Positions 1-64,000 of a stretch of DNA of 64,000 nt are shown here, one piece after another. Origin of the DNA: Bacteroidales bacterium UBA6267 (GTDB lineage: Bacteria; Bacteroidota; Bacteroidia; Bacteroidales; UBA1556); assembly GCA_002440745.1 (NCBI GenBank), contig DJVB01000046.1, forward strand, positions 14,593-78,592, given 5' to 3'. The notes beneath the pieces are model-generated. The model had not been told where the DNA came from and did no database searches. It worked only from the letters and a program-made list of their open reading frames with translations. Numbering within the stretch: the stretch's first letter is position 1; the number at the start of each line of letters is the position of its first letter. The position numbers and the translations under genes are program-made.

Positions 1-850
1 TATCAACCAATCTTTCGGCACTAATTTTAAGTCATTGGCGATAAAATCAAACTGGTCGTCTCGAAAACCTCCCCAATAACCACTACTGTCGCGCGGATCG
101 GGATATAAGATATCATCCAAAATTATGAAATGAACTTTACCTTGATTAAACGAGTAAGTAGCCGGGCCGAAATGTTGTTCAAAACTTTCATCCGAGAGGC
201 TATCGTGCTGAACATCATAGTTTTCGTCGTGATTTCCCATCACATTATGCCAGGGAATACCCACGTGGCTCAAAGCTTTTTTGTAAGGTAAAAACAAGCT
301 TAAATCATCGCCAACCAAATCGCCTAGACTCAATCCAAACTCCACTCCCTGAACTCCCCCCACTTCCTTGACTATTCCATGATAAAAATAATCAACCTCC
401 GTTTCGGTATAAGGTTGCGGGTCGCCAAAAACTAAAATGCGGAAATTTTCCGAAGCAACTTTTGGAATAAGAGCAAAATTGATAAGTTCAGGAAGATCAC
501 CTGTAGGAGGAACTCCACTATATTTCAATTTCGGAGAGCCGTTGGGTTTGTGAATATAATAAAACAAAGGCTGATTCAGCTCGTTTAGCGGCAAATCGTA
601 GTTTGATGGTTTTATCACAAAGAATATTTGGTCGTCCTGCGCCGGCAATTCATATCTGCCATTTTTGTCGGTGTGAACCACATCCACTCCATTTGAAACG
701 GCAACGCCTTCAATGCCTTTCTCCTTTCGATCCATCAAATTATTCCTGTTAAGGTCTTCAAAGACAAATCCGCGAGCAATATTCTGTGCATCAGCCACTT
801 GGAAACTAAGAAACAAAGCAATGGAAAGAAGCAAAATATTTTTAAACATA
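1..850 (-). CDS. secreted calcineurin-like metallophosphoesterase (partial; 3' end lies beyond the window start)
   Basis: Absent from the ORF track because there is no stop inside the window. My reverse-strand translation from the ATG (complement of 848-850) gives signal peptide MFKNILLLSIALFLSFQVADAQ. This is followed by a carboxypeptidase-regulatory-like segment (GFVFEDLNRNN...HTDKNGRYEL) and phosphoesterase motifs FGDPQ, GDLVGDD and GNHDENYD. Confidence 0.8.
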
Positions 851-1052
851 GCTAATTTCTTCTTGGGTTTAGGTTATAAAAATCAATTTGGAAAGGCAAC
901 AAAAGTATTTATTTACCCTAACCTTTTGATTTTTTCCTCATTAAGAAACCATTAATTCTAAGATATACTTTAGAATTAATGGCTTCCTTGTTTATTAGAT
1001 GGGACTGATTTTTCGGCTAATTCAAGACGGGAATAATCTAATTTGCAGAGCT

Positions 1053-1733
1053 CTACGTTGGATAACAAACAATATCAACATGATACCTTATTAAACGTTT
1101 TTCATAATACGAAGGACTTGAGAAGAAAAAATAGGAAGAAAGTACCCTTCCCACATTCTCTCCATACATATTATGGCTGTATCGAGGGCTAGTGATACCG
1201 GGAGGCGCAGGTTGATAATACTCTGTGGAAATTTTATAATCTATTACATTAAAAGTTCCTGCCGGAACCGTAATTGGTGTAGGGGTTTGCTCCATAAAAC
1301 CATAAAGCACAAACATGGTATCCGTTGCTCCAATCAATTGAACTCGTGTGGCAAGCGTATCTCCAATTCTGTTCGGTGCCAATAGAATATCTCCATGTTG
1401 ATTCACCAAATAACCACTCGAATCGCGTGAAATTTGAACAATACCCCAATTCCCGCCATTGAAAGGATAATTTATTCCTTCTAATACAAAATAAGTGTTG
1501 TTATTAATCACGGTGTCACGCGTAATAATCACACTGTCAATTTGATTTGTTGATATGGCAACTCCTAAGGTGTCAATTTTGTACTGTTCGTAAACCCAAT
1601 AGTTTCCAATTTTTAGAGGAAAATAGTTTTTAGTTACCGGATTCGGAGTCTCTTGGTTAGTGTCATCATTATTATCTTTTTTACAAGATGCGAATAATGC
1701 AATCGTCAATGCTAAGGCAAATAGAATTCTCAT
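1053..1733 (-). CDS. hypothetical lipoprotein
   Basis: 226-aa ORF. N-terminus MRILFALALTIALFASCKKD is a lipoprotein signal with a lipobox Cys. No recognisable catalytic motif. Confidence 0.6.
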   Translation of the reverse strand: MRILFALALTIALFASCKKDNNDDTNQETPNPVTKNYFPLKIGNYWVYEQYKIDTLGVAISTNQIDSVIITRDTVINNNTYFVLEGINYPFNGGNWGIVQISRDSSGYLVNQHGDILLAPNRIGDTLATRVQLIGATDTMFVLYGFMEQTPTPITVPAGTFNVIDYKISTEYYQPAPPGITSPRYSHNMYGENVGRVLSSYFFFSSPSYYEKRLIRYHVDIVCYPT

Positions 1734-1922
1734 AGTAGTAGTAAATTTAAATTAAACAATTAAGTGTTAAAGTGTAGAATTTCTATTCGTCATAGGCTTT
1801 AGTAAAAGAGCTGAAAAAACGACAGTATGAGAGAATTATTATTCTTTGAAATGAAATATTGGAAAATTTTCCTCGCCATTATCCTTAATACAAATTTAGC
1901 AATGACCTTTGATTTTTTAGTG

Positions 1923-1930
1923 TATTTTTG
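1923..1930 (+). promoter_or_regulatory. Bacteroidota -7 promoter box (TAnnTTTG)
   Basis: 'tatttttg' lies 21 nt upstream of the ATG at 1951. Confidence 0.45.
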
Positions 1931-1950
1931 ACCCTTTCTAAAACTTCCTT

Positions 1951-2820
1951 ATGCACAAGTTAAACAATAGTTTCTCAGGTATTATGCGCAATTGCCGGCA
2001 ATTTGTGCAAAGTCTTATAGTTTTTACTTTTTTTCTGTTTAGCACCTATCTTGCTGTAGGTCAAGACTATTTTTCACTTTTAGGAGCCTCAAATCTTAGC
2101 GGTGGGACGGCCACTACCGATGTTTGGTCGGCAAATAATAACCAAGCCGGACTTGCCTTTCAAGAGCCATTTATAAGCGTAGCATTCGACTATCAAAACC
2201 GTTTTTTGATGAAATCGCTCGACCAAACTTCCTTCGCCATTTCTCATAAATCTAAGTCAGGTGGCTTTGGATTATCCTTCAACAGCTTTGGCATCGAAAC
2301 CTTCAATACCAAAAAAGTAACGCTCAGCTATGGAAAGTCCTTCGGGTCAAAATTTTCGTTCGGATTAGGCTTAGACTATATAAATATTTTTCAATCAGAG
2401 CTTTATGGTTCAAAAAATCTATTCACTTTTGAAATGGGTATGATGGCTAAACCTACTGAGAAGTTCAACATCGGAGCTCATGTGTTCAATCCAATTCGTG
2501 CCAAAATTGATGATTATAGCGGCGAAACCATGCCTGTAATTCTCAATTTAGGTGTGAGATGGCAGGCTACAAATCAGTTTAATATCACGGCTGACATAAT
2601 GAATGATGTTGTGAATCAGATAAATATAAGTGCCCGTGGAGAATACCTCATCCGTGAAATTATCTTCGTGAGGCTTGGCGTTGTGCACAATCAAAACCTA
2701 TCCTATACTTTTGGTGTCGGACTGCATCTTGGCGATTTTTATATCGACTTTTCTAATAGGTTGCACCCTGTTTTGGGGCAGTCTCCCGGAGTTTCCATTC
2801 GTTATGATTTCATACAATAA
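1951..2820 (+). CDS. outer-membrane beta-barrel protein, PorV/PorQ-like (FadL-like) type, possibly T9SS-associated
   Basis: 289-aa ORF with a signal peptide ending AVGQ. N-terminal 'LLGASNLSGGTATTDVWSANNNQAGLAF' resembles the GxGGA...NPAGLA signature of PorV/PorQ-type barrels. Alternating beta-strand pattern and a C-terminal aromatic residue region (RYDFIQ). Confidence 0.4.
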   Translation: MHKLNNSFSGIMRNCRQFVQSLIVFTFFLFSTYLAVGQDYFSLLGASNLSGGTATTDVWSANNNQAGLAFQEPFISVAFDYQNRFLMKSLDQTSFAISHKSKSGGFGLSFNSFGIETFNTKKVTLSYGKSFGSKFSFGLGLDYINIFQSELYGSKNLFTFEMGMMAKPTEKFNIGAHVFNPIRAKIDDYSGETMPVILNLGVRWQATNQFNITADIMNDVVNQINISARGEYLIREIIFVRLGVVHNQNLSYTFGVGLHLGDFYIDFSNRLHPVLGQSPGVSIRYDFIQ

Positions 2821-2825
2821 CTACC

Positions 2826-4886
2826 ATGAAGATTAAGAAAATTGTCCTAAGTCTGTTCTGGTTTGCGATGCTTTTTTTGGCTAAAAACACATTTTCGCAA
2901 GAGCTTTCCTACGACATGATTCGCCAAAAAGTAGAAGATTTTGCCGAACGTTTTGAAGTGGAAATGGATTATGCCGACTTTGTGGATGTATTGTACTATT
3001 TTCATAAAAACCCATTAAATCTTAACGAAGCTACTGAAGAACAGTTACTTTCACTTGGTTTGCTCAACGATATGCAGATTGCAGCTTTATTGGAATACCG
3101 GCAGAAAAAGGGAAATCTTGCAACTATTTACGAACTAAAGGACATCGCAGGCTTCGATTATTTGCTTGCATACGAATTGCGTTATTTTGTTTATGTAGGA
3201 CCTCCTACAACCAAAATAAAGACTCCTGTAAAAACTTATGTAACCCGTGGCAGACACGACCTTATCATGCGACATGGCCGAGTTTTGGAAACTCAGGAAG
3301 GCTTCAGCGACACTTCCGATTCGAGATATTTGGGCTCGCCTGACAAACTCTATTTTCGCTACCGCTATACTTATCGCGACAAGCTGAGCATAGGACTCTT
3401 AGGCGAAAAAGATGCCGGCGAGGAGTTTTACAAAGGGAGCAATAAAACAGGTTTCGACTTTTATTCGGCACATGCTTTCCTCAACCGCGAAGGATTTGTG
3501 TCGAAAGTTGCCATTGGTGACTATCATTTAGAATTTGGTCAAGGTTTGACTTTGTGGTCGGGCTTGGGTTTTGGCAAATCAGTTGACGCAATGGGAACCC
3601 AAAAAGGAGCTCGAGGTTTGCGTGTGAACACCTCAGCCAACGAAAATCTCTTTATGCGTGGCGCCGCCTTTGAGCTTAATCCTTTTAAACCCGTCACGCT
3701 CACCTTGTTTTATAGCAATAAAAATTTAGATGCCGGTTTGGAAACAGATACAGCTTCGGCTGAGGAATACTTTTTTAGTTCAATTCAAGAGTCAGGCTAT
3801 CATCGGACTTTCAACGAATTATCGAAAGAAAACAGCATCAATGAGCAACTTTTTGGGGGGCATCTGAAATATTCCAAAAATGGGTTGGTTTTAGGCGCAA
3901 CAGTTTATAAAACTATCTTTGACAAACCGCTTATCAAAAATGCTGCACTTTACCAAATCCATGATTTTCAAGGAGATAATAATCTAAATACCGGAGTAAA
4001 TTTTTCTTGGCAGTTGAAACGCATTGGAGTTTTTGGAGAAATGGCTATGAGTCAAAATGGAGGCATTGCAGGGCTGGCCGGCATGGTTGCCGATATTTTC
4101 CCTCGATTGAAAATGAGCCTTATCTATCGCGATTATACCCCTGAATATCAAGTATTTTACGCTGCTCCTTTTGCCGAAGCTTCAGGAGCACACAACGAAA
4201 AAGGCTTTTATCTTGGCACACGTGTTTATGTTGGACGCAACTCTGTGATGAACGCTTACTACGATTTATTTTCGTTTCCGTGGCTTCGCTACCGTGTCGA
4301 TGCACCTTCGCATGGAAATGAATTTATGGTGGATTATAAAAAGAATATCAACCGGCATTTCGTTTTCTACAGCCGATTCCGCTCTGAAAACAAAATGCTG
4401 AACCAATCGGACGAGCTCTATATCAATCAACCTCAACCGGTTCAAAAACAAAGTCTTAGATTCAATTTCTCCTACGACTTTTCCAACGATTGGTATTTCC
4501 AAACCCGATTTGAAATCGTAAAATATCATCATCAGCCCGAAGAGCAAAAATGGGGTTATTTACTTTTTCAAGATTTTAAATATCGTCCCACCGACAAGCC
4601 TTTCGACTTTAGTATTCGCTATGCACTCTTCAACACAGATACCTACGACACAAGGATTTACGCTTATGAAAATGATGTTTTATATAAATTTTCCATTCCA
4701 GGCTACTATTACCAAGGACAGCGATATTATGTCATGTTTCATTGGGATGTTACCTCACGAATCGACTTTTGGTTTCGGTTTTCACAAACGGTTTATTTCG
4801 ATAGAGATGTAATCGGCAGCGGTCAAGACGAAATTCAAGGAAATAAAAAATCAGAAATTACCACACAGATTAGGATGAAGTTTTAG
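2826..4886 (+). CDS. helix-hairpin-helix (ComEA-like) domain-containing outer-membrane protein
   Basis: 686-aa ORF with a signal peptide. HhH-like segment 'LNEATEEQLLSLGLLNDMQIAALLEYRQKKGNLATIYELKDIAGF'. The long C-terminal region is rich in aromatic/Gly beta-strand patterns and ends in ...QIRMKF (terminal Phe typical of OM barrels). Confidence 0.65.
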   Translation: MKIKKIVLSLFWFAMLFLAKNTFSQELSYDMIRQKVEDFAERFEVEMDYADFVDVLYYFHKNPLNLNEATEEQLLSLGLLNDMQIAALLEYRQKKGNLATIYELKDIAGFDYLLAYELRYFVYVGPPTTKIKTPVKTYVTRGRHDLIMRHGRVLETQEGFSDTSDSRYLGSPDKLYFRYRYTYRDKLSIGLLGEKDAGEEFYKGSNKTGFDFYSAHAFLNREGFVSKVAIGDYHLEFGQGLTLWSGLGFGKSVDAMGTQKGARGLRVNTSANENLFMRGAAFELNPFKPVTLTLFYSNKNLDAGLETDTASAEEYFFSSIQESGYHRTFNELSKENSINEQLFGGHLKYSKNGLVLGATVYKTIFDKPLIKNAALYQIHDFQGDNNLNTGVNFSWQLKRIGVFGEMAMSQNGGIAGLAGMVADIFPRLKMSLIYRDYTPEYQVFYAAPFAEASGAHNEKGFYLGTRVYVGRNSVMNAYYDLFSFPWLRYRVDAPSHGNEFMVDYKKNINRHFVFYSRFRSENKMLNQSDELYINQPQPVQKQSLRFNFSYDFSNDWYFQTRFEIVKYHHQPEEQKWGYLLFQDFKYRPTDKPFDFSIRYALFNTDTYDTRIYAYENDVLYKFSIPGYYYQGQRYYVMFHWDVTSRIDFWFRFSQTVYFDRDVIGSGQDEIQGNKKSEITTQIRMKF

Positions 4887-4887
4887 A

Positions 4888-5075
4888 GGGCAAGGCGCAG
4901 AGGGCAGGGCGCAGAGGGCAGAAGTCAGAAGTCGGAGGGCAGAGGTCAGAGATCAGAGATCAGAGGTCAGAGATCAGAAGTCAGAGAACAGAAGGGAGTA
5001 GTATGTAGTATGTAGTATGTAGAAAATAGTAAATTGAGAATAGAGTTCAGGACAACCAACAATCAACAACAAATT
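4888..5075. repeat. phased heptanucleotide tandem array A (NNNCAGA x15, then AGTATGT x3, then CAA-rich heptamers)
   Basis: Read by hand: gggcaag gcgcaga gggcagg gcgcaga gggcaga agtcaga agtcgga gggcaga ggtcaga gatcaga gatcaga ggtcaga gatcaga agtcaga gaacaga agggagt agtatgt agtatgt agtatgt. That is 19 units (4888-5020) with no indel. It is followed by acaacca/acaatca/acaacaa. Confidence 0.9.
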
Positions 5076-5114
5076 CAAATTATCGGAAAGTACATCTCTT
5101 AATTTATGATTTCA

Positions 5115-5405
5115 TTATGGTCTTTTATTCGGATTAAGTCTATTGTGGAAACAAGATAATACCCTAACCGTTTTATTATCTTCATTGATGGTAAAATACA
5201 AGGAGTGGGGAAACTTATTTATCTTTAAAACCCTAATATTTTTGTACAGAATTCTAAAAAAAGGGTTGATTTCCAATGTGCTGAAAGCATTTTTAACTGA
5301 TGCGATGAATTTTACAGGGGCGTCCACACTATACAAAGCATAGTATTCAATAGCATTTTCTATCTCTTTTTGGGCACGTGGCGAAATAATGATTTTATAA
5401 TCCAT
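5115..5405 (-). CDS. type II toxin-antitoxin system RelE/ParE-family toxin
   Basis: 96 aa. 'YKIIISPRAQKEIENAIEYY...' N-terminus and 'RVLSCFHNRLNP' C-terminus are typical of Bacteroidota ParE-like toxins. It overlaps the upstream small gene by 11 nt. Confidence 0.8.
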   Translation of the reverse strand: MDYKIIISPRAQKEIENAIEYYALYSVDAPVKFIASVKNAFSTLEINPFFRILYKNIRVLKINKFPHSLYFTINEDNKTVRVLSCFHNRLNPNKRP

Positions 5406-5631
5406 ACTTATTATTGAGCTGATTGATAGACTCTTTGGCAGTTAGATAAGTGCTTTCATCTTCCTGCATTCGTTCATCTAAAACAGCTTTCATATCAGCC
5501 GAAAGTTCAAAATAACTATCGTCCTCTTCCACAATGATAGAAATGGGCTTAGATTTAAAAGCAGCCTTGATGGCATCTAAAATGTCGGTACTAACGTCCT
5601 GTGCTGATGTCAAATGAAAAGTCGTTTGCAT
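5395..5631 (-). CDS. putative cognate antitoxin
   Basis: 78-aa acidic protein located immediately upstream of, and overlapping, the ParE-like gene. This is classic TA architecture. No DNA-binding motif recognised by eye. Confidence 0.55.
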   Translation of the reverse strand: MQTTFHLTSAQDVSTDILDAIKAAFKSKPISIIVEEDDSYFELSADMKAVLDERMQEDESTYLTAKESINQLNNKYGL

Positions 5632-5637
5632 AATATT

Positions 5638-5898
5638 TTATTTTGAAAATTGTATATTTTGGTCAAAAATGCTTTGAAACTTTAGCTTGGTAAGATTACT
5701 TTCAACAATTTCAGTGAATGTCTGATTGATGTCTTGCGCCTGATGATTGATTTTCCGTAATATATCAAAATCAAAATTACCAACTATCTTGACGGCAAAT
5801 GGCACTATAAAAACTCGGTTCAAAAACATATAGATTTTCCGAATTATATCTTTAGGTTCTTGAATCTGCTTAGTATTAGTACTTACCTGCATAAGCAT
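5638..5898 (-). CDS. hypothetical small protein, first gene of the TA cassette transcription unit
   Basis: 86-aa ORF lying 6 nt upstream of the antitoxin gene on the same strand. A TAATTTTG box sits just upstream. Confidence 0.3.
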   Translation of the reverse strand: MLMQVSTNTKQIQEPKDIIRKIYMFLNRVFIVPFAVKIVGNFDFDILRKINHQAQDINQTFTEIVESNLTKLKFQSIFDQNIQFSK

Positions 5899-5908
5899 AA
5901 AGTTTTCA

Positions 5909-5916
5909 CAAAATTA
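5909..5916 (-). promoter_or_regulatory. Bacteroidota -7 box (TAATTTTG on minus strand) for the 3-gene TA cassette
   Basis: Plus-strand 'caaaatta' at 5909-5916, about 10 nt upstream of the ATG at 5898. A second TATTTTTG lies further upstream on the minus strand. Confidence 0.35.
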
Positions 5917-5971
5917 AGTATTTCTTTGAAAGAAATAATTACGAAATTACAAAAATAGGAAAAAGATGGAA

Positions 5972-6175
5972 GAGCAGGGAGCATGGCGCAGGGGGCAGAG
6001 ATCAGAGGGCAGAGATCAGAGGTCAGAAAGTAGTACGAAGAGTTCGGAAAAAGCAAAAAACATTTACCCTACGAAGCCCTTGATCTCCAAAGCTTCGGCG
6101 AAGGGGGGAGGCTAAACCCAAAACAAAAAACAAAAAACAAAAAACACCAACCAACCAACCCTAATAATTTCCCTC
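5972..6175. repeat. phased heptanucleotide tandem array B (NNNCAGR x8, then AAAAAAC x3 and CCAA-type heptamers)
   Basis: gagcagg gagcatg gcgcagg gggcaga gatcaga gggcaga gatcaga ggtcaga at 5972-6027, then aagtagt..., and later aaaaaac aaaaaac aaaaaac accaacc aaccaac. Same strand and same module order as array A. Confidence 0.9.
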
Positions 6176-6196
6176 CATATTTTTAAAAAAAACGGT

Positions 6197-6204
6197 TACT
6201 TTTG
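6197..6204 (+). promoter_or_regulatory. Bacteroidota -7 promoter box (TACTTTTG) for ruvA-sprA
   Basis: 'tacttttg' lies 23 nt upstream of the ruvA ATG at 6227. Confidence 0.5.
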
Positions 6205-6226
6205 CGGCTTTCTAAAACTTAGTATT

Positions 6227-6811
6227 ATGATTGCCCACATTGAGGGAACGATTGCCGAAATAAATCCTACTGATATTGTAATTGACTGTAACGGAGTTGG
6301 TTACCATATAAACATCAGTCTTAACACTTATGGAATCATTAAAGATTTGAAGCGAGTTAAGCTATTCACTTCAATGATTGTTCGCGAAGATGCACAGTTA
6401 CTCTTTGGTTTTCACGACCGTCAGGAACGAGAAGCTTTTCGTTTGCTCATCTTAGTGAATGGAATCGGACCGAATACCGCTCGAATGATTCTTTCTTCAA
6501 TGACTTCTTCCGAAGTTTTCAATAGCATAGTAACTGGAAACGCAACTGCTTTTCAGGCAGTTAAAGGTATTGGAGCCAAAACAGCCCAACGAATAATCCT
6601 CGATTTGAAAGACAAAGTCGGAAAAGATATAGGAACAGCAGAAATTCCGGGCAGTTCATACAATACAAACGCCGAAGAAGCGTTATCTGCCTTAGTTATG
6701 TTAGGCTTTGCACGCAATATTGCCAACAAAGCTCTGCAGAAAGTAATTAGCAACCAAGGCTTGAATTTGTCCGTTGAAGAATTTATTCGACAGGCTCTCA
6801 AGCTTTTATAG
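6227..6811 (+). CDS. ruvA: Holliday junction branch migration protein RuvA
   Basis: 194 aa. 'MIAHIEGTI...VIDCNGVGY', HhH repeats 'VNGIGPNTARMIL' and 'VKGIGAKTAQRIILDLK'. Typical RuvA length and architecture. Confidence 0.95.
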   Translation: MIAHIEGTIAEINPTDIVIDCNGVGYHINISLNTYGIIKDLKRVKLFTSMIVREDAQLLFGFHDRQEREAFRLLILVNGIGPNTARMILSSMTSSEVFNSIVTGNATAFQAVKGIGAKTAQRIILDLKDKVGKDIGTAEIPGSSYNTNAEEALSALVMLGFARNIANKALQKVISNQGLNLSVEEFIRQALKLL

Positions 6812-6840
6812 CCTTATGGTTTTATAATTTTGCAAGGAAT

Positions 6841-9800
6841 TTGAAAGTTAACATCAAAAATACAACGCTCCTACTTACGGGAGTTTTTTTTACGATTTGG
6901 GTAATTTCTTCGCCAAAAACATCCGATTCGGGGAAGGACTTCTCCCAAGTGCCTGTTTATATAAATCCGGTCGATTCTCCTGTACCCGGCGATACCCTTC
7001 TCTTCCCTATCCCTAAGCCGGACGGAAATCCTAATAATAAAACGGGAAACTCTCCCCTCTACCTTGAAAATCCACCCGGCACCGAAAATGAAGTGATCTA
7101 CGACCCGGAAACCGGTGAATATACTTTCAAAAATAAATATAATCCCAATCCACCATATTCCATGACAATGGAAGAATATATCGCTTGGGATTTGCAAAAT
7201 TCCGTTGATAAATACTGGACTGACCGCGTAGCGCAAAGTGGAAACAGCGGAGCAGGAAGTTTAATCCCAAGCTTGCACATTGGAAATAAAGCCTTTGCTA
7301 CTATCTTTGGCAGCAATACCATCGACATCAGACCTCAAGGTTCGGTGGAATTGATTTTCGGAGTGACCAGTTCAAAACGTGAAGACCCCGCGTTAGATGT
7401 TAAACGTCAACGCGTTACAAATTTTGACTTTCAGGAAAAAATTCAGATGAACGTCAGAGCGAAGGTTGGCGATAAAATTGATTTTGGAATCAACTATAAT
7501 ACTGAAGCATCTTTCGATTTCGACAATCAAATGAAATTGGCCTACGAAGGCGATGAGGATGAAATATTACAATTGGTGGAAGCAGGCGACATCAATTTCC
7601 CTTTAAACGGAACTTTAATAACCGGAAGTCAAACGCTATTTGGATTGAAAACCAAATGGAAATTTGGAAAAACTACCGTTTCGACCGTTTTCTCACAGCA
7701 GAAAAGCGAAACAAAAAATATAACGGTTGCAGGAGGTGCTCTCACTCAGGAGTTTTATATTAAAGCTGATGAATATGAAGAAAATAAGCACTTCTTTATT
7801 TCCAATTATTTTCGGGAACGATACAATGAAGCCCTATCCACTTTGCCTGCTATAAATTCACCCATAAACATCACTAAGATAGAAGTTTGGGTAACAACTG
7901 TAGGTGCACCTATCGACCAAAATAGAAATATCATTGCGCTTATGGACCTTGGCGAAAGCGAGCCCTTCCGTGACGATGTGATTTATCCTTCAATCATGGC
8001 CGGAGCTCCGCCATCAAACAAAAATAATAGCCTTTATACCGACCTCAATCAAGCCTATGTCAGGGATATAAATGCCGTTAGTAGTTACCTTTCGTCTCCG
8101 CCTTGGACATTCGTTTCGGGTCGTGATTTCGAAAAAGTAGAAAATGCACGCAGACTGAATCAAAACGAATATACCTTCAATTCCAAACTCGGTTTTATTT
8201 CAGTCAACAGCCGACTCAATCCCGATCAGGTTTTAGCCGTAGCCTTTCAATATACCATCGTAGGCAGCGATTCAGTTTATAAAGTTGGGGAATTTTCAGA
8301 TGAGGGAATTGTTGCTCCCAAAAACCTGATAGTCAAGCTCTTGAAATCAACAACCATCAACACCAATGTGCCTACTTGGGATTTGATGATGAAAAACGTT
8401 TATAGCATAAACGCCTATCAGGTCAACTCGGAAGATTTTCGCTTCGATGTGGTTTATGAAAGCCCGGAATTTGGTGTTCCTATCGGATTTCTTACCGAAG
8501 GTGCTATAAGCGGACAACCCATTATTCGTGCTTTAAGTTTGGATAGATTGAATATTCAGTTAGACCCCACACCTGATGGTGTTTTCGACTTCATCGACGG
8601 GGCTGCTACCCAAGGAGGAACCATTCAATCCAATTTTGGGAGAATCTATTTTCCTGTTTTAGAACCTTTTGGCGAAGACCTTCGGAAAGCCATCGACCCA
8701 ACAAATCCGGAAAGTCAGTTGGCTTATAAATACTCTTACGACTCCCTTTATTCTACCACAAAAAACATTGCACGACAATACCCCGACAAAAACCGTTTTG
8801 CAATGGAAGGAAGATATAAATCGTCCTCAGGAAGTGAAATTTCGTTGCAGGCAATGAATGTTCCTCAGGGATCGGTAACCGTTACTGCAGGCGGTGTGCC
8901 GCTGCGCGAAAATGTGGATTATACGGTAGATTACACCCTTGGACGTGTTAAAATCATCAACGAAGGTATTCTCAGCTCCGGCACCCCAATCAATATCTCC
9001 TTGGAAAGCAATAATATGTTTGCCATTCAAACAAAAACTCTATTAGGTGCTCATGTGGATTACGATTTTAATCCCGACTTAAAATTAGGCGCCACTATTT
9101 TAAATTTAACTGAAAGACCTCTAACATATAAAGTTAACACGGGTGATGAACCTATTTCGAACACCATTTGGGGATTGGATGGAAGTTATCAAAAAGAGTC
9201 GGTTTGGCTAACCAAAATGATTGATAAACTGCCATTTATAGAAACCAAAGCACCATCCCGTGTTAGTATTACGGGCGAATTTGCCCATATAATCCCGGGA
9301 CATCCACGGGCTTTAGGGAAAACCGGCGTTTCGTATATCGACGACTTCGACGGCAGCACATCAGGCATCGACATGATGAATATGGGACAGTGGTTTTTGG
9401 CTTCCACACCACGCGGTCAAACCAACCAGAACATGTTCCCCGAGGGCGGTTTCTTATTCGACACCATCGCCACGGGATTCAACAGAGCCCGAATAGCGTG
9501 GTATGTTATCGACCCACTATTTCTTAGAAATAATACCATCACTCCCGACCACATTAAAAACGACCCCGACCAGCAGTCGAATCATTATGTAAGAGAAATA
9601 TATGAACGTGAGGTTTTTCCAAATAAAGAGCAAAATGGTAACGTTCCAACGGTTCTTTCGGTGTTGAATTTAGCTTATTATCCATCGGAACGAGGACCTT
9701 ATAATTTCGATGTTGAAGGAGGAAGTTTTTCAGCAGGTATCAATGCTGATGGAAGCCTAAAAGACCCTGACACTCGTTGGGGCGGAGTAATGCGAAAAGT

Positions 9801-12800
9801 TGAAACTACGGATTTTGAATCAACTAATATCGAATACATTGAGTTTTGGCTGATGGATCCTTTCATCGATCCTGATGGCCCCGGAAGCCAACAACCTATT
9901 CAGTTTGGGGGAGATTTATATTTCAACCTTGGAGATATTTCCGAGGACATTTTGCGCGATGGTCGAAAATCGTATGAAAACGGACTCCCTACAACAGGAA
10001 CACCGACAAATGTGGATACTACCGTTTGGGGGCGTGTGCCAACACTTCAAGCCATCACCAATTCCTTCGACAACAACCCTTCATCCCGTCAATATCAGGA
10101 TGTTGGATACGACGGTTTAGACGACCAAGATGAACAAAGTTTTTATCAAACAGCCTATATCGACCGAATCATTAACCTCCATGGAACCGGCTCGCAGGCT
10201 TATGCAAATGCTGCTTCCGACCCATCGAACGACAATTTTCATTATTTCAGAGGCTCCGACTACGATAACGCACAACTTTCGATATTAGATCGTTACAAGA
10301 GATTTAACGATGTGCATGGGAACTCCCCAACTTCGGATCAAAGCCCTGAAAGTTACCCAACCGCTGGAACCACTTTGCCAAACGTTGAAGACATCAATCT
10401 CGACAATACGTTAAGTGAAGAAGAGCGCTATTTTCAGTATAAAATTGAATTACGCCCCAATAAAATGGTCTTGGGCGAAAACCATATTGCTGATATTTAC
10501 ACCGCTCCGGTAAATTTGAAAAATAACAGCACCGCACAAGTTAAATGGTATTATTTCCGTATTCCGGTGACCAATCCCGACCAAGTAGTAGGACAAATCA
10601 AAGATTTCAAATCCATTCGCTTTATGAGGATGTTTATGAAAGATTTCAGTGAAGAAACCGTGCTTCGTTTTGGAACCTTAGATTTGGTCAGGAATGAATG
10701 GCGCAAATACACTAACGAACTACTTGAGCCGGGCGAATATATTCCGGGGGATGGTATCAACGAAACCATTTTTGATGTTGCTAAGGTTAATATCGAAGAA
10801 AATGGCAAGCGGCTTCCGGTCAACTATGTGCTACCTCCTGGCATTGAAAGAGAAATAAACTATGCCTCAACCAATCTTCAAAAACTGAACGAGCAGTCGA
10901 TGGTACTCAAGGTGCTCAATTTGAATGATGGAGATGCCCGCGCCGCCTTTAAAACCACAGATTTTGATTTTCGCAGATATAAAAAGCTAAACATGTATGT
11001 TCATGCCGAGGCCGTAAATCAAGCTCAGCCACTAAACGATGGCGATATTCACCTTTTTATCCGTTTGGGAACCGACTTTACTGATAACTATTACGAATAC
11101 GACATTCCCCTAAAAGTCACCCCGTGGGGAGCAAACGACAGGGAATCCGTTTGGCCTGATGTGAATACAATCCGACTGACATTGCAAAAGCTTTTGGATG
11201 CCAAACTTGAGCGAAACGAGCGGATGCGCACCCAGACCAACGGAGCTATCTCACTTACAACGCCTTATAAAGTTTATGACGGAGATAGCGTGATTACCAT
11301 TAAAGGAACACCCACACTTAGTTCGGTGAAAACCATCATGATAGGTCTGAGAAATCCAAAATCGGATGGTGGCATAGGAGACGATGGACAGCCCAAGAGT
11401 GCTGAAATTTGGGTGAATGAATTGCGGGTTACCGACTTTGACGAAAACGGCGGATGGGCTGCTAATACCGTTATCGCTGCCGACTTAGCCGATTTAGGTA
11501 ATATCACCATAGCCGGAAATATTAGCACAGCCGGATTTGGAAGTATTGAACAGAAAGTCGCTGAACGCCAACAAGAAACCATTTATGGCTATGATGTGGC
11601 CACTAATTTAGAAATGGGGAAATTTTTCCCTGAAAAAACCGCCTTGAGAATTCCTGTACATTTCGACTATAGCGAACGTTTTGAAGTACCCGAGTTTAGC
11701 CCTTTGAATCCTGATATCAAATTCAGAGAAGATTTGGAAACTTATAAAACCAAGGAAGAGCGCGATTCCATAAAGGCGATTTCTGTAGATTATACTAGAC
11801 GCACATCCTTCAACATGATGAATGTGAAGAAGATGCGAATGGGTGCCACCGAAAAACCTAAGATTTACGATGTCGAAAACTTCGACTTCTCCTATTCCTA
11901 CGCGGCTCAATTTCATCGTAATATCGACATTGAGTACGACGACAAAAGGCAATATCGTGGAGCCATCGGATATAATTATGCAACCTCTCCAAAGAATTAC
12001 ACTCCATTTTCTAAGTCAAAATTCTTAAGAAAATACAGGTCTTTATCCATAATTCGGGATTTTAATTTCTATTTACTGCCCAAACAGCTTGGCTTCAGAA
12101 CCGACATCGACAGGATGTATAATGAGGTTTTGATGCGTAAGAAAACGGAATCGTTGATAATTATTGAGCCCAACTACGTTAAAACCTTTAGTTGGAACAG
12201 AAATTATGATTTTAGATATGATTTTAGCAAATCGCTCAAATTAGACTACCGTGCTGTGGTGATGGCAAGAGTGGATGAGCCCCCGGGAGTGGTCGATCGT
12301 GGATCGCCAACCTGGACATTATATCGGGATTCGGTGTATAAAAGTTTGGCAAATTTGGGCCGAGTAACATCATTTCGTCAGGATTATAATGTGAATTATA
12401 ACTTGCCGATAAACAAAATACCACTGCTTAACTGGGTTTCGGCAAATGCAAGATATAGCGGTGAATATCAGTGGTTAACAGCTCCCCTTTCGACTCCATA
12501 TCTTGGTAATAATGTGGAAAACTCGCAAAAGATCACCCTTAACGGAACTTTGAATCTTGTGACTTTGTATAACAAGTCGAAGTATTTGAAAAAGCTCAAT
12601 CAGCAAATGAGCGCCAACGGCAATCAGTTTCAAGGAGGCCGACTGAATTTGCCACCGAACGAAAACGATAAAAACCAAAAAGATACGACCAAAAACAAGG
12701 AAAGCATTGCCAAACTAATCCTCGACAACACGGTAAAGGTGCTTATGAGCGTTCGGAATGCAAGCATAAGTTATAGTGAAGCAAACGGTACAGCTTTGCC

Positions 12801-14115
12801 GGGCTTTATGCTCTCGCCGGATATTTTCGGAATGAATCTGAATAATCAAGCGCCGGGCTGGGATTATGTTTTTGGAGCACAAGTAAATTTGGCCGAACGC
12901 GCAGCGCGAAAGGGATGGATAAGTCAGAGTCAGCAACTGAACACGCCATTTATTCGTAAATCGAGCACCAATCTTTCCGGAAGGATTTCTGCTGAGCCGT
13001 TTAAAAGTCTGAAAATCGAGGTAAATTTCCTGAGAACCTATTCAAATATTACACAAGAATACTGGCGATATGATTCTCTTGCAAACGATTACGGTGTTTA
13101 TAGTCCAACTGAAAACGGTCAGTTTTCAATATCCTATCTCACTATGAAAACTGCGTTTGCAAAGGACGATAAAACCACCTGGCAAAATAAGAACTTTGAG
13201 AATTTTAAAGATTACCTGCTGATAATTGCCAATCGCTTAGCCGAGCAAAACGGCAACTGGACCGACAATCCTTTGCTTGTTATGGACTCCATAACCGGAA
13301 TTCTATACCCTGACGGATACACTGCCACCCAGCGTGACGTAATGTTGTATGCCTTTTTGGCTGCCTATTCCGGAGACGATCCAAAAAGTATGGCTTTGAC
13401 TCCTTTTCCCAAAATACCAAAACCAAATTGGCGCGTTACGTTTAACGGACTTACAAATATCGAATTTATCGGTCGCTTCTTTAAATCCATCAATATCAGT
13501 CATTCCTATCGTTCGACTTACTCCCTTTCAGGCTTTACAAGCAATATTTTGTACAAAGAAGACGAGGATGGTTTTGCCTATATCCGAGACGAGTTGAAAG
13601 TGAACTATTTACCGCAATACGATTTCAATATGGTCAGTATTTCCGAACAGTTTAGCCCACTTTTAGATTTGGACATGACTTGGGAAAACAGTTTGATTAC
13701 TAAGATTTCTTGGCGCAAAACCCGTAATTTAAGTCTTAGTTTCACGAATAATCAAATGACAGAAGTGAATAGTAACGAGTTGATTTTGGGAACCGGATTT
13801 CGCTTTAAGCAAGTGCCCCTCACCTTAAATCTGGGAGGAAATGCCCGCACATTCCGAAGTGATATTAATATAAAATTGGACATTTCGATACGTGAAAATA
13901 AAACTGTATTGCGCAAATTAGTGGAGCAAATCGACCAAATTTCTGCAGGTCAAAGAACCGTAAGCATCAACTTCTCCGCCGATTATCAGTTTAGCAAAAT
14001 GCTCACCTTCAGAGCTTTCTACGATCATGTGATTAATAATCCATTCGTATCGAACCAATATCCAAACTCCAACGTAAACGCCGGAATCAGCTTCAGATTC
14101 ACCTTAGCCCAATAA
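6841..14115 (+). CDS. sprA: T9SS translocon / cell surface protein SprA (Sov)
   Basis: 2424-aa ORF starting at a TTG 29 nt after ruvA. N-terminal signal anchor. The size and many conserved SprA blocks (e.g. 'GVSYIDDFDGS', 'RIAWYVIDP', 'YEREVFPN') match Bacteroidota SprA. Confidence 0.93.
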   Translation: MKVNIKNTTLLLTGVFFTIWVISSPKTSDSGKDFSQVPVYINPVDSPVPGDTLLFPIPKPDGNPNNKTGNSPLYLENPPGTENEVIYDPETGEYTFKNKYNPNPPYSMTMEEYIAWDLQNSVDKYWTDRVAQSGNSGAGSLIPSLHIGNKAFATIFGSNTIDIRPQGSVELIFGVTSSKREDPALDVKRQRVTNFDFQEKIQMNVRAKVGDKIDFGINYNTEASFDFDNQMKLAYEGDEDEILQLVEAGDINFPLNGTLITGSQTLFGLKTKWKFGKTTVSTVFSQQKSETKNITVAGGALTQEFYIKADEYEENKHFFISNYFRERYNEALSTLPAINSPINITKIEVWVTTVGAPIDQNRNIIALMDLGESEPFRDDVIYPSIMAGAPPSNKNNSLYTDLNQAYVRDINAVSSYLSSPPWTFVSGRDFEKVENARRLNQNEYTFNSKLGFISVNSRLNPDQVLAVAFQYTIVGSDSVYKVGEFSDEGIVAPKNLIVKLLKSTTINTNVPTWDLMMKNVYSINAYQVNSEDFRFDVVYESPEFGVPIGFLTEGAISGQPIIRALSLDRLNIQLDPTPDGVFDFIDGAATQGGTIQSNFGRIYFPVLEPFGEDLRKAIDPTNPESQLAYKYSYDSLYSTTKNIARQYPDKNRFAMEGRYKSSSGSEISLQAMNVPQGSVTVTAGGVPLRENVDYTVDYTLGRVKIINEGILSSGTPINISLESNNMFAIQTKTLLGAHVDYDFNPDLKLGATILNLTERPLTYKVNTGDEPISNTIWGLDGSYQKESVWLTKMIDKLPFIETKAPSRVSITGEFAHIIPGHPRALGKTGVSYIDDFDGSTSGIDMMNMGQWFLASTPRGQTNQNMFPEGGFLFDTIATGFNRARIAWYVIDPLFLRNNTITPDHIKNDPDQQSNHYVREIYEREVFPNKEQNGNVPTVLSVLNLAYYPSERGPYNFDVEGGSFSAGINADGSLKDPDTRWGGVMRKVETTDFESTNIEYIEFWLMDPFIDPDGPGSQQPIQFGGDLYFNLGDISEDILRDGRKSYENGLPTTGTPTNVDTTVWGRVPTLQAITNSFDNNPSSRQYQDVGYDGLDDQDEQSFYQTAYIDRIINLHGTGSQAYANAASDPSNDNFHYFRGSDYDNAQLSILDRYKRFNDVHGNSPTSDQSPESYPTAGTTLPNVEDINLDNTLSEEERYFQYKIELRPNKMVLGENHIADIYTAPVNLKNNSTAQVKWYYFRIPVTNPDQVVGQIKDFKSIRFMRMFMKDFSEETVLRFGTLDLVRNEWRKYTNELLEPGEYIPGDGINETIFDVAKVNIEENGKRLPVNYVLPPGIEREINYASTNLQKLNEQSMVLKVLNLNDGDARAAFKTTDFDFRRYKKLNMYVHAEAVNQAQPLNDGDIHLFIRLGTDFTDNYYEYDIPLKVTPWGANDRESVWPDVNTIRLTLQKLLDAKLERNERMRTQTNGAISLTTPYKVYDGDSVITIKGTPTLSSVKTIMIGLRNPKSDGGIGDDGQPKSAEIWVNELRVTDFDENGGWAANTVIAADLADLGNITIAGNISTAGFGSIEQKVAERQQETIYGYDVATNLEMGKFFPEKTALRIPVHFDYSERFEVPEFSPLNPDIKFREDLETYKTKEERDSIKAISVDYTRRTSFNMMNVKKMRMGATEKPKIYDVENFDFSYSYAAQFHRNIDIEYDDKRQYRGAIGYNYATSPKNYTPFSKSKFLRKYRSLSIIRDFNFYLLPKQLGFRTDIDRMYNEVLMRKKTESLIIIEPNYVKTFSWNRNYDFRYDFSKSLKLDYRAVVMARVDEPPGVVDRGSPTWTLYRDSVYKSLANLGRVTSFRQDYNVNYNLPINKIPLLNWVSANARYSGEYQWLTAPLSTPYLGNNVENSQKITLNGTLNLVTLYNKSKYLKKLNQQMSANGNQFQGGRLNLPPNENDKNQKDTTKNKESIAKLILDNTVKVLMSVRNASISYSEANGTALPGFMLSPDIFGMNLNNQAPGWDYVFGAQVNLAERAARKGWISQSQQLNTPFIRKSSTNLSGRISAEPFKSLKIEVNFLRTYSNITQEYWRYDSLANDYGVYSPTENGQFSISYLTMKTAFAKDDKTTWQNKNFENFKDYLLIIANRLAEQNGNWTDNPLLVMDSITGILYPDGYTATQRDVMLYAFLAAYSGDDPKSMALTPFPKIPKPNWRVTFNGLTNIEFIGRFFKSINISHSYRSTYSLSGFTSNILYKEDEDGFAYIRDELKVNYLPQYDFNMVSISEQFSPLLDLDMTWENSLITKISWRKTRNLSLSFTNNQMTEVNSNELILGTGFRFKQVPLTLNLGGNARTFRSDINIKLDISIRENKTVLRKLVEQIDQISAGQRTVSINFSADYQFSKMLTFRAFYDHVINNPFVSNQYPNSNVNAGISFRFTLAQ

Positions 14116-14390
14116 AATTATTTTCGTAAAAGGAAATTCCACACCCGGAAAAGGCTTCTACCCACGCGAACTTTATGACCCATAAAGAACCGAACGAAGT
14201 AATAGAAAGAAAAGTGTTTTGGAAGAAGTGAAGTAAAAGCATTTCAAAAAAACATCATCCCCCTTAAAATAAAATGCTGTCAAGGAAATATGATTTTGCG
14301 CCAAAGAGAATTCAATAGTGAAAGCTCCCGGAGAGAATTGCCCCTTCTTCCTTCTCAACAAAACCTCCATTTCCCGAAGAAATTCCCCCC

Positions 14391-14425
14391 AATAAAAAAA
14401 GGCTGTCAAGGAATGACAACCTTTA
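14391..14425 (-). terminator. rho-independent terminator of tig
   Basis: The minus-strand RNA would read aaagguugucauuccuugacagccuuuuuuuauu. This is a 9-bp stem (one G-U pair), a 5-nt loop and a U7 tract, about 30 nt after the tig stop. Confidence 0.7.
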
Positions 14426-14456
14426 AGTAATATATTTGAGTAATTGAGGTTTAGCT

Positions 14457-15836
14457 CTATTTTGAAGCCTTGGCTACATTTTTATCGGCAACCATCTTCA
14501 CGAAATCTTCATAGTTGATGCTATGCTCTTTAATTGCAGCTTTTTCTAAGAAGAGATTTCTAATTTTCGATTCGCTGATTTGATTTGCGATTCGGTTTAC
14601 TTCATCTTTGTTCTGCATCACCGATTCGGTCACTTGATCCACAATTGCTTGCATTTGTTCGTCAGGTTGTGAGCCAAAACCAAGCAATTCGCTAACTTTA
14701 GATTTGATTTCTTCCATAGTCACTTTCAGGCCATACTTCTCAGAAATATATTCCTCAATAATCTGCCATTTCAACGTGTCGCGATAGCTATCATATTGTT
14801 CTTCAATGATTTCTGGTGTCAGGCGTTCATCATCTTTCTCGTGACGATTGTTTTCGATCAACCAGCGCTTCAAAAACTCATCCGGCAAACTGAGATTAGA
14901 TTTTTCTACGAGCATGTCAACAATATCATTCATAAACTGATTCTGACCTTCATTCAAATAAGTTTGAGTGACATCTCTCAAAATACGCTCACGCAATTCT
15001 TCCTCAGTTTGAATATTGTCGTGCTCATACACTTTATTGAAAAGCTCCTCATTGAGCTCAGCCAATTCAAAATGATTGATTCGGGCAAGAGTGAATTTCA
15101 CATCTGATTTAAACTCCTTCACTTCCGACATGCCGATACCAAGCAGTTGCATCACTTCAACATCGCTTTTGAAGGTTTTTGCAGGGTTAAATACCAAGCT
15201 TTCGCCAACGCTAAGTTTCATAAAATCAGCCTTAACGCCCTTCAGTTTAATATAATCGGTATTGATAGCTGTTTGTTCCTTTTTAATGCCGTTTTCGATT
15301 GGATTACCGTCCTTATCCACTTCCTCCAAACTTCCATAAATAACGTCACCTTCACTGATTTTCTCCGCTTCGGTTTGCTTACCAAGACGGCGGCGCATGT
15401 CGGTTAAATATTTATCCACATCATTTTCTGCAATCTCGATTTTGTAGAAATCTAACTTCATTTTGTTGTCGATTTCCAAATCGATGTCGGGCTTCAAACC
15501 AATTTCATAGTTGAAAGTAAAATCTTTCTGTGTTTTGAAATTAATATCATCACCAACTACCGGAAGAGGTTGACCCAAGGTGTTAAACTTCTGATCTTCA
15601 ATGTATTTATTGAGTTCATCACTTAAAAGTTTATAAACTGTGTCGGCTAAAAGTGCTTCGCCATACATTTTGCGAATCATACCTTCAGGTACGTGTCCGG
15701 CGCGGAAACCCGGAATATTGGCTTTTTTACGATAATCTTTGAGAACTTTCGAAACTTCCTGTTGATAATCTGATTCCACAATTTTAATGGTAATATTAGC
15801 GGTCAGGTTTTCGTTTTGAATATGATTTACTTCCAT
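14457..15836 (-). CDS. tig: trigger factor
   Basis: The ORF track extends to 15896, but the conserved N-terminus starts at the ATG at 15836 (MEVNHIQNENLTANITIKIVESDY...). 'FRAGHVPEGMIRKMYG' is the ribosome-binding signature region. The PPIase-like middle and helical C-terminus fit trigger factor. Confidence 0.9.
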   Translation of the reverse strand: MEVNHIQNENLTANITIKIVESDYQQEVSKVLKDYRKKANIPGFRAGHVPEGMIRKMYGEALLADTVYKLLSDELNKYIEDQKFNTLGQPLPVVGDDINFKTQKDFTFNYEIGLKPDIDLEIDNKMKLDFYKIEIAENDVDKYLTDMRRRLGKQTEAEKISEGDVIYGSLEEVDKDGNPIENGIKKEQTAINTDYIKLKGVKADFMKLSVGESLVFNPAKTFKSDVEVMQLLGIGMSEVKEFKSDVKFTLARINHFELAELNEELFNKVYEHDNIQTEEELRERILRDVTQTYLNEGQNQFMNDIVDMLVEKSNLSLPDEFLKRWLIENNRHEKDDERLTPEIIEEQYDSYRDTLKWQIIEEYISEKYGLKVTMEEIKSKVSELLGFGSQPDEQMQAIVDQVTESVMQNKDEVNRIANQISESKIRNLFLEKAAIKEHSINYEDFVKMVADKNVAKASK

Positions 15837-15929
15837 AGTTAAAACATTGAATTGCGGGAATAGGTAAAATCCCGATGGTAAAATTAGTACTTTCAAAAAA
15901 CAAAAGCACCCCTAAAAGGGATGCCATTG

Positions 15930-16011
15930 TGCGGATGAAGGGACTCGAACCCCCACGCCTCTCGGCACCAGATCCTAAGTCTGGCGCGGCTACCAATTAC
16001 GCCACATCCGC
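15930..16011 (-). tRNA. tRNA-Leu (anticodon TAG)
   Basis: The reverse complement folds by hand. Acceptor GCGGATG/CATCCGC+A, D arm GCG-TAATTGGTAGC-CGC, anticodon stem CCAGA/TCTGG with loop CTTAGGA (anticodon TAG). Long variable arm GCC-GAGA-GGC, and T loop TTCGAGT. No encoded CCA. Confidence 0.9.
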
Positions 16012-16176
16012 ATAGAACGTCCTGAAAAACAGGGCTGCAAATATACAAATTTTCCATATTCTGCGACTTTTATTTTATTCTCTGAAAAATATTGCACTAC
16101 CGCTCGAAATATTGTAAAAACCTTAGCACAACGCCATCTTTTCCTTTATTTTGCAAATTGAAATAAACGATAAATT

Positions 16177-16740
16177 ATGAAGTTTTTATACGCGGGATTG
16201 GGCAATGTTGGAAGCGAGTACGAGTTTACACGCCATAATATCGGGTTTGAAGCTGCCGATGCTTTTGCCCGCGACATTGAAGCCAAATTCAGTTTAGACC
16301 GCCATGCTTTTGTTGCACGAGGACGTTTTGCAGGAAAAGATATAATAATCATAAAACCAACAACTTATATGAACCTCAGCGGCAAAGCAGTGCGTTATTG
16401 GCTCGAAACAGAAAAGATACCCATCGAAAATATGATGGTGATTCTTGATGATATTGCCCTTCCCTTCGGGAAAATTCGCATCCGTAAAAAAGGGGGAGAC
16501 GGCAATCATAACGGACTCACCGACATCATCAAATTACTTGGCAGGAATGATTTTGCAAGAATGCGTTTTGGCATAGGAAACGATTTTCCTCGTGGCTACC
16601 AGTCGGAATATGTGCTGGGCCGATGGGATTCAAACGAAGCATCGCAAATTCCTGAGCTAATGGATTCTACGGTTGAAATTATGAAAAGCTTTATGAAATC
16701 GGGAATTGATATGACGATGAATAAATTTAATTCGCGCTAA
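16177..16740 (+). CDS. pth: peptidyl-tRNA hydrolase
   Basis: 187 aa. 'GLGNVGSEYEFTRHNIGF' and 'GGDGNHNGL' are canonical Pth motifs. Confidence 0.95.
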   Translation: MKFLYAGLGNVGSEYEFTRHNIGFEAADAFARDIEAKFSLDRHAFVARGRFAGKDIIIIKPTTYMNLSGKAVRYWLETEKIPIENMMVILDDIALPFGKIRIRKKGGDGNHNGLTDIIKLLGRNDFARMRFGIGNDFPRGYQSEYVLGRWDSNEASQIPELMDSTVEIMKSFMKSGIDMTMNKFNSR

Positions 16741-17822
16741 TCTATTAATCCGCATTCGATCAAATAATCCTTCACAAGTTGGGGCATTGCGAAATTCTTA
16801 ATCGCCTCAATATCAGTAACCAAATAATTATTCACATTCCCATAGAGCTCCGTTTTTTCCTCCACAATAGCTTGCTGTAAATCGTTTATTTCAAAATGAT
16901 AAAACCGAGCTATAATTTTCTGATGTGACAATTTATGTATAATCTCAATACTGGTTTTTATTAGAGAAATAGAACTAAAATTGAGAATGTTAGCAAATTG
17001 CATTGGGGAAAAATTCAGATTTTGTTCTTCAGAAGTTTCAATCAAAGGAAGCTGATATAAATTTTTCCAGATGTCCTTTTCTTCACGCTTCGATAAAATA
17101 ATCTGATTCCTAAGCTTCAGTATGCCGAAGTGAAAATATCGATTTCTGAGGGCTTTTTTTTGTGGGGTGACAGGTAACTCATCCACCAGATTATTCTTAA
17201 AAGCAAAGCAATATTCCAATACAGGGCATTGATTGCAGAGGGCTTGGCGGGGTTTACAAACCAAACTGCCAAAATCCATCATAGCTTGATTGAAAATATG
17301 AGGAGGAGCATTTTCGATAAGTTCATCTGCAATTCGCTGAATATCTGACTGAAAACCGGATGAGTTTTTAGATTTCTTCACACCGAAAATCCTGCTTATA
17401 ATTCGATTGAAATTACCATCGACAGCCGGTGCAGATTTTTGAAAAGCAAATGAAGAAATTGCCGCAGCGGTATATGGGCCGATGCCAGGCAAACGTCTCA
17501 AATCTTCAACAGATTCTGGGAATATTCCATCAAAATCCTTGACAATTTTTCGTGCACAGGCGAGCATATTTCGTGCGCGTGAGTAGTAACCCAAGCCCTG
17601 CCAAAGAAGCAAAACCTCATCTTCGGAGGCATTGGCCAACTGCTGAATATTCTCAAAACGCTGAGCGAATTTGTGAAAATAAGGCATTCCCTGTTCCACT
17701 TTAGTTTGCTGCAAGATGATTTCACTTAGCCAAATTTTAAAAGGATCTTTAGTTTGCCTCCAGGGTAAATCTCTTGCATTTTGTTTATACCAAGATAGAA
17801 CAGCAGCGGTAATAGGATTCAT
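16737..17822 (-). CDS. mutY: A/G-specific adenine DNA glycosylase
   Basis: 361 aa. 'LPWRQTKDPFKIWLSEIILQQT', HhH-GPD 'LPGIGPYTAAAI', and 4Fe-4S cluster loop 'CKPRQALCNQCPVLEYC'. C-terminal NUDIX-like domain. Confidence 0.9.
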   Translation of the reverse strand: MNPITAAVLSWYKQNARDLPWRQTKDPFKIWLSEIILQQTKVEQGMPYFHKFAQRFENIQQLANASEDEVLLLWQGLGYYSRARNMLACARKIVKDFDGIFPESVEDLRRLPGIGPYTAAAISSFAFQKSAPAVDGNFNRIISRIFGVKKSKNSSGFQSDIQRIADELIENAPPHIFNQAMMDFGSLVCKPRQALCNQCPVLEYCFAFKNNLVDELPVTPQKKALRNRYFHFGILKLRNQIILSKREEKDIWKNLYQLPLIETSEEQNLNFSPMQFANILNFSSISLIKTSIEIIHKLSHQKIIARFYHFEINDLQQAIVEEKTELYGNVNNYLVTDIEAIKNFAMPQLVKDYLIECGLID

Positions 17823-17835
17823 ACAAAATTTTATA

Positions 17836-19254
17836 CTAAACCTTCAGTGTTTCGCCTTCACTTTTAGCAATTGTGACGGCGCCACAGGTATCGCTCCAAA
17901 CGTTTACAGAAGTGCGGAACATATCCAAAATACGGTCAACGGAAAGGATAAGACCCACGCCTTCGAGTGGCAAACCAACCGTAGCAAGGATTACAGAAAT
18001 CATCACAAAACCGGCCATAGGAATAGCAGCAGCTCCAATAGAAGTTAGTAATGCCGTAACGACAATCAAAATTTGTTGTGTGATGGATAAATCGATGCCA
18101 TAAGCTTGGGCAATAAAAATAGCAGCCACACATTCGTAAAGCGCCGTACCGTCCATATTGATGGTAGCACCGAGAGGCAGCGTAAAACTGGTAATCTTAT
18201 TTGAAACTCCTGAATTTTTCTCTACATCGTTCATTGTCAATGGAAGAGTTGCTCCCGAACTGGAAGTAGAAAAAGCCGTTAAGAGAGGTGTGGTAACAGC
18301 ACGAAAATGCTTAATAGGATTAACCTTTGCGATAAATTTTAGAATAAAGGGTAAAGTGATTCCGGCGTGGAAAGCAAGAGCAAGAATAACGGTGAGCATG
18401 TATATGCCCATGGAACTGGCTAATTTGCCCAGATCATCAACATCGGCGATGGTTTTTGCCACAATACCAAATACACCAAGCGGAGTAAAACGGATAATCC
18501 ATAGCGTCATTTTCATCATCACATCGAAGAACGAATTGAAAAAGTCTTTAAGCAATTCTTGAGGTTTATGGCCAATTTGGGTGATAAAAAACCCAAAAAT
18601 CACAGCAAAGAAAATCACCGGCAGCATGTCGCCATTGGCCATGGAACTAACAATATTGGTGGGAATAATTTCTAACAAAGTCTGGCCAAAGTCGTTGGAA
18701 GTTTTGATAAACTCATCTGCAGGCTCGATGAAATTTGTGTCGGCACCTACACCCGGACGCAGCAAATTTACCATAAATAAACCTGTGACGATAGCAAAGA
18801 AACTGGTAAAAATATAATAGGACAAGGTTTTCAAACCAAGTTTGCCGAGACTGTCGCCGCTTCCAATATTGGTCATGCCGCTAATTATTGAACTCAGAAT
18901 CAGAGGGATAATTAGCATCTTGAGGGCACGCATAAAAATTGTTCCCATCCAACTGACATAGCTGATAGGAGTATTGTTATATGCCGCTTTAACAATGACA
19001 GAGCGGTTTTTCTTCATTATTTCTTCAGGAATCACCTTTGCAATCGCTTGATCGAAGGACTTCCGTGTGGTAAACTTTTGGTCCTTTAAAGAATGAAGAG
19101 ATTCCACTATAATAGCTTCAGTTTTTTGATTTTTCAAATACTTAAAAGCATCATCATCAAGGACATAACTTGTTGGAAAAACGATTCCGTAAACTATGGA
19201 AAGAATGAGAGCAATTAAGATTTGCCAATGTAACGCAATTTTTCTCATGGGCAT
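17836..19254 (-). CDS. dicarboxylate/amino acid:cation symporter (DAACS family)
   Basis: 472 aa, polytopic membrane protein. Motifs 'AFSTSSSGATLP' and 'NMDGTALYE' are typical of GltP/SLC1-type symporters. The start could be M1 (19254) or M3 (19248). Confidence 0.9.
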   Translation of the reverse strand: MPMRKIALHWQILIALILSIVYGIVFPTSYVLDDDAFKYLKNQKTEAIIVESLHSLKDQKFTTRKSFDQAIAKVIPEEIMKKNRSVIVKAAYNNTPISYVSWMGTIFMRALKMLIIPLILSSIISGMTNIGSGDSLGKLGLKTLSYYIFTSFFAIVTGLFMVNLLRPGVGADTNFIEPADEFIKTSNDFGQTLLEIIPTNIVSSMANGDMLPVIFFAVIFGFFITQIGHKPQELLKDFFNSFFDVMMKMTLWIIRFTPLGVFGIVAKTIADVDDLGKLASSMGIYMLTVILALAFHAGITLPFILKFIAKVNPIKHFRAVTTPLLTAFSTSSSGATLPLTMNDVEKNSGVSNKITSFTLPLGATINMDGTALYECVAAIFIAQAYGIDLSITQQILIVVTALLTSIGAAAIPMAGFVMISVILATVGLPLEGVGLILSVDRILDMFRTSVNVWSDTCGAVTIAKSEGETLKV

Positions 19255-19475
19255 TTAAGTTTCAGGCCGTAAAATTAAAAATCATATCCATTGGTCAAAG
19301 AATTATTTTCATCTGTTTATTTTTAATTGTTTAACGCTAAGGTCAGATGGAATCACATGATTAAAATAATCATTACAGTGAGTCTTTAATAATTATTTTA
19401 ATCATGCTTATTTCAGTTTGAGAAGATTCTCTTTTTCGTCAAAAACAGCAATTGCTATTGTTAATGAATTATCAC

Positions 19476-19483
19476 TAAATTTG
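19476..19483 (+). promoter_or_regulatory. Bacteroidota -7 promoter box (TAAATTTG) upstream of the ECF sigma gene
   Basis: 'taaatttg' lies about 65 nt upstream of the ATG at 19548. Confidence 0.4.
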
Positions 19484-19547
19484 CCATCGCTTTGTAACAA
19501 ATCAAACAGAGCACCGTCACAACACTTTACAAATGACCTTAAATTGA

Positions 19548-20033
19548 ATGACAACTCAGGAGTATAATAACTGTGTGGATGAACATGCCGATGGAGTTTA
19601 TAGGTTTGTGCTGAAGAATCTGAGAGATGAGGAAATGGCGCGGGACGTGGTGCAGGAGGCTTTTTTGAAGATGTGGGAGAAAGCCGCTACCATTACCGGC
19701 TCAAAAGCTAAATCCTATCTTTACACCACAGCTTACCATACAATGATCGACACGATTCGCCGAGAGAAGCGATACACATCGGAAGATCAGGTTGGCGACC
19801 AAATCTTCAGTAGTCGAAGTCAATACTCCGACTTGAAAGAGGTGATAGATGAGGCATTTACAAAGTTAAATGAGGTTCAAAGAACAGTTTTACTACTTCG
19901 CGATTATGAGGGCTATTCGTATAAGGAAATTGGTGAGATTGTAAATCTTACAGACGATCAGGTTAAAGTTTATATTTTTCGGGCACGAATGAATATGAAG
20001 AAATATATCGGAAGTTTAGAAACAGTGATATAA
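19548..20033 (+). CDS. RNA polymerase ECF-type sigma-70 factor
   Basis: 161 aa. Region 2 'VQEAFLKMWEK' and region 4 'QRTVLLLRDYEGYSYKEIGEIVNLTDDQVKVYIFRARMNMKK'. Confidence 0.9.
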   Translation: MTTQEYNNCVDEHADGVYRFVLKNLRDEEMARDVVQEAFLKMWEKAATITGSKAKSYLYTTAYHTMIDTIRREKRYTSEDQVGDQIFSSRSQYSDLKEVIDEAFTKLNEVQRTVLLLRDYEGYSYKEIGEIVNLTDDQVKVYIFRARMNMKKYIGSLETVI

Positions 20034-20037
20034 TAGA

Positions 20038-20928
20038 TTGAATATGAGCAGTAAGCCAAATATAAATATGGAAAATTTTGAAGTCTTTTTGATGGATTAT
20101 TTCGATGGCACATTGAGTCCGGAAATGACTGACCAATTAATGGCTTTCCTCGACTCAAATCCCGACTTAAAAGCCGAACTTGAAGATTTCAATAATTACA
20201 ATCTAAATCCTATAGAGGAGTTTTCTGAAAATAACACCTTGAAAAGCAGCTTGAAACGCGAGGAATCAGAACAACCAAAGAATTTTATCAATCACGAAAA
20301 CCTTGATGATTATTTGATTCACGGCCTCGAAAACAACCTCAATCCATCGGAATCTGAAGCCCTAAGGACATTTCTAATCTTGAATCCTGAAGCTCAAAAG
20401 TCTGCCAATTTGGTTGAAAAGTTGAAACTTACACCGGACAAAAAACTGCGTTTTGATGACAAAAATCTTCTCTACAAAACCTCCAACCTCTCTAATCTTA
20501 CCCTTTCGGAGGATACCGCTGAGGAGTTTATTATAGCTTTTTGCGAGGGTGACCTTACGATTAATGAAGCAGAAAATCTGAAAAAATGGATTGCAGCAAA
20601 TCCGAAATGGCAGTCAGTTTTGGCAGCTTATCAAAATTTGAAACTTACACCGGACAAGAAATTGCGTTTTGAAAACAAAAATCTTCTCTACAAAACCTCC
20701 AACCTCTCTAATCTTACCCTTTCAGAAGATAACGCTGAGGAATTTATTATAGCTTTTTGCGAAGGTGACCTTACGAATAATGAAGCAGAAAATCTGAAAA
20801 AATGGATTGCAGCAAATCCAAAATGGCAGTCAGTTTTGGCGGTTTATCAAAATTTGAAACTTAGTCCCGACTATTCTATCCAATTCCCAAACAAGGATAG
20901 CTTGAGAATCAGAACTCACATAAGTTAG
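20038..20928 (+). CDS. anti-sigma factor N-terminal fragment (four tandem anti-sigma-like motifs), terminated by TAG before its TM helix
   Basis: Starts 4 nt after the ECF sigma gene. 'FLMDYFDGTLSPEMTDQLMAFLDSNPDLKAELE' is a typical anti-sigma N-terminal motif, and three more copies follow. Ends at the TAG at 20926-20928. Confidence 0.7.
   Translation: MNMSSKPNINMENFEVFLMDYFDGTLSPEMTDQLMAFLDSNPDLKAELEDFNNYNLNPIEEFSENNTLKSSLKREESEQPKNFINHENLDDYLIHGLENNLNPSESEALRTFLILNPEAQKSANLVEKLKLTPDKKLRFDDKNLLYKTSNLSNLTLSEDTAEEFIIAFCEGDLTINEAENLKKWIAANPKWQSVLAAYQNLKLTPDKKLRFENKNLLYKTSNLSNLTLSEDNAEEFIIAFCEGDLTNNEAENLKKWIAANPKWQSVLAVYQNLKLSPDYSIQFPNKDSLRIRTHIS
20422..20853 (+). repeat. two tandem 216-bp (72-codon) direct repeats inside the anti-sigma gene
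   Basis: Copies at 20422-20637 and 20638-20853 are nearly identical, with roughly a dozen mismatches by eye. A third copy starts at 20854 ('ttgaaactt') and then diverges. Confidence 0.9.
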
Positions 20929-21683
20929 TATAATACAGTTGCTTATCGCTATATTAGCTCAATTGCAGCGGTCTTAGTTGTTTTTCTATTTTTCCCATCA
21001 CTTGTCAATAATGGAGTTATAGAACAAACCATTTATCACCAACCAACCGAGATTCAGACAAATCAACCTGAAGAATTATCCTCATCTAATTCGTTATTTC
21101 AACAAGATGAAACTACTCAGCCAACAACTAATGCTGCACTTAGTGAAACGGAAAATTTAAGCTCAAAAACTTCCACTGTTAAAAAGCAATCGAGGAGCAA
21201 AACATCCATTCAAAAATTTTCGCCAAAGAAACCGGAGCCGATTCTTATTCTCGCAACCAATATGAATCCGGTAAAACCTGAGTTTTGCTTTGCCTCTTCT
21301 TCCATAACCAATGGATATTATGAAGTAACCATGCAAAAAGATAATTTTATAAATAATAATCCTGACCTCAAAAAGCGCCTAATCAAAGGATTGCGCAGTA
21401 CTTTAAACATTGATAAAGAAGAAATCAAAGCACCGGAGGACAAGCTTACACTGTGGGACTTGGCCGACTTTGGAGCCAAAAGTTTAAGCAACCTCACCGA
21501 AACTGAAATCACCATCACAAGGAAATAGCGCGCATCATACGGAATTCTTTAAGGTAAGCTTAGTACATTTCTGAATAACCATTTTAAATTTGATTAAGTT
21601 TCGGAAATTATTGTTGTCCAAAACAAAAACTTTGTACATTTGACAATCATTTAATCCTAATAATCCTTTAATCCTAATAATCA

Positions 21684-23792
21684 TTGAGTTGGAACGATTA
21701 CCCATTGGTTAGGCTGCTTGCCCCGTTTATCTTCGGAATCTTGATGGTTTCCTATATTCCTTTGTCCTCCACTTTTCTGATTTATTTATTGGTTTCGATG
21801 CTTTCGGCCTTATTTTTCATGGCCTATATTCCAAAATTTTATCCTGCCTACAAATATCGTTTTATCAGCTCAGGACTAATTTATATCCTGTTTTTTGTTA
21901 CCGGCTCTGCAATTGTCCGACATCATTTCCCTTATGAAAATCCCCAATATTTTGGATATTCTTTAGAAAAATATCACTCCTATATTGTTAAAGTTATTGA
22001 GTCGCCTGCATCTACGGCTAAGACCAATAAAGTGATAGTGCAAATAGAAAAAGGGCTGGCCGATGATTCCATGGATCCGTTGATTGGTAAGGCCATTTTG
22101 TATCTTCGAAAAGACAGTTTGATAGCTCCTCCCAAATATGGCGATTTTATTCAAATTCGCAACAAGTTAGAGCCAATAAAACCACCAACTAATCCTCACT
22201 CTTTTGATTATCAACAATTTCTCGACCGCAAAGGAATTCGTTATGGTGCTTTTCTAAAAACCGACCAATACATTTATCTCTATTCATCCAACGAATTTAG
22301 CCTGAAGAATTTTGCTTCCCAAATCAGAGACAAAATGCTCAATCTGTTAGAGAAGAGTGGATTAAGCGGTGAGGAATACGCCATTTCGGCCTCACTGCTC
22401 TTAGGCTACCAAGATGCACTTTCGGAGGATTTACTTACCGCTTATCGATCGGCAGGGGTAATGCATATTCTCTGCGTTTCGGGGATGCATGTAGGAATAC
22501 TTTACTTGCTTCTATCTCAGCTTTTTAGCTTTTTGGTTCATATAAAAGGCGGGATAACAATTCGATTAGTTATCATCATTTTGAATATCTGGATTTTTGC
22601 CATGATAACCGGCTTGTCCCCTTCGGTAACTCGCGCAGCAGTGATGTTTACTTTTGTTGCCATCGGAAAAAACATAAAACGCGACATTAATATCTATAAC
22701 ACCTTAGCCTCTTCCGCCTTTCTTACGCTTATCTTCGACCCGATGAGCATCTATAATATTGGTTTTCAGTTGAGTTATGTAGCAGTTATTGCCATTGCCA
22801 CATTCCACAAACCTATCTATTCTCTGTGGATTCCACGGCGAAAAATCCCCGACTATTTATGGCAAATTGTTGCAGTTTCTTTGGCAGCTCAAATTGGAAC
22901 ATCTCCCATTTCAATGTATTATTTTCATCAATTTCCCAACTATTTTCTATTTGCCAATATTATTGTTATTCTGTTAGTTACGCCGATTTTCTACCTTGCA
23001 TTTATTACATTAATTTTTAGCTTCTGGAATCCTTTAGCTAATATTTTAGCTTGGGTTACATCTTATTCCATTAAGTTGATGAATTATTTAGTTGGCTTTT
23101 TCCAAACCCTGCCCTATGCTATTTCCGATGGCATTCATTATGGAATTGAGATGCTATTTCTTTTAATTTTCTTACTGATTTTTCTTTCGGTAATGCTCAT
23201 CAATAAGAAAAAGAACATGATTTTTCCTTCCCTTAGCATTCTGATTCTGATGTTTGGTATTTCCATTTACAATCAAAATCTGAAAAGCAATAGCTCCAAG
23301 ATGATTATTTTTGATACTCCGGGCAAATTTGCTATGCTGATTCACTATCAACATGAATCGGTACTTTTAACAGATTCGGTTACCTTTAAAAACCCTCAAT
23401 CCATTGATTTTCAAATATCGGGCTATCTCACAAAACATAACCTTGATCCGGTATTAATCAATATGGACAGCTCAGGTCAGTATGATGGCATTATTTACCG
23501 ACATAATGATTTTGTGGCATTTGGAGATAAAACCGCCGTTATAACGGGCAATAGCCTTCGCTGGAGTCAACCGGTAACCTGCGATTTTTTAGTCGTAAGA
23601 GACCGAAAATCATACAGATATGAAGCTTTATTGAAACAGTATAAACCCGATATGATTATTGCTTCCACCGAGTTTTATCCTAATCAACGCGAAAAGTTGC
23701 GAGAGTTGTATCCCGACACAATCTCAAATTTAGTTAGCCCAAGTGATGATGGAGCTTTTATTACCGATTTGGATTTCAGGCTTTTAGAATAG
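21684..23792 (+). CDS. comEC: ComEC/Rec2-family DNA internalization channel protein
   Basis: 702 aa, TTG start, polytopic membrane protein. The conserved competence-domain block 'AYRSAGVMHILCVSGMHVGILY' and 'LSPSVTRAAVMF' matches ComEC. Confidence 0.85.
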   Translation: MSWNDYPLVRLLAPFIFGILMVSYIPLSSTFLIYLLVSMLSALFFMAYIPKFYPAYKYRFISSGLIYILFFVTGSAIVRHHFPYENPQYFGYSLEKYHSYIVKVIESPASTAKTNKVIVQIEKGLADDSMDPLIGKAILYLRKDSLIAPPKYGDFIQIRNKLEPIKPPTNPHSFDYQQFLDRKGIRYGAFLKTDQYIYLYSSNEFSLKNFASQIRDKMLNLLEKSGLSGEEYAISASLLLGYQDALSEDLLTAYRSAGVMHILCVSGMHVGILYLLLSQLFSFLVHIKGGITIRLVIIILNIWIFAMITGLSPSVTRAAVMFTFVAIGKNIKRDINIYNTLASSAFLTLIFDPMSIYNIGFQLSYVAVIAIATFHKPIYSLWIPRRKIPDYLWQIVAVSLAAQIGTSPISMYYFHQFPNYFLFANIIVILLVTPIFYLAFITLIFSFWNPLANILAWVTSYSIKLMNYLVGFFQTLPYAISDGIHYGIEMLFLLIFLLIFLSVMLINKKKNMIFPSLSILILMFGISIYNQNLKSNSSKMIIFDTPGKFAMLIHYQHESVLLTDSVTFKNPQSIDFQISGYLTKHNLDPVLINMDSSGQYDGIIYRHNDFVAFGDKTAVITGNSLRWSQPVTCDFLVVRDRKSYRYEALLKQYKPDMIIASTEFYPNQREKLRELYPDTISNLVSPSDDGAFITDLDFRLLE

Positions 23793-23846
23793 ACCATTGG
23801 GGGAAAATATTTTTAGATGGGAACGAACAAACAAAGCAGAATTACC

Positions 23847-23854
23847 TAATTTTG
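23847..23854 (+). promoter_or_regulatory. Bacteroidota -7 promoter box (TAATTTTG) for mtgA
   Basis: 'taattttg' lies 23 nt upstream of the ATG at 23877. Confidence 0.5.
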
Positions 23855-23876
23855 CATCAAATTACCGTTTCAATTT

Positions 23877-24602
23877 ATGGCAAAGGGGACAAGTCGTGGC
23901 AGATTAATTTTCAGGAAGATAGTCAAAGTATTCAAATGGGCTATTATACTATTTTTCGGCAGCAGCATTTTAGTTACAGTATTATACCGATGGATAAATC
24001 CACCCATTACTCCGTTAATGGTCAAACGGTTAGTAGAGCAGGTGCAAGACGGAAAGCCGCTGAAGTTGTCCAAGGATTGGGTTTCTATTGATGAAATTAG
24101 CGGGTCGATGAGCATGGCTGTGATTGCTTCAGAAGACAATAATTTTTTGAAGCATCATGGCATCGACATTGGAGCCATACGGAAGGCGGTAGAAGCCAAT
24201 AAGACCCGCAAGCGAAAATTGGGCGCCAGCACCATAACCCAACAAACAGCCAAAAACGTTTTTCTTTTCCCAAGCCGGACCTATTTCCGAAAAGGATTGG
24301 AGCTTTATTTCACCGGACTCATTGAGCTTATTTGGGGCAAAGAGCGAATTATGGAAGTTTATCTAAACGTAATCGAAATGGGAGATGGCATTTACGGAGT
24401 TGAGGAAGCAGCGCAGACCTATTTTCGCAAACCGGCTTCGGCACTAAACAAACACGAGGCCGCCCTAATTGCAGCCATTTTGCCAAGTCCACGGCGCTAC
24501 AGTGCTCAAAAACCAGGGCCTTATGTTAGAAAACGTGCCGCGCAGATTGCCAATTTAAGCGGGAAACTTACGCGTCCCGAGTGGGTTGAAAGAAAGAAAT
24601 GA
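23877..24602 (+). CDS. mtgA: monofunctional biosynthetic peptidoglycan transglycosylase
   Basis: 241 aa with an N-terminal TM anchor. GT51 motifs 'ASEDNNFLKHHGID', 'GASTITQQTAKN' and 'RKGLELYFTGLIE'. Confidence 0.9.
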   Translation: MAKGTSRGRLIFRKIVKVFKWAIILFFGSSILVTVLYRWINPPITPLMVKRLVEQVQDGKPLKLSKDWVSIDEISGSMSMAVIASEDNNFLKHHGIDIGAIRKAVEANKTRKRKLGASTITQQTAKNVFLFPSRTYFRKGLELYFTGLIELIWGKERIMEVYLNVIEMGDGIYGVEEAAQTYFRKPASALNKHEAALIAAILPSPRRYSAQKPGPYVRKRAAQIANLSGKLTRPEWVERKK

Positions 24603-24713
24603 TTGGAACTTCAAAATTGACTCTCAAATCAACGAACCTTAGAAGTCTTATTAATCCTCCCATGAAATTGCTTGATATTAAAAATTAATACCTTACGGTT
24701 GCAATTGATTCGG

Positions 24714-25967
24714 CTAAATGGTTTTACTAACAAGCTTTTGAAGTTTATCGGGACTACAAAAAATTGAAATAGGAATAATCAAGAGCGTTGAAAAACTGAG
24801 AAGTCTATAATGCTGAGTAAAATTAAACAAATATTTCCCTACGACATCAGACCCATAAATGGGAGAGTAAAAAAGCAAACAGACTAAAAACACATAAAAC
24901 GTTAAATTATAAGCAATTGACCTTTTATTCTGAAAGGTTGCGATATAAAAATAAAGCAAATAGCTTATCATTGGAATTGCCAGAATAAAAGCATATTTTT
25001 GTTGATGAGGCAATAATAGTGGAATGAGCAGAATGAAATACGAAAATTCCCAAAACAGTTTTAATTTATTGATTTCCTTTTTGAAAGGTAGAGACCTGAA
25101 ATAAAACAAAGAAAGCGACAGGATTAAGAGTCGAGAAATATTGATAATAATTTCAACGGTTTGGTGACTCAGATTTAAGATGTTTCTTTTAAATGGCATT
25201 TCGCCCACTGTTTCAGTTAGATAAACCGGTAGTAACGCCACGATACTATGTGTGCCGATTCCGGTTTCAAATAAATGTTCTTTGTTGGAAGGATTAATTA
25301 TTGTCCACCATTCATTGAGCAGAAACATATTAAAATGCCATCCTAGACTTATTGCGGGGACAAATAAAAGTAATACAAATGTCAGGACTGAAACCGTGAG
25401 AGCTTTGAAATGACCTCGATAAAACAAATAAGGCCAAATTAAAATTGGCATCAGTTTAATATTGATTGCGAGGCCGAGAATAAAACCACCTAAAACATAT
25501 TTTCCTTTCAAAATTTGATTCAATGATTCTATTAAAGCCCACAATAAAAAAAACGTGATTTGAATCATCGAAACATTGTAAATGACGAATTGAAGAGAAA
25601 ATAAAGCAATCAAAAACACCCACAATCTGTATTCTTTTTTAGAGAAAATGGCTAAATCGAAATATTCGCGTGTTATCAAAAATGCCCGATACAACAAGAG
25701 ATATGAAAGCAACGACCAAAGAATTTCTGTAAAAAAAACGAGATTACTGAATGGAATTAGGAGCCATGCAAAAAACACACTATAATAATATTGAAGTCCT
25801 TTTGCAAATGGAGGGGCGTAAATATTCGATTGGTTTGAAAGTTTCTTTGCGGCATCAAGATACACATCAAAATCTCCTCCGTTTGCGACAGTAAAAACGG
25901 AAGTGACTATTACAAATAACCAGAGAAAAATTGGTAAAACTTTAATTGTTTTTAAAGACTTAATCAT
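24714..25967 (-). CDS. polytopic membrane glycosyltransferase, GT87/DUF2029-like
   Basis: About 417 aa from the ATG at 25967 (the ORF-track start at 25976 is a TTG). More than 10 predicted TM helices. N-terminal loop 'GGDFDVYLDAAKKLSNQSNIYAPPF' resembles the DUF2029 signature. Confidence 0.5.
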   Translation of the reverse strand: MIKSLKTIKVLPIFLWLFVIVTSVFTVANGGDFDVYLDAAKKLSNQSNIYAPPFAKGLQYYYSVFFAWLLIPFSNLVFFTEILWSLLSYLLLYRAFLITREYFDLAIFSKKEYRLWVFLIALFSLQFVIYNVSMIQITFFLLWALIESLNQILKGKYVLGGFILGLAINIKLMPILIWPYLFYRGHFKALTVSVLTFVLLLFVPAISLGWHFNMFLLNEWWTIINPSNKEHLFETGIGTHSIVALLPVYLTETVGEMPFKRNILNLSHQTVEIIINISRLLILSLSLFYFRSLPFKKEINKLKLFWEFSYFILLIPLLLPHQQKYAFILAIPMISYLLYFYIATFQNKRSIAYNLTFYVFLVCLLFYSPIYGSDVVGKYLFNFTQHYRLLSFSTLLIIPISIFCSPDKLQKLVSKTI

Positions 25968-26244
25968 CGAAAACAAGGTTATAATTGAAAAAAAATCAGA
26001 TATCTAAAAAAGTATAGATTTTCAAAATGTCTATTCCAATGGAGTAAATCAAAAAATATTAAAAAGTTCCATTTTACTACATTTTCGTCTCGCTAAAATA
26101 GAAAATTAACGCTTAGTTCATCAAGTCCATTTTCGGCGAAAAAACTAAGGAGATTCTATGGGCTACTCAGCAAAAATAGGCAACGAACTTGACAACTAAA
26201 TTAAAAATCTTCAAAAAAAATCGTATAAGGATTTTGCTGAAGTA

Positions 26245-27048
26245 TTACAAATTCTTTAACCGGAAATTGTTTTGAAAAGCAATCATTTCAAAAAGCATGA
26301 TTTGCTTCGCTTTTGCGGCATTGGAAAACTCGAAATAACCCACGATGGGAATTTCACTGACTAAATTACTTGTTATCATGCTTGAACCGGTACATTTTTG
26401 GGAGGCAAATTCTAAGATTGAAGAAGTATATTCTAAACCGGCATCATCAACAATTCGCTGATTATTAGCCCGTAAGATGAGTTTTATATCTTTGGATGTT
26501 TTATTTGTAACCTTAAAATAAAATCGGAGATTATCCCCTTCAACTTTTATTTCGGTAATCTGTAGAAACACATCCTTTTCAATTTCAATGGTATTTTTCT
26601 CTAATTTAGGTTTAGCCACAGCAATATCCTTTAATCGAATAAAAGCATTGTTTACTTTGATTTGAAGCAGCTTAGCAAGATCCATTTCGGCAACATTATT
26701 CTGCTTAAAAACTATACAAGCTTGCAATGGAATATCCTTAATGAACGTCTTTTTAACGAATGAGGAGCCGGAGATTTTTTCCTCACCAACAAAAACTACC
26801 GTAGAAGTATATTCATTTCCTTTTCCATCAAAAAGTTTATGCTCATTGGCTCGAATCATAAGCACAGTATCCCTATCGTTTGTGTTTGTTATCAGAAAGT
26901 AGAATCGAAGTTCCTCACCAATCGACTTAACATCTTGTAGCTCGAAACGAACATCAGAATTAGCATCGTTAATAGCCTCATTAGCAAATGTTTCTATTGA
27001 ATTTAAAGAGAAAATCAAAAAAAGAAATAGGGTAAAAATTTTGCGCAT
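26245..27048 (-). CDS. hypothetical secreted protein with internal two-domain duplication
   Basis: Start taken at MRKIFTLFLFLIFSLNS (ATG at 27048). Two homologous halves ('ELRFYFLITNTNDRDTVLMIRANEHKLFDGKGNEYTS' and 'NLRFYFKVTNKTSKDIKLILRANNQRIVDDAGLEYTS'). Confidence 0.5.
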   Translation of the reverse strand: MRKIFTLFLFLIFSLNSIETFANEAINDANSDVRFELQDVKSIGEELRFYFLITNTNDRDTVLMIRANEHKLFDGKGNEYTSTVVFVGEEKISGSSFVKKTFIKDIPLQACIVFKQNNVAEMDLAKLLQIKVNNAFIRLKDIAVAKPKLEKNTIEIEKDVFLQITEIKVEGDNLRFYFKVTNKTSKDIKLILRANNQRIVDDAGLEYTSSILEFASQKCTGSSMITSNLVSEIPIVGYFEFSNAAKAKQIMLFEMIAFQNNFRLKNL

Positions 27049-27404
27049 GGTATTCAGTTTTAGGAAAAATGTTAGAGTTACCAAAATTAGGAAAAAATTC
27101 TTTGTGTTGGGTTTTGTATTTAAATGTTCTTTGAATGTGCATTTTTATACGAAAATTAGGGGACTATTCAAGAAAATCAAGAATTGATTTCGTACTGCAA
27201 AGGATTATTTAAAAACAATGTCACCCCTTTTGGGTTTCTGGTCGTGTTACTTGTTTCCTATAATATTGCCACCTCTCCGGGGATTGACAGCTATAAGTGA
27301 AAGGTAAGAATTCGTTTAAAGGGAAGAGTTCTTATCAACAATTCCGGCGCATCTTTCTATTGAAGTTGATTTGTTTGGAAAAGAATTTTTTACTAATTTG
27401 ACTT

Positions 27405-28334
27405 TTAGCTACATATTTCAATTCGCTTATCTACAATATCTTGCAGTTTTATCTTCTGATTTTCCGGCAAAAAACTATTCTGTATCCACCAATTTATATT
27501 ATCCTTTTTGGCAAGGAATTTTTCGTAAATATGATCTCTTTGTTTTTCGTTGAGCGACAGATTCTTTGCTAAAAAATCGAAATCTGACCTTTCAATTTTG
27601 TTCTTCTTCCCATTTATGGTCAAGCACATTTGTTCCGATTCATTTTTTATCACTAATAATGTGGATATTAAATCATAGGCCGGACTTAATGTAAAACCTC
27701 CATAAATATCTTCCAACAAGGAAAAATTTTTTAAATGCATGTCGGAATTCCCAATAATATAATTGAATAGCACCAATTCAAAATATTTCAACGCATCAAT
27801 TCCTGATTGTGAAGAATATTGTCGGATAGTTCGTCCTGTATTTTCGTAACTACCTCTATATTTGTGTTCTGTGAGTGTTTCGGTAAGCTGACATAAATCT
27901 TCAGAAGCCAATTTACCGTTCTTCACTCTATCAAAGCGCTTAGTAATATAAGCCAACCTATTAGATGGCAATCTAATTAGACTATGCTTGGCCGTTTTTA
28001 TATCCAATTCCGCAGCTAAATGCATGCATAAATCTTCATTTTCAGGTAAGGATGGATAAACCTCGCTTGGCGGCTTGATAATAAAATTGCTTTTATGATC
28101 GACAATAGTAAAACGAAGACTTTTGTTTTTTTCTTCCAACCACAAGCTTAATTTGGGCTGAACTCCCGTAATCGCAATATTTGCTTCAATCACTTCCCTT
28201 GCATGCTTCTTCAATTCCTTTTCATCAATATCTATGGCTGGAATTTGTTTCAATCCAAACTCCTTCTTCAAACATTTAGGATGAAAATCAATTTCAGCTT
28301 TAATAAGGGGTTTGTAGCATATTAAACAGTTCAT
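27405..28334 (-). CDS. HipA-family Ser/Thr kinase toxin lacking the N-terminal subdomain (HipT-like)
   Basis: 309 aa. Gly-rich loop 'ITGVQPKLSL', catalytic 'IGNSDMHLKNFSLL', and Mg-binding 'SPAYDLIST'. N-terminal Cys/His motif 'CLICYKPL...FHPKCLKKEFG'. The start lies 1 nt after the stop of the upstream gene. Confidence 0.85.
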   Translation of the reverse strand: MNCLICYKPLIKAEIDFHPKCLKKEFGLKQIPAIDIDEKELKKHAREVIEANIAITGVQPKLSLWLEEKNKSLRFTIVDHKSNFIIKPPSEVYPSLPENEDLCMHLAAELDIKTAKHSLIRLPSNRLAYITKRFDRVKNGKLASEDLCQLTETLTEHKYRGSYENTGRTIRQYSSQSGIDALKYFELVLFNYIIGNSDMHLKNFSLLEDIYGGFTLSPAYDLISTLLVIKNESEQMCLTINGKKNKIERSDFDFLAKNLSLNEKQRDHIYEKFLAKKDNINWWIQNSFLPENQKIKLQDIVDKRIEICS

Positions 28335-28335
28335 A

Positions 28336-28653
28336 TCAATTTGTTTTTATGATAGTTACGTCACCAATATTATCTTTGCACAGTGTGAGCAAAAGGTTCA
28401 TTCGGTCTCTTGCATCCAATTTCCAATTTTCGATGGCCAACTGCAAAAGCCATCCCTCCGGAATCAATCCATCAAAAAACGGTATCATGCTTTCCTTAAC
28501 AAACTCTTCTTCCCTTAAAGGTAAGGTTTTACTTATCGCACCATAAACCGGTTTGCTTAAGTAGGAGGCATCGTATTGAAAATGAATACCCATTTCATCT
28601 TCCCAAACAATGCCAGCTTTTGTGTCTTTTTTATAAACCAATCCTTTCTTCAT
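28336..28653 (-). CDS. HipA N-terminal-subdomain protein (HipS-like)
   Basis: 105 aa from the ATG at 28653 (the ORF-track start at 28668 is a TTG). 'ISKTLPLREEEF...MIPFFDGLIPEGWLLQLA...LLLTLCKDNIGDV' matches the HipA N-terminal (Couple_hipA) domain. Confidence 0.8.
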   Translation of the reverse strand: MKKGLVYKKDTKAGIVWEDEMGIHFQYDASYLSKPVYGAISKTLPLREEEFVKESMIPFFDGLIPEGWLLQLAIENWKLDARDRMNLLLTLCKDNIGDVTIIKTN

Positions 28654-28654
28654 G

Positions 28655-29080
28655 TCACTGTTCTTCAATGTTTTGAATGTTTGAATGTATTATTTCTTCA
28701 GTAAGACCGGCATCCTTAGTTTGTTGGAAACTAATTGCACTGCTATTTGGCAAAAAACGCCAGGCAATAATTTCATTTTCCCTTTTAATCTCCTCTATAA
28801 TAACACCGTACTTAATAGTTTTGTTGTTCAAAGTGATTTTCACTGCTTTTTTAAAAAACCTCCAATAAACAGTATAAGGATCAATGTTTTGCCTTCGCGG
28901 GGATAAAGAATAGCCAAACAGTGACAAAACCTGATTGACTTTATTTAGCTGAACAGATTCTTTACCGCGTTCCAATTCACGAATAAACCGGATTCCAACC
29001 CCCGCTGTTTTTGCAAATTCTTCTTGAGTCAAATTTAGCCTTTTGCGTTGATACTTTATAAAAGATGATATTTCATTCAT
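28655..29080 (-). CDS. XRE-family HTH regulator with C-terminal extension (HipB-like)
   Basis: HTH 'LNLTQEEFAKTAGVGIRFIRELERGKESVQLNKVNQVLSLFG'. The start is placed at the ATG at 29080 (MNEISSF...), because a TATATTTG -7 box lies inside the longer ORF-track start. The stop TGA is 1 nt from the hipS-like ATG. Confidence 0.75.
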   Translation of the reverse strand: MNEISSFIKYQRKRLNLTQEEFAKTAGVGIRFIRELERGKESVQLNKVNQVLSLFGYSLSPRRQNIDPYTVYWRFFKKAVKITLNNKTIKYGVIIEEIKRENEIIAWRFLPNSSAISFQQTKDAGLTEEIIHSNIQNIEEQ

Positions 29081-29088
29081 AAATCTAT

Positions 29089-29180
29089 ACCTTTTCGGGT
29101 GCAAATATACCACATTTTTATAAATTAATACCGAACGGGTGTAATTTATTAATATTTAAACAAATTATCACCGAACGGGT
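29089..29180. promoter_or_regulatory. three 40-bp-phased ACC-N5/6-GGGT boxes plus a -7 box (TATATTTG, minus strand, 29102-29109): putative hip operator/promoter
   Basis: 'accttttcgggt' at 29089-29100, 'accgaacgggt' at 29130-29140, and 'accgaacgggt' at 29170-29180. The CGGGT ends fall at 29100, 29140 and 29180. Confidence 0.5.
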
Positions 29181-29343
29181 ATATTTTTGGTAAATTAATA
29201 TCACCCCTTCCGGATTGGTTTGGTACTGCGGGATTTCTTAACGTTTTCTCTAATATCTTGATTTTTAGTGGTTTCAAAATCCACAGGAGTGACTATAAGA
29301 AGCATTTTCACCTCCATTTCTGACTATTCTTGGCTTAATCTTT

Positions 29344-29832
29344 TCAATTGGATTTACTATATTTCTCCATTATTTTGATTAGTGATTCATTCTTAGAATC
29401 CTCCTTTACACAATTCAAATAGAGTTCAAAATAAGTTTTTGCTTTTTGGTAATCCTTTAAATAGATATATGTCCACACTATCCAATCGAAAGATCTCGCT
29501 TTTAATTCCTCAGAAAGCTCAGCACTTTTGAGCAAATAGAAAATAGATTTTAGAAGCATTGTAGAATCTTTTTTGATCACATAACCATAGTAATGCAACG
29601 CAACTCCATAATCATAATAAAACTCGACAAGCCCCGTATCTATCTGTGATTCATCAATTTGACTCAATTGTTCATAAGTAAAAACAATGTTATCGCTATT
29701 TATTATCGCACAACTTAAAGTGTGAACCGAATCTCGAACCTTTAAGTAATTCATCTTCGATTGCCCATTTAACAAACCTGTTATCACAACAAGCCAAACA
29801 AGAATCAAAAGTTTAAATAATGTATTTTTCAT
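29344..29832 (-). CDS. hypothetical secreted protein (TPR-like helical)
   Basis: 162-aa ORF with signal peptide MKNTLFKLLILVWLVVITGLLNGQ. Helical repeats rich in Tyr/Leu. Confidence 0.4.
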   Translation of the reverse strand: MKNTLFKLLILVWLVVITGLLNGQSKMNYLKVRDSVHTLSCAIINSDNIVFTYEQLSQIDESQIDTGLVEFYYDYGVALHYYGYVIKKDSTMLLKSIFYLLKSAELSEELKARSFDWIVWTYIYLKDYQKAKTYFELYLNCVKEDSKNESLIKIMEKYSKSN

Positions 29833-29976
29833 GTGTTTACTTCAAATTGTTTAATACTAAGGTCTCCCGTCCAAATAGCTATCGGAATCGGGAGGTTCAG
29901 ATAAATATCGGAATCGCCAACGAAAAAAAATCATTTTCTGTAGGTTTGAATATTTATTCTTATGGTTCATTTCATC

Positions 29977-30405
29977 TTATTCAATCCTCAACTTCAGTAC
30001 GCCGGCTTTAATTTTAAAAAGCTTGTATTGGGATGTAGTTTTTTGCCATTCTTCTTCAATCCAATGTCCGTGTTTTTTCAGAATCTGAATCACTTCTTGC
30101 GGGTCTTCTGCCGAAATCATCACAGGAATAAAATGTTGGTTGATTCGTCTGATATTTGGCCCAAATTGCCTCGATATTAACACATTAACGCTTTCATTTT
30201 TCAGCAGTTGTATGATTGCCTCGGCTTTGCTTTGATCGCCATGATTATCCTCCGAGTGCATATCCTTGTGGGGATTTGGAATTTTTTTCATGAATTCGAT
30301 TTTCTCCGAATCACAACTGTAAACAACAAAGAAATCAGCATCTCCAAAATGGGCATTTGGAAACTGATTTTCAGTATCTAAAGAAAAAGCACATTGTAAC
30401 GACAT
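29977..30405 (-). CDS. NifB/NifX-family (dinitrogenase FeMo-cofactor-binding-like) small protein
   Basis: 142 aa. 'AHFGDADFFVVY', '...KAEAIIQLLKNESVNVLISRQFGPN' and 'HFIPVM' fit the Nitro_FeMo-Co fold pattern (HFG...F, then a Rossmann-like G...). Confidence 0.45.
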   Translation of the reverse strand: MSLQCAFSLDTENQFPNAHFGDADFFVVYSCDSEKIEFMKKIPNPHKDMHSEDNHGDQSKAEAIIQLLKNESVNVLISRQFGPNIRRINQHFIPVMISAEDPQEVIQILKKHGHWIEEEWQKTTSQYKLFKIKAGVLKLRIE

Positions 30406-30552
30406 ATATAGAATTTTATGATTTATCTTGATTCTTCCTCTCTCAAGAGTTTGATTTACACGACAAAGATAAGAATCCTAACTCATAAATCGGATATAAT
30501 TAAGGCCGTCTTATTTAGAATGAGTTTTGATTTGTTTTATTGAAAAAACTCC

Positions 30553-30792
30553 GGCGAAGGGGCGATTGTGCGAACAGGCGATTGGGCGAGGGTACGATTG
30601 GACGATGGTTTGATTGGACGAGAGTACGAAAGGACGAGGGTACGAAAGGATGATGGGGCGATTGTGCGAAGGGGCGATTGTGCGAACGGGCGATTGTGCG
30701 AACGGGCGATTGTGCGAGGGTACGATGGGACGATTGGACGATGGTTTGATTGGACGAGAGTATGAGGGTACGAAAGGACGAGGGTATGAAAG
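30553..30792. repeat. perfectly phased octanucleotide tandem array C (30 units, consensus KRCGANNG)
   Basis: Hand-phased from 30553: ggcgaagg ggcgattg tgcgaaca ggcgattg ggcgaggg tacgattg gacgatgg tttgattg gacgagag tacgaaag gacgaggg tacgaaag gatgatgg ggcgattg tgcgaagg ggcgattg tgcgaacg ggcgattg tgcgaacg ggcgattg tgcgaggg tacgatgg gacgattg gacgatgg tttgattg gacgagag tatgaggg tacgaaag gacgaggg tatgaaag. There is no indel. G4 and A5 are invariant, and G8 is present in 29 of 30 units. Confidence 0.92.
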
Positions 30793-30924
30793 TGCAATTC
30801 CTGCTTGGTGATTGGGGCTATGCTATCGGAAAATAACGAACAACGAATTTCCAATTCTCCTCCCTGCCACTGTTCATGAACTAAATTCCAAAAAATCTAA
30901 TCTTAAAAAATCTGTAAACTCACC

Positions 30925-32139
30925 CTACTTAATGATCCAATACTCAGGATTTTGTGGGGTGTTGGTCTTGGTTGACCATAGTTCAAAATGCAGGATGGTT
31001 TCGCCGGTTTCGTTAGATGTACCCACCAAGCCAAGCTCTTCTTTTGTGTTCACTTTTTGCCCTTCCACAACATAAACTTCCGAAAGATTGCTATAAACCG
31101 TAAAATAGCTTCCATGTTGAATTAAAACAGCTTTGAAGCGGCCTAACTGTATTATTCTCACTACCTTTCCCTCAAATACTGCACGAGCGCGAGCCATTTT
31201 TTCGGTACGAATATCCAATCCTTTATTATCCACAGTCACATGCAATTCGGGATGCGGATGCGACCCAAACGAGCTGATAATTTGACCACGCTCCAACGGC
31301 CACGGCAGTTTGCCTTTATTGCCTGCAAAACTCTCTGCAAGCAGTTTTTCTTCAGGAGTCATTGGCAACCTTCCGGCCGCTTTATCTGCTTTTCCGGCCT
31401 TTTTCATTTGAGCTTCAATGATTTTCTTAATCTCATCGTTTAACTTTTGCCATTCCTTTTGCTTTTGTGACAACTGCTGCTTCAGCTCTTTTTCCTTCTG
31501 CGAAATTTGTTTGACGGCAACCTCCTTGCGGCTCTTGTCGTGCATCAGATTCGAGGCCTCTTTCTCTTTAGAAGTCATCAAATCGGTGCGGTCTTGCTTG
31601 ATTCGCTCCAATGCTGCTATTCTTTGGGTGAGCTCCGCCTCCTTATTCACAATATTTTTCGCTGCTTCCTGACGCGCTTCCCCGACGGCTCGAAGATATT
31701 TGATTCGATTATACGCCTGATAAAAGTCGCTTGACGAAAAAACATACATCCATTGGTCGGCGGCATTTCTCGATTTATAGGTCTGATAAATCAATTTACC
31801 ATATTCTTCTTTCAACTTTTTCAAAGAAGCCTCAAGCTCTTCTATTTGTTTCTTAGCCAGACCAATTTCATTATTTGCCTGATTTATCTCACGGTTATAA
31901 ACTTCAATCAACTCTTGTCGGCTCTTGATTTGTTTGTTCAACAAGCTGATTTCGCTAATCGATACTTTCTTTTGGTTTTCGGTTTCTTTCAGAAGTTTTC
32001 GGGTATAGCCAATCTCCTTTTCCAAATTGCGTTTCGATTTTTCTAAAGCAGTTTTGTTTTGGCTCCAAACCGACGAAGGGAAAAGCAGTCCGATAAACAG
32101 GCTAACCAATAACAAATATTTTCCGTTTAGTATCATCAT
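30925..32139 (-). CDS. murein hydrolase activator EnvC-like (coiled coil plus degenerate M23/LytM domain)
   Basis: 404 aa. Signal peptide, a long Lys/Glu/Gln-rich coiled coil, and a C-terminal LytM fold ('GLDIRT...VLIQHGSYFTVYSNL...ILHFELW'). Confidence 0.8.
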   Translation of the reverse strand: MMILNGKYLLLVSLFIGLLFPSSVWSQNKTALEKSKRNLEKEIGYTRKLLKETENQKKVSISEISLLNKQIKSRQELIEVYNREINQANNEIGLAKKQIEELEASLKKLKEEYGKLIYQTYKSRNAADQWMYVFSSSDFYQAYNRIKYLRAVGEARQEAAKNIVNKEAELTQRIAALERIKQDRTDLMTSKEKEASNLMHDKSRKEVAVKQISQKEKELKQQLSQKQKEWQKLNDEIKKIIEAQMKKAGKADKAAGRLPMTPEEKLLAESFAGNKGKLPWPLERGQIISSFGSHPHPELHVTVDNKGLDIRTEKMARARAVFEGKVVRIIQLGRFKAVLIQHGSYFTVYSNLSEVYVVEGQKVNTKEELGLVGTSNETGETILHFELWSTKTNTPQNPEYWIIK

Positions 32140-32345
32140 GCCAATTGATTGTAAAATCCAGATTTATCAAGTAAAAATAATTCTCAAAAGAATTGAAAAT
32201 TATACGATTAAACGAATTAATAAACAATAAATTGTTGAAATAAGCTTGAGGCAAAATAATTACTATTCACGTGATTCGATTTTACCCTCGGTTATAGTAA
32301 TAAGAAACAAACAGTTAATACAAACCGACTTGCTTTAATCGCTCA

Positions 32346-33182
32346 TCAAAAAGTTTGCAAGGTATAACTTTCAGGAATCTTAAACGGGAAGCTTACTTCG
32401 GTGTTTTTTTCGATTTTGGTAAATTTAAAATCTAACGATAACTCTTTCACGCCAATGAATTTAAAAGCAATTTCAGTAGGGAAAAGTCCGGCGTGGTTTT
32501 CAAAATTGCTATAAACAGCCTCCACTTTCTTATTTGGATTTCGGACTTGTTTGAGGTCCTGCTCAAGGATTCGCAACGAGCTTTTGTCCAATTTTATTTT
32601 CTGAATCAACACCTTAGATAAGTCATCGTCAGATTTTACATATTGTTTCAATTTATGCCTTCCGATGGTGTTAAGCACAAAAAATTCAGGTCTGATTTCA
32701 AGATTAAATTTATCGGTTTCGTAATAAGGAATGTCGTTTCCGAGAATCAAAGCTTGCAGCATATCGAAGTCAATATCGGTGTTCAGATTATAATTGATAT
32801 ACCGAAAATCCGTAAGAAAATACTTACGACTCAGGCGATTAATCATTTTCACTGTATCGGGAGTTACCATAACACGCGCCACTTCAATATTCATTACGGT
32901 GATACTGCACCAAATCAAGCTGTCGTTTAATAAGCGCATTTGCCCGTTGAAATTTTGCTTTGTTCCTTCGTAATTATAAATCCCGCTGAAACGCGCTACT
33001 AATGTTTCATATTCAAATTCGGCAGCTTTCATGGAGTTAAACACACTGTCCACACGGCTGAGCTTTACCTCGCTGCGTTTCGGTGTTTCCGGTTTGCGGC
33101 TTTTACAAGCAGAAAAAAATAGTAAAACGATTGCTAAAAATAAAATAGGCTTCCAAAAATGAAACCTCGGTTGAAAACTCAT
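32346..33182 (-). CDS. DUF4292-like lipoprotein
   Basis: 278 aa. Lipobox 'LLFFSACKSRK'. Its position between a TPR lipoprotein and an EnvC-like gene matches a cluster I recall as conserved in Bacteroidota. 4-nt ATGA overlap with the upstream gene. Confidence 0.5.
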   Translation of the reverse strand: MSFQPRFHFWKPILFLAIVLLFFSACKSRKPETPKRSEVKLSRVDSVFNSMKAAEFEYETLVARFSGIYNYEGTKQNFNGQMRLLNDSLIWCSITVMNIEVARVMVTPDTVKMINRLSRKYFLTDFRYINYNLNTDIDFDMLQALILGNDIPYYETDKFNLEIRPEFFVLNTIGRHKLKQYVKSDDDLSKVLIQKIKLDKSSLRILEQDLKQVRNPNKKVEAVYSNFENHAGLFPTEIAFKFIGVKELSLDFKFTKIEKNTEVSFPFKIPESYTLQTF

Positions 33183-34840
33183 TTGTCGTTAATTTTAAGA
33201 ATATTGTTTAAACGGATTATTTCAGGATTGTTAGAATCGACAATTAAACCCTTTTCAATCCAGTATTTAGCCTCTTTCCATTGATTATCAAGAATATAAA
33301 ACTCGGCAAGTGTGGCGATATAATTTGCATTTCGCAAGTTTAGTTCAACAGCGTTTTTGGCTAAACTATAAGCACGATCTTTATCTTTCTTCTTGTGATA
33401 GAGATGCTTAGCATACGCATTTAGGGCCTGACCATTATTCGGGTCTGCCATAAGTGCCTTTTCAAAACTCACTTCGGCTTCCGGATGTCGTTGCAGCGAA
33501 TCACGAATCATGCCCATAAGTGTATAAATTTCAACCTTTTGCTCGTTTTTATACACGAAACTTAGCCCCAGATTTAACGAAGCTTCGGCCTCTTGATAAT
33601 TCCCAAGCTTATATTGCGACAGTCCGTTAAAATAATATATTTCAGACTGTTGCGGAAATAATTCCATGGCGCGGCGAGCATAAGACTGCATGGTTTTGTA
33701 GTCCTCCAAATCACGACTTAAAAGCACCACTTGTTTCCATATCGGGTAACGAGTCGAATCAATAGAAATGACTCTACGATATAGTTTTACGGCTTCGGAA
33801 TAAGCACTATCACGAACCAAATAGTCGGCCTTCATGGTGAGGGCTTTGGGATCGTTAGGGTTTGCTTCAACCAACATGCCTAAAAGAGTGTCCGACTGAC
33901 TTCTGAGCTTTTCATTTTCCGGATATTTATCCAATAAAGCATACAGATTCACCATAATTTCGATCTTCTCATCAATGTCCAATCCTTTGCTCTGCATAGC
34001 TTTTTTTGTTTCGGCATACGACCTCTCAGGCTGATTTTGCGAAGCATACCACGATGCTAACACTACATGTATTTTACCATCTTCAGGATTGATTTCCAAC
34101 ACTTTATTATAAAATTCAATAGCTTTTTCAGTTTGGCCGTTGCGCATATAAATATCGGCAATGACTCCATAATATCGCTCATTTTGTGGATATTTCTGAA
34201 TCAGTTTTTCCATTTCAGCAATTGCTTCCTTGGGCTTTCCGGCTTTTAAGTATAAATCTTTTCGCTTTAAAGCAATATCAGGATTTTCGCCAAACTTACT
34301 CTCAATCAGGTTATAAGCTTTAATAGACTTGGCCAAATTACCTGTACGAAGATTTGCGTTCACCAAACGGTAATAGTTGATTTGGTCGTCAGGAAACTTT
34401 TCAACCAACGCTTCGCAAATGTCCAACGACTTCTTATATTGCTTGTTTTCAACATAGATCTGCGAAAGATTTATCATCACCCACGAGTTGTTTGGAGCTA
34501 GTTTATAAGCTTTCTCGCCAAACTCCAAAGCTTTGGCCGGCTCCTTTTGTTGCAAAAGTCTTGAAAGCTCGTAATAGGCCGCAAAATGTTTGGGATTATT
34601 TTTAACGATTTGATTATAAGCATTTAAAGCACCTTCATAATCTCCTTTCCAAAAAAGCCGTTTGGCTTCAATAAAAACCGCCGAATTTCGATAGTCATCT
34701 TCAGTAACCGCCTGGCTATCTGCATTTTTCGCAGTAGTTGAGCGACTTAGACCACAACTTGTCAGGAGGCTGAGAATTAAAAACAAAAAGGCGATATGAT
34801 TTCCGAGTCTCTTCAAGCTAATCAATTGTTGAATAATCAC
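33179..34840 (-). CDS. tetratricopeptide-repeat lipoprotein
   Basis: 553 aa. Lipobox 'SLLTSCG' and more than 10 TPR-like units (e.g. 'AIEFYNKVLEINPEDGKIHVVLASWY'). The ORF-track start is a GTG, so the exact start is uncertain. Confidence 0.8.
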   Translation of the reverse strand: MIIQQLISLKRLGNHIAFLFLILSLLTSCGLSRSTTAKNADSQAVTEDDYRNSAVFIEAKRLFWKGDYEGALNAYNQIVKNNPKHFAAYYELSRLLQQKEPAKALEFGEKAYKLAPNNSWVMINLSQIYVENKQYKKSLDICEALVEKFPDDQINYYRLVNANLRTGNLAKSIKAYNLIESKFGENPDIALKRKDLYLKAGKPKEAIAEMEKLIQKYPQNERYYGVIADIYMRNGQTEKAIEFYNKVLEINPEDGKIHVVLASWYASQNQPERSYAETKKAMQSKGLDIDEKIEIMVNLYALLDKYPENEKLRSQSDTLLGMLVEANPNDPKALTMKADYLVRDSAYSEAVKLYRRVISIDSTRYPIWKQVVLLSRDLEDYKTMQSYARRAMELFPQQSEIYYFNGLSQYKLGNYQEAEASLNLGLSFVYKNEQKVEIYTLMGMIRDSLQRHPEAEVSFEKALMADPNNGQALNAYAKHLYHKKKDKDRAYSLAKNAVELNLRNANYIATLAEFYILDNQWKEAKYWIEKGLIVDSNNPEIIRLNNILKINDK

Positions 34841-35819
34841 TTAAGCTAAGTTGATGAGGCTTGCCATTTACCTCGGCGTATTGGCCAAGCATGGAATTGG
34901 TCAGGTGAGCCTTAGTAATCTTGCAACCTTCCTGCAAAATGGAATTTTCCACAAGCGAATTTCGAATTTCACAACCGTTGCCTATGGAAGCAAAGGGCCC
35001 GATAATGCTATTTTCGATTAGAACATTTTCGCCAATGAAACAAGGTTCAATGACGATAGAGTTATTGGTTGTCAATGTTTTAGAAATATAATTCGGGTCG
35101 AAATCGTTTACCAAAATCCGCTGATTGGTATAAACCGTTGCATCTTTATTACCGCAATCGAGCCATTCTCTAACCGCTCCGGTATAAAACTTCAGCCCTT
35201 TATTTTTCATATTTTCCAAGGCATCCGTAAGTTGAAATTCGCCACCTTTTGAAATATTATTATCGATAAGAAACTGCAACTCATTCTTCAAATTTTGGCC
35301 ATCGCGGAAATAATAAATTCCGATAATAGCTTCATCCGAGACAAATTCCTTAGGTTTCTCCACAAAGTCGGTGATGATTCCGTTAGCATCTTTTTTAACA
35401 ACGCCAAAAGCATTAGGATTATTCACTTTTTGAACCCAAATTATGCTGTCTTTTTCGGTGTCGAGTACAAAATCTGCCTTAAAAAGCGTGTCGGCAAAAG
35501 CAACAATCACCTCACCGTCAAGGATTTGCTCAGCGCATAAAACTGCATGAGCCGTACCGAGAGCCACTTCTTGATAAACAATATGTCCTTTTGCGCCAAG
35601 ATTTTCGGCAATGGCCAACAAATCTTCTTCAACCTTTTGCCCGAAATGTCCGGTAACAAAAGCAATCTCTTCAATTTGCTGTCCAACCACTTTTCCGATT
35701 TCTTCAACTAATCGCATTACGATTGGTTTTCCGGCTACATGTATTAGAGGTTTTGGAATAGTCAAAGTATGTGGCCTCATTCGTTTCCCCATTCCGGCCA
35801 TTGGTATTATTAACTTCAT
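34818..35819 (-). CDS. sugar-phosphate nucleotidyltransferase with C-terminal left-handed beta-helix
   Basis: Start taken at the ATG at 35819 (MKLIIPMAGMGKRMRPHTLTIPKPL, the canonical G-x-G-x-R-x-n-K NTP-transferase loop). C-terminal hexapeptide-repeat-like region. Confidence 0.8.
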   Translation of the reverse strand: MKLIIPMAGMGKRMRPHTLTIPKPLIHVAGKPIVMRLVEEIGKVVGQQIEEIAFVTGHFGQKVEEDLLAIAENLGAKGHIVYQEVALGTAHAVLCAEQILDGEVIVAFADTLFKADFVLDTEKDSIIWVQKVNNPNAFGVVKKDANGIITDFVEKPKEFVSDEAIIGIYYFRDGQNLKNELQFLIDNNISKGGEFQLTDALENMKNKGLKFYTGAVREWLDCGNKDATVYTNQRILVNDFDPNYISKTLTTNNSIVIEPCFIGENVLIENSIIGPFASIGNGCEIRNSLVENSILQEGCKITKAHLTNSMLGQYAEVNGKPHQLSLSDYSTID

Positions 35820-35847
35820 AATATTCAAATATTTAATTAGTAAAAAA

Positions 35848-36279
35848 CTAAATTCCGGTATGACCAAATCCACCCGCACCACGCTCCGAATCGTTAAGAT
35901 TTTCGGTAAGCTCCCACTGAGCCTGTTCGTGGCTTGCAATAATCATTTGTGCAATTCTGTCGCCGCTGTTTATGGTAAAATCTTCGCTGGAAAGATTAAT
36001 GAGTATGACCATAATTTCACCGCGATAATCGGCATCAATAGTGCCCGGCGTGTTGAGTACGGTGATGCCTTTTTTAATAGCCAAACCGCTTCGAGGTCTC
36101 ACTTGAGCCTCGTATCCGATGGGTAATTCGATGAATAAACCGGTAGGAATCAGGGTCCTTTCCAAAGGTTTGAGGGTGACAGGTTGAGCCAAAAAAGCTT
36201 GCAAATCAACACCGGCAGAGGCAGTTGTTGCATAGGCCGGCAGCGGATTATTGGATTTGTTTACAATGCGAATCTTCAT
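35848..36279 (-). CDS. dut: dUTP diphosphatase
   Basis: 143 aa. 'SAGVDL', 'RPRSGLA' and '[11 protein letters not shown]' are canonical dUTPase motifs. Confidence 0.95.
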
Positions 36280-36342
36280 AATCTTTAGAATAGGTGTTTC
36301 GGTGGCAAAAGTATGGTTTTTAATCGAAGCCTGACCATAAAA

Positions 36343-36768
36343 TCAAGAATTCAATGCCGTTTCCAATTCCTTGATATAAGCTTTTTTTGGTTTAACTCCA
36401 ATTAGTTTAGCAACAGCTTTTCCATCTTTAAAAATGATTACAGTCGGAATATTTCTAATGCCTAATTGCTGAGCAGTCAGCTGGTTATGCTCCACGTCGA
36501 GTTTGGCAATTGTGGCACGATTGCTCATCTCGTCTGCGATTTCACTGATAACCGGCCCCAATATTTTACATGGCTGACACCATTCGGCCCAAAAATCGAC
36601 CATAACTACCCCATGTGATGTTTTAGATTTGAAATTTTTATCATTCAAAATCACCAATTTCTCAGATGGGCTGGCATTCATCGAAGCCAGAATTGTTTTG
36701 TATCTACTGTAAAACCAAACAATTGCAATCAGAAAAACTCCAATTCCTAACCAAATATATATATTCAT
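36343..36768 (-). CDS. membrane-anchored thioredoxin-family protein
   Basis: 141 aa. N-terminal TM helix, then a thioredoxin fold with active site 'WAEWCQPCK' (Gln in place of the usual Gly). Confidence 0.85.
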   Translation of the reverse strand: MNIYIWLGIGVFLIAIVWFYSRYKTILASMNASPSEKLVILNDKNFKSKTSHGVVMVDFWAEWCQPCKILGPVISEIADEMSNRATIAKLDVEHNQLTAQQLGIRNIPTVIIFKDGKAVAKLIGVKPKKAYIKELETALNS

Positions 36769-36866
36769 AACTATATGTTTAAATTGGGGGCAAAAGTCAA
36801 AAAAATATTTCTTTTAATCCCTTCGACTATTGTTAATTTTATGTAATCACTTCACCAAATAAGGCC

Positions 36867-39398
36867 TCAAAATTTGGCGGATAATTGCACATTCAAGCGG
36901 CGCGGTGTCAGAAAATTTGGTACAGGATTCATACGTCCCTCCACATCCATTATCCAAAGATAGCTGAGTGTATTGCTGATTTGGAGCAAGTTGAAGACTT
37001 CCACACTTATCCACATCGACTTAAAAAACCGAAGAGGGCTTTTAGATTTTCGTTTGGTGTCTTCACCAATCAATTGCTTCGAAAAACCGATGTCCACGCG
37101 TCTATAGGGAGGGTAGCGGTCGGTTTGCTGATAGCGTTTGTGCGTTGGTGGTCCGAAGGGTAATCCTGTGGCAAACACCAAATTAAGATGCACTTTATAG
37201 GTTGGATAGTTGGGCACATAATCCTGAAAAAACAGATTGAAGCTGATTCTCTGATCGGTAGGTCGAGGGATAAAACCCGGCTCAATTCGCAGGCTGTCGG
37301 CGGGTACATCATCGAAAGTTATTCCCGAGACAATCTTTTCACCACTTTTGTTATAATATTCAAAATAATAATCCCCAATAATGTCTTCTTGAGTTTTAAG
37401 AAAAGAGACCCCAACCCATGATTCGGCCAACTCCACAAATTCGCCATTGAGTTTCAAATCGACTCCGGTAGCATAGCCCACTGCATCATTATTAGCGAAA
37501 TACCTAATTCTGACATCGTCAATTTCGTAAGGAATCAAGTCCCAAAAATATTTGTAATATGCTTCCACAGTCAGGCGAAAAGGTCTATCCCACATATCGA
37601 AACTATAATCGGACCCCGCAATAATCTGCCAAGATTTTTGAGCTTTTACGTCCGGCGAAACTGTTCCATCGAAATAACGCATCTCGCGGTAAAATCCGGG
37701 CTGAGCGTATATTCCTGTTGCAAGACGGAATGCGATGTCACGTTTCCACTTTGGCGACAAATTTACTGAAAATCTGGGGCTTACCAAAAACTCATCGGAG
37801 AAATCCCAGTAAGTGGATCGAATTCCAAGTTCGAAAGCGAGTTCATTTTGCTTACTGTTTTTTACCCATTTTTTTTGTACAAAAGCTGAAATCCTATTCG
37901 TGGTAAAATTATAATTCTTTGCCTTTACAACTTCTTGGAGTTCAATGGTATTTGGTCGGACGTAGTTTGGATTTGAATTGCCAATATTATCTGCAGGATG
38001 AGGCAAACTGAAACCCGAAGAATCGATAAGTTGCCATTCGCTCAACTTATCGTTAAGCAAATCATGCCTCAACTCAAAGCCATATTGCAGGTTGGATTTA
38101 TACTCCCCCTGAAATTTAAGATTAGAAATCCAGCCATCAAGTTGGTTTCGTCCATGATTTAAAAAAGAGCCAATACCTTTATTATAGGCCACTTCGCCAA
38201 AATCGTCTTTGCCAAGATCATTTTCCAAAACATCCAACCAATATTGCCCAAGAATATCGAAGGATTCGGTTTCAATGGTACGGTGAAGAGTAAAAGCCAT
38301 CCATTGAGTATGATGTTTTTTTGTTCTTGTGAGTTTCAACGACCCCATATAGGTATTGAACTCATCAACTTCCTGACCTTCAAAGAAAACCGTAAACCGT
38401 AGTGCCTCGAAAATACTTCCGAAATTAGTTTCACGGTCGGCGGGGATAAGATGATATTTGTTCATCGACAAACTTGATAACAAATCCACCTGCCAATATT
38501 CGTTTAGGTTATACGTGAAAAGCCCCTGAAAATCAATAAATCTCGGACGGTAATCACCTTTTGTATCTAAGCTGCTGAGCAGATAAGCATTGGTTTTGTA
38601 GCGAAGTCCGATGAGGTAATGAAAAGGAATATTTTTAGCTACGTCTTCGATAGCAATGGCGCCTCCCATCAAACTGCCTCGAAACGAACCACCAAATTCC
38701 GCAGGTCGGCGATAGGTAATATCTAAGACAGACGACATTTTATCGCCATAATTTGCGCTGAAACCTCCGGCGGAAAAGCGAATATCGTCAACAAGGTCGC
38801 TGTTTACAAAAGGGAGTCCCTCCTGCTGCCCCGACCGAATGAGCACAGGTCGATGGATTTCGATACCATTAACATAAACCAAATTCTCGTCGAAATTTCC
38901 ACCTCTTACCGAATACTGCGTACTAAGCTCATTATTTGAGTTGACGCCGGGCATTCGCTTTAAAAACTCTGTCACAAAATCGCCTGATGGTGTGGGAATA
39001 AGCTCCAATTTTTTCTTGTCGATTCGGATAAGGCCATCATATTCGCGCCGTCCCACAATCTCCACTGTATCAAAATCATACCTTTCGCCAATAACGATAT
39101 TTATCTCCTTTCGCTGCCCTGGTTTTAGCGAAATGACTTTATCCACAGGCTTATATCCTGTGAATGAAAAACGCACTATAATAGAGGAGCCAGGGTCGAG
39201 TTGCAGGGAATAACTACCGTCAGGATTAGTAGTTGTGCCGTTGCTTGTTCCAAAAATCAGCACATTGGCAGGAGGATCAAAGGGTTTTTTCTCTTCATCA
39301 GTAACTTTTCCATAAATCTCTGCTTTTTGGGCAAAGCCAAATTGAACAGAAAAAAATAATAAGAAAAATATGAAAATATTATATTGTTTGCTAATCAT
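36867..39398 (-). CDS. TonB-dependent-receptor-type outer-membrane protein (CarboxypepD_reg + plug + barrel)
   Basis: 843 aa. 'GKVTDEEKKPF...' carboxypeptidase-regulatory-like N-terminus, plug motif 'LKRMPGVNSNNELSTQYSVRGGNFDENLVYVNGIEI', and C-terminal '...NVQLSAKF'. Confidence 0.75.
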   Translation of the reverse strand: MISKQYNIFIFFLLFFSVQFGFAQKAEIYGKVTDEEKKPFDPPANVLIFGTSNGTTTNPDGSYSLQLDPGSSIIVRFSFTGYKPVDKVISLKPGQRKEINIVIGERYDFDTVEIVGRREYDGLIRIDKKKLELIPTPSGDFVTEFLKRMPGVNSNNELSTQYSVRGGNFDENLVYVNGIEIHRPVLIRSGQQEGLPFVNSDLVDDIRFSAGGFSANYGDKMSSVLDITYRRPAEFGGSFRGSLMGGAIAIEDVAKNIPFHYLIGLRYKTNAYLLSSLDTKGDYRPRFIDFQGLFTYNLNEYWQVDLLSSLSMNKYHLIPADRETNFGSIFEALRFTVFFEGQEVDEFNTYMGSLKLTRTKKHHTQWMAFTLHRTIETESFDILGQYWLDVLENDLGKDDFGEVAYNKGIGSFLNHGRNQLDGWISNLKFQGEYKSNLQYGFELRHDLLNDKLSEWQLIDSSGFSLPHPADNIGNSNPNYVRPNTIELQEVVKAKNYNFTTNRISAFVQKKWVKNSKQNELAFELGIRSTYWDFSDEFLVSPRFSVNLSPKWKRDIAFRLATGIYAQPGFYREMRYFDGTVSPDVKAQKSWQIIAGSDYSFDMWDRPFRLTVEAYYKYFWDLIPYEIDDVRIRYFANNDAVGYATGVDLKLNGEFVELAESWVGVSFLKTQEDIIGDYYFEYYNKSGEKIVSGITFDDVPADSLRIEPGFIPRPTDQRISFNLFFQDYVPNYPTYKVHLNLVFATGLPFGPPTHKRYQQTDRYPPYRRVDIGFSKQLIGEDTKRKSKSPLRFFKSMWISVEVFNLLQISNTLSYLWIMDVEGRMNPVPNFLTPRRLNVQLSAKF

Positions 39399-40059
39399 CC
39401 TTGTCTTTTCGTTTAAACTTACCCTCTTCCCACGCCTTTATAAATTGCGCCCATGCAAACGGATTTAGCAGTGAAATAGGAGCATATTGTCCGTTATAAT
39501 AGCTTTTGCTTACGACATTTCCAATCTGATTTCTAAAATTCATCGAACCATCCATTGGCATAGATAAACCAATTTCACGAAGTGTTTCCCGTTCCAAATT
39601 TTTCATAGCACGGTCGAAATCATTTTCCGGAACGACAGTATGAACGATGGCATATTCCAAAGCTTCAACAGTTGGCCAGGGGTAGATTACGGTTTCTTGC
39701 AGTAAAATGGTGTCGGTTTGCATCATTTGATACATCGAATAATGAAAGGAAGTCAGAGTGTCCGGGATTTTAAATCTGCTATTTCGATAGCCCTGAGCCG
39801 AAAACACAATGACATCACCGGTGTAGGCCACGAAGGAGAAAAAACCATAAGAATTTGCTGCTCCACCACGATTTTGTCCTTCCACTAAGATATTGGCAAA
39901 ACGTATTGGTTTCAGGCTGTCGGCTGTAAGCACCGCGCCCGAAAACTGAATCATCCTTCGATTCGTATCGCTTCTATGTGCAGCATTGCTGTCTTGTCCA
40001 AAAGCAATTTGGAAACAGAAAAGGATGGACAGAAAAAATATGGATGTTTTATAGATCAT
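39391..40059 (-). CDS. carboxypeptidase-regulatory-like domain protein
   Basis: 222 aa. Signal peptide, then 'FSGAVLTADSLKPIRFANILVEG...GFFSFVAYTGDVIVFSAQGYR' (CarboxypepD_reg pattern). 8-nt overlap with the downstream receptor gene. Confidence 0.55.
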   Translation of the reverse strand: MIYKTSIFFLSILFCFQIAFGQDSNAAHRSDTNRRMIQFSGAVLTADSLKPIRFANILVEGQNRGGAANSYGFFSFVAYTGDVIVFSAQGYRNSRFKIPDTLTSFHYSMYQMMQTDTILLQETVIYPWPTVEALEYAIVHTVVPENDFDRAMKNLERETLREIGLSMPMDGSMNFRNQIGNVVSKSYYNGQYAPISLLNPFAWAQFIKAWEEGKFKRKDKDD

Positions 40060-40185
40060 CTCAAGTTGCCAAAATCAATTTCAAAATGCAATGGATAGTG
40101 GGGCAAATTGGCCTAAACTATCTTCCGGCAAAATTATTCAAAATCACTAACCTAAAAGTTTGATTTTTATTTTGGCTTGAAGCAA

Positions 40186-42237
40186 TTATTTACTGATAAT
40201 TTTAAACTCGGAACGGCGGTTAAGTTTTCGACCTTCTTCTGTATCGTTATTAGCGATAGGCTTTGTGAATCCATAACCTACATAGCTGAGCCTTGCAGAA
40301 CTAACTCCTTGACTTATAAGATAATCAACAACTGCTTTTGCACGCTCAACCGATAATTTTTGGTTATAAGGCTCATCACCCACATTGTCGGTATGTCCCG
40401 AAATTTCGATTTTCAACGTAGGATATTGATTGAGTAATTTAACCAGATTGTTAAGCTCAGCGAGTGATTCTTTGTTGAGTTCCGACTTTTTATAGTCAAA
40501 AAAGATATTATGTAAAGCAATTTCACTACCAACTTCCACTTTCTTTAAGGCGATATTTTTTATCACTTCGCGATATTCGGCATTTTTACTTATGTCAAAA
40601 TTTTCGGAGTGAAACAGATAATCTTCAGCACGAACCGAAATACCATAGTTTTTTCCCGAAGGCAAGCTGACAATATATCTTCCTGATACCGAGTTAGATT
40701 CAAAAGTAGCAAGGATTTCACCGGTTTCGTTATCTACCAAATCGATACTTGCTTCAAGAGGATTTCCATTTAAAGCATCCGTAATCTGCCCCTTCACTAA
40801 AGTGAGCTGAGTTGTGTGAATTTCTTCAAATTGCTCCATGAAAACGTCTATATTGGCTTTTTCGCGGCTGGCAATCATATTGTCCTCGTTATTGAAGATA
40901 GGATGTTTTTCAGGACCATAAAAATTGATTAAATAAAGGTCTTGATTACCCATTCCTTCAGGTTTTACTGATGAATAGTAACCATGACGACCATTTGCCG
41001 AAATGGAAAAATAAACATCGTTGTCGGGAGTATTAATGGGATAACCCAGATTTTCGGGTTCGCTCCAAACGCCATTTTCTATAACCGTGCGAAAAACATC
41101 ATAGCCTCCCATAGTTTGATGACCTCGCGAACTGAAATACAACGTTTTGCCATCAGGAAGCATAAATACGCCGATTTCGTCATATTTGGTATTCACAGCA
41201 GCCCCCAAATTAACCGGACTGCTCCAATGACCATTATTATCCATTTTAGAATAATAGATGTCTTTACCTCCATAGCCTCCCGGTCGGTCGCTGACAAAAT
41301 AGAGCCCTCGACCGTCAAAACTAAAAGCGGCTGAGCTTTCCTGATATTTTGAATTAACCGGACTTTCTAAGGCACGGGGTCTTGTCCACTCGTTCCCTTT
41401 TAGCTTGGAAATATAAATATCTCCCCCATCATTATCTTTATAAATCAGCAAATAGTTTCCATCGGGTGATAAGCCAACAACCGCATCGTGTCCGTAAGTG
41501 TTGATATTGTTTGAGTTAGATGGTGGAGCCCAGTAACCGGAGCGATATTCGGTGATAAAAACATCTTCATAATATTCGAAGTCGAGACCATCCTTGTCGC
41601 CACCAACCGTACCTTCGCGGCGCGAGGTAAAAAACAATACCGATTCGTCGGCTGTAATGATAGGACCATAGTCGGGATAGGGAGAGTTGACGCCTCCGCC
41701 TAAGTTTTCAATTTGCACTCGTACAGGCTTCTTTATCAAATCTTTACCCACTTCACATTCTTTAATCTTCTTTTCGATATCATCAACCATATCTCTCAAA
41801 CGGTCCGGCGGCAAGGAGCGTTGATAGGTTCGGTATAGTTCAATCGCACGGTCGAAATCAAGGGTTAGATGATAGGCTCGCGCCAGATGATAGTTTATAT
41901 CGGCTGAAACTTTTGAATCAAGCTCGTTAGCGATATAAAAATATTTCAAGGCCATTTCAACCGGCTTCACTTCCAAATAACAAAGTCCTATTTTATAATT
42001 TAGTTTCGCATTATTGGGGTTGAACCGATGCGCTTGAATATAATAATCCAAGGCCAATTCCAAATTACCAAAACCTTCACTATAGTAATAATCGCCATCT
42101 TCCATCGATTTGATGGCTTCTTTCAACTCGGCCTCTTTACCTTTGAAATTCTCCTTAGAAAAATCCACATTTTTCTCTTGCGCAATTGCAAGTTGAAAAG
42201 CGAGAAGTATGATTACTAATAGAGAATTTCTTAACAT
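40186..42237 (-). CDS. OmpA-family protein (TPR + TolB-like beta-propeller repeats + CarboxypepD_reg-like + OmpA C-terminal domain)
   Basis: Start at the ATG at 42237 (MLRNSLLVIILLAF). Repeated 'SPDG..LYF.S.R.GG.GG.DIY' WD40-like/TolB units. C-terminal 'ISGHTDNVGDEPYNQKLSVERAKAV...NRRSEFKI' is the OmpA peptidoglycan-binding motif. Confidence 0.85.
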   Translation of the reverse strand: MLRNSLLVIILLAFQLAIAQEKNVDFSKENFKGKEAELKEAIKSMEDGDYYYSEGFGNLELALDYYIQAHRFNPNNAKLNYKIGLCYLEVKPVEMALKYFYIANELDSKVSADINYHLARAYHLTLDFDRAIELYRTYQRSLPPDRLRDMVDDIEKKIKECEVGKDLIKKPVRVQIENLGGGVNSPYPDYGPIITADESVLFFTSRREGTVGGDKDGLDFEYYEDVFITEYRSGYWAPPSNSNNINTYGHDAVVGLSPDGNYLLIYKDNDGGDIYISKLKGNEWTRPRALESPVNSKYQESSAAFSFDGRGLYFVSDRPGGYGGKDIYYSKMDNNGHWSSPVNLGAAVNTKYDEIGVFMLPDGKTLYFSSRGHQTMGGYDVFRTVIENGVWSEPENLGYPINTPDNDVYFSISANGRHGYYSSVKPEGMGNQDLYLINFYGPEKHPIFNNEDNMIASREKANIDVFMEQFEEIHTTQLTLVKGQITDALNGNPLEASIDLVDNETGEILATFESNSVSGRYIVSLPSGKNYGISVRAEDYLFHSENFDISKNAEYREVIKNIALKKVEVGSEIALHNIFFDYKKSELNKESLAELNNLVKLLNQYPTLKIEISGHTDNVGDEPYNQKLSVERAKAVVDYLISQGVSSARLSYVGYGFTKPIANNDTEEGRKLNRRSEFKIISK

Positions 42238-42312
42238 CGTTTTGTAAAAAAATATGTAACTTCTTTGAATATACATCGACTTATAATTCTTGATTCCTAA
42301 TGGTTATTAAGT

Positions 42313-44376
42313 TTAACGACTTAGCACTTTAAACTCTGTTCTACGATTTTCCTGACGGCCTTCAGGAGTGTCGTTGGAGGCCTTGGGCTGATCAAAACCA
42401 TAACCCATAAAGGTCAACCTGTCGGCATTAATTCCCTTGCCAACAAGATAGTCAACCACTGCTTTAGCGCGCTTTTCCGAAAGGTTTTTGTTGAAAGCAG
42501 CCGAGCCAACATTATCTGTATGACCGGAAATTTCGATTTTCAATGTTGGGATTTCATTGAGAAGTTTCAATAGGTTTTCCAATTCTTTTTCCGATTCGGG
42601 CTTCAGCGTACTTTTGCCGCTGTCGAAAAATATATTTTTCAAAACCACACTGCTTCCCACAGCAATTTTCTTCAATTGAATGTCTTTTACAACTTCGTTA
42701 TAGCCGGTATTTGCCGAAAGGTCCACGTTGTCGCTATAAAACAAGCACTGGTCAGAGTTTACGGTGATGCCATAATTTTTACCGCCGGGCAACGAAACGA
42801 GGTATTTTCCGGTAGTTTTATTATTCTCGAAAGTCGCAACTACTTTATTGGTAGTCAAGTCGGTAAGCTCTAAAGTGGCAAAGAGCGGCACATTTGTATA
42901 TTCATCTGTGATAGTTCCTTTGAGAATCATCAGATTGACTTCTTCAATATCGACTTTTTGCATAATCACTTTCTCTTGAACGCCCGAATTTTTGAAGGCT
43001 ATCAAATTGTCTTCGGTATTAGTAATCAAATCTTTTTCTTTTCCGAGGAAAGAAATCTGATAGATGTCGTGACTTCCGAATCCTTCCTTATTAGAGCTGC
43101 TATAGTATCCATATTTTCCATTAGCTGAAATGGAAAAGAACACATCATCGCCGGTAGTATTTACCGGATAACCTAAATTTACAGGTGCGGAAAATTTTCC
43201 ATTTTCGTAGGTAATTTTGAAGATGTCGAAACCGCCCATAGTTTGGTGCCCTTGAGAGCTGAAGTAGAAAGTTTTGCCGTCGGGATGGGCAAAAATTCCG
43301 GTTTCCTCGTAGGGTGTATTTATGTCGCCGCCCATATTTTGCGCCGGACTCCACCGACCTTTTTCATCCTTACGACTGCTGTAAATATCGTGACCACCAT
43401 AGCCTCCGGGACGGTCGCTAACGAAATAAATAGTAAGATAGTCGAAACTGAATGAGGCGGTTGACTCGTGATAAGGCGTGTTGATATTCTTGCCCATATT
43501 TTCCGGTTTCTGCCATTGGTCGCCGCTAAGTTTTGAGAAAAGGATGTCGCCACCACCTTCGTCCCGATAGAGGAAAAGTTGTTGTCCATCGGCTGAAACA
43601 CCCAAAATTGCATCATGGGTTTCGCTATTGAGTGGTTTGCCAGGGTTTTGTGGTGCAGTCCATTGCCCGTTTTCGTCCTTCCGTGAAATATAAATATCCT
43701 CAAAATATTGATTGCGATATTCGTCGATGCCTCCTCCGGTAGTAGTTGGTCGCATTGAAGTGAACATAAGCAAAGACCTGTCGGCATTTATCACCGGACT
43801 ATAATCGGGATATTCGGTATTGATTTTGTCGCCAACATTCTCGATAATCACTCGCACCGGATTGCTAACCAACTCTTTACCTTTTCGACACTCGGCCAAT
43901 TCCTTATCAATTTCCTTTTCGAATCTCGAAATTTCTTCCGGTGTCAAGGTTTTTCTATAGTTGATTAGCAATTCAATTGCTTCATCAAACTTGTAATCAA
44001 TATGATAGCATTTAGCCAAAAGGAACTTAATATCCCCTCCAAAATTTGGCTCCAATTTCAATACGGATTCAAAATAGGGAATGGCTTCTTTAAGTTTTCG
44101 CAGCTTTACATAACAATAGCCCATATTATAGTTTAGAGAGGCGTTGTTGGGATTGAATTTGTAAGCCTCGCTGTAGAAAGTCAGGGCTTGTTGGTAGTTT
44201 GGAAACTCCGAATTGAGGATTTTATCACCGGCTTTTATGCTTTTCAAAGCTGCTTTCAAACCGTCTTTGTCGTTAGGAAAAGCCTTTTGGTCAAATTCCA
44301 CATTTTGGCTTACGGCAAGATTAGTGAAAAAACTTGCTGCCAAAATCACGATTAATGTAACTATCTTTTGCATCAT
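42313..44376 (-). CDS. OmpA-family protein, tandem paralog of the preceding gene
   Basis: Same domain order and co-linear similarity along the full length (e.g. 'ISGHTDNVGSAAFNKNLSEKRAKAV...NRRTEFKV'). The start is at the ATG at 44376 or 44373. Confidence 0.85.
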   Translation of the reverse strand: MMQKIVTLIVILAASFFTNLAVSQNVEFDQKAFPNDKDGLKAALKSIKAGDKILNSEFPNYQQALTFYSEAYKFNPNNASLNYNMGYCYVKLRKLKEAIPYFESVLKLEPNFGGDIKFLLAKCYHIDYKFDEAIELLINYRKTLTPEEISRFEKEIDKELAECRKGKELVSNPVRVIIENVGDKINTEYPDYSPVINADRSLLMFTSMRPTTTGGGIDEYRNQYFEDIYISRKDENGQWTAPQNPGKPLNSETHDAILGVSADGQQLFLYRDEGGGDILFSKLSGDQWQKPENMGKNINTPYHESTASFSFDYLTIYFVSDRPGGYGGHDIYSSRKDEKGRWSPAQNMGGDINTPYEETGIFAHPDGKTFYFSSQGHQTMGGFDIFKITYENGKFSAPVNLGYPVNTTGDDVFFSISANGKYGYYSSSNKEGFGSHDIYQISFLGKEKDLITNTEDNLIAFKNSGVQEKVIMQKVDIEEVNLMILKGTITDEYTNVPLFATLELTDLTTNKVVATFENNKTTGKYLVSLPGGKNYGITVNSDQCLFYSDNVDLSANTGYNEVVKDIQLKKIAVGSSVVLKNIFFDSGKSTLKPESEKELENLLKLLNEIPTLKIEISGHTDNVGSAAFNKNLSEKRAKAVVDYLVGKGINADRLTFMGYGFDQPKASNDTPEGRQENRRTEFKVLSR

Positions 44377-44392
44377 AATCACTCTTTTTTAA

Positions 44393-45463
44393 TTAGTTAC
44401 ATTGCCCTTTAAAATAGCTTTGAGCTACTTCAATACCAAGCGAATAGGCCTTTTTCCAATCGCTACAAGCACCTGCTTCGTCGCGCAACATTTCTTTGGA
44501 TATTCCTCGATTCAAAAAAGCATATCCGTAATTTGAATCAATGCTAATGGCTTTGTCGTAATCTTTGATGGCTTCTTCGTATTTCTTTTGTTTATATTTT
44601 ACGTTGCCGCGATTATTATAGGCAAAAACATAATCACTTTTCAGTTCGATGGCTTTAGAAAAATCGGTAATTGCCTTTTCATAATCCCCTTTGAGCATAT
44701 AAACTGAGCCGCGATTATTATAAGCGATATAGTAATCCTTTTTAAGCGAAATAGCTGAAGTATAATCGGTTATAGCTCCTTCGATGTCGCCCAATTTTTT
44801 CTTCACTGTGGCCATATTATTAAAAGCTAAAGCCAATTGCGGGTCAATTTGAATTGCCTTTCGATAATCCTGGAGCGCCTCCTGATATTTTTCCATTTGC
44901 CGTTTTGTACTTCCGCGGTCGTTATAAGCAAAGGCGTAATCGGATTTGAGTTCGATGGCTTTATTATACATTTTCAAAGCCTCTTCATAGTTTTGCTGGT
45001 CGAAATAAACGCAACCGGCATAATAAGCCGCTTGAGGTTTGAGGTCAACTTCCGAGCCCTGAAGACAGCTATTGAAGTCGGTCAGTGCGCCATCCAAATC
45101 TTTCATTTCGTAGCGAATGAGGCCACGGCTGAAATAGGCTTTCCCGGAAGGCTCAAGCAAAATAGCCATATTATAATCCGAAATGGCCTCGGCATATTTT
45201 TTAAGCTCCGCTTTAGCCGATGCTCTGTTGAAGTAGGCTTTGGCAAAATTGGGCTTGATGGCGATGGCTTCGTCAAAACGGGAGATGGCTTCCTGATGCT
45301 TGTTTTGTTGAAAGAAGATAATTCCTTCATTATAGCTCTTTTCCGCTTTTTGATCGTCAGCAGCACTGACGGTTTTGATGGTGTCGATTGCTGTAGTATT
45401 CTCCTGGCCAAAGGCATAAACCGACAACATGAAAGTTAAAAGTACTAAGGTTATTTGCTTCAT
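44393..45463 (-). CDS. tetratricopeptide-repeat protein
   Basis: Start at the ATG at 45463 (MKQITLVLLTFMLSVYAFGQ). At least 8 consecutive 34-aa TPR units ('AYNNRGSV...AI.D..KAIELK.DY'). Confidence 0.8.
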   Translation of the reverse strand: MKQITLVLLTFMLSVYAFGQENTTAIDTIKTVSAADDQKAEKSYNEGIIFFQQNKHQEAISRFDEAIAIKPNFAKAYFNRASAKAELKKYAEAISDYNMAILLEPSGKAYFSRGLIRYEMKDLDGALTDFNSCLQGSEVDLKPQAAYYAGCVYFDQQNYEEALKMYNKAIELKSDYAFAYNDRGSTKRQMEKYQEALQDYRKAIQIDPQLALAFNNMATVKKKLGDIEGAITDYTSAISLKKDYYIAYNNRGSVYMLKGDYEKAITDFSKAIELKSDYVFAYNNRGNVKYKQKKYEEAIKDYDKAISIDSNYGYAFLNRGISKEMLRDEAGACSDWKKAYSLGIEVAQSYFKGQCN

Positions 45464-45722
45464 ATTAATATGTTTACTTGTTTTCAAAAATTATATTCAA
45501 ACCAATTACCACCGAATTTAGCTTCAGATAAATTTCATCTTTTGGGTCAATTTTATCTTTAAGTCTAATTCCTAATGGCAAATGTTTACGTATTAAATGA
45601 TAATATGTCTCTGTCTAAAAAATATCGGGCTAATATACGAACATTTAATTCTTATGTTCTAATTTTTTTATTTCAACCAAAACTAACAACATTTCGGTAA
45701 CAAAGAACGAAATTAGTAACCT

Positions 45723-46934
45723 TTAAAACATTTCCTCTAAATCCTGATTTACAGAACTTTCGGTAAGTGAAGGCTGAAGATGATTTGCGAAAATCAACTC
45801 CCAATTGATTTTAATCCAAATCAATATCATAGGAATAACTTTGATAGCAAAAGGGACAAAAAAGCCTGATCGTACCATTTTTGGAAAAATGTCGGTAGGC
45901 GAAAGTGAGGTAAAAATCAATGCTAAAACGATGAGCACGATGTCAAAAGTAGTTTTTTTGGACAGAAGAAACCATAAGGCTGCGCCTGCCATTGCTATCA
46001 CAAAGGTTGGCGACTCGGCTTTATGGTTAAAAATCACCATCCAAATAAGCAGGGAAGAAAGATATAAAAGTCTATATTTGAGATTTTTCCATTCGGAGAA
46101 ACGCAAAAGCGGAACAAGCAATATCACGGTGCCGAAAAGTAAAACCAAATTTTTTCCTTGCGAAAGCCCAAACCAACTATTCAGCCATCCCATCACCGAG
46201 ATACCGTAGGAAATGGAGTGATCGTTGGCTAACATAATTCCCCAATTTTCGTACTGCATCCATAGTGTTGCAGGATGGGTAGCTGAAAGAGGAATAAAAA
46301 AGAAAAACAAAAACCACATTAGTGAATAGAGAAAAGATTTCAGCTTGTTTGGATAAAAAAGAAATAAGATAAAGGCCACAATTCCAAAAATTTTAATAAA
46401 AACGGTAGCCATTAAAAATCCGGTAGCGGCAATCAAATTTTGTCGTTCCATTGCGCGCCAACCTAAAATGATTAATCCGGCCATAAGTCCATTACTTTGG
46501 TGGGTTTGAAACGATGTAAGCGCCTCAATAAGAACTAATAACAATAGAATTGCAGTAGATTTTTTATCCTTTGGAAACACTAAATACAAAGCCCACATCA
46601 GCACCACAGCATTCAAAACATTCCAGAGGGTGAGGCCGAGCCAATCGGGCAAAACTGCCAATCCGCCAAAGAAAAGTGCAAAAGCGGGGCTATATTTAAA
46701 TAGGTCGATAAATTGGTCGTAATGATGAATATAGAGATTTTCTCCGGCCAAAAGGTTGAAAAACGAATGCTTGAAAATCATGTAGTTATTATAATGCGTG
46801 TAGAATCCCATGGGTTCGGTGGCTGTTTTGGTCAGGAAAAAGTCCTGAAGACTTGCTGCTATGGCAAAGAGCACATAAACAACCAAAATCCATTTGGGAT
46901 TTTTTAGCAATAACTCGATTTTCGTTCTAAGCAT
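45723..46934 (-). CDS. polytopic membrane glycosyltransferase, GT87/DUF2029-like (paralog of 24714..25967)
   Basis: 403 aa, many TM helices. 'NNYMIFKHSFFNLLAGENLYIHH' resembles the DUF2029 signature. Its ATG overlaps the valS TAA (TAATG). Confidence 0.5.
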   Translation of the reverse strand: MLRTKIELLLKNPKWILVVYVLFAIAASLQDFFLTKTATEPMGFYTHYNNYMIFKHSFFNLLAGENLYIHHYDQFIDLFKYSPAFALFFGGLAVLPDWLGLTLWNVLNAVVLMWALYLVFPKDKKSTAILLLLVLIEALTSFQTHQSNGLMAGLIILGWRAMERQNLIAATGFLMATVFIKIFGIVAFILFLFYPNKLKSFLYSLMWFLFFFFIPLSATHPATLWMQYENWGIMLANDHSISYGISVMGWLNSWFGLSQGKNLVLLFGTVILLVPLLRFSEWKNLKYRLLYLSSLLIWMVIFNHKAESPTFVIAMAGAALWFLLSKKTTFDIVLIVLALIFTSLSPTDIFPKMVRSGFFVPFAIKVIPMILIWIKINWELIFANHLQPSLTESSVNQDLEEMF

Positions 46935-49564
46935 TATTGCCGAATTGCATTAATTTGGTTTTCGATAACCACAATCTTTTTCATGGCATCATCACGCTTT
47001 TTCTTCTCTAATTCAACCACTTGCGCAGGTGCATTTGCCACAAATCGCTCGTTAGAAAGCTTCTTTTCTACGGCTGCCAGAAAATTTTTGTTATAGTTCA
47101 ATTCTTGCGTAAGTCGTTCTAATTCAGCGTTCAAATCGACCTCATGAGAGAAAGGAATATAAAACTCAGTGGATTCCACCAGAAAACTATGGGCATTTTC
47201 GATTGGTTGATTGGTGTATTCAATTTTTTGAAGAACGCCCAATTTTTTCACAACCGAATCGAAAGTAGTTTTGGGGGCATCGTTATTATTTTTCTTCACA
47301 AAGAGGTCAACGGTTTCTTTTTGAGGAATATTTTTCTGTTTTCTAAAATTCCGAATAGCGGTAATTACCTCATAAGCCATATCAAATTCCTTCAATAAAT
47401 CTTCATTAAAAAGCTTGTATTCAGGATAATGACTAATAATTATGTCGGTTTGCTGAGGTCGTAAAAGATGCCAAATTTCTTCGGTAATGAAAGGCATAAA
47501 GGGATGCAAAATTTGCATAAGGGTTTCAAATATGCCAATGGTTTTTTCAATGGTAAGCTTATCAATTGGTTGGCCATAAACCGGTTTAACTACTTCAAGA
47601 TACGTTGAGCAGAAGTCGTCCCATAAGAGTTTATAGGTAGTCATCAGGGCATCGGAAAGTCTGTATTGCTCAAAATGTTCGTCAATCTCCTTGAGCGTTT
47701 GGTTGATTTTGTTTTCCATCCAATGGATAATTGCGGCAGAGTGATTGGGTTGCGAAGTTTCGGCAATGTCCCAACCTTTCACCAATCGTAAAGCATTCCA
47801 GATCTTATTGCTAAAATTTCGGCCTTGTTCGCAAATCGCCTCATCGAAAGGAAGGTCGTTACCGGCAGGAGAAGTGAGGAGCATTCCAAGGCGAACACCG
47901 TCAGCTCCATAGTTGCTTATAAGCAGAAGAGGATCAGGAGAATTGCCCAAGCTTTTGCTCATTTTTCTGCCAAGTTTATCTCGAACTATACCAGTGAGAT
48001 ATACCTTTTCAAATGGTTTTTGGGAGCGATATTCATAACCGGCAATAATCATACGAGCAACCCAAAAGAAAAGAATTTCGGGTGCGGTAATCAAATCATT
48101 GGTAGGATAATAATAGTTGATTTGCGGATTATCAGGATTGCGTATTCCGTCAAAAACAGAAATGGGCCAGAGCCACGAGGAGAACCAGGTATCTAATACG
48201 TCAGGGTCCTGATTCAAGTCGGCGGAGCTAAGGTTTGGGTTGCCGGTTTTTACGCGAGCCAGTTCAAGAGCATCAGTTTCGTTTTGGGCAACCACAAAAT
48301 CTTCCATTCCATCGCCATAGTACCAAGCCGGAATGCGATGACCCCACCAGAGTTGTCGCGAGATATTCCAATCTCTCACATTCTCCATCCAGTGGCGATA
48401 GGTGTTTTTAAACTTAGCCGGAATCAACTTCACCACGTCTTCCATTACCGCTTGCAAAGCAGGTTGAGCAAGCTCTTCCATCGAGAGAAACCACTGATGC
48501 GAAAGTCGCGGCTCAATAACGCTTCCGGTTCGTTCAGAAGTGCCAACTTTATTCTGGTAGTCTTCTATCTTTTGAATAAACCCAAGCGATTCCAATTCTT
48601 TTACAATAAGTTTGCGGCATTCAAAACGGTCTAAACCTTCATAATGAAGTCCATAAGCATTCAAAGTTGCATCCTCATTAAAGATGTCGATAATCTCTAA
48701 CTGATGTTTTTCACCGATGATTTTATCGTTAGGATCGTGAGCGGGAGTAATTTTCAGACAGCCGGTTCCAAACTCCATATCCACATATTCGTCTTCGATA
48801 ATTGGTATGGAACGATTGGCAATAGGAACGATAACCCGTTTTCCTTTTAAGTGCGTAAAACGCTCATCGTTAGGATTATAACAAATGGCAGTGTCGCCCA
48901 AGATAGTTTCCGGTCGGGTGGTAGCAATGATGATATGATTGTTTTCGTTTTCGATGGGATATTTCAAAAAATAAAGCTTTCCGTTGGATTCCTTATAAAT
49001 AACTTCCTCATCCGAAACCGTTGTCTTTGCTTCAGGATCCCAGTTGACCATGCGATAACCACGATAAATTTTACCTTTTCGGTATAAGTCAACAAAAACC
49101 TGTATTACAGATTCCGACATATCCTCGTCCATTGTAAATTTGGTTCGGTCCCAATCGCACGAAGCCCCGAGTTTTTTGAGCTGTTCTAAGATAATTCCGC
49201 CATGTTTATGCGTCCAATCCCAGGCATGATTCAGAAATTCGTCTCGGGAGATGTCTGACTTTTTTATGCCGCTTTCACGAAGCTTCGCAACAACTTTTGC
49301 CTCAGTAGCAATGCTCGCATGGTCGGTGCCCGGAACCCAACAGGCATTTTTTCCTTGCATTCTTGCCCTGCGAATCAATACATCCTGAATGGTATTATTA
49401 AGCATGTGGCCCATGTGTAAAACTCCGGTAACATTTGGAGGAGGGATTACTATAGTGTAAGGTTCACGATGGTCAGGTTCCGAATGAAAATATCCCTTTT
49501 TCATCCAGTGGTCATACCATTTTTTCTCGATACTTTCGGCGTTGTATTTTGCTGCTATCTCCAT
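46934..49564 (-). CDS. valS: valine--tRNA ligase
   Basis: 876 aa. '[13 protein letters not shown]' (HIGH), 'KMSKSLGN' (KMSKS), an editing domain and a C-terminal coiled coil. Confidence 0.97.
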
Positions 49565-49735
49565 GATTTATCTCGATTCATCCATATTTAAAATAAGGCT
49601 GCGAAAATACAAAGATTTGTCCTTTAACCACATTCAGGATTTTACGATTCATAAACAGACCAATTTGTAATAATTATTAGGTTTTTAAAGCAAAAAATAC
49701 CTGTTTTAGGGTATTTCTATAAGCTCATATTGAAG

Positions 49736-49743
49736 TAGTTTTG
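49736..49743 (+). promoter_or_regulatory. Bacteroidota -7 promoter box (TAGTTTTG)
   Basis: 'tagttttg' lies 34 nt upstream of the ATG at 49777. This argues against the TTG start at 49741 given in the ORF track. Confidence 0.45.
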
Positions 49744-49776
49744 CATTCTAATTTACTAACCGATAAACAATATCTT

Positions 49777-50376
49777 ATGAAAAGAGTTTTGACATTTTTA
49801 TTCTTGGGTCTTTTAAGCCTTTCTGTAGTTTTCGTTTCATGCAAAAAAGATGAAGAAACAGACGATAACACCACTCCGGTAGTGACAAATAAAATGGTAT
49901 TTAACGGCACAACTTATGCATTATCAAATGCTTATGTGTTTTATTATGGAAAAAGCAATGAAACGCCGGTTTCCTACAATTTAGATTTAGTATTATCCTC
50001 ATCAGGATTTACTTATAATGAAGATTCCATGGATTATGTCGGCACAGGTGATGCCATTTATTTTGAATTATTCTCTAATGATTCCACCAAATTCACCAAT
50101 GGAACTTATCCGATGGATACCATTAATGCCGGCTTCCCTTTTACCTTCGATTATGCTGAAGTGCTAATAGGCTTTAATGCTTCCACCGGTGCAGGCTCTT
50201 ACGAAGACCTTGTTTCAGGTTCTTTGGTTGTTGCCACATCCGGCTCCAACTATGTTTTCACTTTTACCGGAAAATCGAAAACCGGAAAAGACGTAACCCT
50301 CTCTTATACAGGTGGTATTACCAAAACGATTGACGATTCTAAATCAAAAGGCAAAACCAGAACATTAGCTCATTAG
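49777..50376 (+). CDS. hypothetical lipoprotein
   Basis: Start at the ATG at 49777 (MKRVLTFLFLGLLSLSVVFVSCKKD, with a lipobox). Followed by a strong terminator. Confidence 0.6.
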   Translation: MKRVLTFLFLGLLSLSVVFVSCKKDEETDDNTTPVVTNKMVFNGTTYALSNAYVFYYGKSNETPVSYNLDLVLSSSGFTYNEDSMDYVGTGDAIYFELFSNDSTKFTNGTYPMDTINAGFPFTFDYAEVLIGFNASTGAGSYEDLVSGSLVVATSGSNYVFTFTGKSKTGKDVTLSYTGGITKTIDDSKSKGKTRTLAH

Positions 50377-50398
50377 TAACACGCAATAGATGTATCCT

Positions 50399-50431
50399 AA
50401 ACCCGAAGACATTGGTTTTCGGGTTTTTTTG
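50399..50431 (+). terminator. rho-independent terminator
   Basis: Stem 'acccgaa' (50401-50407) pairs with 'ttcgggt' (50418-50424), followed by a T7 run. It lies 22 nt after the stop. Confidence 0.8.
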
Positions 50432-50569
50432 TTTGAGGGATTTTTAAACCCCCATAAAAAATGCGATACGTTTAATCTAAGAATTAGGTCTTTTATCATA
50501 TCTCTTCCTTTCAACATAAATGTATCCATTTTCAAATGATTAACAATAAAATAATTAGCTTAATCATTA

Positions 50570-50884
50570 TTACTCATCCAATGTTTTGTAGTATGATAAT
50601 ATTTTATTTACGAAGAAATTTCCGAATTGATCCATATCATAGATGATATACCATGAGGTTCGCTTATTCCTACGATATTGGAAGACCTTTTTACCATGTT
50701 TTTTATGTGAAGAATATTTACAATTAAAATGATAAGTTTTTTTTTCAATATTATAACATTGTTCAACTAAATCGTCAATATAAGTATCAATAAAAGATTT
50801 TGTCAGTTCAATTTTTTCCCATGAAATTAGACCATCAATTATTTTTTCTAAATCCTCAATAACTTGATTATTTATGTAAACCAT
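50570..50884 (-). CDS. hypothetical small protein, possible RelE/ParE-fold toxin
   Basis: Start taken at the ATG at 50884 (MVYINNQVIEDLEKI...). C-terminal 'RTSWYIIYDMDQFGNFFVNKI' is reminiscent of ParE-type beta-strands. It overlaps the upstream small ORF by 17 nt. Confidence 0.3.
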   Translation of the reverse strand: MVYINNQVIEDLEKIIDGLISWEKIELTKSFIDTYIDDLVEQCYNIEKKTYHFNCKYSSHKKHGKKVFQYRRNKRTSWYIIYDMDQFGNFFVNKILSYYKTLDE

Positions 50885-51074
50885 GTTGTTTAATCTTATC
50901 AAAGATTCTTTCCTTTGCCAAAACTCTAAATTCTTCAAGTGTAATATAACCTTCAGGAATGCCATCAGAAGAATTAGAGTTTTCGAACTCAACCGTTTTA
51001 GGATGTTTTCTCAGTTCCCTTATAAGTCTTTTGCCGGTAGGCGTTTCCGAATTGATTTTTACAGTTACTTGCAT
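50868..51074 (-). CDS. hypothetical small protein, possible antitoxin partner
   Basis: 68 aa from the ATG at 51074 (MQVTVKINSETPTGKRLIRELRKHP...). Placed upstream of, and overlapping, the 105-aa ORF. Confidence 0.3.
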   Translation of the reverse strand: MQVTVKINSETPTGKRLIRELRKHPKTVEFENSNSSDGIPEGYITLEEFRVLAKERIFDKIKQHGLHK

Positions 51075-51418
51075 AATAGGCGTCAATCTTGATTTAAAGC
51101 ACAAATATACGCAAACTATGTTGTATTCCTAATGTGATTTATTTCAAACTAATAATTTTAATAATCGTTTGATAAAATTCACCTTAAGTTGACACTATAA
51201 AACTTAAACAAAAAACATATCATTCTGATTTACAATATCCTCTCTTGAATAGCAATCCATCTATTGTTAAAAGTGATTTGTTTGCCAAAACCTTGAGGTA
51301 TCTCCCACGTTAGGAAACAAGGTTAAAATCCTAATTATCGAAAACAATTTGATTTAAAACATTCCATATTATTCCATATCTTAGCCGATTAAATTCCTTA
51401 ACCCTAAAACCACAAATC

Positions 51419-52231
51419 ATGAAAGAAGAAAGTCATCTCAAATCCAATGGTCATTTGAAGAATAGTTTTTATTTGGAGGAATTAAAGCGCCTTCAGATTG
51501 AATTGGTTAAACTTCAGGAATTTATCAAGGCTAACAGCTTGCGTGTGGTGGTGATATTTGAGGGGCGCGATGCTGCCGGCAAAGGTGGCGTAATTAAACG
51601 CATCACCGAAAGACTTAACCCTCGCATTTGTCGCGTTGTGGCATTGGGCACCCCGACAGAAAAGGAGAAAACGCAATGGTATTTTCAGCGATATGTGCCT
51701 CATCTGCCGAGTGGTGGCGAAATGGTTTTATTCGACCGATCATGGTATAATCGTGCAGGTGTGGAGCGCGTTATGGGTTTTTGCACAGACGACCAATATT
51801 GGGAGTTTTTGCGGAGCTGCCCAAACTTTGAACGGATGTTGATACGTAGCGGAATGATTCTTATAAAGTACTGGTTCTCAGTTAGCGAAGAAGAACAAGA
51901 AAAGCGTTTTCAGTCGCGGCTTCACGACCCCAGCAAACGTTGGAAACTCAGCGACATGGATTTGAAATCGAGAGAAATGTGGGTGGAATACAGCCGCGCA
52001 AAAGATGAAATGTTTAGCTATACCGATACGAAAATTTCGCCGTGGTATGTGGTCAATGCCGACAACAAACAAAAGGCTCATTTAAATTCCATCAGACATA
52101 TTTTAAAGATGATTCCTTACGAAGATTTAACACCGCCCCCAATCGAGCTTTCGCCACGTCCGCACGCAAAAGGCTATGTGCGACCACCAATCCAAGAGCA
52201 AACATTTGTTGAGGATTTCTATAAAGCTTAG
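51419..52231 (+). CDS. ppk2: polyphosphate kinase 2
   Basis: 270 aa. Walker A 'FEGRDAAGKGGVIKRI', 'FDRSWYNRAGVERV' and 'KRWKLSDMDL' are PPK2 hallmarks. Confidence 0.9.
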   Translation: MKEESHLKSNGHLKNSFYLEELKRLQIELVKLQEFIKANSLRVVVIFEGRDAAGKGGVIKRITERLNPRICRVVALGTPTEKEKTQWYFQRYVPHLPSGGEMVLFDRSWYNRAGVERVMGFCTDDQYWEFLRSCPNFERMLIRSGMILIKYWFSVSEEEQEKRFQSRLHDPSKRWKLSDMDLKSREMWVEYSRAKDEMFSYTDTKISPWYVVNADNKQKAHLNSIRHILKMIPYEDLTPPPIELSPRPHAKGYVRPPIQEQTFVEDFYKA

Positions 52232-52379
52232 AAAGAGAATTCATTACAGTAAAAGGTAGAACGAGATGGCGCTTGGCGCAGTGGCGGATTTCGGAGCTCG
52301 TTCCAGTCAGGTAGGACGGAATGTTACGAGAATCCAGCGTACGACACTCCACGACCTATGCAATGCAATTTACAATTTG

Positions 52380-53633
52380 TTAGGCTTCGTGTTTTTCATT
52401 TACTATTATTATTCCATTTACTTGTTGCTTAAATATTTCTTTTTCAATTAGAATCCTAATTGCAACAGAAACTACTTTATTTGAGAGGCCGAGTTTTTCA
52501 GCTAATTTCTTGTGAATACCTTTTTCCCATGGCTGTTCGGGAAGATTTATTCTAATTAATTCTAAAGTCTCATCATCAATGTGAATTAATTTTCCTTTTC
52601 TTTTTAATTTCTTTTTTTGTCCAACATCATCGCGAGGGGTTTCAACATTTTCAACCAGTTTTAGGTTAATTATTTGTTTTTTCTTGGCATATTTGAGATG
52701 AGAATAGTATGCTTTTACTTGTCTAAACGAACCTGCTATTATTATATCTAATTCATTCTCAGATAATAGAATTTTATCAACCAAAATATTTTTTAACATT
52801 TCAAATTCATCATTAACCCAAAATTCAAAATCTGTGTTTAAGAATTCAAGTTTTAATTCAGGTTGTAGAATTTGAATATTGTATTTCACTTTTCGTTCAA
52901 ATGATGATTGTTGAATACTTGAAATTGATAATTCATTAATTTTATTTAAAACTAATTCATTCGTTCTTTCAGCAAATACATTTATATCTTTTAAACAAGT
53001 TTTTAGATAATTCTCATCGACCGATATACCAACTTTATTAGAGATATTATATTTATTTCTGAAATGAGTGTCCGTCCTTCCTAATTTATGAATAATTAAA
53101 TGTCGAATTTCGTGATATTCAATCATTTTTTGTTTACCCGGAGGAATATGTAATAAATCAATATTTAATTTTTTCTTATATGTTTTTATAATTTCAGTAA
53201 AACCTCCTGATGAAAGATTCCGGCACTCCTTATTTATAATTATATTAAATAAATCGGAAGTGCTTTTCAATGATAAAAGCTGAGCTTGATTAAAAGTATG
53301 CACTTTAGATTGTTCTTTAAATGGAACTTTTGTAATTATAAAAATGTCTCTAAAAGCATCAACAAGAAAAACTTCTAATGCTGAAATAGCTCTAACCAAG
53401 GTTTGTTGATTTAGTGTTTTCTCAAGACTTGAGATACTGTTTTTATTAAAGCTACATATTCCACTGGGTTTAGTGTTAAAGCCATTATCATCAAGAAATT
53501 CTTTATGATGTATATTTTTTTGAAATTTTTTCAATTCTCCAACTTTATTAAAGGCATACATTGTAGAATTTAAAAATTTTCTTAATTCTTTAATTTCAAC
53601 TTCAAAGATTCTATATGATTTAAGTTTTTCCAT
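52380..53633 (-). CDS. orphan HEPN-motif protein with C-terminal wHTH-like segment (putative RNase toxin / defence protein)
   Basis: Start taken at the ATG at 53633 (MEKLKSYRIF...). 'YHEIRHLIIHKLGR' fits the HEPN R-x4-H motif. The preceding helical region ('AISALEVFLVDAFRDIF', 'GGFTEIIKTYKKKLNIDL') resembles RiboL-PSP/Abi-type HEPN. The C-terminus 'IHKKLAEKLGLSNKVVSVAIRILIEKEI' is HTH-like. The DNA is very AT-rich. Confidence 0.45.
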   Translation of the reverse strand: MEKLKSYRIFEVEIKELRKFLNSTMYAFNKVGELKKFQKNIHHKEFLDDNGFNTKPSGICSFNKNSISSLEKTLNQQTLVRAISALEVFLVDAFRDIFIITKVPFKEQSKVHTFNQAQLLSLKSTSDLFNIIINKECRNLSSGGFTEIIKTYKKKLNIDLLHIPPGKQKMIEYHEIRHLIIHKLGRTDTHFRNKYNISNKVGISVDENYLKTCLKDINVFAERTNELVLNKINELSISSIQQSSFERKVKYNIQILQPELKLEFLNTDFEFWVNDEFEMLKNILVDKILLSENELDIIIAGSFRQVKAYYSHLKYAKKKQIINLKLVENVETPRDDVGQKKKLKRKGKLIHIDDETLELIRINLPEQPWEKGIHKKLAEKLGLSNKVVSVAIRILIEKEIFKQQVNGIIIVNEKHEA

Positions 53634-53807
53634 ATTTGCATTGACATGAAGCACAACGAATGTATATCCACCTTTATGGCGGCTATTTCGTATTTAGTTG
53701 AAGTTTGTATATTCAGTTAATTCCTTGTATCTTAAAACTTTATCCGTTTTGAAAATCTTACTTTTGGTTTTCTCCATAGTTCGTAGTTTGATGTGATGCG
53801 ACTAAAA

Positions 53808-54138
53808 AATTCAGCAGCAAATATAGTTATTATCATTGTTGTCCGATAATATTATATTTAGTCCCTACGGGACTTTCTACCAAATCGTAATATCCTTTCT
53901 ACCAATATTTTGTCCCAAACGGGACAGCCCTGTTAAGGGCTAAATATTGGTAGAAAAAAAGTAACCCAAGAAATTCCAAAAGTCCCGTAGGGACGAGATA
54001 TTTCTGGTGTTCCAGCAAATTTCAAGGTTTTTTATCGGACAACAATAAATTACTATTTCAAAACCGGAGGAAAATCAGGAAGGAAGATTTGCTGAATTGG
54101 TTGAAATTTAAACGGAACTCAATATTTCCTGCTTCCTG
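53808..54138. repeat. multiply nested imperfect palindrome (candidate structured RNA or MITE-like element)
   Basis: Arm pairs: 53808-53822/54087-54098 (12 bp plus a 3-nt bulge); 53835-53849/54032-54046 (15/15); 53861-53873/53982-53994 (13/13). A further pair is 53896-53910/53942-53956 (15/15). Central hairpins are gtccc-aaac-gggac (53912-53925) and agccct-gtta-agggct (53926-53941). An extra pair lies at 54076-54082/54132-54138. Confidence 0.85.
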
Positions 54139-54198
54139 TGACTTTCGGGAAAAAGGGATATTCGAGAATTGTGAAGGTTAGTTACTGTTTGGTCGTTT

Positions 54199-54609
54199 TT
54201 ACTCTACTTTACTCCAATCCTCAATATACTCAACCCCTTCATCAAAGTAGTCAAAGGTCAATGCGTTGTTCGAAATACGAAAATTATACAATCTTTGTTT
54301 ACTATTATAACTAAACAAAATTGTACTGTCGGTATCTATTTCAAATTGCCCGATTGTTTCATACCCGGAGCCTACCCTTCTGAAATCCCCCTTTTGATCA
54401 TCAATGTTGTTACCGGTTGTAAATTCGAGGGTGTCATAATGGACTATCATATCAGTTATTCCATTTATTGTAAGTGCCTGTAGCCTCCAATTTCCCAGAA
54501 TGCCAAACTTCTCTAAATTGTCAGGCACTTCATTTTCTTTTTTCTCACAACTGGATAGTGAAATCAGTGAAATAACAATTAAAATCAATAAAATATTGGT
54601 TCGTAGCAT
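54199..54609 (-). CDS. lipocalin-like lipoprotein (hypothetical)
   Basis: Start at the ATG at 54609 (MLRTNILLILIVISLISLSSCEKK, with a lipobox). 'GILGNWRLQALTING' resembles the lipocalin-like G-x-W motif. Confidence 0.5.
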   Translation of the reverse strand: MLRTNILLILIVISLISLSSCEKKENEVPDNLEKFGILGNWRLQALTINGITDMIVHYDTLEFTTGNNIDDQKGDFRRVGSGYETIGQFEIDTDSTILFSYNSKQRLYNFRISNNALTFDYFDEGVEYIEDWSKVE

Positions 54610-54961
54610 CTTTATCTTAATTCGTAAATAAATCTTTGCAAAGGTATCTTGAACCCATTTAAAATTTGGTACATGGTGGATTATTATTAAGTTAATTTTC
54701 GATAATTTGTCTTTGAATTGCATATCGGATAATTAGCTGAATTTTAGTATTATACATATTGTGAACTTTTGTTTAGAATCTACTCCAAAGCTCTGTTTTT
54801 AAGGCAATTAGGTGCAATTTTAGCAGCAAATGTAGTTTTTTAACCAAACAGTTTTTAATTTATGAAGTTTTTTGAAGCCTAAAATCTTAAGGCAGCTCAA
54901 AAAACCAAGGTCGGTTTTTAAATTTCTCTTGGATAAAGGTCTTTTTTGAACTGCCTTAAAT

Positions 54962-56809
54962 CTAAATCTGTATTGCCAACTCATAAGCCATCGCAATGGC
55001 ATCCTGGGCTTTACCTACTTTTTGAGCATCACCGACAAAATAAATCTCCTTGCTTTCAAGCGATTCGAAGGGTCTGTACGATTGCATTCCGGCTGCTATG
55101 ATTATATGCTTAGCCTTAATCTCCTTTTCATAATCTTCGCCTTCGATATGTAAATAATCCCCATCAATTCGCGAAACTCGGGTTTTGGTATAAATATGCA
55201 TTCGCTCATTTTTAAAGGTATTCAATGTAAGCTTTTGCTCAATCATTTCCATTCCGCGGGCAATATCTTCAAGTATTTCAATAAGATAAACCTCATTTCC
55301 TCGACTTAACAACTTACTGGCAATTTCGGTCCCAATCAAGCCGCCTCCAATGACTGCTGTAGTGCTATTTTCAGGAAGGTTTTCATCTTGCAATACTTCA
55401 GCCCAATAAAATTTATCAAGTCCGGGAATTGGTGGAATCTTTGGCACTGCGCCCGTAGCTATCACTATTGGGGAATAGTTTGCCAAGATTTGCTCATCGG
55501 CTTGAATATACTTAATATCTATCTGATTATCAATCATTTCTTGTTTGTAGTAATCAATCAGTTTCTTAAGGTTTTCTTTGTGAGGCGGCAACCAAGCCAG
55601 ATTGAACTGACCACCTAAACTCTCTTTCTCGAACAAAGTCACCTTATGTCCGCGCTTTTTCAACGTCAATGCTGCTTCCATTCCTGCCAAACCTCCACCA
55701 ACAATGGCGATATCTTTGGAATCTTGAGCGGGCAGCAAATCGTTAAAACTTTTCCCAACAGTCGGATTCACAAGACATTGCAATCCTTTTCCCGATTTCA
55801 CTCCACCAAGACAACCTTCGGCACAAGCCAAACAAGGCTTATAATTTCCTTCCACTTCTTGGAGCAATTTTCCCACAAAATCAGGATCTGCGACAAGGGC
55901 TCTCCCAATGGCAAACATTTTTGCATCGTAGTTTTGCCTTAAAAAACTAATATCAGCGCGAGTATTTATTTGCCCGACAAAAATCACCGGCAGTCCAACT
56001 TCCCTTTGAATTCTATGACCAAACTCCCATGTTTTGCCCTTAGGCACAAACATGTGCTGAAAATACCACGGCGGCGTATTACATGCAGTTCCGGCTGACA
56101 CGTGCAAGGCTTCTACTCCTTTGGTTTTTAACATCTTACCTAATTCAATCATCTCATCCGTATGAATGCCATCAGGTATCATTTCGTCACCACTCAACCT
56201 GACTATCAACGGAATAGAAACAGCATTTTTCACAGCCTCCAACACTTCCAAACCAAAGCGGATTCTATTCTCAAAAGCTCCTCCATATTGATCTGCACGG
56301 TTATTAATTTTCTCGCTGATAAACTGTGAAATTAAGTAGCCATGCCCAAATTGCAATTCGATGATATCGAAACCGGAATCTTGGGCTCGAATTGCTGCCT
56401 GACGAAACAGGTCGATGGCCTGTTGAATGTCGTCTAAGTTCATTGCTTTAGGGGTAGCACCTCCGGCTTCGCAAGCTTGAGCAGAAGACGAAAGGAAAAT
56501 ATTTCCCGGAATCATCGGGTTGGCCATCCTCCCAGGATGATTGAGATGTGCAATAGCTTTAGCTCCGCCCTGATGAATAGTGGAGGTAAGTTGCTGCAAA
56601 CCAATAAGCTGTTCTGCACTGTCGATCCCCATCTGAGTAGGCAATTCGCGAAGACTGTGATGCAAATAAAAAGGCTCCGGCGTGATTGCTCCAACATATT
56701 TTGCTCTTTCAGCATAAAATTTAAGGTGTTTCTCGGTAACTCGCCCTGTCCCGTCGCTATAGCCGGTTTTTACAGGAGCCATTATAAAATCGTTTCTTAA
56801 GCCTAACAT
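54962..56809 (-). CDS. Old-Yellow-Enzyme-family NADH:flavin oxidoreductase fused to an FAD/NAD(P)-binding domain (2,4-dienoyl-CoA reductase-like)
   Basis: 615 aa. OYE TIM-barrel motifs ('HLNHPGR', 'GFDIIELQFGHGYLISQF', 'RLSGDE'), 4Fe-4S motif 'CLACAEGC', then two Rossmann GxGxxG motifs ('IAIVGGGLAGME', 'AVIGGGLIGTE'). Confidence 0.85.
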   Translation of the reverse strand: MLGLRNDFIMAPVKTGYSDGTGRVTEKHLKFYAERAKYVGAITPEPFYLHHSLRELPTQMGIDSAEQLIGLQQLTSTIHQGGAKAIAHLNHPGRMANPMIPGNIFLSSSAQACEAGGATPKAMNLDDIQQAIDLFRQAAIRAQDSGFDIIELQFGHGYLISQFISEKINNRADQYGGAFENRIRFGLEVLEAVKNAVSIPLIVRLSGDEMIPDGIHTDEMIELGKMLKTKGVEALHVSAGTACNTPPWYFQHMFVPKGKTWEFGHRIQREVGLPVIFVGQINTRADISFLRQNYDAKMFAIGRALVADPDFVGKLLQEVEGNYKPCLACAEGCLGGVKSGKGLQCLVNPTVGKSFNDLLPAQDSKDIAIVGGGLAGMEAALTLKKRGHKVTLFEKESLGGQFNLAWLPPHKENLKKLIDYYKQEMIDNQIDIKYIQADEQILANYSPIVIATGAVPKIPPIPGLDKFYWAEVLQDENLPENSTTAVIGGGLIGTEIASKLLSRGNEVYLIEILEDIARGMEMIEQKLTLNTFKNERMHIYTKTRVSRIDGDYLHIEGEDYEKEIKAKHIIIAAGMQSYRPFESLESKEIYFVGDAQKVGKAQDAIAMAYELAIQI

Positions 56810-57173
56810 GATTTGATATATTTAATTTTGATTATTCGAATTGCTTGTATCCGTTGAATTTGTGTTGTTTAGTAGCGCTAAATGATTTCAATTCCAAATA
56901 GCGTGGCAAATATAATCTAAAAATGTAAATATGTAGCTATTTAGAACTTATTTAGAAAAAACAAAATCGAGTTTAAAGTTGGTATCAAAAAAATTGGATA
57001 GTAAAATAAAAAACAGGTAAAACACCTATCAGAAAATGTATAAACTACTTGATTTCAATGATTTTTCAGGATTACATTTGCAAATGAAGTTTTTGTTAAA
57101 ATTGTTAAAATTACATTTTCAGCAGTAAACTTTTGATTGAATAAAGGTCTTAGAATTTTAAAATTGATGGAGA

Positions 57174-57260
57174 ATGAAAAGTTTGTCAATACAATTTAAG
57201 TACTACATAAGTTTGTTACTTGCATTTATGGTTCTTTTGGGTATTATACTAATGCTCTAA
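57174..57260 (+). CDS. speculative 28-aa hydrophobic mini-protein
   Basis: ATG at 57174 gives MKSLSIQFKYYISLLLAFMVLLGIILML, then a stop. Followed 30 nt later by a terminator hairpin. No homology evidence is possible by eye. Confidence 0.15.
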   Translation: MKSLSIQFKYYISLLLAFMVLLGIILML

Positions 57261-57289
57261 AGAATGGTGTTATTCCAAATTTTTATTTA

Positions 57290-57317
57290 AATCCGGCTAC
57301 GGCCGGATTTTTTTATG
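57290..57317 (+). terminator. rho-independent terminator
   Basis: 'aatccggc tac ggccggatt' GC-rich hairpin followed by a T7 run, in the intergenic region upstream of the 57397 gene. Confidence 0.65.
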
Positions 57318-57359
57318 AAAAAAAACGAATATTGTTTAAAAAACGAGTCCATTTCCTAA

Positions 57360-57367
57360 TACATTTG
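57360..57367 (+). promoter_or_regulatory. Bacteroidota -7 promoter box (TACATTTG)
   Basis: 'tacatttg' lies 30 nt upstream of the ATG at 57397. Confidence 0.45.
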
Positions 57368-57396
57368 CGGCGCAGAAAACACTAAAACTGCTTAAG

Positions 57397-58101
57397 ATGT
57401 TATCCGATACTTTAACAAATCCGCGAGATTTCATTTTAGATTCCGGGCCTCTTTATCACGAGTTTCATTTCGACTCATGGATTAAAGAACCCTGGAATGC
57501 TTATTCCTCCTTGTTTTTCCTTATACCAGTTCTTTTTTGGCTTTGGAAATTGCGTGGTCAATATCGCAAGTATTCAATGATTACAATATTATTACCCCTA
57601 CTGTTTTTAAACGCTTTAGGATCTACTATTTATCATGCTTTTAGAGCTTCCGATTTAGCGTTGATGCTCGATTGGATGCCGGCAATGGTTATGAACCTCA
57701 TTCTCTGTTGGTATTTCTGGAACAAACTCATTAAGAAACCTCTGATTTCCGGAGTCATAGTACTCACATTTTTTATGCTTTCCGGCTTCATAATGTCGTA
57801 TTTCGGCGCAACACTTGGCGATCGAGCCATAAACTTAAGCTATTTGCTGATTGGTATCGGCTTTATAATTCCAATGATGACTTTTCTAATAAACACTCGT
57901 TTTTATAAATGGCATCTCTTGGCAATGACCTTCCTTTTTCTCGGTATAGCATTATTATTCAGAATCTTAGACTACCCAACTCCAAATCCATTTCCGGAAT
58001 TATTACCACAAGGAACCCACTTTTTATGGCATATAGTGAGTGCTCTTGCCGTTTTCAGCTTGGGTTTTTACTTTAAAGCTATTCGCGACAAAAACCTTTA
58101 A
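57397..58101 (+). CDS. 7-TM ceramidase-like (CREST-superfamily) membrane hydrolase
   Basis: 234 aa, about 7 TM helices. 'EPWNAYSSLFF', 'YHAFRAS' and 'HFLWHIVSA' resemble the conserved Asn/Ser, His and HxxWH positions of alkaline ceramidase-type proteins. Confidence 0.4.
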   Translation: MLSDTLTNPRDFILDSGPLYHEFHFDSWIKEPWNAYSSLFFLIPVLFWLWKLRGQYRKYSMITILLPLLFLNALGSTIYHAFRASDLALMLDWMPAMVMNLILCWYFWNKLIKKPLISGVIVLTFFMLSGFIMSYFGATLGDRAINLSYLLIGIGFIIPMMTFLINTRFYKWHLLAMTFLFLGIALLFRILDYPTPNPFPELLPQGTHFLWHIVSALAVFSLGFYFKAIRDKNL

Positions 58102-58161
58102 GAAGGCTTTTGAATCCCCAATTATTCCCAAATAGAGAAAAGTAAACGAAGAAGTATTGGC

Positions 58162-59499
58162 TTAAATGCCGGCGCGTCTTTTCAACTCAGCATCTTCAAA
58201 ACCGGGTTTGCCGAGCAGACTAAACATATTCCGCTTATAAGCTTCCACGCCGGGCTGATCGAATGGATTCACGCCCAAAATCAATCCACTGTAAGCGCAA
58301 GCCAATTCGAAGAAATAAATCAGTTGACCAAGATAAAACTCATTCAACTGAGGGATGTGAATATTGAGCACCGGAACACCGCCATCGTTATGAGCCAAAA
58401 TAGTTCCCTTTTCTGCCATAAAATTCACAAATTCAATGTTTTTGCCTGCCAAATAATTCAAGCCATCAAGGTCTTCGTCCATAGCCGGAATAGTGAGGTT
58501 TCTATTGGGTTGAGCGATTGAAACAACGGTTTCAAAAATATGTCGGCGGCCATCCTGAATATATTGCCCCATGGAGTGCAAATCGGTGGTAAAATTAACC
58601 GAAGCAGGAAAAATTCCTTTACCGTCCTTACCTTCGCTTTCGCCGTAAAGCTGCTTCCACCATTCGCTGAAATACTGCATTTTAGGCATGAAGCTAACCA
58701 AAATTTCAGTAAGGAATCCCTTGGAGTGCAATATGTTGCGAGCCGCAGCATAACGAGCAGCAGGATTTATCAAAACGGAGCTTGACTCGTTGGTAATATT
58801 ATAAATGCGTTTTGCTCCCTCAACGAGTTTCATAATGTCGAAACCGGCGACAGCTATGGGAAGAAGTCCAACAGGAGTGAGCACCGAAAAGCGTCCTCCA
58901 ACATCGTCAGGCACCACATAAGTTTTGTAGCCCTCTTCCGTGGCCAATTTTTTCAAAGCACCCTTCGATTGATCCGTTACGGCGACAATACGCTTTGCTG
59001 CCTCTGCTTTCCCAACTTGAGATTCAAGCAGATTCTTAAGAAGTCGGAAGGCGACTGCCGGCTCAGTGGTCGTCCCTGATTTACTAATCACAGTCATCGA
59101 AAACCGTTTGTCCTTAAGAAACTCCATAAGTTCAGCCAAATAATCTTCGCTCAGATTATGACCGGCATAAAGAATTTTTGGACCGGTAGGATTGTATTGA
59201 TCAAAAGGATTGCTAAGAGCTTCAATCACAGCACGTGCACCAAGATAGGAGCCTCCAATGCCAATCACCACAAAATAGTCGCATTGAGATTTAATCAACG
59301 ATGCTGTTTTTTGAATATCTTTAAGGAGTTCGGCAGAAATCTCAGCGGGCAAACTCAACCAACCTAAAAAATCACTTCCGGGAGTCTGATGATTTTTCAA
59401 AGAAGCCTGAATTTGATATAGTTGCTGCTGATACGCGTTTAGTTCGTCAGTGGTCAGAAATTGTTCTGCGTAGTTTATTTTAACGTTTATATTTTCCAT
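58162..59499 (-). CDS. pgi: glucose-6-phosphate isomerase
   Basis: 445 aa. '[12 protein letters not shown]', 'ISKSGTTTE' and 'DQPGVEAYK' are PGI signatures. The short form is typical of Bacteroidota and Firmicutes. Confidence 0.95.
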
Positions 59500-59723
59500 G
59501 TTTTGAGCTTTAAAATTCGTGGGTAAATGTAGAAAAAATGTTATTTACCGAAAAAGGAAAAAACTTAGTTTTTTAAATGAAATTCTCCGTAAAAACAGTT
59601 TCCAAACCAAACGAAATCATCACAAAAATGAAGTCCTAATTCATTTTTTGCAGAAAAACGAAATTCATATAGGAAAAATACCTGTTTTTAGCTTGAAAAG
59701 TTCGCAAGTAAAGAAAATCATAG

Positions 59724-59731
59724 TACATTTG
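59724..59731 (+). promoter_or_regulatory. Bacteroidota -7 promoter box (TACATTTG)
   Basis: 'tacatttg' lies 74 nt upstream of the ATG at 59805. Confidence 0.35.
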
Positions 59732-59804
59732 CTGCAATTGTTTTCAGGATAACAAACCCAAAACAAGTCTTTTTGCAAATTAGAACGACTAAAACCTATT
59801 TGAT

Positions 59805-62800
59805 ATGAAAAACTTTTACTTAACTCTGGGACTGATATTGTTTATATTTCTCTCCCAAAATACCTATTCTCAAACAGTTACGTTAGGAACAGGAAATATA
59901 ATAAATGGTAGCACAGATTACCCAACACCCTATGGAAATTATTATTGGGGTAGTAAAGAGCAGTATTTAATCAAAGCAAATGAGCTATATGGGCAAGGGA
60001 TTTATGGAGGTTCATTATTTGAGCTAGGTTTCAATGTTGCAACGGTGGCCAACGTTGACTTGCAAGGTTTTACGATAAAAATCGGGCATTACAATGATAC
60101 GACCCTACACAGTATTTTTATGTCCAACCTTACTACGGTTTATTCTGTTGGAAGTTATAAAGAAATTTCCGGTTGGAATATGCACACTTTCCAATCGCCA
60201 TTTTATTGGAATGGAACGGATAATTTAATCGTAGAAGTTTGTTTTAATAATACCAGCTTTACACAAAACGCGCAGGTTTATCAAACTCAGTTTTCCAATA
60301 CTATGACTCTAAGTTATAATACTGATGCCTCCGGTGTATGCTCAAGTCAACCTACATACTTAACGCCTTATACTACCCGACCAAACATGAAATTGTCGTT
60401 TATTCCTCCGGCAACAAATAATTTGGCTATGTTGCAATTAGTTAATCCAACTCCTTTTGTAGCTAATTCGCCAAATAGCAATCAGCCGGTGACTGTGATG
60501 ATAAAAAACCGAGGCACACAAACCCAAACCAATTTCAATATTGGTTATTGGATTGACAATCAAACACCTGTCATAGAAAATTACTCAGGTTCCATCGCGC
60601 CAAACGATACCCTGATTTATTCTTTCGTTCAGAAATTTAATATGACCAATGGGTTCTACGACATAAAGACTTTTGTAAAGAACGACAGCGATAGCTTTAT
60701 TGGTGATGATACTTTAGCTACCTATTTTGCTGCTTGCAATCCACTGACCGGCAATTTCACTATCAATAATAATGGTCAAGCTGATTTCAACTCCATTTCC
60801 CAAGCCGTTGGTGCTTTGAACACATGTGGAATCGCAGGTCCGGTAACATTTAGCATTGCTTCAGGCACTTATGACGAGAAGATATATATTGGTCCAATTC
60901 CGGGAGCCTCTGCAACTAATACTATCGTATTTTCCTCAGCTTCAGGAATTAAGAATGATGTGGTAATAACTAACGGAAATAATTCGATGGATAACGATTA
61001 CACCATCCAACTTAATGCTGCTTCATACATTACATTCAAAAATCTCACAATCCAATCCACAAGTACTTCTTTTAATTCTGTTGTGAAATTGTATAATGGA
61101 TCCAATGATAACTTGTTCTACAATAATAATATTTTAACCGGTTCTACCAGTGGAAGTTCAAAGGTTATAGATATTATGGAATCGGAAAGGAATACCATTC
61201 GGAAGAATACCATTCAGGGAGGAAACATGGGTATTAATATATTCACTAATGGTCAATACACTAATATTGAGGATAATACAATCGATAGCAATAGTATAAC
61301 CTCATTCGCTTATGCAGGTATTTATGCTATGTATCAGAGGAGATTAACTGTTGTTGCCAATGATATTAACTCCACATCTGATCAAGGTGACGTTATGGGT
61401 ATCAATATCTACTATTGCTATGATAACACCAAACTGATTGGAAATAGAGTTTATATGAAATCGAAATATACCGTCTATGGTGTTAGATTCGAATATGAAA
61501 ACCAAGGATCTGCTTATGATACTTCATTTCATTGGTCGATGGTAGCGAACAATATGGTTACCATTGAAACTGAAAGTAACAGCGTGCAAGCTATGCGAAT
61601 TTATTATTCCGAGAAATTAAAAGTGTATCATAATAGCATTCATGTTGCCGGAGATAATAATAACTCGACAGCTTTTGAGGTTTATGGGGCAACTCAAGGT
61701 GATGGCATTCATGTTTTAAATAATATTTTCTCCAATCAAGCTTATGGTAAGGCTGCTTACTATGGCAATGCTTCTATTATACCTGTTTGTGACTATAACA
61801 ACTATTACTCTAAGTCAAGTGATTTACTTAATATTCAGAGTTCGTTAGGCGGTTTGTCAACAATGATGTCTTTTGGTCGAGATTCCAACTCAGTTTCCAT
61901 AAATCCGGGCTTTATTGCAGATGATAATTTGCATTCCACAAGTTTGGCCATGGCTGACAAAGGCACTCCGCTAACAGAAATCACCCAAGACATAGATGGA
62001 CAACTGCGCAGCAGCCAAACTCCTGATATTGGAGCCGACGAATATACTCCCCCAATGAATAATCTGACTTTGATTAATTTATATAATCAAAATCCTGCTA
62101 TTTCGGAACAAGCCTGTAATCTTTCAACGGCTGAAGTGCTTGTTGCCGAGATAATAAATAATGGTTCGGCAACTCAGACTTCATTTCCAATAAGTTACAA
62201 ATTTAACAATAATAATATCGTCACTGAAAACTGGTCCGGAACTTTGGTTTCAGGCGATACTCTTCAATACGTATTCACTACTGCCATTGACTTCTCGCAG
62301 GCAGGCTGGCAAAAGCTTTCCGTTTTTACAGGTTTAGCTTCCGACCAAAACAAAAATGATGATACGTTGAGTTTTGGTTTTAATACCTATAAGAGCATTA
62401 CAACCATTCCTTTCTACGATGATTTTGAAAGCAGAACAAATCTCTATTACCATTTTAGTGAAGTTTCACAAGCTGATGCAACCATAGATACCATTCATGG
62501 ATATAATTCTGAATCAGCAATTTATATGATTGGAAGAGATTATTACACCTCATGGAATTATACCGGTGATAATATTTTGGCGAACATCTCCCAAAACAAA
62601 GAACACCTTGTAAAAGCCACCTTATGTCCGATGGATTTGAGTAGCTATACCAACCTGAGGATGTCGATGAAATTATACCAAAGCCAATCAACAGGATATT
62701 CTAACTTCTTTTACGTAACGGTTAACGATTCACTTTTTGTCAAATCGCTTGCCGGCGACAGCGTATGGACTAATTCGGATGGGCTTATCACCTTAGATTT

Positions 62801-64000
62801 ATCGCCATTTACTGATGCAGATGTAGTGTTCAGTTTATGCGGTATTTTACGAACCGATCAGAGCTATTATGGAGAGATTGACGATATCACAATTGATGAC
62901 TTAAGAATTTATGAACCTAAACCTTACGATGTTGGAGTATTTGATGTTCATTCTTCAGCTAATAATCGTTGTGGATCCGTTACTGATTCTCTTATAGTTT
63001 CCATTAAAAACTATGGCTTAAATCCAATGCATTCTATACCGGTTGTGGTTAGTCTCGACTGGGGATCAAACACTTACAATTATTCTGCAACACTAACCGA
63101 CACCATTGACCCGGAAGAATATGCAAATCTATATATGGGAACATTCAATAGTACAGATAACGCACAGATAAATTTAGTGGCCTACACTGCTGTTGCAACT
63201 GATCAGGACAAAACCAATGATACCCTAATTGCCATAGGATATAACGAAGTTTATAAACCTATTCCATTTGTGGAAAATTTCGAAAGCGATGACATCGACT
63301 GGGAAATGTATGACTTCTATGTGCAGGACTTTTCATATATAGGCCAGCAAGGTAAAGGAATAGTGCTTGAAGTTTATGGTGGTGGATATAATATGGCTTC
63401 AAATGAAAACAGTTTTGAGATGCCTGATGAAGGTAATAATAGCACTGCAAATGCTATACATCAAAATTTAATTGGCGTGATTGATTCGAATTCATTTTTG
63501 GTTTACGATTACAATATGTTCCAAAGAACTAATTATGAAGATTCCATAATGTTTTTTATCGATGCTTCCTGCGGAAACGACAACTGGCAAGTAGTTGAAG
63601 TTCTTAATAACCTTAAATATGCACCAATCAACAGTTGGCAAAAACAGCATGTTTCTTTAGCTCAATATGCCGGAGAAAAAGTTCAGATTGCTTTAGTTAA
63701 ATTCCCTAATTCAACAAATCAGAGCGCTTATGTTATTGGTTTCGATAATATTGGAATTGTTAATGCTACAGATTTCTCACTTGGAAACGACACAACTTTA
63801 TGCTTCGGAACGAATTATACAATCCAAACAGGGCTAAGCTCGGCCAACGGTTTCAAATTCAAGTGGACAGGTCCGGGTACTACTTTAATGGATACATTGT
63901 CCTCACTTACTGTCTCCTCAGCCGGAACTTATACAGCTGAAGTCACCGACTCGGTAGGTTTAACTATATTTAAATCAGTCAACATTGGCTATCATCCACA
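59805..64000 (+). CDS. giant secreted surface protein (parallel beta-helix repeats, CARDB-like and MAM/choice-of-anchor-J-like modules); probable T9SS cargo; 3' end outside the window
   Basis: Not in the ORF track because no stop is reached. I translated 59805-64000 by hand and found no stop (about 1398 codons). Signal peptide MKNFYLTLGLILFIFLSQNTYSQ. Beta-helix-like 'N.I..N.I' repeats around 60900-61800. Three CARDB-like segments ('VTVMIKNRGTQTQTNF', 'AEIINNGSATQTSF', 'LIVSIKNYGLNPMHSI'). 'IPFYDDFES' and 'IPFVENFESDD' motifs. Confidence 0.8.
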   Translation, partial: MKNFYLTLGLILFIFLSQNTYSQTVTLGTGNIINGSTDYPTPYGNYYWGSKEQYLIKANELYGQGIYGGSLFELGFNVATVANVDLQGFTIKIGHYNDTTLHSIFMSNLTTVYSVGSYKEISGWNMHTFQSPFYWNGTDNLIVEVCFNNTSFTQNAQVYQTQFSNTMTLSYNTDASGVCSSQPTYLTPYTTRPNMKLSFIPPATNNLAMLQLVNPTPFVANSPNSNQPVTVMIKNRGTQTQTNFNIGYWIDNQTPVIENYSGSIAPNDTLIYSFVQKFNMTNGFYDIKTFVKNDSDSFIGDDTLATYFAACNPLTGNFTINNNGQADFNSISQAVGALNTCGIAGPVTFSIASGTYDEKIYIGPIPGASATNTIVFSSASGIKNDVVITNGNNSMDNDYTIQLNAASYITFKNLTIQSTSTSFNSVVKLYNGSNDNLFYNNNILTGSTSGSSKVIDIMESERNTIRKNTIQGGNMGINIFTNGQYTNIEDNTIDSNSITSFAYAGIYAMYQRRLTVVANDINSTSDQGDVMGINIYYCYDNTKLIGNRVYMKSKYTVYGVRFEYENQGSAYDTSFHWSMVANNMVTIETESNSVQAMRIYYSEKLKVYHNSIHVAGDNNNSTAFEVYGATQGDGIHVLNNIFSNQAYGKAAYYGNASIIPVCDYNNYYSKSSDLLNIQSSLGGLSTMMSFGRDSNSVSINPGFIADDNLHSTSLAMADKGTPLTEITQDIDGQLRSSQTPDIGADEYTPPMNNLTLINLYNQNPAISEQACNLSTAEVLVAEIINNGSATQTSFPISYKFNNNNIVTENWSGTLVSGDTLQYVFTTAIDFSQAGWQKLSVFTGLASDQNKNDDTLSFGFNTYKSITTIPFYDDFESRTNLYYHFSEVSQADATIDTIHGYNSESAIYMIGRDYYTSWNYTGDNILANISQNKEHLVKATLCPMDLSSYTNLRMSMKLYQSQSTGYSNFFYVTVNDSLFVKSLAGDSVWTNSDGLITLDLSPFTDADVVFSLCGILRTDQSYYGEIDDITIDDLRIYEPKPYDVGVFDVHSSANNRCGSVTDSLIVSIKNYGLNPMHSIPVVVSLDWGSNTYNYSATLTDTIDPEEYANLYMGTFNSTDNAQINLVAYTAVATDQDKTNDTLIAIGYNEVYKPIPFVENFESDDIDWEMYDFYVQDFSYIGQQGKGIVLEVYGGGYNMASNENSFEMPDEGNNSTANAIHQNLIGVIDSNSFLVYDYNMFQRTNYEDSIMFFIDASCGNDNWQVVEVLNNLKYAPINSWQKQHVSLAQYAGEKVQIALVKFPNSTNQSAYVIGFDNIGIVNATDFSLGNDTTLCFGTNYTIQTGLSSANGFKFKWTGPGTTLMDTLSSLTVSSAGTYTAEVTDSVGLTIFKSVNIGYHP

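Follow-up and report, generated by a model that had tools for sequence, protein, structure and literature searches.

A degenerate octanucleotide array in the spacer between an EnvC-like and a NifX-like gene of Bacteroidales bacterium UBA6267

Between an EnvC-like peptidase gene and a NifX-like gene of Bacteroidales bacterium UBA6267 lies a run of octanucleotides that keep perfect register while varying in sequence, which raises the question of whether the register is held by selection or is simply what the growth of a repeat leaves behind. The run is considered here within a 64,000-nt window, i.e. the whole stretch of contig DJVB01000046.1 (positions 14,593 to 78,592) that was analysed. An initial annotation of this DNA had favoured selection on helical or positional periodicity. 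The reading preferred here is that the array is probably a young spacer repeat, made by slippage and tolerated without a sequence-specific role. Most likely it represents a lineage-specific, degenerate case of an established repeat class, the long simple sequence repeats (SSRs; 5–11-nt units), and is comparable to the cyanobacterial STRR.

Architecture, internal history and authenticity of the array

The array occupies positions 30553–30792 and consists of 30 units of 8 nt with the consensus KRYGANNG, the plus strand being the G-rich one (106 G, 28 C). Phasing from 30553 bears out the 30 units of the initial annotation, without a single indel, as well as the fixed positions reported there: G4 and A5 occur in all 30 units and G8 in 29. 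At position 3, 25 units have C and five have T; position 1 is only ever G or T, and position 2 is A, G or T. The plus strand was rightly described as C-poor outside CG and GC dinucleotides, since 27 of the 28 C residues fall within CpG; the 27 CpG of the array compare with an average of 9.4 in 240 nt elsewhere in the window, and no other 240-nt stretch of the window is as strongly G/C-skewed. Alternations of GGCGATTG with TGCGAACG and of TACGAAAG with GACGAGGG, also pointed out before, are present, and it is because of these dimers that self-match is higher at a period of 16 (0.76–0.82) than at a period of 8 (0.61–0.66). Tandem Repeats Finder (TRF) accordingly reports the array at periods 8, 16, 24 and 32.

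In that short units follow one another head to tail far beyond chance length, the array is a tandem repeat. The high identity between copies that marks a clean SSR is lacking, and with 18 distinct unit types among its 30 units it is degenerate rather than perfect. Four consecutive phased YGANNG units are matched 24 times (overlapping) in the window, every time within the array, and never in 100 dinucleotide-preserving shuffles of the window; the window holds no second array of the octamer motif. The units abut with no spacers between them, in keeping with the earlier conclusion that this is not CRISPR. CRISPR arrays consist of 23–50-nt repeats separated by unique spacers of similar length.

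A higher-order repeat of about 80 bp had also been described. The repeat is real, but it is larger than that: units 1–12 (30553–30648, plus strand) recur in units 13–30 (30649–30792, plus strand), which a unit-level alignment resolves into the first copy plus six whole-unit insertions. Seven of the 12 aligned unit pairs are identical, and the other five have one substitution each. A 33-nt exact repeat is found at 30594–30626 and again at 30730–30762, both on the plus strand and offset by 136 nt. Every length difference inside the array is a multiple of 8. If only whole units are gained or lost at each step, phase is preserved without selection, and block copies that differ by substitutions and whole-unit insertions present exactly the pattern left by in-register slippage or unequal recombination. 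The argument that strict phase combined with variation speaks for selection on periodicity thus finds no support in an array with a duplicated 12-unit block, non-independent units and, as discussed below, array-free homologous loci in three relatives.

Shared ancestry of the units bears on the seemingly invariant core as well. A minimum spanning tree joins the 18 unit types with as few as 20 substitutions, which fall on octamer positions 1 to 8 as 6, 3, 4, 0, 0, 3, 3 and 1. Were 20 changes spread evenly, the probability of finding some three positions with no more than one change between them would be ~0.047 after post-hoc correction. The invariance of positions 4, 5 and 8 is therefore marginal once this ancestry is allowed for, and is suggestive but not compelling.

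Neither strand of the array is notably structured. Over its 240 nt the sense RNA (minus strand) has a minimum free energy of −9.4 kcal/mol, and 181 of 200 shuffles fold more stably (z = +1.1); the G-rich DNA strand also folds worse than shuffles (z = +1.8). There is no match in the array to a G3+ quadruplex motif (at least four G3+ tracts, loops of 1–7 or up to 12 nt) and only three two-tetrad (G2+) candidates, and no inverted partner of the array occurs within 4 kb. Readings as a quadruplex, a hairpin or one half of an inverted pair are thus rejected. An Rfam search of 29000–32500 returned only a chance snoRNA-like match (E 0.44).

The possibility of an assembly artefact, raised in the initial annotation, can be set aside in favour of a real array, which is present in two assemblies of the source sample, agrees in its long form with the unitig depths and is matched exactly by fragments from unrelated sludge samples. 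The JGI assembly 3300001592 contains a contig (L002) that corresponds to window positions 26980–33402, with an identical array, no mismatches and six one-base gaps, all outside the array. These gaps break the M23 peptidase (EnvC-like) and HipA-like reading frames in the JGI assembly, both of which are intact in the window, and they are probably homopolymer sequencing errors of that assembly.

A Logan contig from the source sample (L001) has 13 units rather than 30, with exactly 136 nt missing between the copies of the 33-nt repeat. This short form contains no 31-mer absent from the 30-unit form, and with its deletion lying across the 33-nt repeat the best explanation for it is collapse during k=31 assembly. 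In run X1, also from the source sample, the 33-nt repeat forms a unitig of its own with a depth of 16.7, compared with 9.7 for the 163-nt internal unitig and 10.2–10.5 for the flanks, values that fit a population with two copies of this repeat and the long form. The 13-unit form is thus rejected as evidence of strain variation. Contigs from the unrelated 2021 sludge metagenomes X8, X9 and X10 match 30442–30655 and 30672–30857 with zero differences and span both junctions that are specific to the long form. Runs X5–X7 and X12 yield just short, low-depth contigs that end at or near the array; the 33-nt internal repeat makes k=31 assemblies collapse or break there. In this comparison of unit number, made on the short contigs that public runs consist of, depths and independent samples fit one long form, and no variation of the array is visible between these strains, which are nearly identical. 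Because the sludge strains hardly differ in their flanks either, the comparison has little power on constraint.

The spacer and its counterparts in relatives

Both genes that border the spacer are encoded on the minus strand. The upstream neighbour, at 30925–32139, is the EnvC-like gene of the M23 peptidase family (PF01551), and the downstream neighbour, at 29977–30405, is the NifX-like gene (PF02579, dinitrogenase FeMo-cofactor-binding domain). The array is 148 nt from the NifX-like ATG (30405) and 133 nt from the M23 stop codon (30925), in agreement with the distances given previously. The 130 nt next to the NifX-like gene (30406–30535, minus strand) are conserved with the closest relative and contain TATCTTTG at 30464–30471, which fits TAnnTTTG. 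We take TAnnTTTG to be the Bacteroidota-type −7 promoter consensus, and this occurrence to be, presumably, the −7 box of the NifX-like gene. The array ends 82 nt upstream of the box and lies neither inside a genuine ORF nor between core promoter elements. A sigma-70 promoter scan gave nothing significant, and 29900–31100 contains no intrinsic terminator-like site. Directly after the array on the minus strand, at 30511–30540, is a 7-bp AT-rich inverted repeat (GAGTTTT ... AAAACTC, with a 16-nt loop), which is too weak to be an intrinsic terminator.

Related loci were found with the M23 protein as query. The closest relative found, L124 (GCA_016937295.1), shares the gene order from dUTPase to the NifX-like gene with the window; identity is 89% for the M23 protein, 87% for the NifX-like protein and 80–82% for the DNA. 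Its spacer after the M23 gene is 185 nt long and has no array. Between the two, homology ends with the stop codon of the M23 gene and is regained at window position 30535, 18 nt from the edge of the array. The species-specific segment in between (30536–30925), composed of the array and a further 133 nt that are unique, takes the place of 58 nt in L124. In L126 (M23 protein 69% identical) no NifX-like gene follows the M23 gene and there is no array. L127 (62%) has a spacer of 128 nt and a split NifX-like gene, again with no array. TRF found no array of three or more copies on the 9-kb loci of the relatives.

The array is lineage-specific, being absent from the orthologous sites of L124, L126 and L127, and array-free loci in relatives are what the initial annotation had itself named as evidence against its selective reading. 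L124 lacks the array but keeps the promoter-proximal 130 nt, and it follows that the array is a recent gain of this species and is unneeded for the local promoter. The absence from relatives shows that the array is young, not that it is useless.

In the relatives with 62% identity (L127, at 5371–5791, and L128), the NifX-like gene is split into pieces of 58 and 53 aa, and is either a likely pseudogene or the product of a sequencing error shared by two runs.

Similar arrays in other genomes and known repeat classes

Arrays with similar units are widespread. A scan for six consecutive KRYGANNG units, with one genome per prokaryotic species, returned at least 120 loci. The matches listed come from Longimicrobium and other Gemmatimonadota, Chloroflexota (Caldilineae and Anaerolineae), Saprospiraceae, Bacteroidales and Ignavibacteria, as well as from cyanobacteria, Planctomycetota, actinomycetes and others, and the same pattern is present in 49 viral contigs. 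Tandem GGCGATTG (n ≥3) occurs in at least 120 metagenome contigs, mostly of 55–75% GC (L129–L248). Comparison of the window with 120 array-bearing genome loci revealed no flank homology, only array-to-array matches, and these are thus independent arrays rather than orthologous loci. The most similar array among the matches listed belongs to a Bacteroidales metagenome-assembled genome (L030, DAOORA010000101.1) and mixes GACGATAG, GATGATGG and GACGAGAG units. It lies 115 nt upstream of an unrelated 739-aa gene, and its G-rich strand is antisense, like that of the window array. At 1–480 of L030, a block of about 190 nt is tandemly duplicated; it comprises 9-nt repeats (GAGTCAAAT), a unique linker and a mixed GAYGAKRG octamer array.

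These scans demanded a YGA core and therefore cannot show that the core is special. An unbiased set is provided by 170 other TRF arrays (period 7–9, at least four copies) in the flanks of the listed array loci. YGA is present on the G-rich strand of 31% of them, compared with 27% after the letters of each unit are shuffled, which indicates that the core is not a shared motif; the idea of a YGA core common to the whole repeat class is rejected by these 170 arrays, found without the pattern. Genomes that have one such array have many, built from varied units without a common core. In a crude ORF-based tally of the genes around the arrays, all four arrangements occur, divergent pairs least often. 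The gene end that faces a listed array is somewhat more often a 3′ than a 5′ end, by rough counts of 74 to 44 in genome contigs and 63 to 50 in metagenome contigs. Gene calling for the tally of array orientation is unreliable in high-GC contigs, where many arrays lie inside spurious ORFs. The rarity of divergent pairs and the 3′-end bias agree with what has been reported for G-rich heptamers (PMC4692102).

In addition to its one octamer array, the window contains two heptamer array regions with other units, at 4885–5075 and 5972–6175, in which CAGAGRK-type repeats are followed by GTAGTAT and accompanied by AAAACAA and CCAA types. Both regions are purine-rich on the plus strand, as is the octamer array, and they flank three small minus-strand ORFs (5115–5898). 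The first starts at the stop codon of a plus-strand gene (2826–4886).

The statement that no described element of the Bacteroidota resembles the array does not hold, as long intergenic heptamer arrays of up to 43 copies are on record for cyanobacteria, Beggiatoaceae and five Bacteroidetes, and the close relatives of their carriers have shorter spacers without repeats (PMC4679880). These STRR/TAACTGA arrays, whose carriers include Gramella, Aequorivita and Paludibacter, are like the window array in being long, intergenic, present in Bacteroidetes, mixed with other short repeats and missing from the spacers of close relatives. Period and unit are different, and an 8-nt unit places the window array outside the STRR proper, which are defined by a heptanucleotide unit and numerous copies dispersed through one genome. 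TAACTGA sets often abut start codons in the sense orientation (PMC4679880), whereas the window array stands 148 nt away with its G-rich strand antisense.

The broader class is that of the long SSRs with 5–11-nt units of Mrazek, Guo and Shah (2007), for which, in the summary given in PMC4679880, polymerase slippage was proposed. As far as that summary describes them, they share with the window array an intergenic location, short units and a sporadic, lineage-specific occurrence, and genes are free of units whose length is not divisible by 3, as is the case here. Heptamers are the commonest class in the same summary, whereas the unit of the window array is 8 nt; with its many unit types and its 12-unit block, the array resembles a small satellite more than a clean SSR. 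The G-rich heptamers of Xanthomonas (GGGAATC) and Nostoc (GGGGAYT), which are of unknown function, are found mostly between co-oriented genes (PMC4692102). Like the window array they have one G-rich strand, are rare between divergent ORFs and are often antisense upstream of an ORF. They are, however, quadruplex-forming heptamers, whereas the window array has an 8-nt unit and lacks four G3 tracts with short loops.

Origin of the array and possible roles

The anatomy of the array, its authenticity, its absence from relatives and the wide occurrence of similar arrays are demonstrated here; from them we infer slippage as the mechanism and the lack of a function for the product. An octamer or 16-mer seed in the EnvC-like/NifX-like spacer would have grown into a block of about 12 units of mixed type; this block would then have been duplicated, with whole units inserted later, and slipped-strand mispairing together with in-register unequal recombination may have driven the process. 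The array does not reach into the conserved promoter-proximal stretch before the NifX-like gene, and most probably it is spacer DNA that is tolerated and serves no sequence-specific function. Some observations sit less easily with this reading. The identity of the array across independent sludge metagenomes would also fit constraint, although the flanks are near-identical too. G4 and A5 do not vary in 30 units, and the L030 array keeps the YGA core, although it was found with a pattern that required that core.

A role in cis on RNA would make the array a Rho-loading (rut) site that ends read-through from the EnvC-like gene and so insulates a NifX-like gene with a promoter of its own. Such sites are C-rich, G-poor, unstructured RNA. 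The sense RNA of the array has 106 C and 28 G (C/G 3.8) over 240 nt downstream of a stop codon, is nearly unstructured and has the composition of a rut site (C>G over at least ~80 nt). No intrinsic terminator-like site follows the EnvC-like gene, and the NifX-like gene retains its own conserved, predicted −7 box. The likeness is one of composition only, as rut sites are not tandem repeats whereas the array is. The closest relative also does without the array, orientation within the class is not fixed (a rough tally based on ORFs finds the G-rich strand equally often in sense and in antisense orientation to neighbouring genes), and the heptamer array at 4885–5075 is rich in purines on the sense strand of the gene before it. 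On these sequence features, Rho loading is possible but appears unlikely. It may instead be that the whole 390-nt species-specific segment is the scar or cargo of a recombination or insertion event, and did not grow in place. The 133 nt of unique sequence that accompany the array are likewise absent from L124, the array and unique flank of L030 were duplicated as one block, and similar arrays are found on viral contigs. However, the unique flank has no second copy in the window, terminal inverted repeats and a recognisable target duplication are both lacking, and a history of internal duplication is visible within the array itself; an origin of this kind seems quite unlikely.

Phased sites for a binding protein or a DNA methyltransferase, with selection on positions 3–5 and 8, could be invoked for the near-invariance of G4, A5 and G8, for the 27 CpG and for the fact that the changes at position 3 are all C to T. 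This is very unlikely, as the invariance is marginal after correction for ancestry, three relatives are without the array and there is no second array of the motif in the window; in addition, a period of 8 or 16 nt does not keep step with the 10.5-bp helix, the other arrays in array-rich genomes have no common core, and the window shows no CpG depletion (o/e 1.08) and hence no sign of decay through CpG methylation. Tandem repeats upstream of a gene are also the classical substrate of contingency loci, and a phase-variable unit number that switches NifX-like expression might have been suspected from the 13 units of Logan contig L001. With that form a k=31 artefact, with X1 depths and the junctions in independent samples fitting the long form, and with the array positioned 82 nt upstream of the predicted −7 box, neither between promoter elements nor in an ORF, the suspicion is highly improbable. 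Finally, the 105-aa minus-strand ORF (30537–30854) is open across the whole array, and three units of 8 nt equal eight codons, so that the period does not exclude coding in the way that had been argued. That this ORF is a real protein with an 8-residue repeat is nevertheless hardly conceivable: a Pfam search with it gave no match, both strands are open for lack of stop codons, and the ORF is missing in L124. The array is non-coding, as the initial annotation held, given the lack of a family match, frames that are open merely through unit composition and a segment that is missing from the closest relative. The three ORFs of 65–105 aa that span the array, on both strands, are spurious; they are open because the units hold few or no stop codons.

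On the preferred reading of a young repeat made by slippage, the array alone is of minor importance, as a further short intergenic tandem repeat that is dispensable at its locus. The wider class may be of greater interest. G-rich arrays with 7–9-nt units are very common in uncultured environmental bacteria and may influence termination or expression. It could be that the G-rich GGYGANNG arrays found from Bacteroidales to Gemmatimonadota, Chloroflexota, cyanobacteria and viral contigs are tunable cis elements that recur across phyla, in the antisense orientation giving transcripts with a C-rich, unstructured, Rho-loading and insulating segment and in the sense orientation giving G-rich tracts with the opposite effect, or else that they are products of a shared, sequence-biased mechanism that prefers these units. 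Either proposal is distinctly improbable.

For metagenome assembly the array is of some practical consequence, as its 33-nt repeat yields a false 13-unit variant in k=31 assemblies and its units spawn spurious ORFs on both strands. A further G-rich array, with different units (such as GGCGATGG, GCGAGATA and GCGAGCTG), is found in X1 contig record 2 (7360 nt, depth 8.1), which aligned at window positions 30577–30637. The depth of this contig resembles that of the array-bearing genome, and its array could be a second array of the same organism.

What the first reader, a model, noticed from the sequence alone, without database searches (positions are those of the whole stretch)
52380..53654. Orphan HEPN-motif + wHTH-like protein in a sharply AT-rich patch: candidate stand-alone defence or toxin gene
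The roughly 417-aa product has no housekeeping signature. It carries 'YHEIRHLIIHKLGR', which fits the R-x4-6-H catalytic motif of HEPN RNases. That motif sits at the end of an all-helical region of about 230 aa whose layout recalls RiboL-PSP/Abi-type HEPN domains. An unassigned domain of about 100 aa follows, and then a terminal HTH-like helix pair. The gene is visibly much more AT-rich than ppk2 on one side and the OYE reductase on the other. It is convergent with ppk2 and has no obvious partner ORF, so there is no antitoxin candidate. A large palindromic non-coding element precedes it. This combination (HEPN, a nucleic-acid-binding tail, foreign composition, an adjacent structured non-coding region) is the profile of abortive-infection modules. 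I do not recognise the domain order HEPN + unknown + wHTH as a named system.
Basis: partly seen in the sequence, partly recalled or inferred. Interest (0 to 1): 0.7.

Follow-up and report, generated by a model that had tools for sequence, protein, structure and literature searches.

The report
Single-gene HEPN–winged-helix candidate defence RNase
An AT-rich, horizontally mobile gene encodes a predicted HEPN-type RNase fused to a small alpha/beta domain and a winged-helix tail; its rare, unnamed family is scattered across many phyla and often sits beside anti-phage genes, so it is a credible but untested single-gene defence or toxin candidate.

Summary
The ORF is real: 52380-53633, minus strand, 417 aa from the conserved ATG. 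It is the most AT-rich 1.25-kb stretch in the window.

The product has three predicted domains:
- a helical domain (residues 1-242);
- an alpha/beta domain (243-335), followed by a lysine-rich linker;
- a winged helix (349-417).

R177 and H182 (an R-x4-H spacing), E87 and D188 are invariant across about 140 homologs. The motif lies where the HEPN definition places it. Only sub-threshold profile hits support HEPN (Pfam HEPN_RiboL-PSP, PADLOC RTasHEPN). Foldseek against the PDB was inconclusive.

The family is unnamed. It has 253 clusters at E<=1e-30 and occurs in only 31 of 185,579 species genomes, spread over about ten phyla including archaea and CPR bacteria.

No partner gene recurs. Four of eleven informative contexts hold known defence genes: MmeI-type RM, DarTG, a Gabija-like pair and Abi_alpha.

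The upstream palindrome is an independent dispersed repeat, not part of the module. A second dispersed repeat abuts the stop codon. In the closest sub-clade a 13-nt inverted repeat brackets the ORF.

Best reading: a self-contained, mobile HEPN RNase effector or toxin. Function is untested.

The parts
52380..53633 (-). ORF of 417 aa plus stop codon. It is the only gene of the module.
   Evidence: 65 homologs by word-indexed search. 253 clusters at E<=1e-30 by exhaustive profile search.
52908..53633 (-). Residues 1-242: all-helical, HEPN-like domain. Helix 1 = 5-39. Helix 2 = 64-101 (R81, S84, E87). Helical insert = 102-166 (R138, G144). Helix 3 = 167-181. Helix 4 = 207-241.
   Evidence: AF2 models: pLDDT 86.7 for the full chain, and 84.6 with pTM 0.79 for the domain alone. 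Sub-threshold hits to Pfam HEPN_RiboL-PSP and PADLOC RTasHEPN in homologs. Topology matches PMC3710099.
53088..53105 (-). Codons for R177-H178-L-I-I-H182, the R-x4-H motif (predicted catalytic residues).
   Evidence: R177 and H182 are invariant in A1 (53 sequences) and A3 (86 sequences at 21-42% identity). [quoted passage not shown]
52629..52907 (-). Residues 243-335: small alpha/beta domain (six strands and one long helix), with no family assignment.
   Evidence: Foldseek finds only generic ferredoxin-like or BMC-like folds. The domain is kept in CPR members that lack the wHTH.
52590..52628 (-). Residues 336-348: lysine-rich linker predicted as disordered.
   Evidence: pLDDT below 50 for residues 336-348. 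Length is variable in the alignment.
52383..52589 (-). Residues 349-417: winged helix-turn-helix with the conserved motif LPEQPW..GIHK..A.
   Evidence: Weak Pfam hits to RepL and HTH_24 on the query. The family consensus hits HTH_24 (2.5e-4), HTH_11 and MarR. NCBI names one member a 'winged helix-turn-helix transcriptional regulator'.
53634..53666 (-). Conserved 5' leader of about 33 nt that travels with the gene. It holds the left inverted-repeat copy (53645-53657, GTTGTGCTTCATG) and promoter-like hexamers.
   Evidence: DNA similarity between homologs in different contexts stops at 53666. Alignment A5. IR analysis.
52379..52391 (+). Right inverted-repeat copy (GTTAGGCTTCGTG), overlapping the last codons and the stop codon.
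   Evidence: In 1.6 Mb of fetched DNA, the motif with at most 1 mismatch occurs only at the ends of this gene's closest relatives.
53818..53825 (-). TATATTTG, a possible TAnnTTTG-type -7 promoter element. This is weak evidence.
   Evidence: The same motif lies upstream of three other minus-strand genes, but it is not enriched over chance in the window (89 observed against 79 expected).
53835..54046 (.). 212-nt nested palindrome. It is an independent dispersed (MITE/REP-like) repeat next to the gene, not part of the module.
   Evidence: z = -11.6. Absent from homolog loci. Found with different flanks, and as a short variant, in soil, wastewater, sludge and cold-spring metagenomes.
52267..52382 (+). 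Second dispersed repeat of about 115 nt, ending at the gene's stop codon. It is sRNA-like in other copies and not part of the module.
   Evidence: Very high-depth short contigs with different flanks in four metagenomes. The exact 31-mer occurs in two IMG/VR contigs, where it heads a rod-like block of about 125 nt ending in a hairpin and T-run. No Rfam hit.

Best explanation
The gene encodes a self-contained HEPN-type ribonuclease that acts as a conflict effector: an abortive-infection-type defence protein or a stand-alone toxin. It spreads horizontally as a one-gene cassette.

Shown:
- The protein is intact and conserved, with three predicted domains.
- The residues R177, H182, E87 and D188 are invariant, and they lie where HEPN active-site residues lie.
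- There is no conserved partner gene.
- The family is rare, patchy across phyla and AT-shifted relative to its hosts.
- Close homologs sit in unrelated contexts, several of them defence islands.
- DNA similarity between those homologs is limited to the ORF plus a leader of about 33 nt.

Inferred:
- Like other HEPN RNases, the protein dimerises to build a composite R...H active site and cleaves RNA (tRNA, rRNA or mRNA), arresting growth of an infected cell.
- The alpha/beta domain and the wHTH tail keep the nuclease silent in cis and/or target it, and a phage cue releases it.
- The wHTH may also repress the gene's own compact promoter.

Precedents:
- HepS is a solo HEPN protein that is auto-inhibited as a tetramer and is activated by a phage protein (PMC13043305).
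- In Retron-Kva2, a separate protein made of small alpha/beta domains plus an HTH wraps the HEPN toxin and occludes its active site (bioRxiv 10.64898/2026.07.14.738597).
For: - Invariant residues.
- Confident AF2 models whose helix order, motif position, helix-2 acidic residue and helix-2/helix-3 insert match the published HEPN description.
- HEPN_RiboL-PSP is the only recurrent Pfam family. It hits 5 of 53 and 14 of 86 members (best E 1.4e-5). For P0029 the match covers profile positions 14-190 of 191.
- PADLOC RTasHEPN hits 12 of 53 members (best E 9.4e-6).
- A BFVD protein annotated as MAE_28990-like HEPN matches at probability 0.90, TM 0.49.
- wHTH support.
- No recurrent neighbour in 31 loci.
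- Defence neighbours:
  - Type ISP RM, DarT/Macro, AAA_21-RloB and HepT/MNT;
  - Mrr_N plus MmeI/Eco57I-type RM;
  - OLD-TOPRIM ATPase plus UvrD helicase, a Gabija-like pair;
  - Abi_alpha plus MmeI-type RM;
  - in 22 genome loci: Type IIG/PglX-like (x3), MzaA, PDC-S01/S04/S11, RT_UG29, SoFic and ParE.
- Rarity and phyletic patchiness.
- AT shift in 27 of 29 loci, mean -8.8 GC points.
- The conserved unit is window 52376-53666.
- CPR members keep HEPN plus the alpha/beta domain but lack the wHTH, so the alpha/beta domain is the tighter partner of the nuclease.
- Mechanistic precedents.
Against: - No profile hit passes a curated cut-off. The best Pfam score is 23.7 bits against a gathering score of 28.4. 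The window protein itself and the family consensus give no HEPN hit.
- Foldseek of the N-domain against the PDB has no match at E<=0.001. The only HEPN structure in the list is 1jog_A at rank 6, E 0.66.
- PDB sequence searches are empty.
- R/H juxtaposition and dimer geometry could not be examined, because no coordinates or multimer model were available.
- Most contexts contain no recognised defence gene, and the window's own neighbours are housekeeping genes.
- The family is absent from IMG/VR, from annotated phages and from PLSDB plasmids.
- There are no expression data.
- The cis-inhibition step rests on analogy only. The alpha/beta domain here is mostly beta, unlike the alpha-beta-beta-alpha-beta fold described for the retron HB domains. 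No PADLOC retron model appeared among the reported matches.
Confidence: 0.55

Rival explanations
1. Selfish mobile cassette. The 1.29-kb unit bounded by the 13-nt inverted repeats is an IS-like or MIC-like mobile element. Its single protein would serve the element, either as an addiction toxin or, less likely, as an unrecognised DNA recombinase that uses the wHTH to bind the repeats. Any defence effect would be secondary.
For: - The inverted repeat GTTAGGCTTC(A/G)TG sits at -24..-11 from the ATG and again over the stop codon. This is the classical IS layout.
- The repeats coincide with the limits of DNA similarity between homologs.
- In 1.6 Mb the motif is found only at these gene ends.
- Close homologs lie in unrelated sites.
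- The window copy lies between two dispersed repeats.
Against: - The repeat is confined to the sub-clade with at least 64% identity. It is absent at 59-60% identity.
- No target-site duplication was seen.
- About 10 conserved nt extend beyond the left repeat.
- There is one copy per contig and none elsewhere in the window.
- No known transposase chemistry matches an all-helical R-x4-H domain.
- No integrase-like fold was found by Foldseek.
Confidence: 0.15
2. Non-toxic regulator or RNA-processing factor. The wHTH would make it a transcription factor, as NCBI names one member. The helical domain would be a ligand- or RNA-binding sensor, or a benign processing RNase, with no role in conflict.
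For: - NCBI annotates P0226 as a wHTH transcriptional regulator.
- Some HEPN families are non-catalytic (PMC3710099).
- Many homologs, including the window copy, sit among housekeeping genes.
Against: - Invariant R, H, E and D residues over deep divergence argue for catalysis.
- The family is present in only 31 of 185,579 species, is patchy across phyla, is AT-shifted and has no conserved operon. This does not fit a housekeeping or dedicated regulatory role.
- CPR members lack the wHTH altogether.
Confidence: 0.12
3. Toxin of a two-part toxin-antitoxin system whose antitoxin was missed. Candidates are an RNA antitoxin in the upstream non-coding region (as in type III systems or the RNA-regulated AbiF) or a tiny unannotated ORF.
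For: - RiboL-PSP-type HEPN domains are described as distant relatives of AbiD/AbiF.
- AbiF in C. difficile is reported to be RNA-regulated (title and abstract of PMC12373285).
- A strongly structured element lies upstream in the window.
Against: - The palindrome is an unrelated dispersed repeat.
- Nothing beyond about 33 nt upstream, and nothing downstream, is shared between homologs.
- No recurrent small ORF was found among ORFs of at least 60 aa in 31 loci.
- No Rfam hit.
Confidence: 0.06

Closest known systems
Pfam PF18735 HEPN_RiboL-PSP (Ribo L-PSP-HEPN family of Anantharaman et al. 2013, PMC3710099)
   Same: It is the only Pfam family hit repeatedly by family members. In P0029 the match spans nearly the whole profile. 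Both have a conserved Rx4-6H motif, and the family is described as active and distantly related to AbiD/AbiF.
   Different: All hits fall below the gathering score, and the window protein gives no hit. The described fusion to endoRNase L-PSP and the operon with ParB are absent. The alpha/beta plus wHTH tail is not part of that family's description.
HepS, the solo HEPN abortive-infection protein of the Gifsy-1 prophage (PMC13043305)
   Same: Both are single-gene HEPN proteins with a canonical Rx4-6H motif and no conserved partner or inhibitor gene. HepS is the precedent for a constitutively made, self-inhibited HEPN nuclease that both senses and kills.
   Different: No sequence relationship was detected: the PDB sequence searches were empty, and it was not checked whether HepS chains are in that PDB copy. 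[quoted passage not shown] HepS is prophage-borne, whereas this family was not found in viral collections.
Type IX retron effectors (Retron-Kva2: HEPN toxin plus WH protein; bioRxiv 10.64898/2026.07.14.738597; Mestre et al. 2020, PMC7736814)
   Same: The same three kinds of parts occur: a HEPN nuclease, small alpha/beta HEPN-binding domain(s) and a DNA-binding HTH. In the retron, the WH protein alone attenuates HEPN toxicity by occluding the active site.
   Different: Here all parts are in one chain. There is no reverse transcriptase or ncRNA nearby. The retron HEPN lacks the canonical His, while this family keeps it. There is one alpha/beta domain of different topology rather than two. No PADLOC retron model appeared among the reported matches.
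AbiD/AbiF (Abi_2) and other lactococcal HEPN Abi proteins
   Same: They are stand-alone HEPN proteins conferring abortive infection, often AT-rich and mobile. The RiboL-PSP clade is described as distantly related to them.
   Different: No Abi_2, AbiJ, AbiU2 or AbiV Pfam or PADLOC model hits any member. The C-terminal architecture differs.
HepT/MntA (HEPN-MNT) type VII toxin-antitoxin systems
   Same: Both have a HEPN RNase toxin with an Rx4-6H motif.
   Different: No adjacent MNT nucleotidyltransferase antitoxin occurs in the window or in 31 homolog loci. The HEPN domain here is much larger (242 aa, with a helical insert).

Membership tests
HEPN superfamily | Conserved Rx4-6H motif | tested here: met
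   R177-x4-H182 is invariant in 53 and in 86 further homologs at 21-42% identity.
HEPN superfamily | [quoted passage not shown] | tested here: met
   Secondary-structure order in two AF2 models: H1 5-39, H2 64-101, insert 102-166, H3 167-181 ending at the motif, H4 207-241, compared with the definition in PMC3710099. Only topology was checked. The 3D packing could not be inspected.
HEPN superfamily | Conserved acidic residue in helix 2, close to the motif | tested here: met
   E87 is invariant and lies in helix 64-101. Spatial proximity was not testable.
HEPN superfamily | Significant profile or structure match to established HEPN members | tested here: inconclusive
   Pfam HEPN_RiboL-PSP E 1.4e-5 to 1e-2 in 19 of 139 members, all below the gathering score. 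PADLOC RTasHEPN 9.4e-6. BFVD HEPN-annotated hit at probability 0.90. Foldseek against the PDB: best HEPN hit is 1jog_A at E 0.66.
HEPN superfamily | Metal-independent RNase activity from a composite dimer site | not testable with these tools
   Needs biochemistry or a multimer model.
Pfam PF18735 HEPN_RiboL-PSP | Score at or above the gathering threshold (28.4 bits) | tested here: not met
   Best per-member score shown is 23.7 bits (P0029). The query and the family consensus give no hit.
Pfam PF18735 HEPN_RiboL-PSP | Reported contexts: fusion to endoRNase L-PSP, or an operon with ParB | tested here: not met
   No such fusion or neighbour among the top families in the neighbourhood census or in the listed contexts.
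Type IX retron | Adjacent retron reverse transcriptase and msr/msd ncRNA | tested here: not met
   No RT in the window neighbourhood or in the Pfam-annotated homolog contexts. The only RT hit among the neighbours of 22 genome loci is one UG29-class RT. No retron RNA in Rfam scans.
Type IX retron | HEPN effector lacking the canonical His, plus a separate WH protein | tested here: not met
   The canonical His is invariant here, and the wHTH is fused in the same chain.
HEPN-MNT (HepT/MntA) toxin-antitoxin | Adjacent MNT nucleotidyltransferase antitoxin gene | tested here: not met
   None next to the gene in the window or in 31 loci. The HepT/MNT pair in L003 is a separate module 7 kb away.
Anti-phage defence system (generic) | Enrichment next to known defence genes (defence islands) | tested here: inconclusive
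   4 of 11 informative contexts contain recognised defence genes. Several PADLOC hits occur among 147 neighbours of 22 genome loci. No background rate was computed, and many contexts are housekeeping.
Anti-phage defence system (generic) | Protection against phage on expression | not testable with these tools
   Requires experiment.
Insertion sequence / mobile insertion cassette | Terminal inverted repeats at the limits of the mobile unit | tested here: met
   The 13-16-nt IR lies at both ends and coincides with the homology limits, but only in the sub-clade with at least 64% identity.
Insertion sequence / mobile insertion cassette | Target-site duplication, multiple copies, and a recognisable transposase | tested here: not met
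   No direct repeat flanks the ends. There is a single copy per contig and in the window. No transposase family hit.

The most novel reading that the evidence does not exclude
The unit may be a complete, mobile, one-protein immune module: a cassette of about 1.3 kb bounded by inverted repeats whose single product is a cis-auto-inhibited HEPN RNase. The alpha/beta domain and wHTH tail would play, within one chain, the antitoxin and sensor role that the separate WH protein and msDNA play in type IX retrons. The wHTH would bind DNA, either the cassette's own repeats or a foreign or damaged nucleic acid. Loss or capture of that contact during infection would release the nuclease. This would be a reverse-transcriptase-independent, fused counterpart of a retron effector pair, spread across bacteria, CPR lineages and archaea.
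Probability: 0.17. Interest if true: 0.7.

Novelty: new variant of a known kind. Interest (0 to 1): 0.48.

Why it matters
Solo HEPN nucleases have only recently been shown to sense phage and kill the cell on their own (HepS). Retron IX shows that an alpha/beta-plus-HTH partner can gate a HEPN toxin.

This family combines those parts in one chain of about 400 aa. It is unnamed in Pfam, NCBIfam, PADLOC and PHROGs, so current defence-finding pipelines that rely on such models would probably miss it. It reaches archaea and CPR bacteria.

If it is active, it would add a compact, portable single-gene system. It would also offer a tractable model for how a nuclease is held silent in cis. Deleting the tail gives a direct test.

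The finding also shows that a conspicuous neighbouring palindrome can be an unrelated repeat, which is a caution for sequence-only reading.

Tried and rejected
Searches on the window protein that found nothing useful:
- Pfam, PADLOC, NCBIfam and PHROGs gave only weak C-terminal HTH hits.
- PDB sequence searches with the protein and with the family profile gave nothing relevant.
- Foldseek of the whole chain returned only generic alpha/beta-domain hits.
- Foldseek of the N-domain alone gave no significant PDB match.
- The family consensus scanned against Pfam gave no HEPN hit.
- A profile search with the N-domain, meant to bridge to bona fide PF18735 proteins, returned only this family.

Palindrome as part of the module: rejected.

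Attachment-site idea: there is no tRNA near the gene.

Promoters and terminators: sigma-70 promoters are not enriched, and no intrinsic terminator was found.

Searches for relatives in mobile or annotated collections:
- IMG/VR held no relatives.
- tblastn against annotated phages and PLSDB plasmids found none.
- No RNA-seq runs were listed.

Empty-site and synteny test: I used the neighbouring reductase as the anchor. The 80 relatives found are only 51-66% identical, and none keeps the downstream arrangement. The test was therefore uninformative, except that 0 of 80 carry the gene.

The spacer repeat was compared with E. coli genomes, plasmids, phages and Rfam. This gave nothing beyond a chance mycobacteriophage match.

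NCBIfam on the small AT-rich ORF pair and on six unannotated neighbours of homologs gave nothing.

Tyrosine-recombinase-like reading of 'HxxRH...Y': I considered this because of the inverted repeats and set it aside. The domain is predicted to be all-helical, the R-to-Y spacing is too short, and Foldseek found no integrase fold. This is my own reasoning together.
Full report
**1. Observation**

The ORF lister reports 52380..53654 on the minus strand, 424 aa from a GTG. All homologs begin at the ATG at 53633 (MEKLK...), which gives 417 aa. The stretch between the GTG and the ATG differs in length by one base among homologs, so it is not coding.

The peptide YHEIRHLIIHKLGR is present. R177 and H182 form an R-x4-H spacing.

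Gene GC is 0.260 against 0.382 for the whole window. None of 1255 sliding windows of the same length is as low.

The gene is convergent with ppk2 across 148 nt and has no partner ORF.

A nested 212-nt palindrome lies at 53835-54046. It folds at -96 kcal/mol, z = -11.6 against shuffles.

**2. The protein**

An AlphaFold2 model built on 53 homologs is confident (mean pLDDT 86.7). It shows:
- a helical domain (1-242);
- an alpha/beta domain of six strands and one long helix (243-335);
- a disordered lysine-rich linker (336-348);
- a winged helix (349-417).

The N-domain modelled alone gives pLDDT 84.6 and pTM 0.79.

In 53 homologs, R177, H182, L86, L90, L140, G144, G185, D188 and F220 are invariant. 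In 86 further cluster representatives, only 21-42% identical to the query, E87, R177, H182 and D188 remain invariant.

The HEPN census (PMC3710099) defines the fold as follows:
- a conserved acidic residue lies in helix 2;
- an insert between helices 2 and 3 is typical.

The model has exactly this order:
- helix 1 = 5-39;
- helix 2 = 64-101, carrying E87;
- a helical insert = 102-166;
- helix 3 = 167-181, ending in the motif;
- helix 4 = 207-241.

Profile evidence is consistent but weak:
- The window protein itself hits nothing in Pfam, PADLOC, NCBIfam or PHROGs apart from weak C-terminal HTH matches.
- Scanned one by one, members hit only one Pfam family repeatedly, HEPN_RiboL-PSP. It hits 5 of 53 and 14 of 86 (best E 1.4e-5). 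For P0029 the match covers profile positions 14-190 of 191 at 23.7 bits, below the 28.4-bit gathering score.
- PADLOC's reverse-transcriptase-associated HEPN model hits 12 of 53 (best E 9.4e-6).
- Foldseek of the full chain against BFVD finds an uncharacterised phage protein (E 4.9e-4) and a protein annotated as MAE_28990-like HEPN (probability 0.90).
- Foldseek against the PDB finds nothing significant for either model. The only HEPN structure listed is HI0074 (1jog) at E 0.66.

I therefore rate 'HEPN-fold nuclease domain' as likely, at about 0.8. It is not proven, and the protein is not a member of PF18735 by that family's own threshold.

The C-terminal consensus hits HTH_24, HTH_11 and MarR. 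NCBI names one member a winged helix-turn-helix regulator.

The motif LPEQPW..GIHK..A in this domain is conserved across phyla. That suggests a conserved ligand or an intramolecular contact, rather than diverse operators. This is inference.

**3. The family and its contexts**

The word-indexed search found 65 homologs. The exhaustive profile search found 1911 cluster representatives at E<=1e-3, 502 at <=1e-10 and 253 at <=1e-30. Most of the best 150 are full length. Almost all are called hypothetical proteins.

Among one genome per species (185,579 species), only 31 loci encode a relative. They come from Bacteroidota, Marinimicrobia, Desulfobacterota, Chloroflexota, Cyanobacteria (one on a Leptolyngbya plasmid), Abditibacteriota, Firmicutes, Saccharibacteria, Paceibacterota and a Promethearchaeota MAG. 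A Nitrosocosmicus archaeon also has one.

None was found in IMG/VR, in annotated phages or in PLSDB plasmids.

Paceibacterota members end after the alpha/beta domain and lack the wHTH. HEPN plus the alpha/beta domain is therefore the conserved core.

All-against-all comparison of 288 neighbouring ORFs from 31 loci found no recurrent partner. The only shared neighbours are between two Flavobacterium species. There the gene occupies the same slot, accompanied by different extra genes.

Of eleven informative contexts recovered through exact-protein look-ups, four contain recognised defence genes close by:
- a Type ISP RM enzyme directly upstream, plus DarT/Macro, AAA_21-RloB and HepT/MNT;
- Mrr_N plus an MmeI/Eco57I-type enzyme;
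- an OLD-TOPRIM ATPase with a UvrD helicase, a Gabija-like pair, directly downstream;
- Abi_alpha plus an MmeI-type enzyme.

Among 147 neighbours from 22 genome loci, PADLOC models hit Type IIG/PglX-like enzymes (three proteins), MzaA, PDC-S01/S04/S11, an RT_UG29 with its DnaG-like partner, and SoFic. Pfam adds ParE toxins and resolvases. Most neighbours, however, are ordinary metabolic genes.

The other contexts, including the window's own, are housekeeping.

The association with defence islands is therefore real in a subset. It has not been quantified against a background.

**4. Mobility**

Homologs 64-86% identical to the window protein lie in entirely different neighbourhoods.

Their DNA similarity to the window runs only from 52376 to 53666. 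That is the ORF, a few bases past the stop codon, and about 33 nt of leader.

The gene is more AT-rich than its flanks in 27 of 29 loci, by 8.8 GC points on average.

In the leader, the block TATACAAnCGTTAGGCTTCATGTnAAnnAAAAATGG is conserved better than the coding DNA.

Its core, GTTAGGCTTCATG, recurs in inverse orientation over the last codons and the stop codon (GTTAGGCTTCGTG; window 52379-52391). This inverted repeat is seen in the window, L047/48, L011/12, L050/51 and partly in L049. In 1.6 Mb of fetched DNA, the motif with at most one mismatch occurs nowhere else.

It is absent from homologs at 59-60% identity. I saw no target-site duplication.

The repeat may mark the ends of a small mobile cassette. 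It may be a pair of operators for the protein's own wHTH, since the left copy lies between promoter-like hexamers. Or it may pair the mRNA ends. I cannot decide between these.

The synteny scan with the neighbouring reductase gave 80 loci at 51-66% identity. None keeps the downstream arrangement or carries the gene, so no empty site could be examined.

**5. The flanking non-coding elements**

The palindrome is not part of the module:
- No comparable element precedes homologs.
- It is absent from 1.5 Mb of fetched loci.
- Its 31-mers are held by more sequencing runs, and at higher share, than its flanks.
- In soil, wastewater, sludge and cold-spring metagenomes, several contigs match only 53834-54048 at 90-99% identity and then continue into different sequences. 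One variant lacks the central 104 nt.

It is a dispersed MITE/REP-like repeat with perfect 15-nt termini (ATTGTTGTCCGATAA).

A second repeat lies at 52267-52382 and ends at the gene's stop codon. It matches very short contigs of very high depth (up to 244x) with different flanks in four metagenomes.

Its exact 31-mer occurs in two IMG/VR contigs. There it heads a rod-like block of about 125 nt that ends in a hairpin and a T-run, with no Rfam match.

The window copy lacks the closing strand and has no significant fold. It looks truncated or diverged where the cassette begins.

The gene thus sits between two unrelated repeats, which fits a recombination-prone spot.

**6. Mechanism**

Shown:
- a conserved three-domain protein;
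- HEPN-type invariant residues in the right places;
- single-gene organisation;
- horizontal mobility;
- partial defence-island association.

Inferred from established HEPN biology (PMC3710099; the HepS paper, PMC13043305):
- dimerisation creates a composite R...H site that cleaves RNA;
- such nucleases are kept silent until a phage cue arrives.

Inferred by analogy with Retron-Kva2: in that system, a partner built of small alpha/beta domains plus an HTH wraps the HEPN toxin, occludes its active site and attenuates toxicity. By analogy, the fused alpha/beta and wHTH tail would gate or target the nuclease. This last step has no direct support here, and the topology of the alpha/beta domain differs from the retron's.

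I put the overall 'conflict RNase' reading at 0.55. The rivals are a selfish IS-like cassette (0.15), a benign regulator or processing factor (0.12) and a two-part toxin-antitoxin system with a missed antitoxin (0.06).

**7. Novelty and verdict**

The kind of system is known: stand-alone HEPN effectors, and HEPN with HTH partners. This family and its fused HEPN-alpha/beta-wHTH architecture match no named system in the libraries I searched, and I found no paper describing it. I classify it as a new variant of a known kind.

It is a reasonable candidate for experimental test, but not a surprise to a specialist. Interest is 0.48.

The source is a hydrocarbon-associated metagenome. The host phylum was not determined here.

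Noticed in passing
window 53835-54046: The 212-nt nested palindrome has perfect 15-nt termini (ATTGTTGTCCGATAA) and inner GYCCC-loop-GGGRC hairpins. It is a dispersed MITE/REP-like repeat. Copies with different flanks, and a variant lacking the central 104 nt, occur in soil, wastewater, sludge and cold-spring metagenomes.
   Followed up: yes
window 52267-52382; L132:5880-6010; L133:4882-5012: A GC-rich element of about 115 nt abuts the gene's stop codon. It matches tiny contigs of very high depth in four unrelated metagenomes. Its exact 31-mer heads a rod-like, terminator-ended, sRNA-like block of about 125 nt in two IMG/VR contigs. It has no Rfam family. The window copy lacks the closing strand.
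   Followed up: partly
window 52379-52391 (+) and 53645-53657 (-): A 13-nt inverted repeat, GTTAGGCTTC(A/G)TG, brackets the ORF in the window and in homologs of at least 64% identity. It coincides with the limits of shared DNA. It could be the termini of a mobile cassette, a pair of operators, or an mRNA end-pairing signal. Which of these applies is unresolved.
   Followed up: partly
window 50570-51074 (-): A second AT-rich patch (GC 0.26-0.30) lies on the other side of ppk2. It holds two small overlapping ORFs of 68 and 104 aa with a 17-nt overlap, preceded by a TATATTTG motif. The layout resembles a toxin-antitoxin pair. Neither ORF has a precomputed Pfam hit on record or a meaningful NCBIfam hit.
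   Followed up: partly
L003:6767-9937; L013:1946-4813; L134:10306-13320: MmeI-type Type IIG or Type ISP restriction-modification enzymes recur within a few genes of family members in independent contexts. Three PADLOC Type IIG/PglX-like hits also occur among the genome-locus neighbours.
   Followed up: partly
L024:3822-10862 and L026:6253-11931: In two Flavobacterium species the family gene occupies the same chromosomal slot between conserved flanking genes, but with different additional ORFs. This looks like a variable hotspot.
   Followed up: no
P0131, P0168 (Paceibacterota); L039, L040, L042 (Saccharibacteria/Paceibacterota): CPR-lineage members of the family end after the alpha/beta domain and lack the winged helix.
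   Followed up: partly
L008:8547-9854 versus L007: In one of two otherwise identical contexts of homolog P0051, a Mutator-family transposase is inserted directly upstream of the gene, and an IS110-family transposase lies nearby.
   Followed up: no

Follow-up and report, generated by a model that had tools for sequence, protein, structure and literature searches.

The nested palindrome that lies upstream of a HEPN-like gene in the window, as we call the whole 64-kb stretch of DNA analysed here, is very probably a non-autonomous DNA transposon, present here in one fairly old copy: a non-coding miniature inverted-repeat element (MITE) of the foldback type with a length of about 213 bp. A MITE is defined as a short non-coding unit that has terminal inverted repeats, target-site duplications and dispersed copies with unrelated flanks, and each of these properties was found here. 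The unit in the window is 214 bp long and holds no open reading frame (ORF) of 40 aa or more. A 15/15 inverted pair, which belongs to a 17-bp terminal consensus, is placed at its exact ends, and a step in sequencing depth coincides with them. The duplication has a constant length of 9 bp, is specific to each copy and is perfect in 16 of 31 copies, while the dispersed copies stand among unrelated flanks, 44 of them in 13 metagenome-assembled genomes (MAGs) and others on at least six metagenome contigs. The family is an undescribed member of this well-known class, and a full-text literature search returned no paper in which Lentimicrobi- and miniature inverted-repeat elements are named together. 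The initial annotation had offered a MITE with terminal inverted repeats among its readings, and it is this reading that the dispersed copies, their common ends and the 9-bp duplications bear out. The coordinates of the element, its parts and the two neighbouring genes are given in Table 1.

Table 1. Features of the element and its neighbourhood, with positions in the window
Feature	Position	Strand	Basis or remark
Foldback MITE, complete copy, non-coding, 214 bp	53834..54047	+ (orientation of family alignment A1)	Family profile, depth step
Left terminal inverted repeat CATTGTTGTCCGATAAT	53834..53850	+	Family consensus CATTGATGTCCGGTTAA
Right terminal inverted repeat TTTATCGGACAACAATA	54031..54047	+	Family consensus TTTACCGGACAACAATG; last base G>A here
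Left 9-bp target-site duplication AGTTATTAT	53825..53833	.	7/9 match to right copy
Right 9-bp target-site duplication AATTACTAT	54048..54056	.	
Hairpin 1, GTCCC-TAC-GGGAC	53861..53873	+	Stem nearly invariant in family
Inner foldback, 15-bp stem TTTCTACCAATATTT / AAATATTGGTAGAAA	53896..53956	+	Around hairpins 2 and 3
Hairpin 2, GTCCC-AAAC-GGGAC	53912..53925	+	
Hairpin 3, AGCCCT-GTTA-AGGGCT	53926..53941	+	
Hairpin 4, GTCCC-GTA-GGGAC	53982..53994	+	Complementary to hairpin 1
Small hairpin, CTGG-TGTT-CCAG	54004..54015	+	In right-arm extra segment of about 30 nt that has no left-arm partner
Neighbour gene, HEPN-like 424-aa protein (417 aa from ATG 53633)	52380..53654	-	Outside element
Neighbour gene, lipocalin-like lipoprotein	54199..54723	-	Outside element

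Structure and extent of the palindrome

The palindrome had been described in the initial annotation as a unit of about 330 bp with four concentric levels of inverted repeats around two short GC hairpins, more than chance could produce. The inner three levels and both central hairpins were located in the sequence. The outer 15/15 pair (53835-53849 and 54032-54046) is perfect and encloses 182 bp; the inner 15/15 pair (53896-53910 and 53942-53956) is likewise perfect and encloses the adjacent GC hairpins 2 and 3. The remaining level is a 13/13 pair made up of GTCCCTACGGGAC and GTCCCGTAGGGAC, the segments of hairpins 1 and 4, which are both self-complementary and which lie within a 23-nt pair that is 91% complementary. 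The GTCCC/GGGAC stem was found three times in the element with differing loops, and the direct repeat that had been reported to occur twice was recovered as the 11-bp CTTTCTACCAA, starting at 53873 and at 53895.

Folding of the interval 53790-54150 on both strands, a check proposed along with the original description, gave z = -8.7 for the plus strand and z = -10.8 for the minus strand relative to dinucleotide shuffles, none of which equalled the native sequence, and the statement that the inverted repeats exceed chance therefore holds. The 214-bp core (53834-54047), folded as DNA, had a z of -10.95, whereas the left flank (53634-53833, 200 nt; z = +0.09) and the right flank (54040-54205, 166 nt; z = -0.81) behaved like shuffled sequence, indicating that the fold signal is limited to 53834-54047.

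The outermost of the four levels, described as a bulged pair of 12 bp, did not hold up. The candidate pair, TTCAGCAGCAAAT (53810-53822) and ATTTGCTGAA (54087-54096), consists of 8 perfect bp with 2 further bp across a 3-nt bulge; by our own arithmetic, chance alone would give about 0.4 matches of this kind in a comparison of a 179-nt with a 151-nt flank, and the pair was not formed in either of the minimum-free-energy folds of 53790-54150 (plus and minus strands). An outer stem was rejected as a level of the structure because it lies outside the element, is at chance level and is located in flanks that fold no better than shuffles. A right-flank hairpin at 54069-54147 was set aside for the last of these reasons. 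The structure is thus one of three nested levels with central hairpins, and it spans 214 bp rather than about 330 bp.

A dispersed repeat family in Bacteroidales

We scanned one representative genome per species with a pattern for the core double hairpin, GTCCC-N3-5-GGGACAGCCC-N4-8-GGGCT, and obtained 75 genome stretches. The homologous matches were all in MAGs of the Bacteroidales/Lentimicrobiaceae; the rest, most of which came from high-GC genomes, matched by chance. Analysis by BLAST, MAFFT and a profile HMM defined 44 related copies at 41 loci. Chromosome OZ223471.1 has at least 17 of these and OY781436.1 has 8-9, and the others come from a dozen draft MAGs. The presence of dispersed copies in other genomes, which had been named as a point to check, was thereby confirmed, and these copies are not linked to HEPN genes. 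Members of the family are about 210-220 bp long, share the ends CATTGATGTCCGGTTAA ... TTTACCGGACAACAATG as 17-bp terminal repeats and have a mean column identity of 75% in the family alignment. The profile built from this alignment matches 53834-54046 over model positions 1-212 of 213 (E = 6e-48). By the family profile, the element at 53834-54047 is the sole copy in the window, and neither this profile nor the pattern searches found a second one within the 64 kb.

All of the family is built on one plan: in the left arm the terminal repeat is followed by an A-rich spacer, hairpin 1, a second spacer, CTACCAA and hairpins 2 and 3, and in the right arm TTGGTAG is followed by a spacer, hairpin 4, a segment of about 30 nt without a partner and the terminal repeat. 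The family consensus and the window copy each align with their own reverse complement over the whole length, which identifies the nested palindrome as the architecture of the family. It is built into all of the members and did not evolve for the window locus.

The nearest relative of the window copy is at another locus (L072; 87% identity), and identity to the median copy is about 68%; with its imperfect duplication and changed last base as well, the window copy is an aged and decayed insertion that belongs to a divergent subfamily. The full-length copies outside the window are intergenic in every case (30 of 30), with no overlap with an ORF of 100 aa or more, and the genes that flank the copies are found in tandem, convergent and divergent arrangements. 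Copies at different loci within one MAG are up to 99.1% identical, and identity of 99% between some loci of chromosome OZ223471.1 indicates that the family has been recently active in other genomes, as do the perfect duplications that accompany copies so alike.

The contigs of the source run (X1, a hydrocarbon metagenome) were also compared with the region. Depth was 10.2 to the left and 10.8 to the right of the element and rose to 55-135 strictly between 53832 and 54047, or 5-13 times the flanks; the copy number of the source genome is read from this metagenome contig depth, and the assignment of contigs to genomes is not certain. Six other contigs (12.2, 11.2, 4.9, 3.1, 2.7 and 0.9 kb; depths 7.3-10.5) share about 85-90% identity with the interval, each over part of it only, and then run on into unrelated sequence, and in the genome to which the window belongs, the assembly breaks at the centre of the element. 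Together, the depth step at the ends and the contigs with unrelated flanks reveal a dispersed repeat whose limits are set by the 15-bp inverted repeat. In three other metagenomes (cold-spring, wastewater and oil-facility), contigs from related strains run across both junctions, and these strains thus already carry the insertion seen in the window.

Target-site duplications and proposed mode of transposition

Direct repeats of 9 bp abut the ends of the element, and their sequence varies from copy to copy among the 31 copies compared (for instance AATTTTAAT, AAAGATAAT, ATTGAAAAT, AAAAGAAAT, TTTTGAAAT, ATTCGGAAT and GTTCTTTTT). With the perfect cases given above included, at least seven of the nine positions match in 27 of the 31 copies; in the control, flank 9-mers shifted outward by 10-30 nt matched at an average of 2.6 of nine positions, and only one of 155 reached seven. 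Insertion targets are rich in AT and show a loose symmetry of the form A-T-W...A-A-T.

The 9-bp duplications, taken together with general knowledge of cut-and-paste DDE transposition, point to a transposase that makes cuts staggered by 9 bp. Such an enzyme, encoded elsewhere and acting in trans, would recognise and bind both 17-bp ends, and the element would be inserted by the staggered cuts into an AT-rich 9-bp target, where repair of the gaps would leave the 9-bp direct duplication. The window copy has decayed since its insertion, as the imperfect duplication and the changed last base show (Table 1). We infer mobility from the duplications and from the near-identical copies at different loci; a search of the fetched loci for empty (pre-insertion) sites, carried out with the flanks of each copy joined, returned orthologous filled sites only.

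With regard to a parent element, no paired terminal repeats at IS-like spacing were present in the 41 loci or in the 64-kb window, and a relaxed search for terminal repeats in all loci yielded only MITE ends and chance matches. When inverted-repeat pairs of any sequence with a spacing of 600-3500 bp were sought, nothing related came up, the terminal 17-mer was absent from viral contigs, and the consensus was absent from PLSDB plasmids. One of the chance matches, near a 402-aa ORF in locus L010, lies inside the coding sequence of a neighbouring 576-aa ORF; the 402-aa ORF itself has a Walker-A-like GKST motif and looks like a P-loop ATPase. A source contig that diverges after 53915 was considered as a lead to the parent transposase and was dropped, since a metagenome scan identified the diverging part as an unrelated short dispersed repeat.

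The neighbouring HEPN-like gene

The gene on the left of the element had been annotated as a HEPN gene. Its 424-aa product is listed in the protein database in a 417-aa form that begins at the ATG at 53633, the probable start. The motif R177-x4-H182 is invariant in 31 homologs, which makes the assignment plausible, but it is weakened by the Pfam results: only four of the 31 homologs match HEPN_RiboL-PSP, at E ~5e-5 and below the curated cut-off, and the window protein does not match it. The only Pfam match of the window protein itself is a weak C-terminal winged helix. PADLOC had no match for the protein or its neighbours, and a PDB sequence search returned nothing useful. A HEPN-like protein with a winged helix is a reasonable but unproven description, which the invariant motif and the Pfam matches would suggest.

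The element is not linked to this gene. A tblastn search with the 424-aa protein found no homolog in the 8-kb loci of the 44 other copies. Conversely, the protein has 65 database homologs, and on the contigs of those at 86, 70 and 69% identity, the upstream DNA (168-1030 bp) showed no similarity to the element; what is conserved upstream of these three homologs is only about 25 nt beside the start codon. The homologs have quite different surroundings, with for example an OLD-type TOPRIM ATPase and a UvrD-like helicase adjoining.

The further checks that had been proposed for a structured RNA were negative as well. An Rfam search of 53000-55000 at E up to 10 returned only eukaryotic miRNA and snoRNA families at chance level, none better than E = 1.7. 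The covariation term in a 30-sequence alignment was only -0.43 kcal/mol, with any double change in six of 34 pairs, and the stems of the family are maintained through sequence identity and not through compensatory change.

Conservation and replacement of the GC hairpins

Most of the invariant columns of the family alignment fall within the stems of the hairpins, within the CTACC/GGTAG stem or at the termini, and the near-invariance of the GC hairpins exceeds what a purely selfish, decaying element needs. In about 13 copies, hairpin 4 (GTCCC-GTA-GGGAC) is replaced by GTCCGCC-NNN-GGCGGAC with hairpin 1 unchanged, which shows that what is preserved is the local hairpin, not the long foldback. Four orthologous insertions are common to OY781436.1 and OZ223471.1, with the same duplications and with flanks that are 86-98% identical; at all four, the copy in OY781436.1 has the short hairpin 4 and that in OZ223471.1 the long one, and at two of the four the preceding spacer has also been swapped. 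Judged from these alignments, gene conversion among copies (concerted evolution) would be the simplest explanation of the replacement. The concerted change still leaves a little room for the hairpins to have a function. A separate rearrangement is seen in one family copy (L049), in which the central double hairpin is in the opposite orientation.

Local setting and possible side effects

The element occupies part of the 544-bp spacer between the lipoprotein gene and the HEPN-like gene, both on the minus strand, and it lies 151 bp downstream of the stop codon of the former and 200 bp upstream of the ATG of the latter. The initial annotation had suggested that a MITE might mark the border of an island; what is seen is a spacer beside the stretch of lowest GC content in the window (0.31 at 52-54 kb). 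A single Bacteroidetes-type -7 box (TAnnTTTG), TATATTTG (53825-53818), is present in 53600-54200 on the strand that carries the HEPN-like gene, and it lies 8 bp outside the left end of the element. Any -33 element of this box would consequently fall inside the terminal repeat, where there is no TTTG. A promoter scan gave promoter-like sites at the level of shuffles, and a terminator consensus scan gave none. The predicted fold of the 361-nt interval 53790-54150 has a free energy of -125 kcal/mol, and read-through from the lipoprotein gene, if it occurs, would give a transcript with a very stable hairpin. Any local effect of the element would probably be incidental.

Discussion

The palindrome had been proposed to be a structured ncRNA belonging to the HEPN-like gene, be it a leader, an RNA antitoxin, a sensor or a retron-like msr/msd, and its location, 200 nt ahead of the ATG and along the same axis of transcription, like its very stable predicted RNA fold, is what such an RNA would lead one to expect. 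However, the scattered copies have no homolog of the gene nearby, the outcome that the original description had itself named as refuting such a role, the homologs lack the element upstream, the Rfam and covariation results are as described above, 9-bp target duplications are present, and the first sequence-only reading had noted that no reverse transcriptase gene is nearby; we consider a dedicated RNA of this gene highly improbable. An inverton, in other words an invertible promoter segment, or else a site of cruciform recombination that is peculiar to the locus, the second of which had also been suggested, would agree with a perfect 15-bp inverted repeat around 182 bp upstream of a gene and with the inverted central hairpins of L049, yet it is hard to reconcile with an element that is dispersed and flanked by target duplications. 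No strand-switch joints were seen in four runs, a weak test in that contigs and not raw reads were used, and no recombinase gene is nearby according to the first reading; we regard this alternative as scarcely credible. A dispersed intergenic repeat that is rich in AT but has several short GC-rich hairpins is reminiscent of a REP/BIME or IS200/IS605-derived palindrome, which a tyrosine (HUH) transposase that recognises the hairpins would move as single-stranded DNA. However, IS200/IS605 and RAYT elements are not known to duplicate their target or to end in inverted repeats, whereas the present family has 17-bp terminal inverted repeats along with its 9-bp duplications, and such an origin is very unlikely.

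It is also conceivable, though improbable in our estimation, that the MITE has been co-opted, its GC hairpins serving as protein-binding sites, terminators or insulators, or RNA-stability elements, with the window copy modulating both flanking genes. The concentration of invariant columns in the hairpin and CTACC/GGTAG stems and the termini, the retention of a hairpin when hairpin 4 is altered and its partner hairpin 1 is not, the occurrence of the same replacement at four orthologous loci in two related MAGs and the intergenic position of all copies would fit a function of this kind, and effects on mRNA stability, as well as the ability to provide promoters, are known from other bacterial MITEs, Correia and ERIC among them. 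On the other hand, the consensus scan found no terminator-like site, no Bacteroidetes -7 box was recognised by eye in the family consensus, the copies occur in every orientation and gene arrangement, and the conservation is equally well explained by transposase binding or by recent spread with gene conversion. The more specific proposal that the four near-invariant GC hairpins are functional modules (sites for host or transposase proteins, terminators or insulators) that are kept uniform by directed gene conversion would draw on the like replacement of one hairpin at the four orthologous loci and is, in the same way, doubtful. If it were true, the window copy would insulate the HEPN-like gene from lipoprotein read-through or tune its expression.

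The main value of identifying the palindrome as a very probable foldback MITE is one of correction. A palindrome beside a putative defence or toxin gene tempts one to annotate a regulatory RNA or a system component, when it would instead be a transposon copy that landed beside the gene and not a dedicated component. With the family consensus, the ends, the 9-bp duplication and the AT-rich target defined, copies of the family can be masked in MAGs of the Lentimicrobiaceae/Bacteroidales, whose short-read assemblies they interrupt, with contigs that end in the element centre. Insertions that are common to genomes could be used as a strain-tracking marker, and the concerted hairpin change at orthologous loci offers a small case for the study of gene conversion in bacterial repeats.

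Comparison with known elements

The family resembles other bacterial MITEs, namely Correia/NEMIS of Neisseria, RUP of Streptococcus pneumoniae and ERIC/IRU of enterobacteria, in that it is short, non-coding, AT-rich and intergenic, has terminal inverted repeats, duplications of fixed length and dispersed copies, and can be folded over the whole element as RNA or single-stranded DNA. It has no sequence similarity to them and differs from them in its four conserved GC hairpins and in its Lentimicrobiaceae/Bacteroidales hosts; in addition, Correia and RUP duplicate TA, as opposed to 9 bp in the present family. A 9-bp duplication combined with terminal repeats of 15-20 bp is known from the IS4 group (IS10/IS50), the IS903 group of IS5, IS1, IS256 and ISAs1. 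These families are candidate parents, being alike in duplication length and type of end, but no transposase gene was found between ends of the present kind in the loci, the window, the viral contigs or the plasmids. REP/BIME and IS200/IS605-derived palindromes are similarly dispersed, intergenic and equipped with GC-rich hairpins; they are without terminal inverted repeats or duplications, both of which the present family has.

The MITEs of Porphyromonas gingivalis, a member of the same order Bacteroidales, comprise BrickBuilt, MITE239/293, MITE464/PgRS and MITE700, which are intergenic, non-autonomous elements with terminal inverted repeats and about 10-20 copies per genome (PMC4596501). Their ends, GAGACCTTTGCA, are of the IS5-family type and find matches in known ISPg elements; internally, these MITEs have tandem direct repeats, and their duplications are irregular or absent (PMC4596501). 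The present family shares with them the order of the host, the intergenic location, the non-autonomous nature and the terminal inverted repeats, but is distinguished from them by its ends, CATTGATGTCCGG, its foldback architecture, its regular 9-bp duplications and a sequence that bears no similarity to theirs.

Hairpin 4 at orthologous MITE insertions

Four orthologous insertions of the MITE, the ~213-bp foldback element that occupies 53834-54047 in the window, are common to OY781436.1 and OZ223471.1, two related complete MAG chromosomes. At all four of these shared sites, hairpin 4 (53982-53994 in the window copy) was GTCCC-GTA-GGGAC in OY781436.1, whereas it was GTCCGCC-ATR-GGCGGAC in OZ223471.1, and at two of the four the spacer adjoining this hairpin was also exchanged. 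Outside the hairpin and the spacer, the shared copies and their flanks were almost identical between the two chromosomes. This pattern looks like concerted evolution via gene conversion between MITE copies.

Orthologous MITE insertions shared by the two MAG chromosomes, one pair per line
One copy	Orthologous copy
L010:4969-5180	L028:3304-3513
L068:6436-6649	L016:133-349
L033:798-1011	L041:4415-4631
L043:5044-5257	L048:6303-6515

Rearranged, truncated and interrupted copies

In the MITE copy at L049:1984-2197, the central double hairpin was reversed in order and orientation relative to the arms, its centre reading AGCCCC..GGGGCT and then GTCCC..GGGAC, which suggests that the centre was inverted through recombination between the CTACCAA and TTGGTAG repeats on either side of it. 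The right end was missing from the copies at L065:2368-2826 and L006:3404-3575, both of which adjoined a different palindromic repeat, CCGCTTCAAGCGTGGACGCTTGAAGCGG; the L065 locus carried two truncated copies in tandem, 294 bp apart. On a 12,183-bp contig of the source metagenome run X1, which matches window 53832-53915, a MITE copy continued through hairpin 2's first arm and was then interrupted by ATTTCGGCAAGCTCAATGCACCGCC. This interrupting sequence is itself a short repeat that was present in unrelated metagenome contigs (L077, L079 and L081), and in L077 it lay amid tandem units resembling TTCGACAAGCTCAGC. Two mutually inverted arrays of ~53-nt periodic repeats (GTCATTCGGTGGTTGAGGGT-like), ~1 kb apart (L050:3000-4450), also emerged when IS-like inverted repeats were sought; they bear no relation to the MITE.

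Candidate promoter and neighbouring genes

Within 53600-54200, a single Bacteroidetes-type -7 box, TATATTTG, was found on the same strand as the HEPN-like gene (53818-53825, minus strand), 8 bp beyond the left end of the MITE and sharing 1 nt with the target duplication. If this box is the promoter, its upstream (-33) region was replaced by the MITE insertion.

Adjoining the PPK2 gene (51419-52231) were two overlapping small ORFs of 78 and 140 aa (50570-51104, minus strand), which had no Pfam or PADLOC match and whose arrangement resembles that of a toxin-antitoxin pair.

The 424-aa product of the HEPN-like gene (52380-53654, minus strand) belongs to a family of at least 65 members, distributed sporadically among Bacteroidales, Marinimicrobia, Rhodopirellula and Atribacteria, in which an R-x4-H motif is invariant and a winged helix lies at the C-terminus. 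In two loci (L084:3001-7248 and L085:595-4842), the homolog lay immediately upstream of a Gabija-like pair, namely an OLD-family TOPRIM ATPase and a UvrD-like helicase; this arrangement hints at a defence context.
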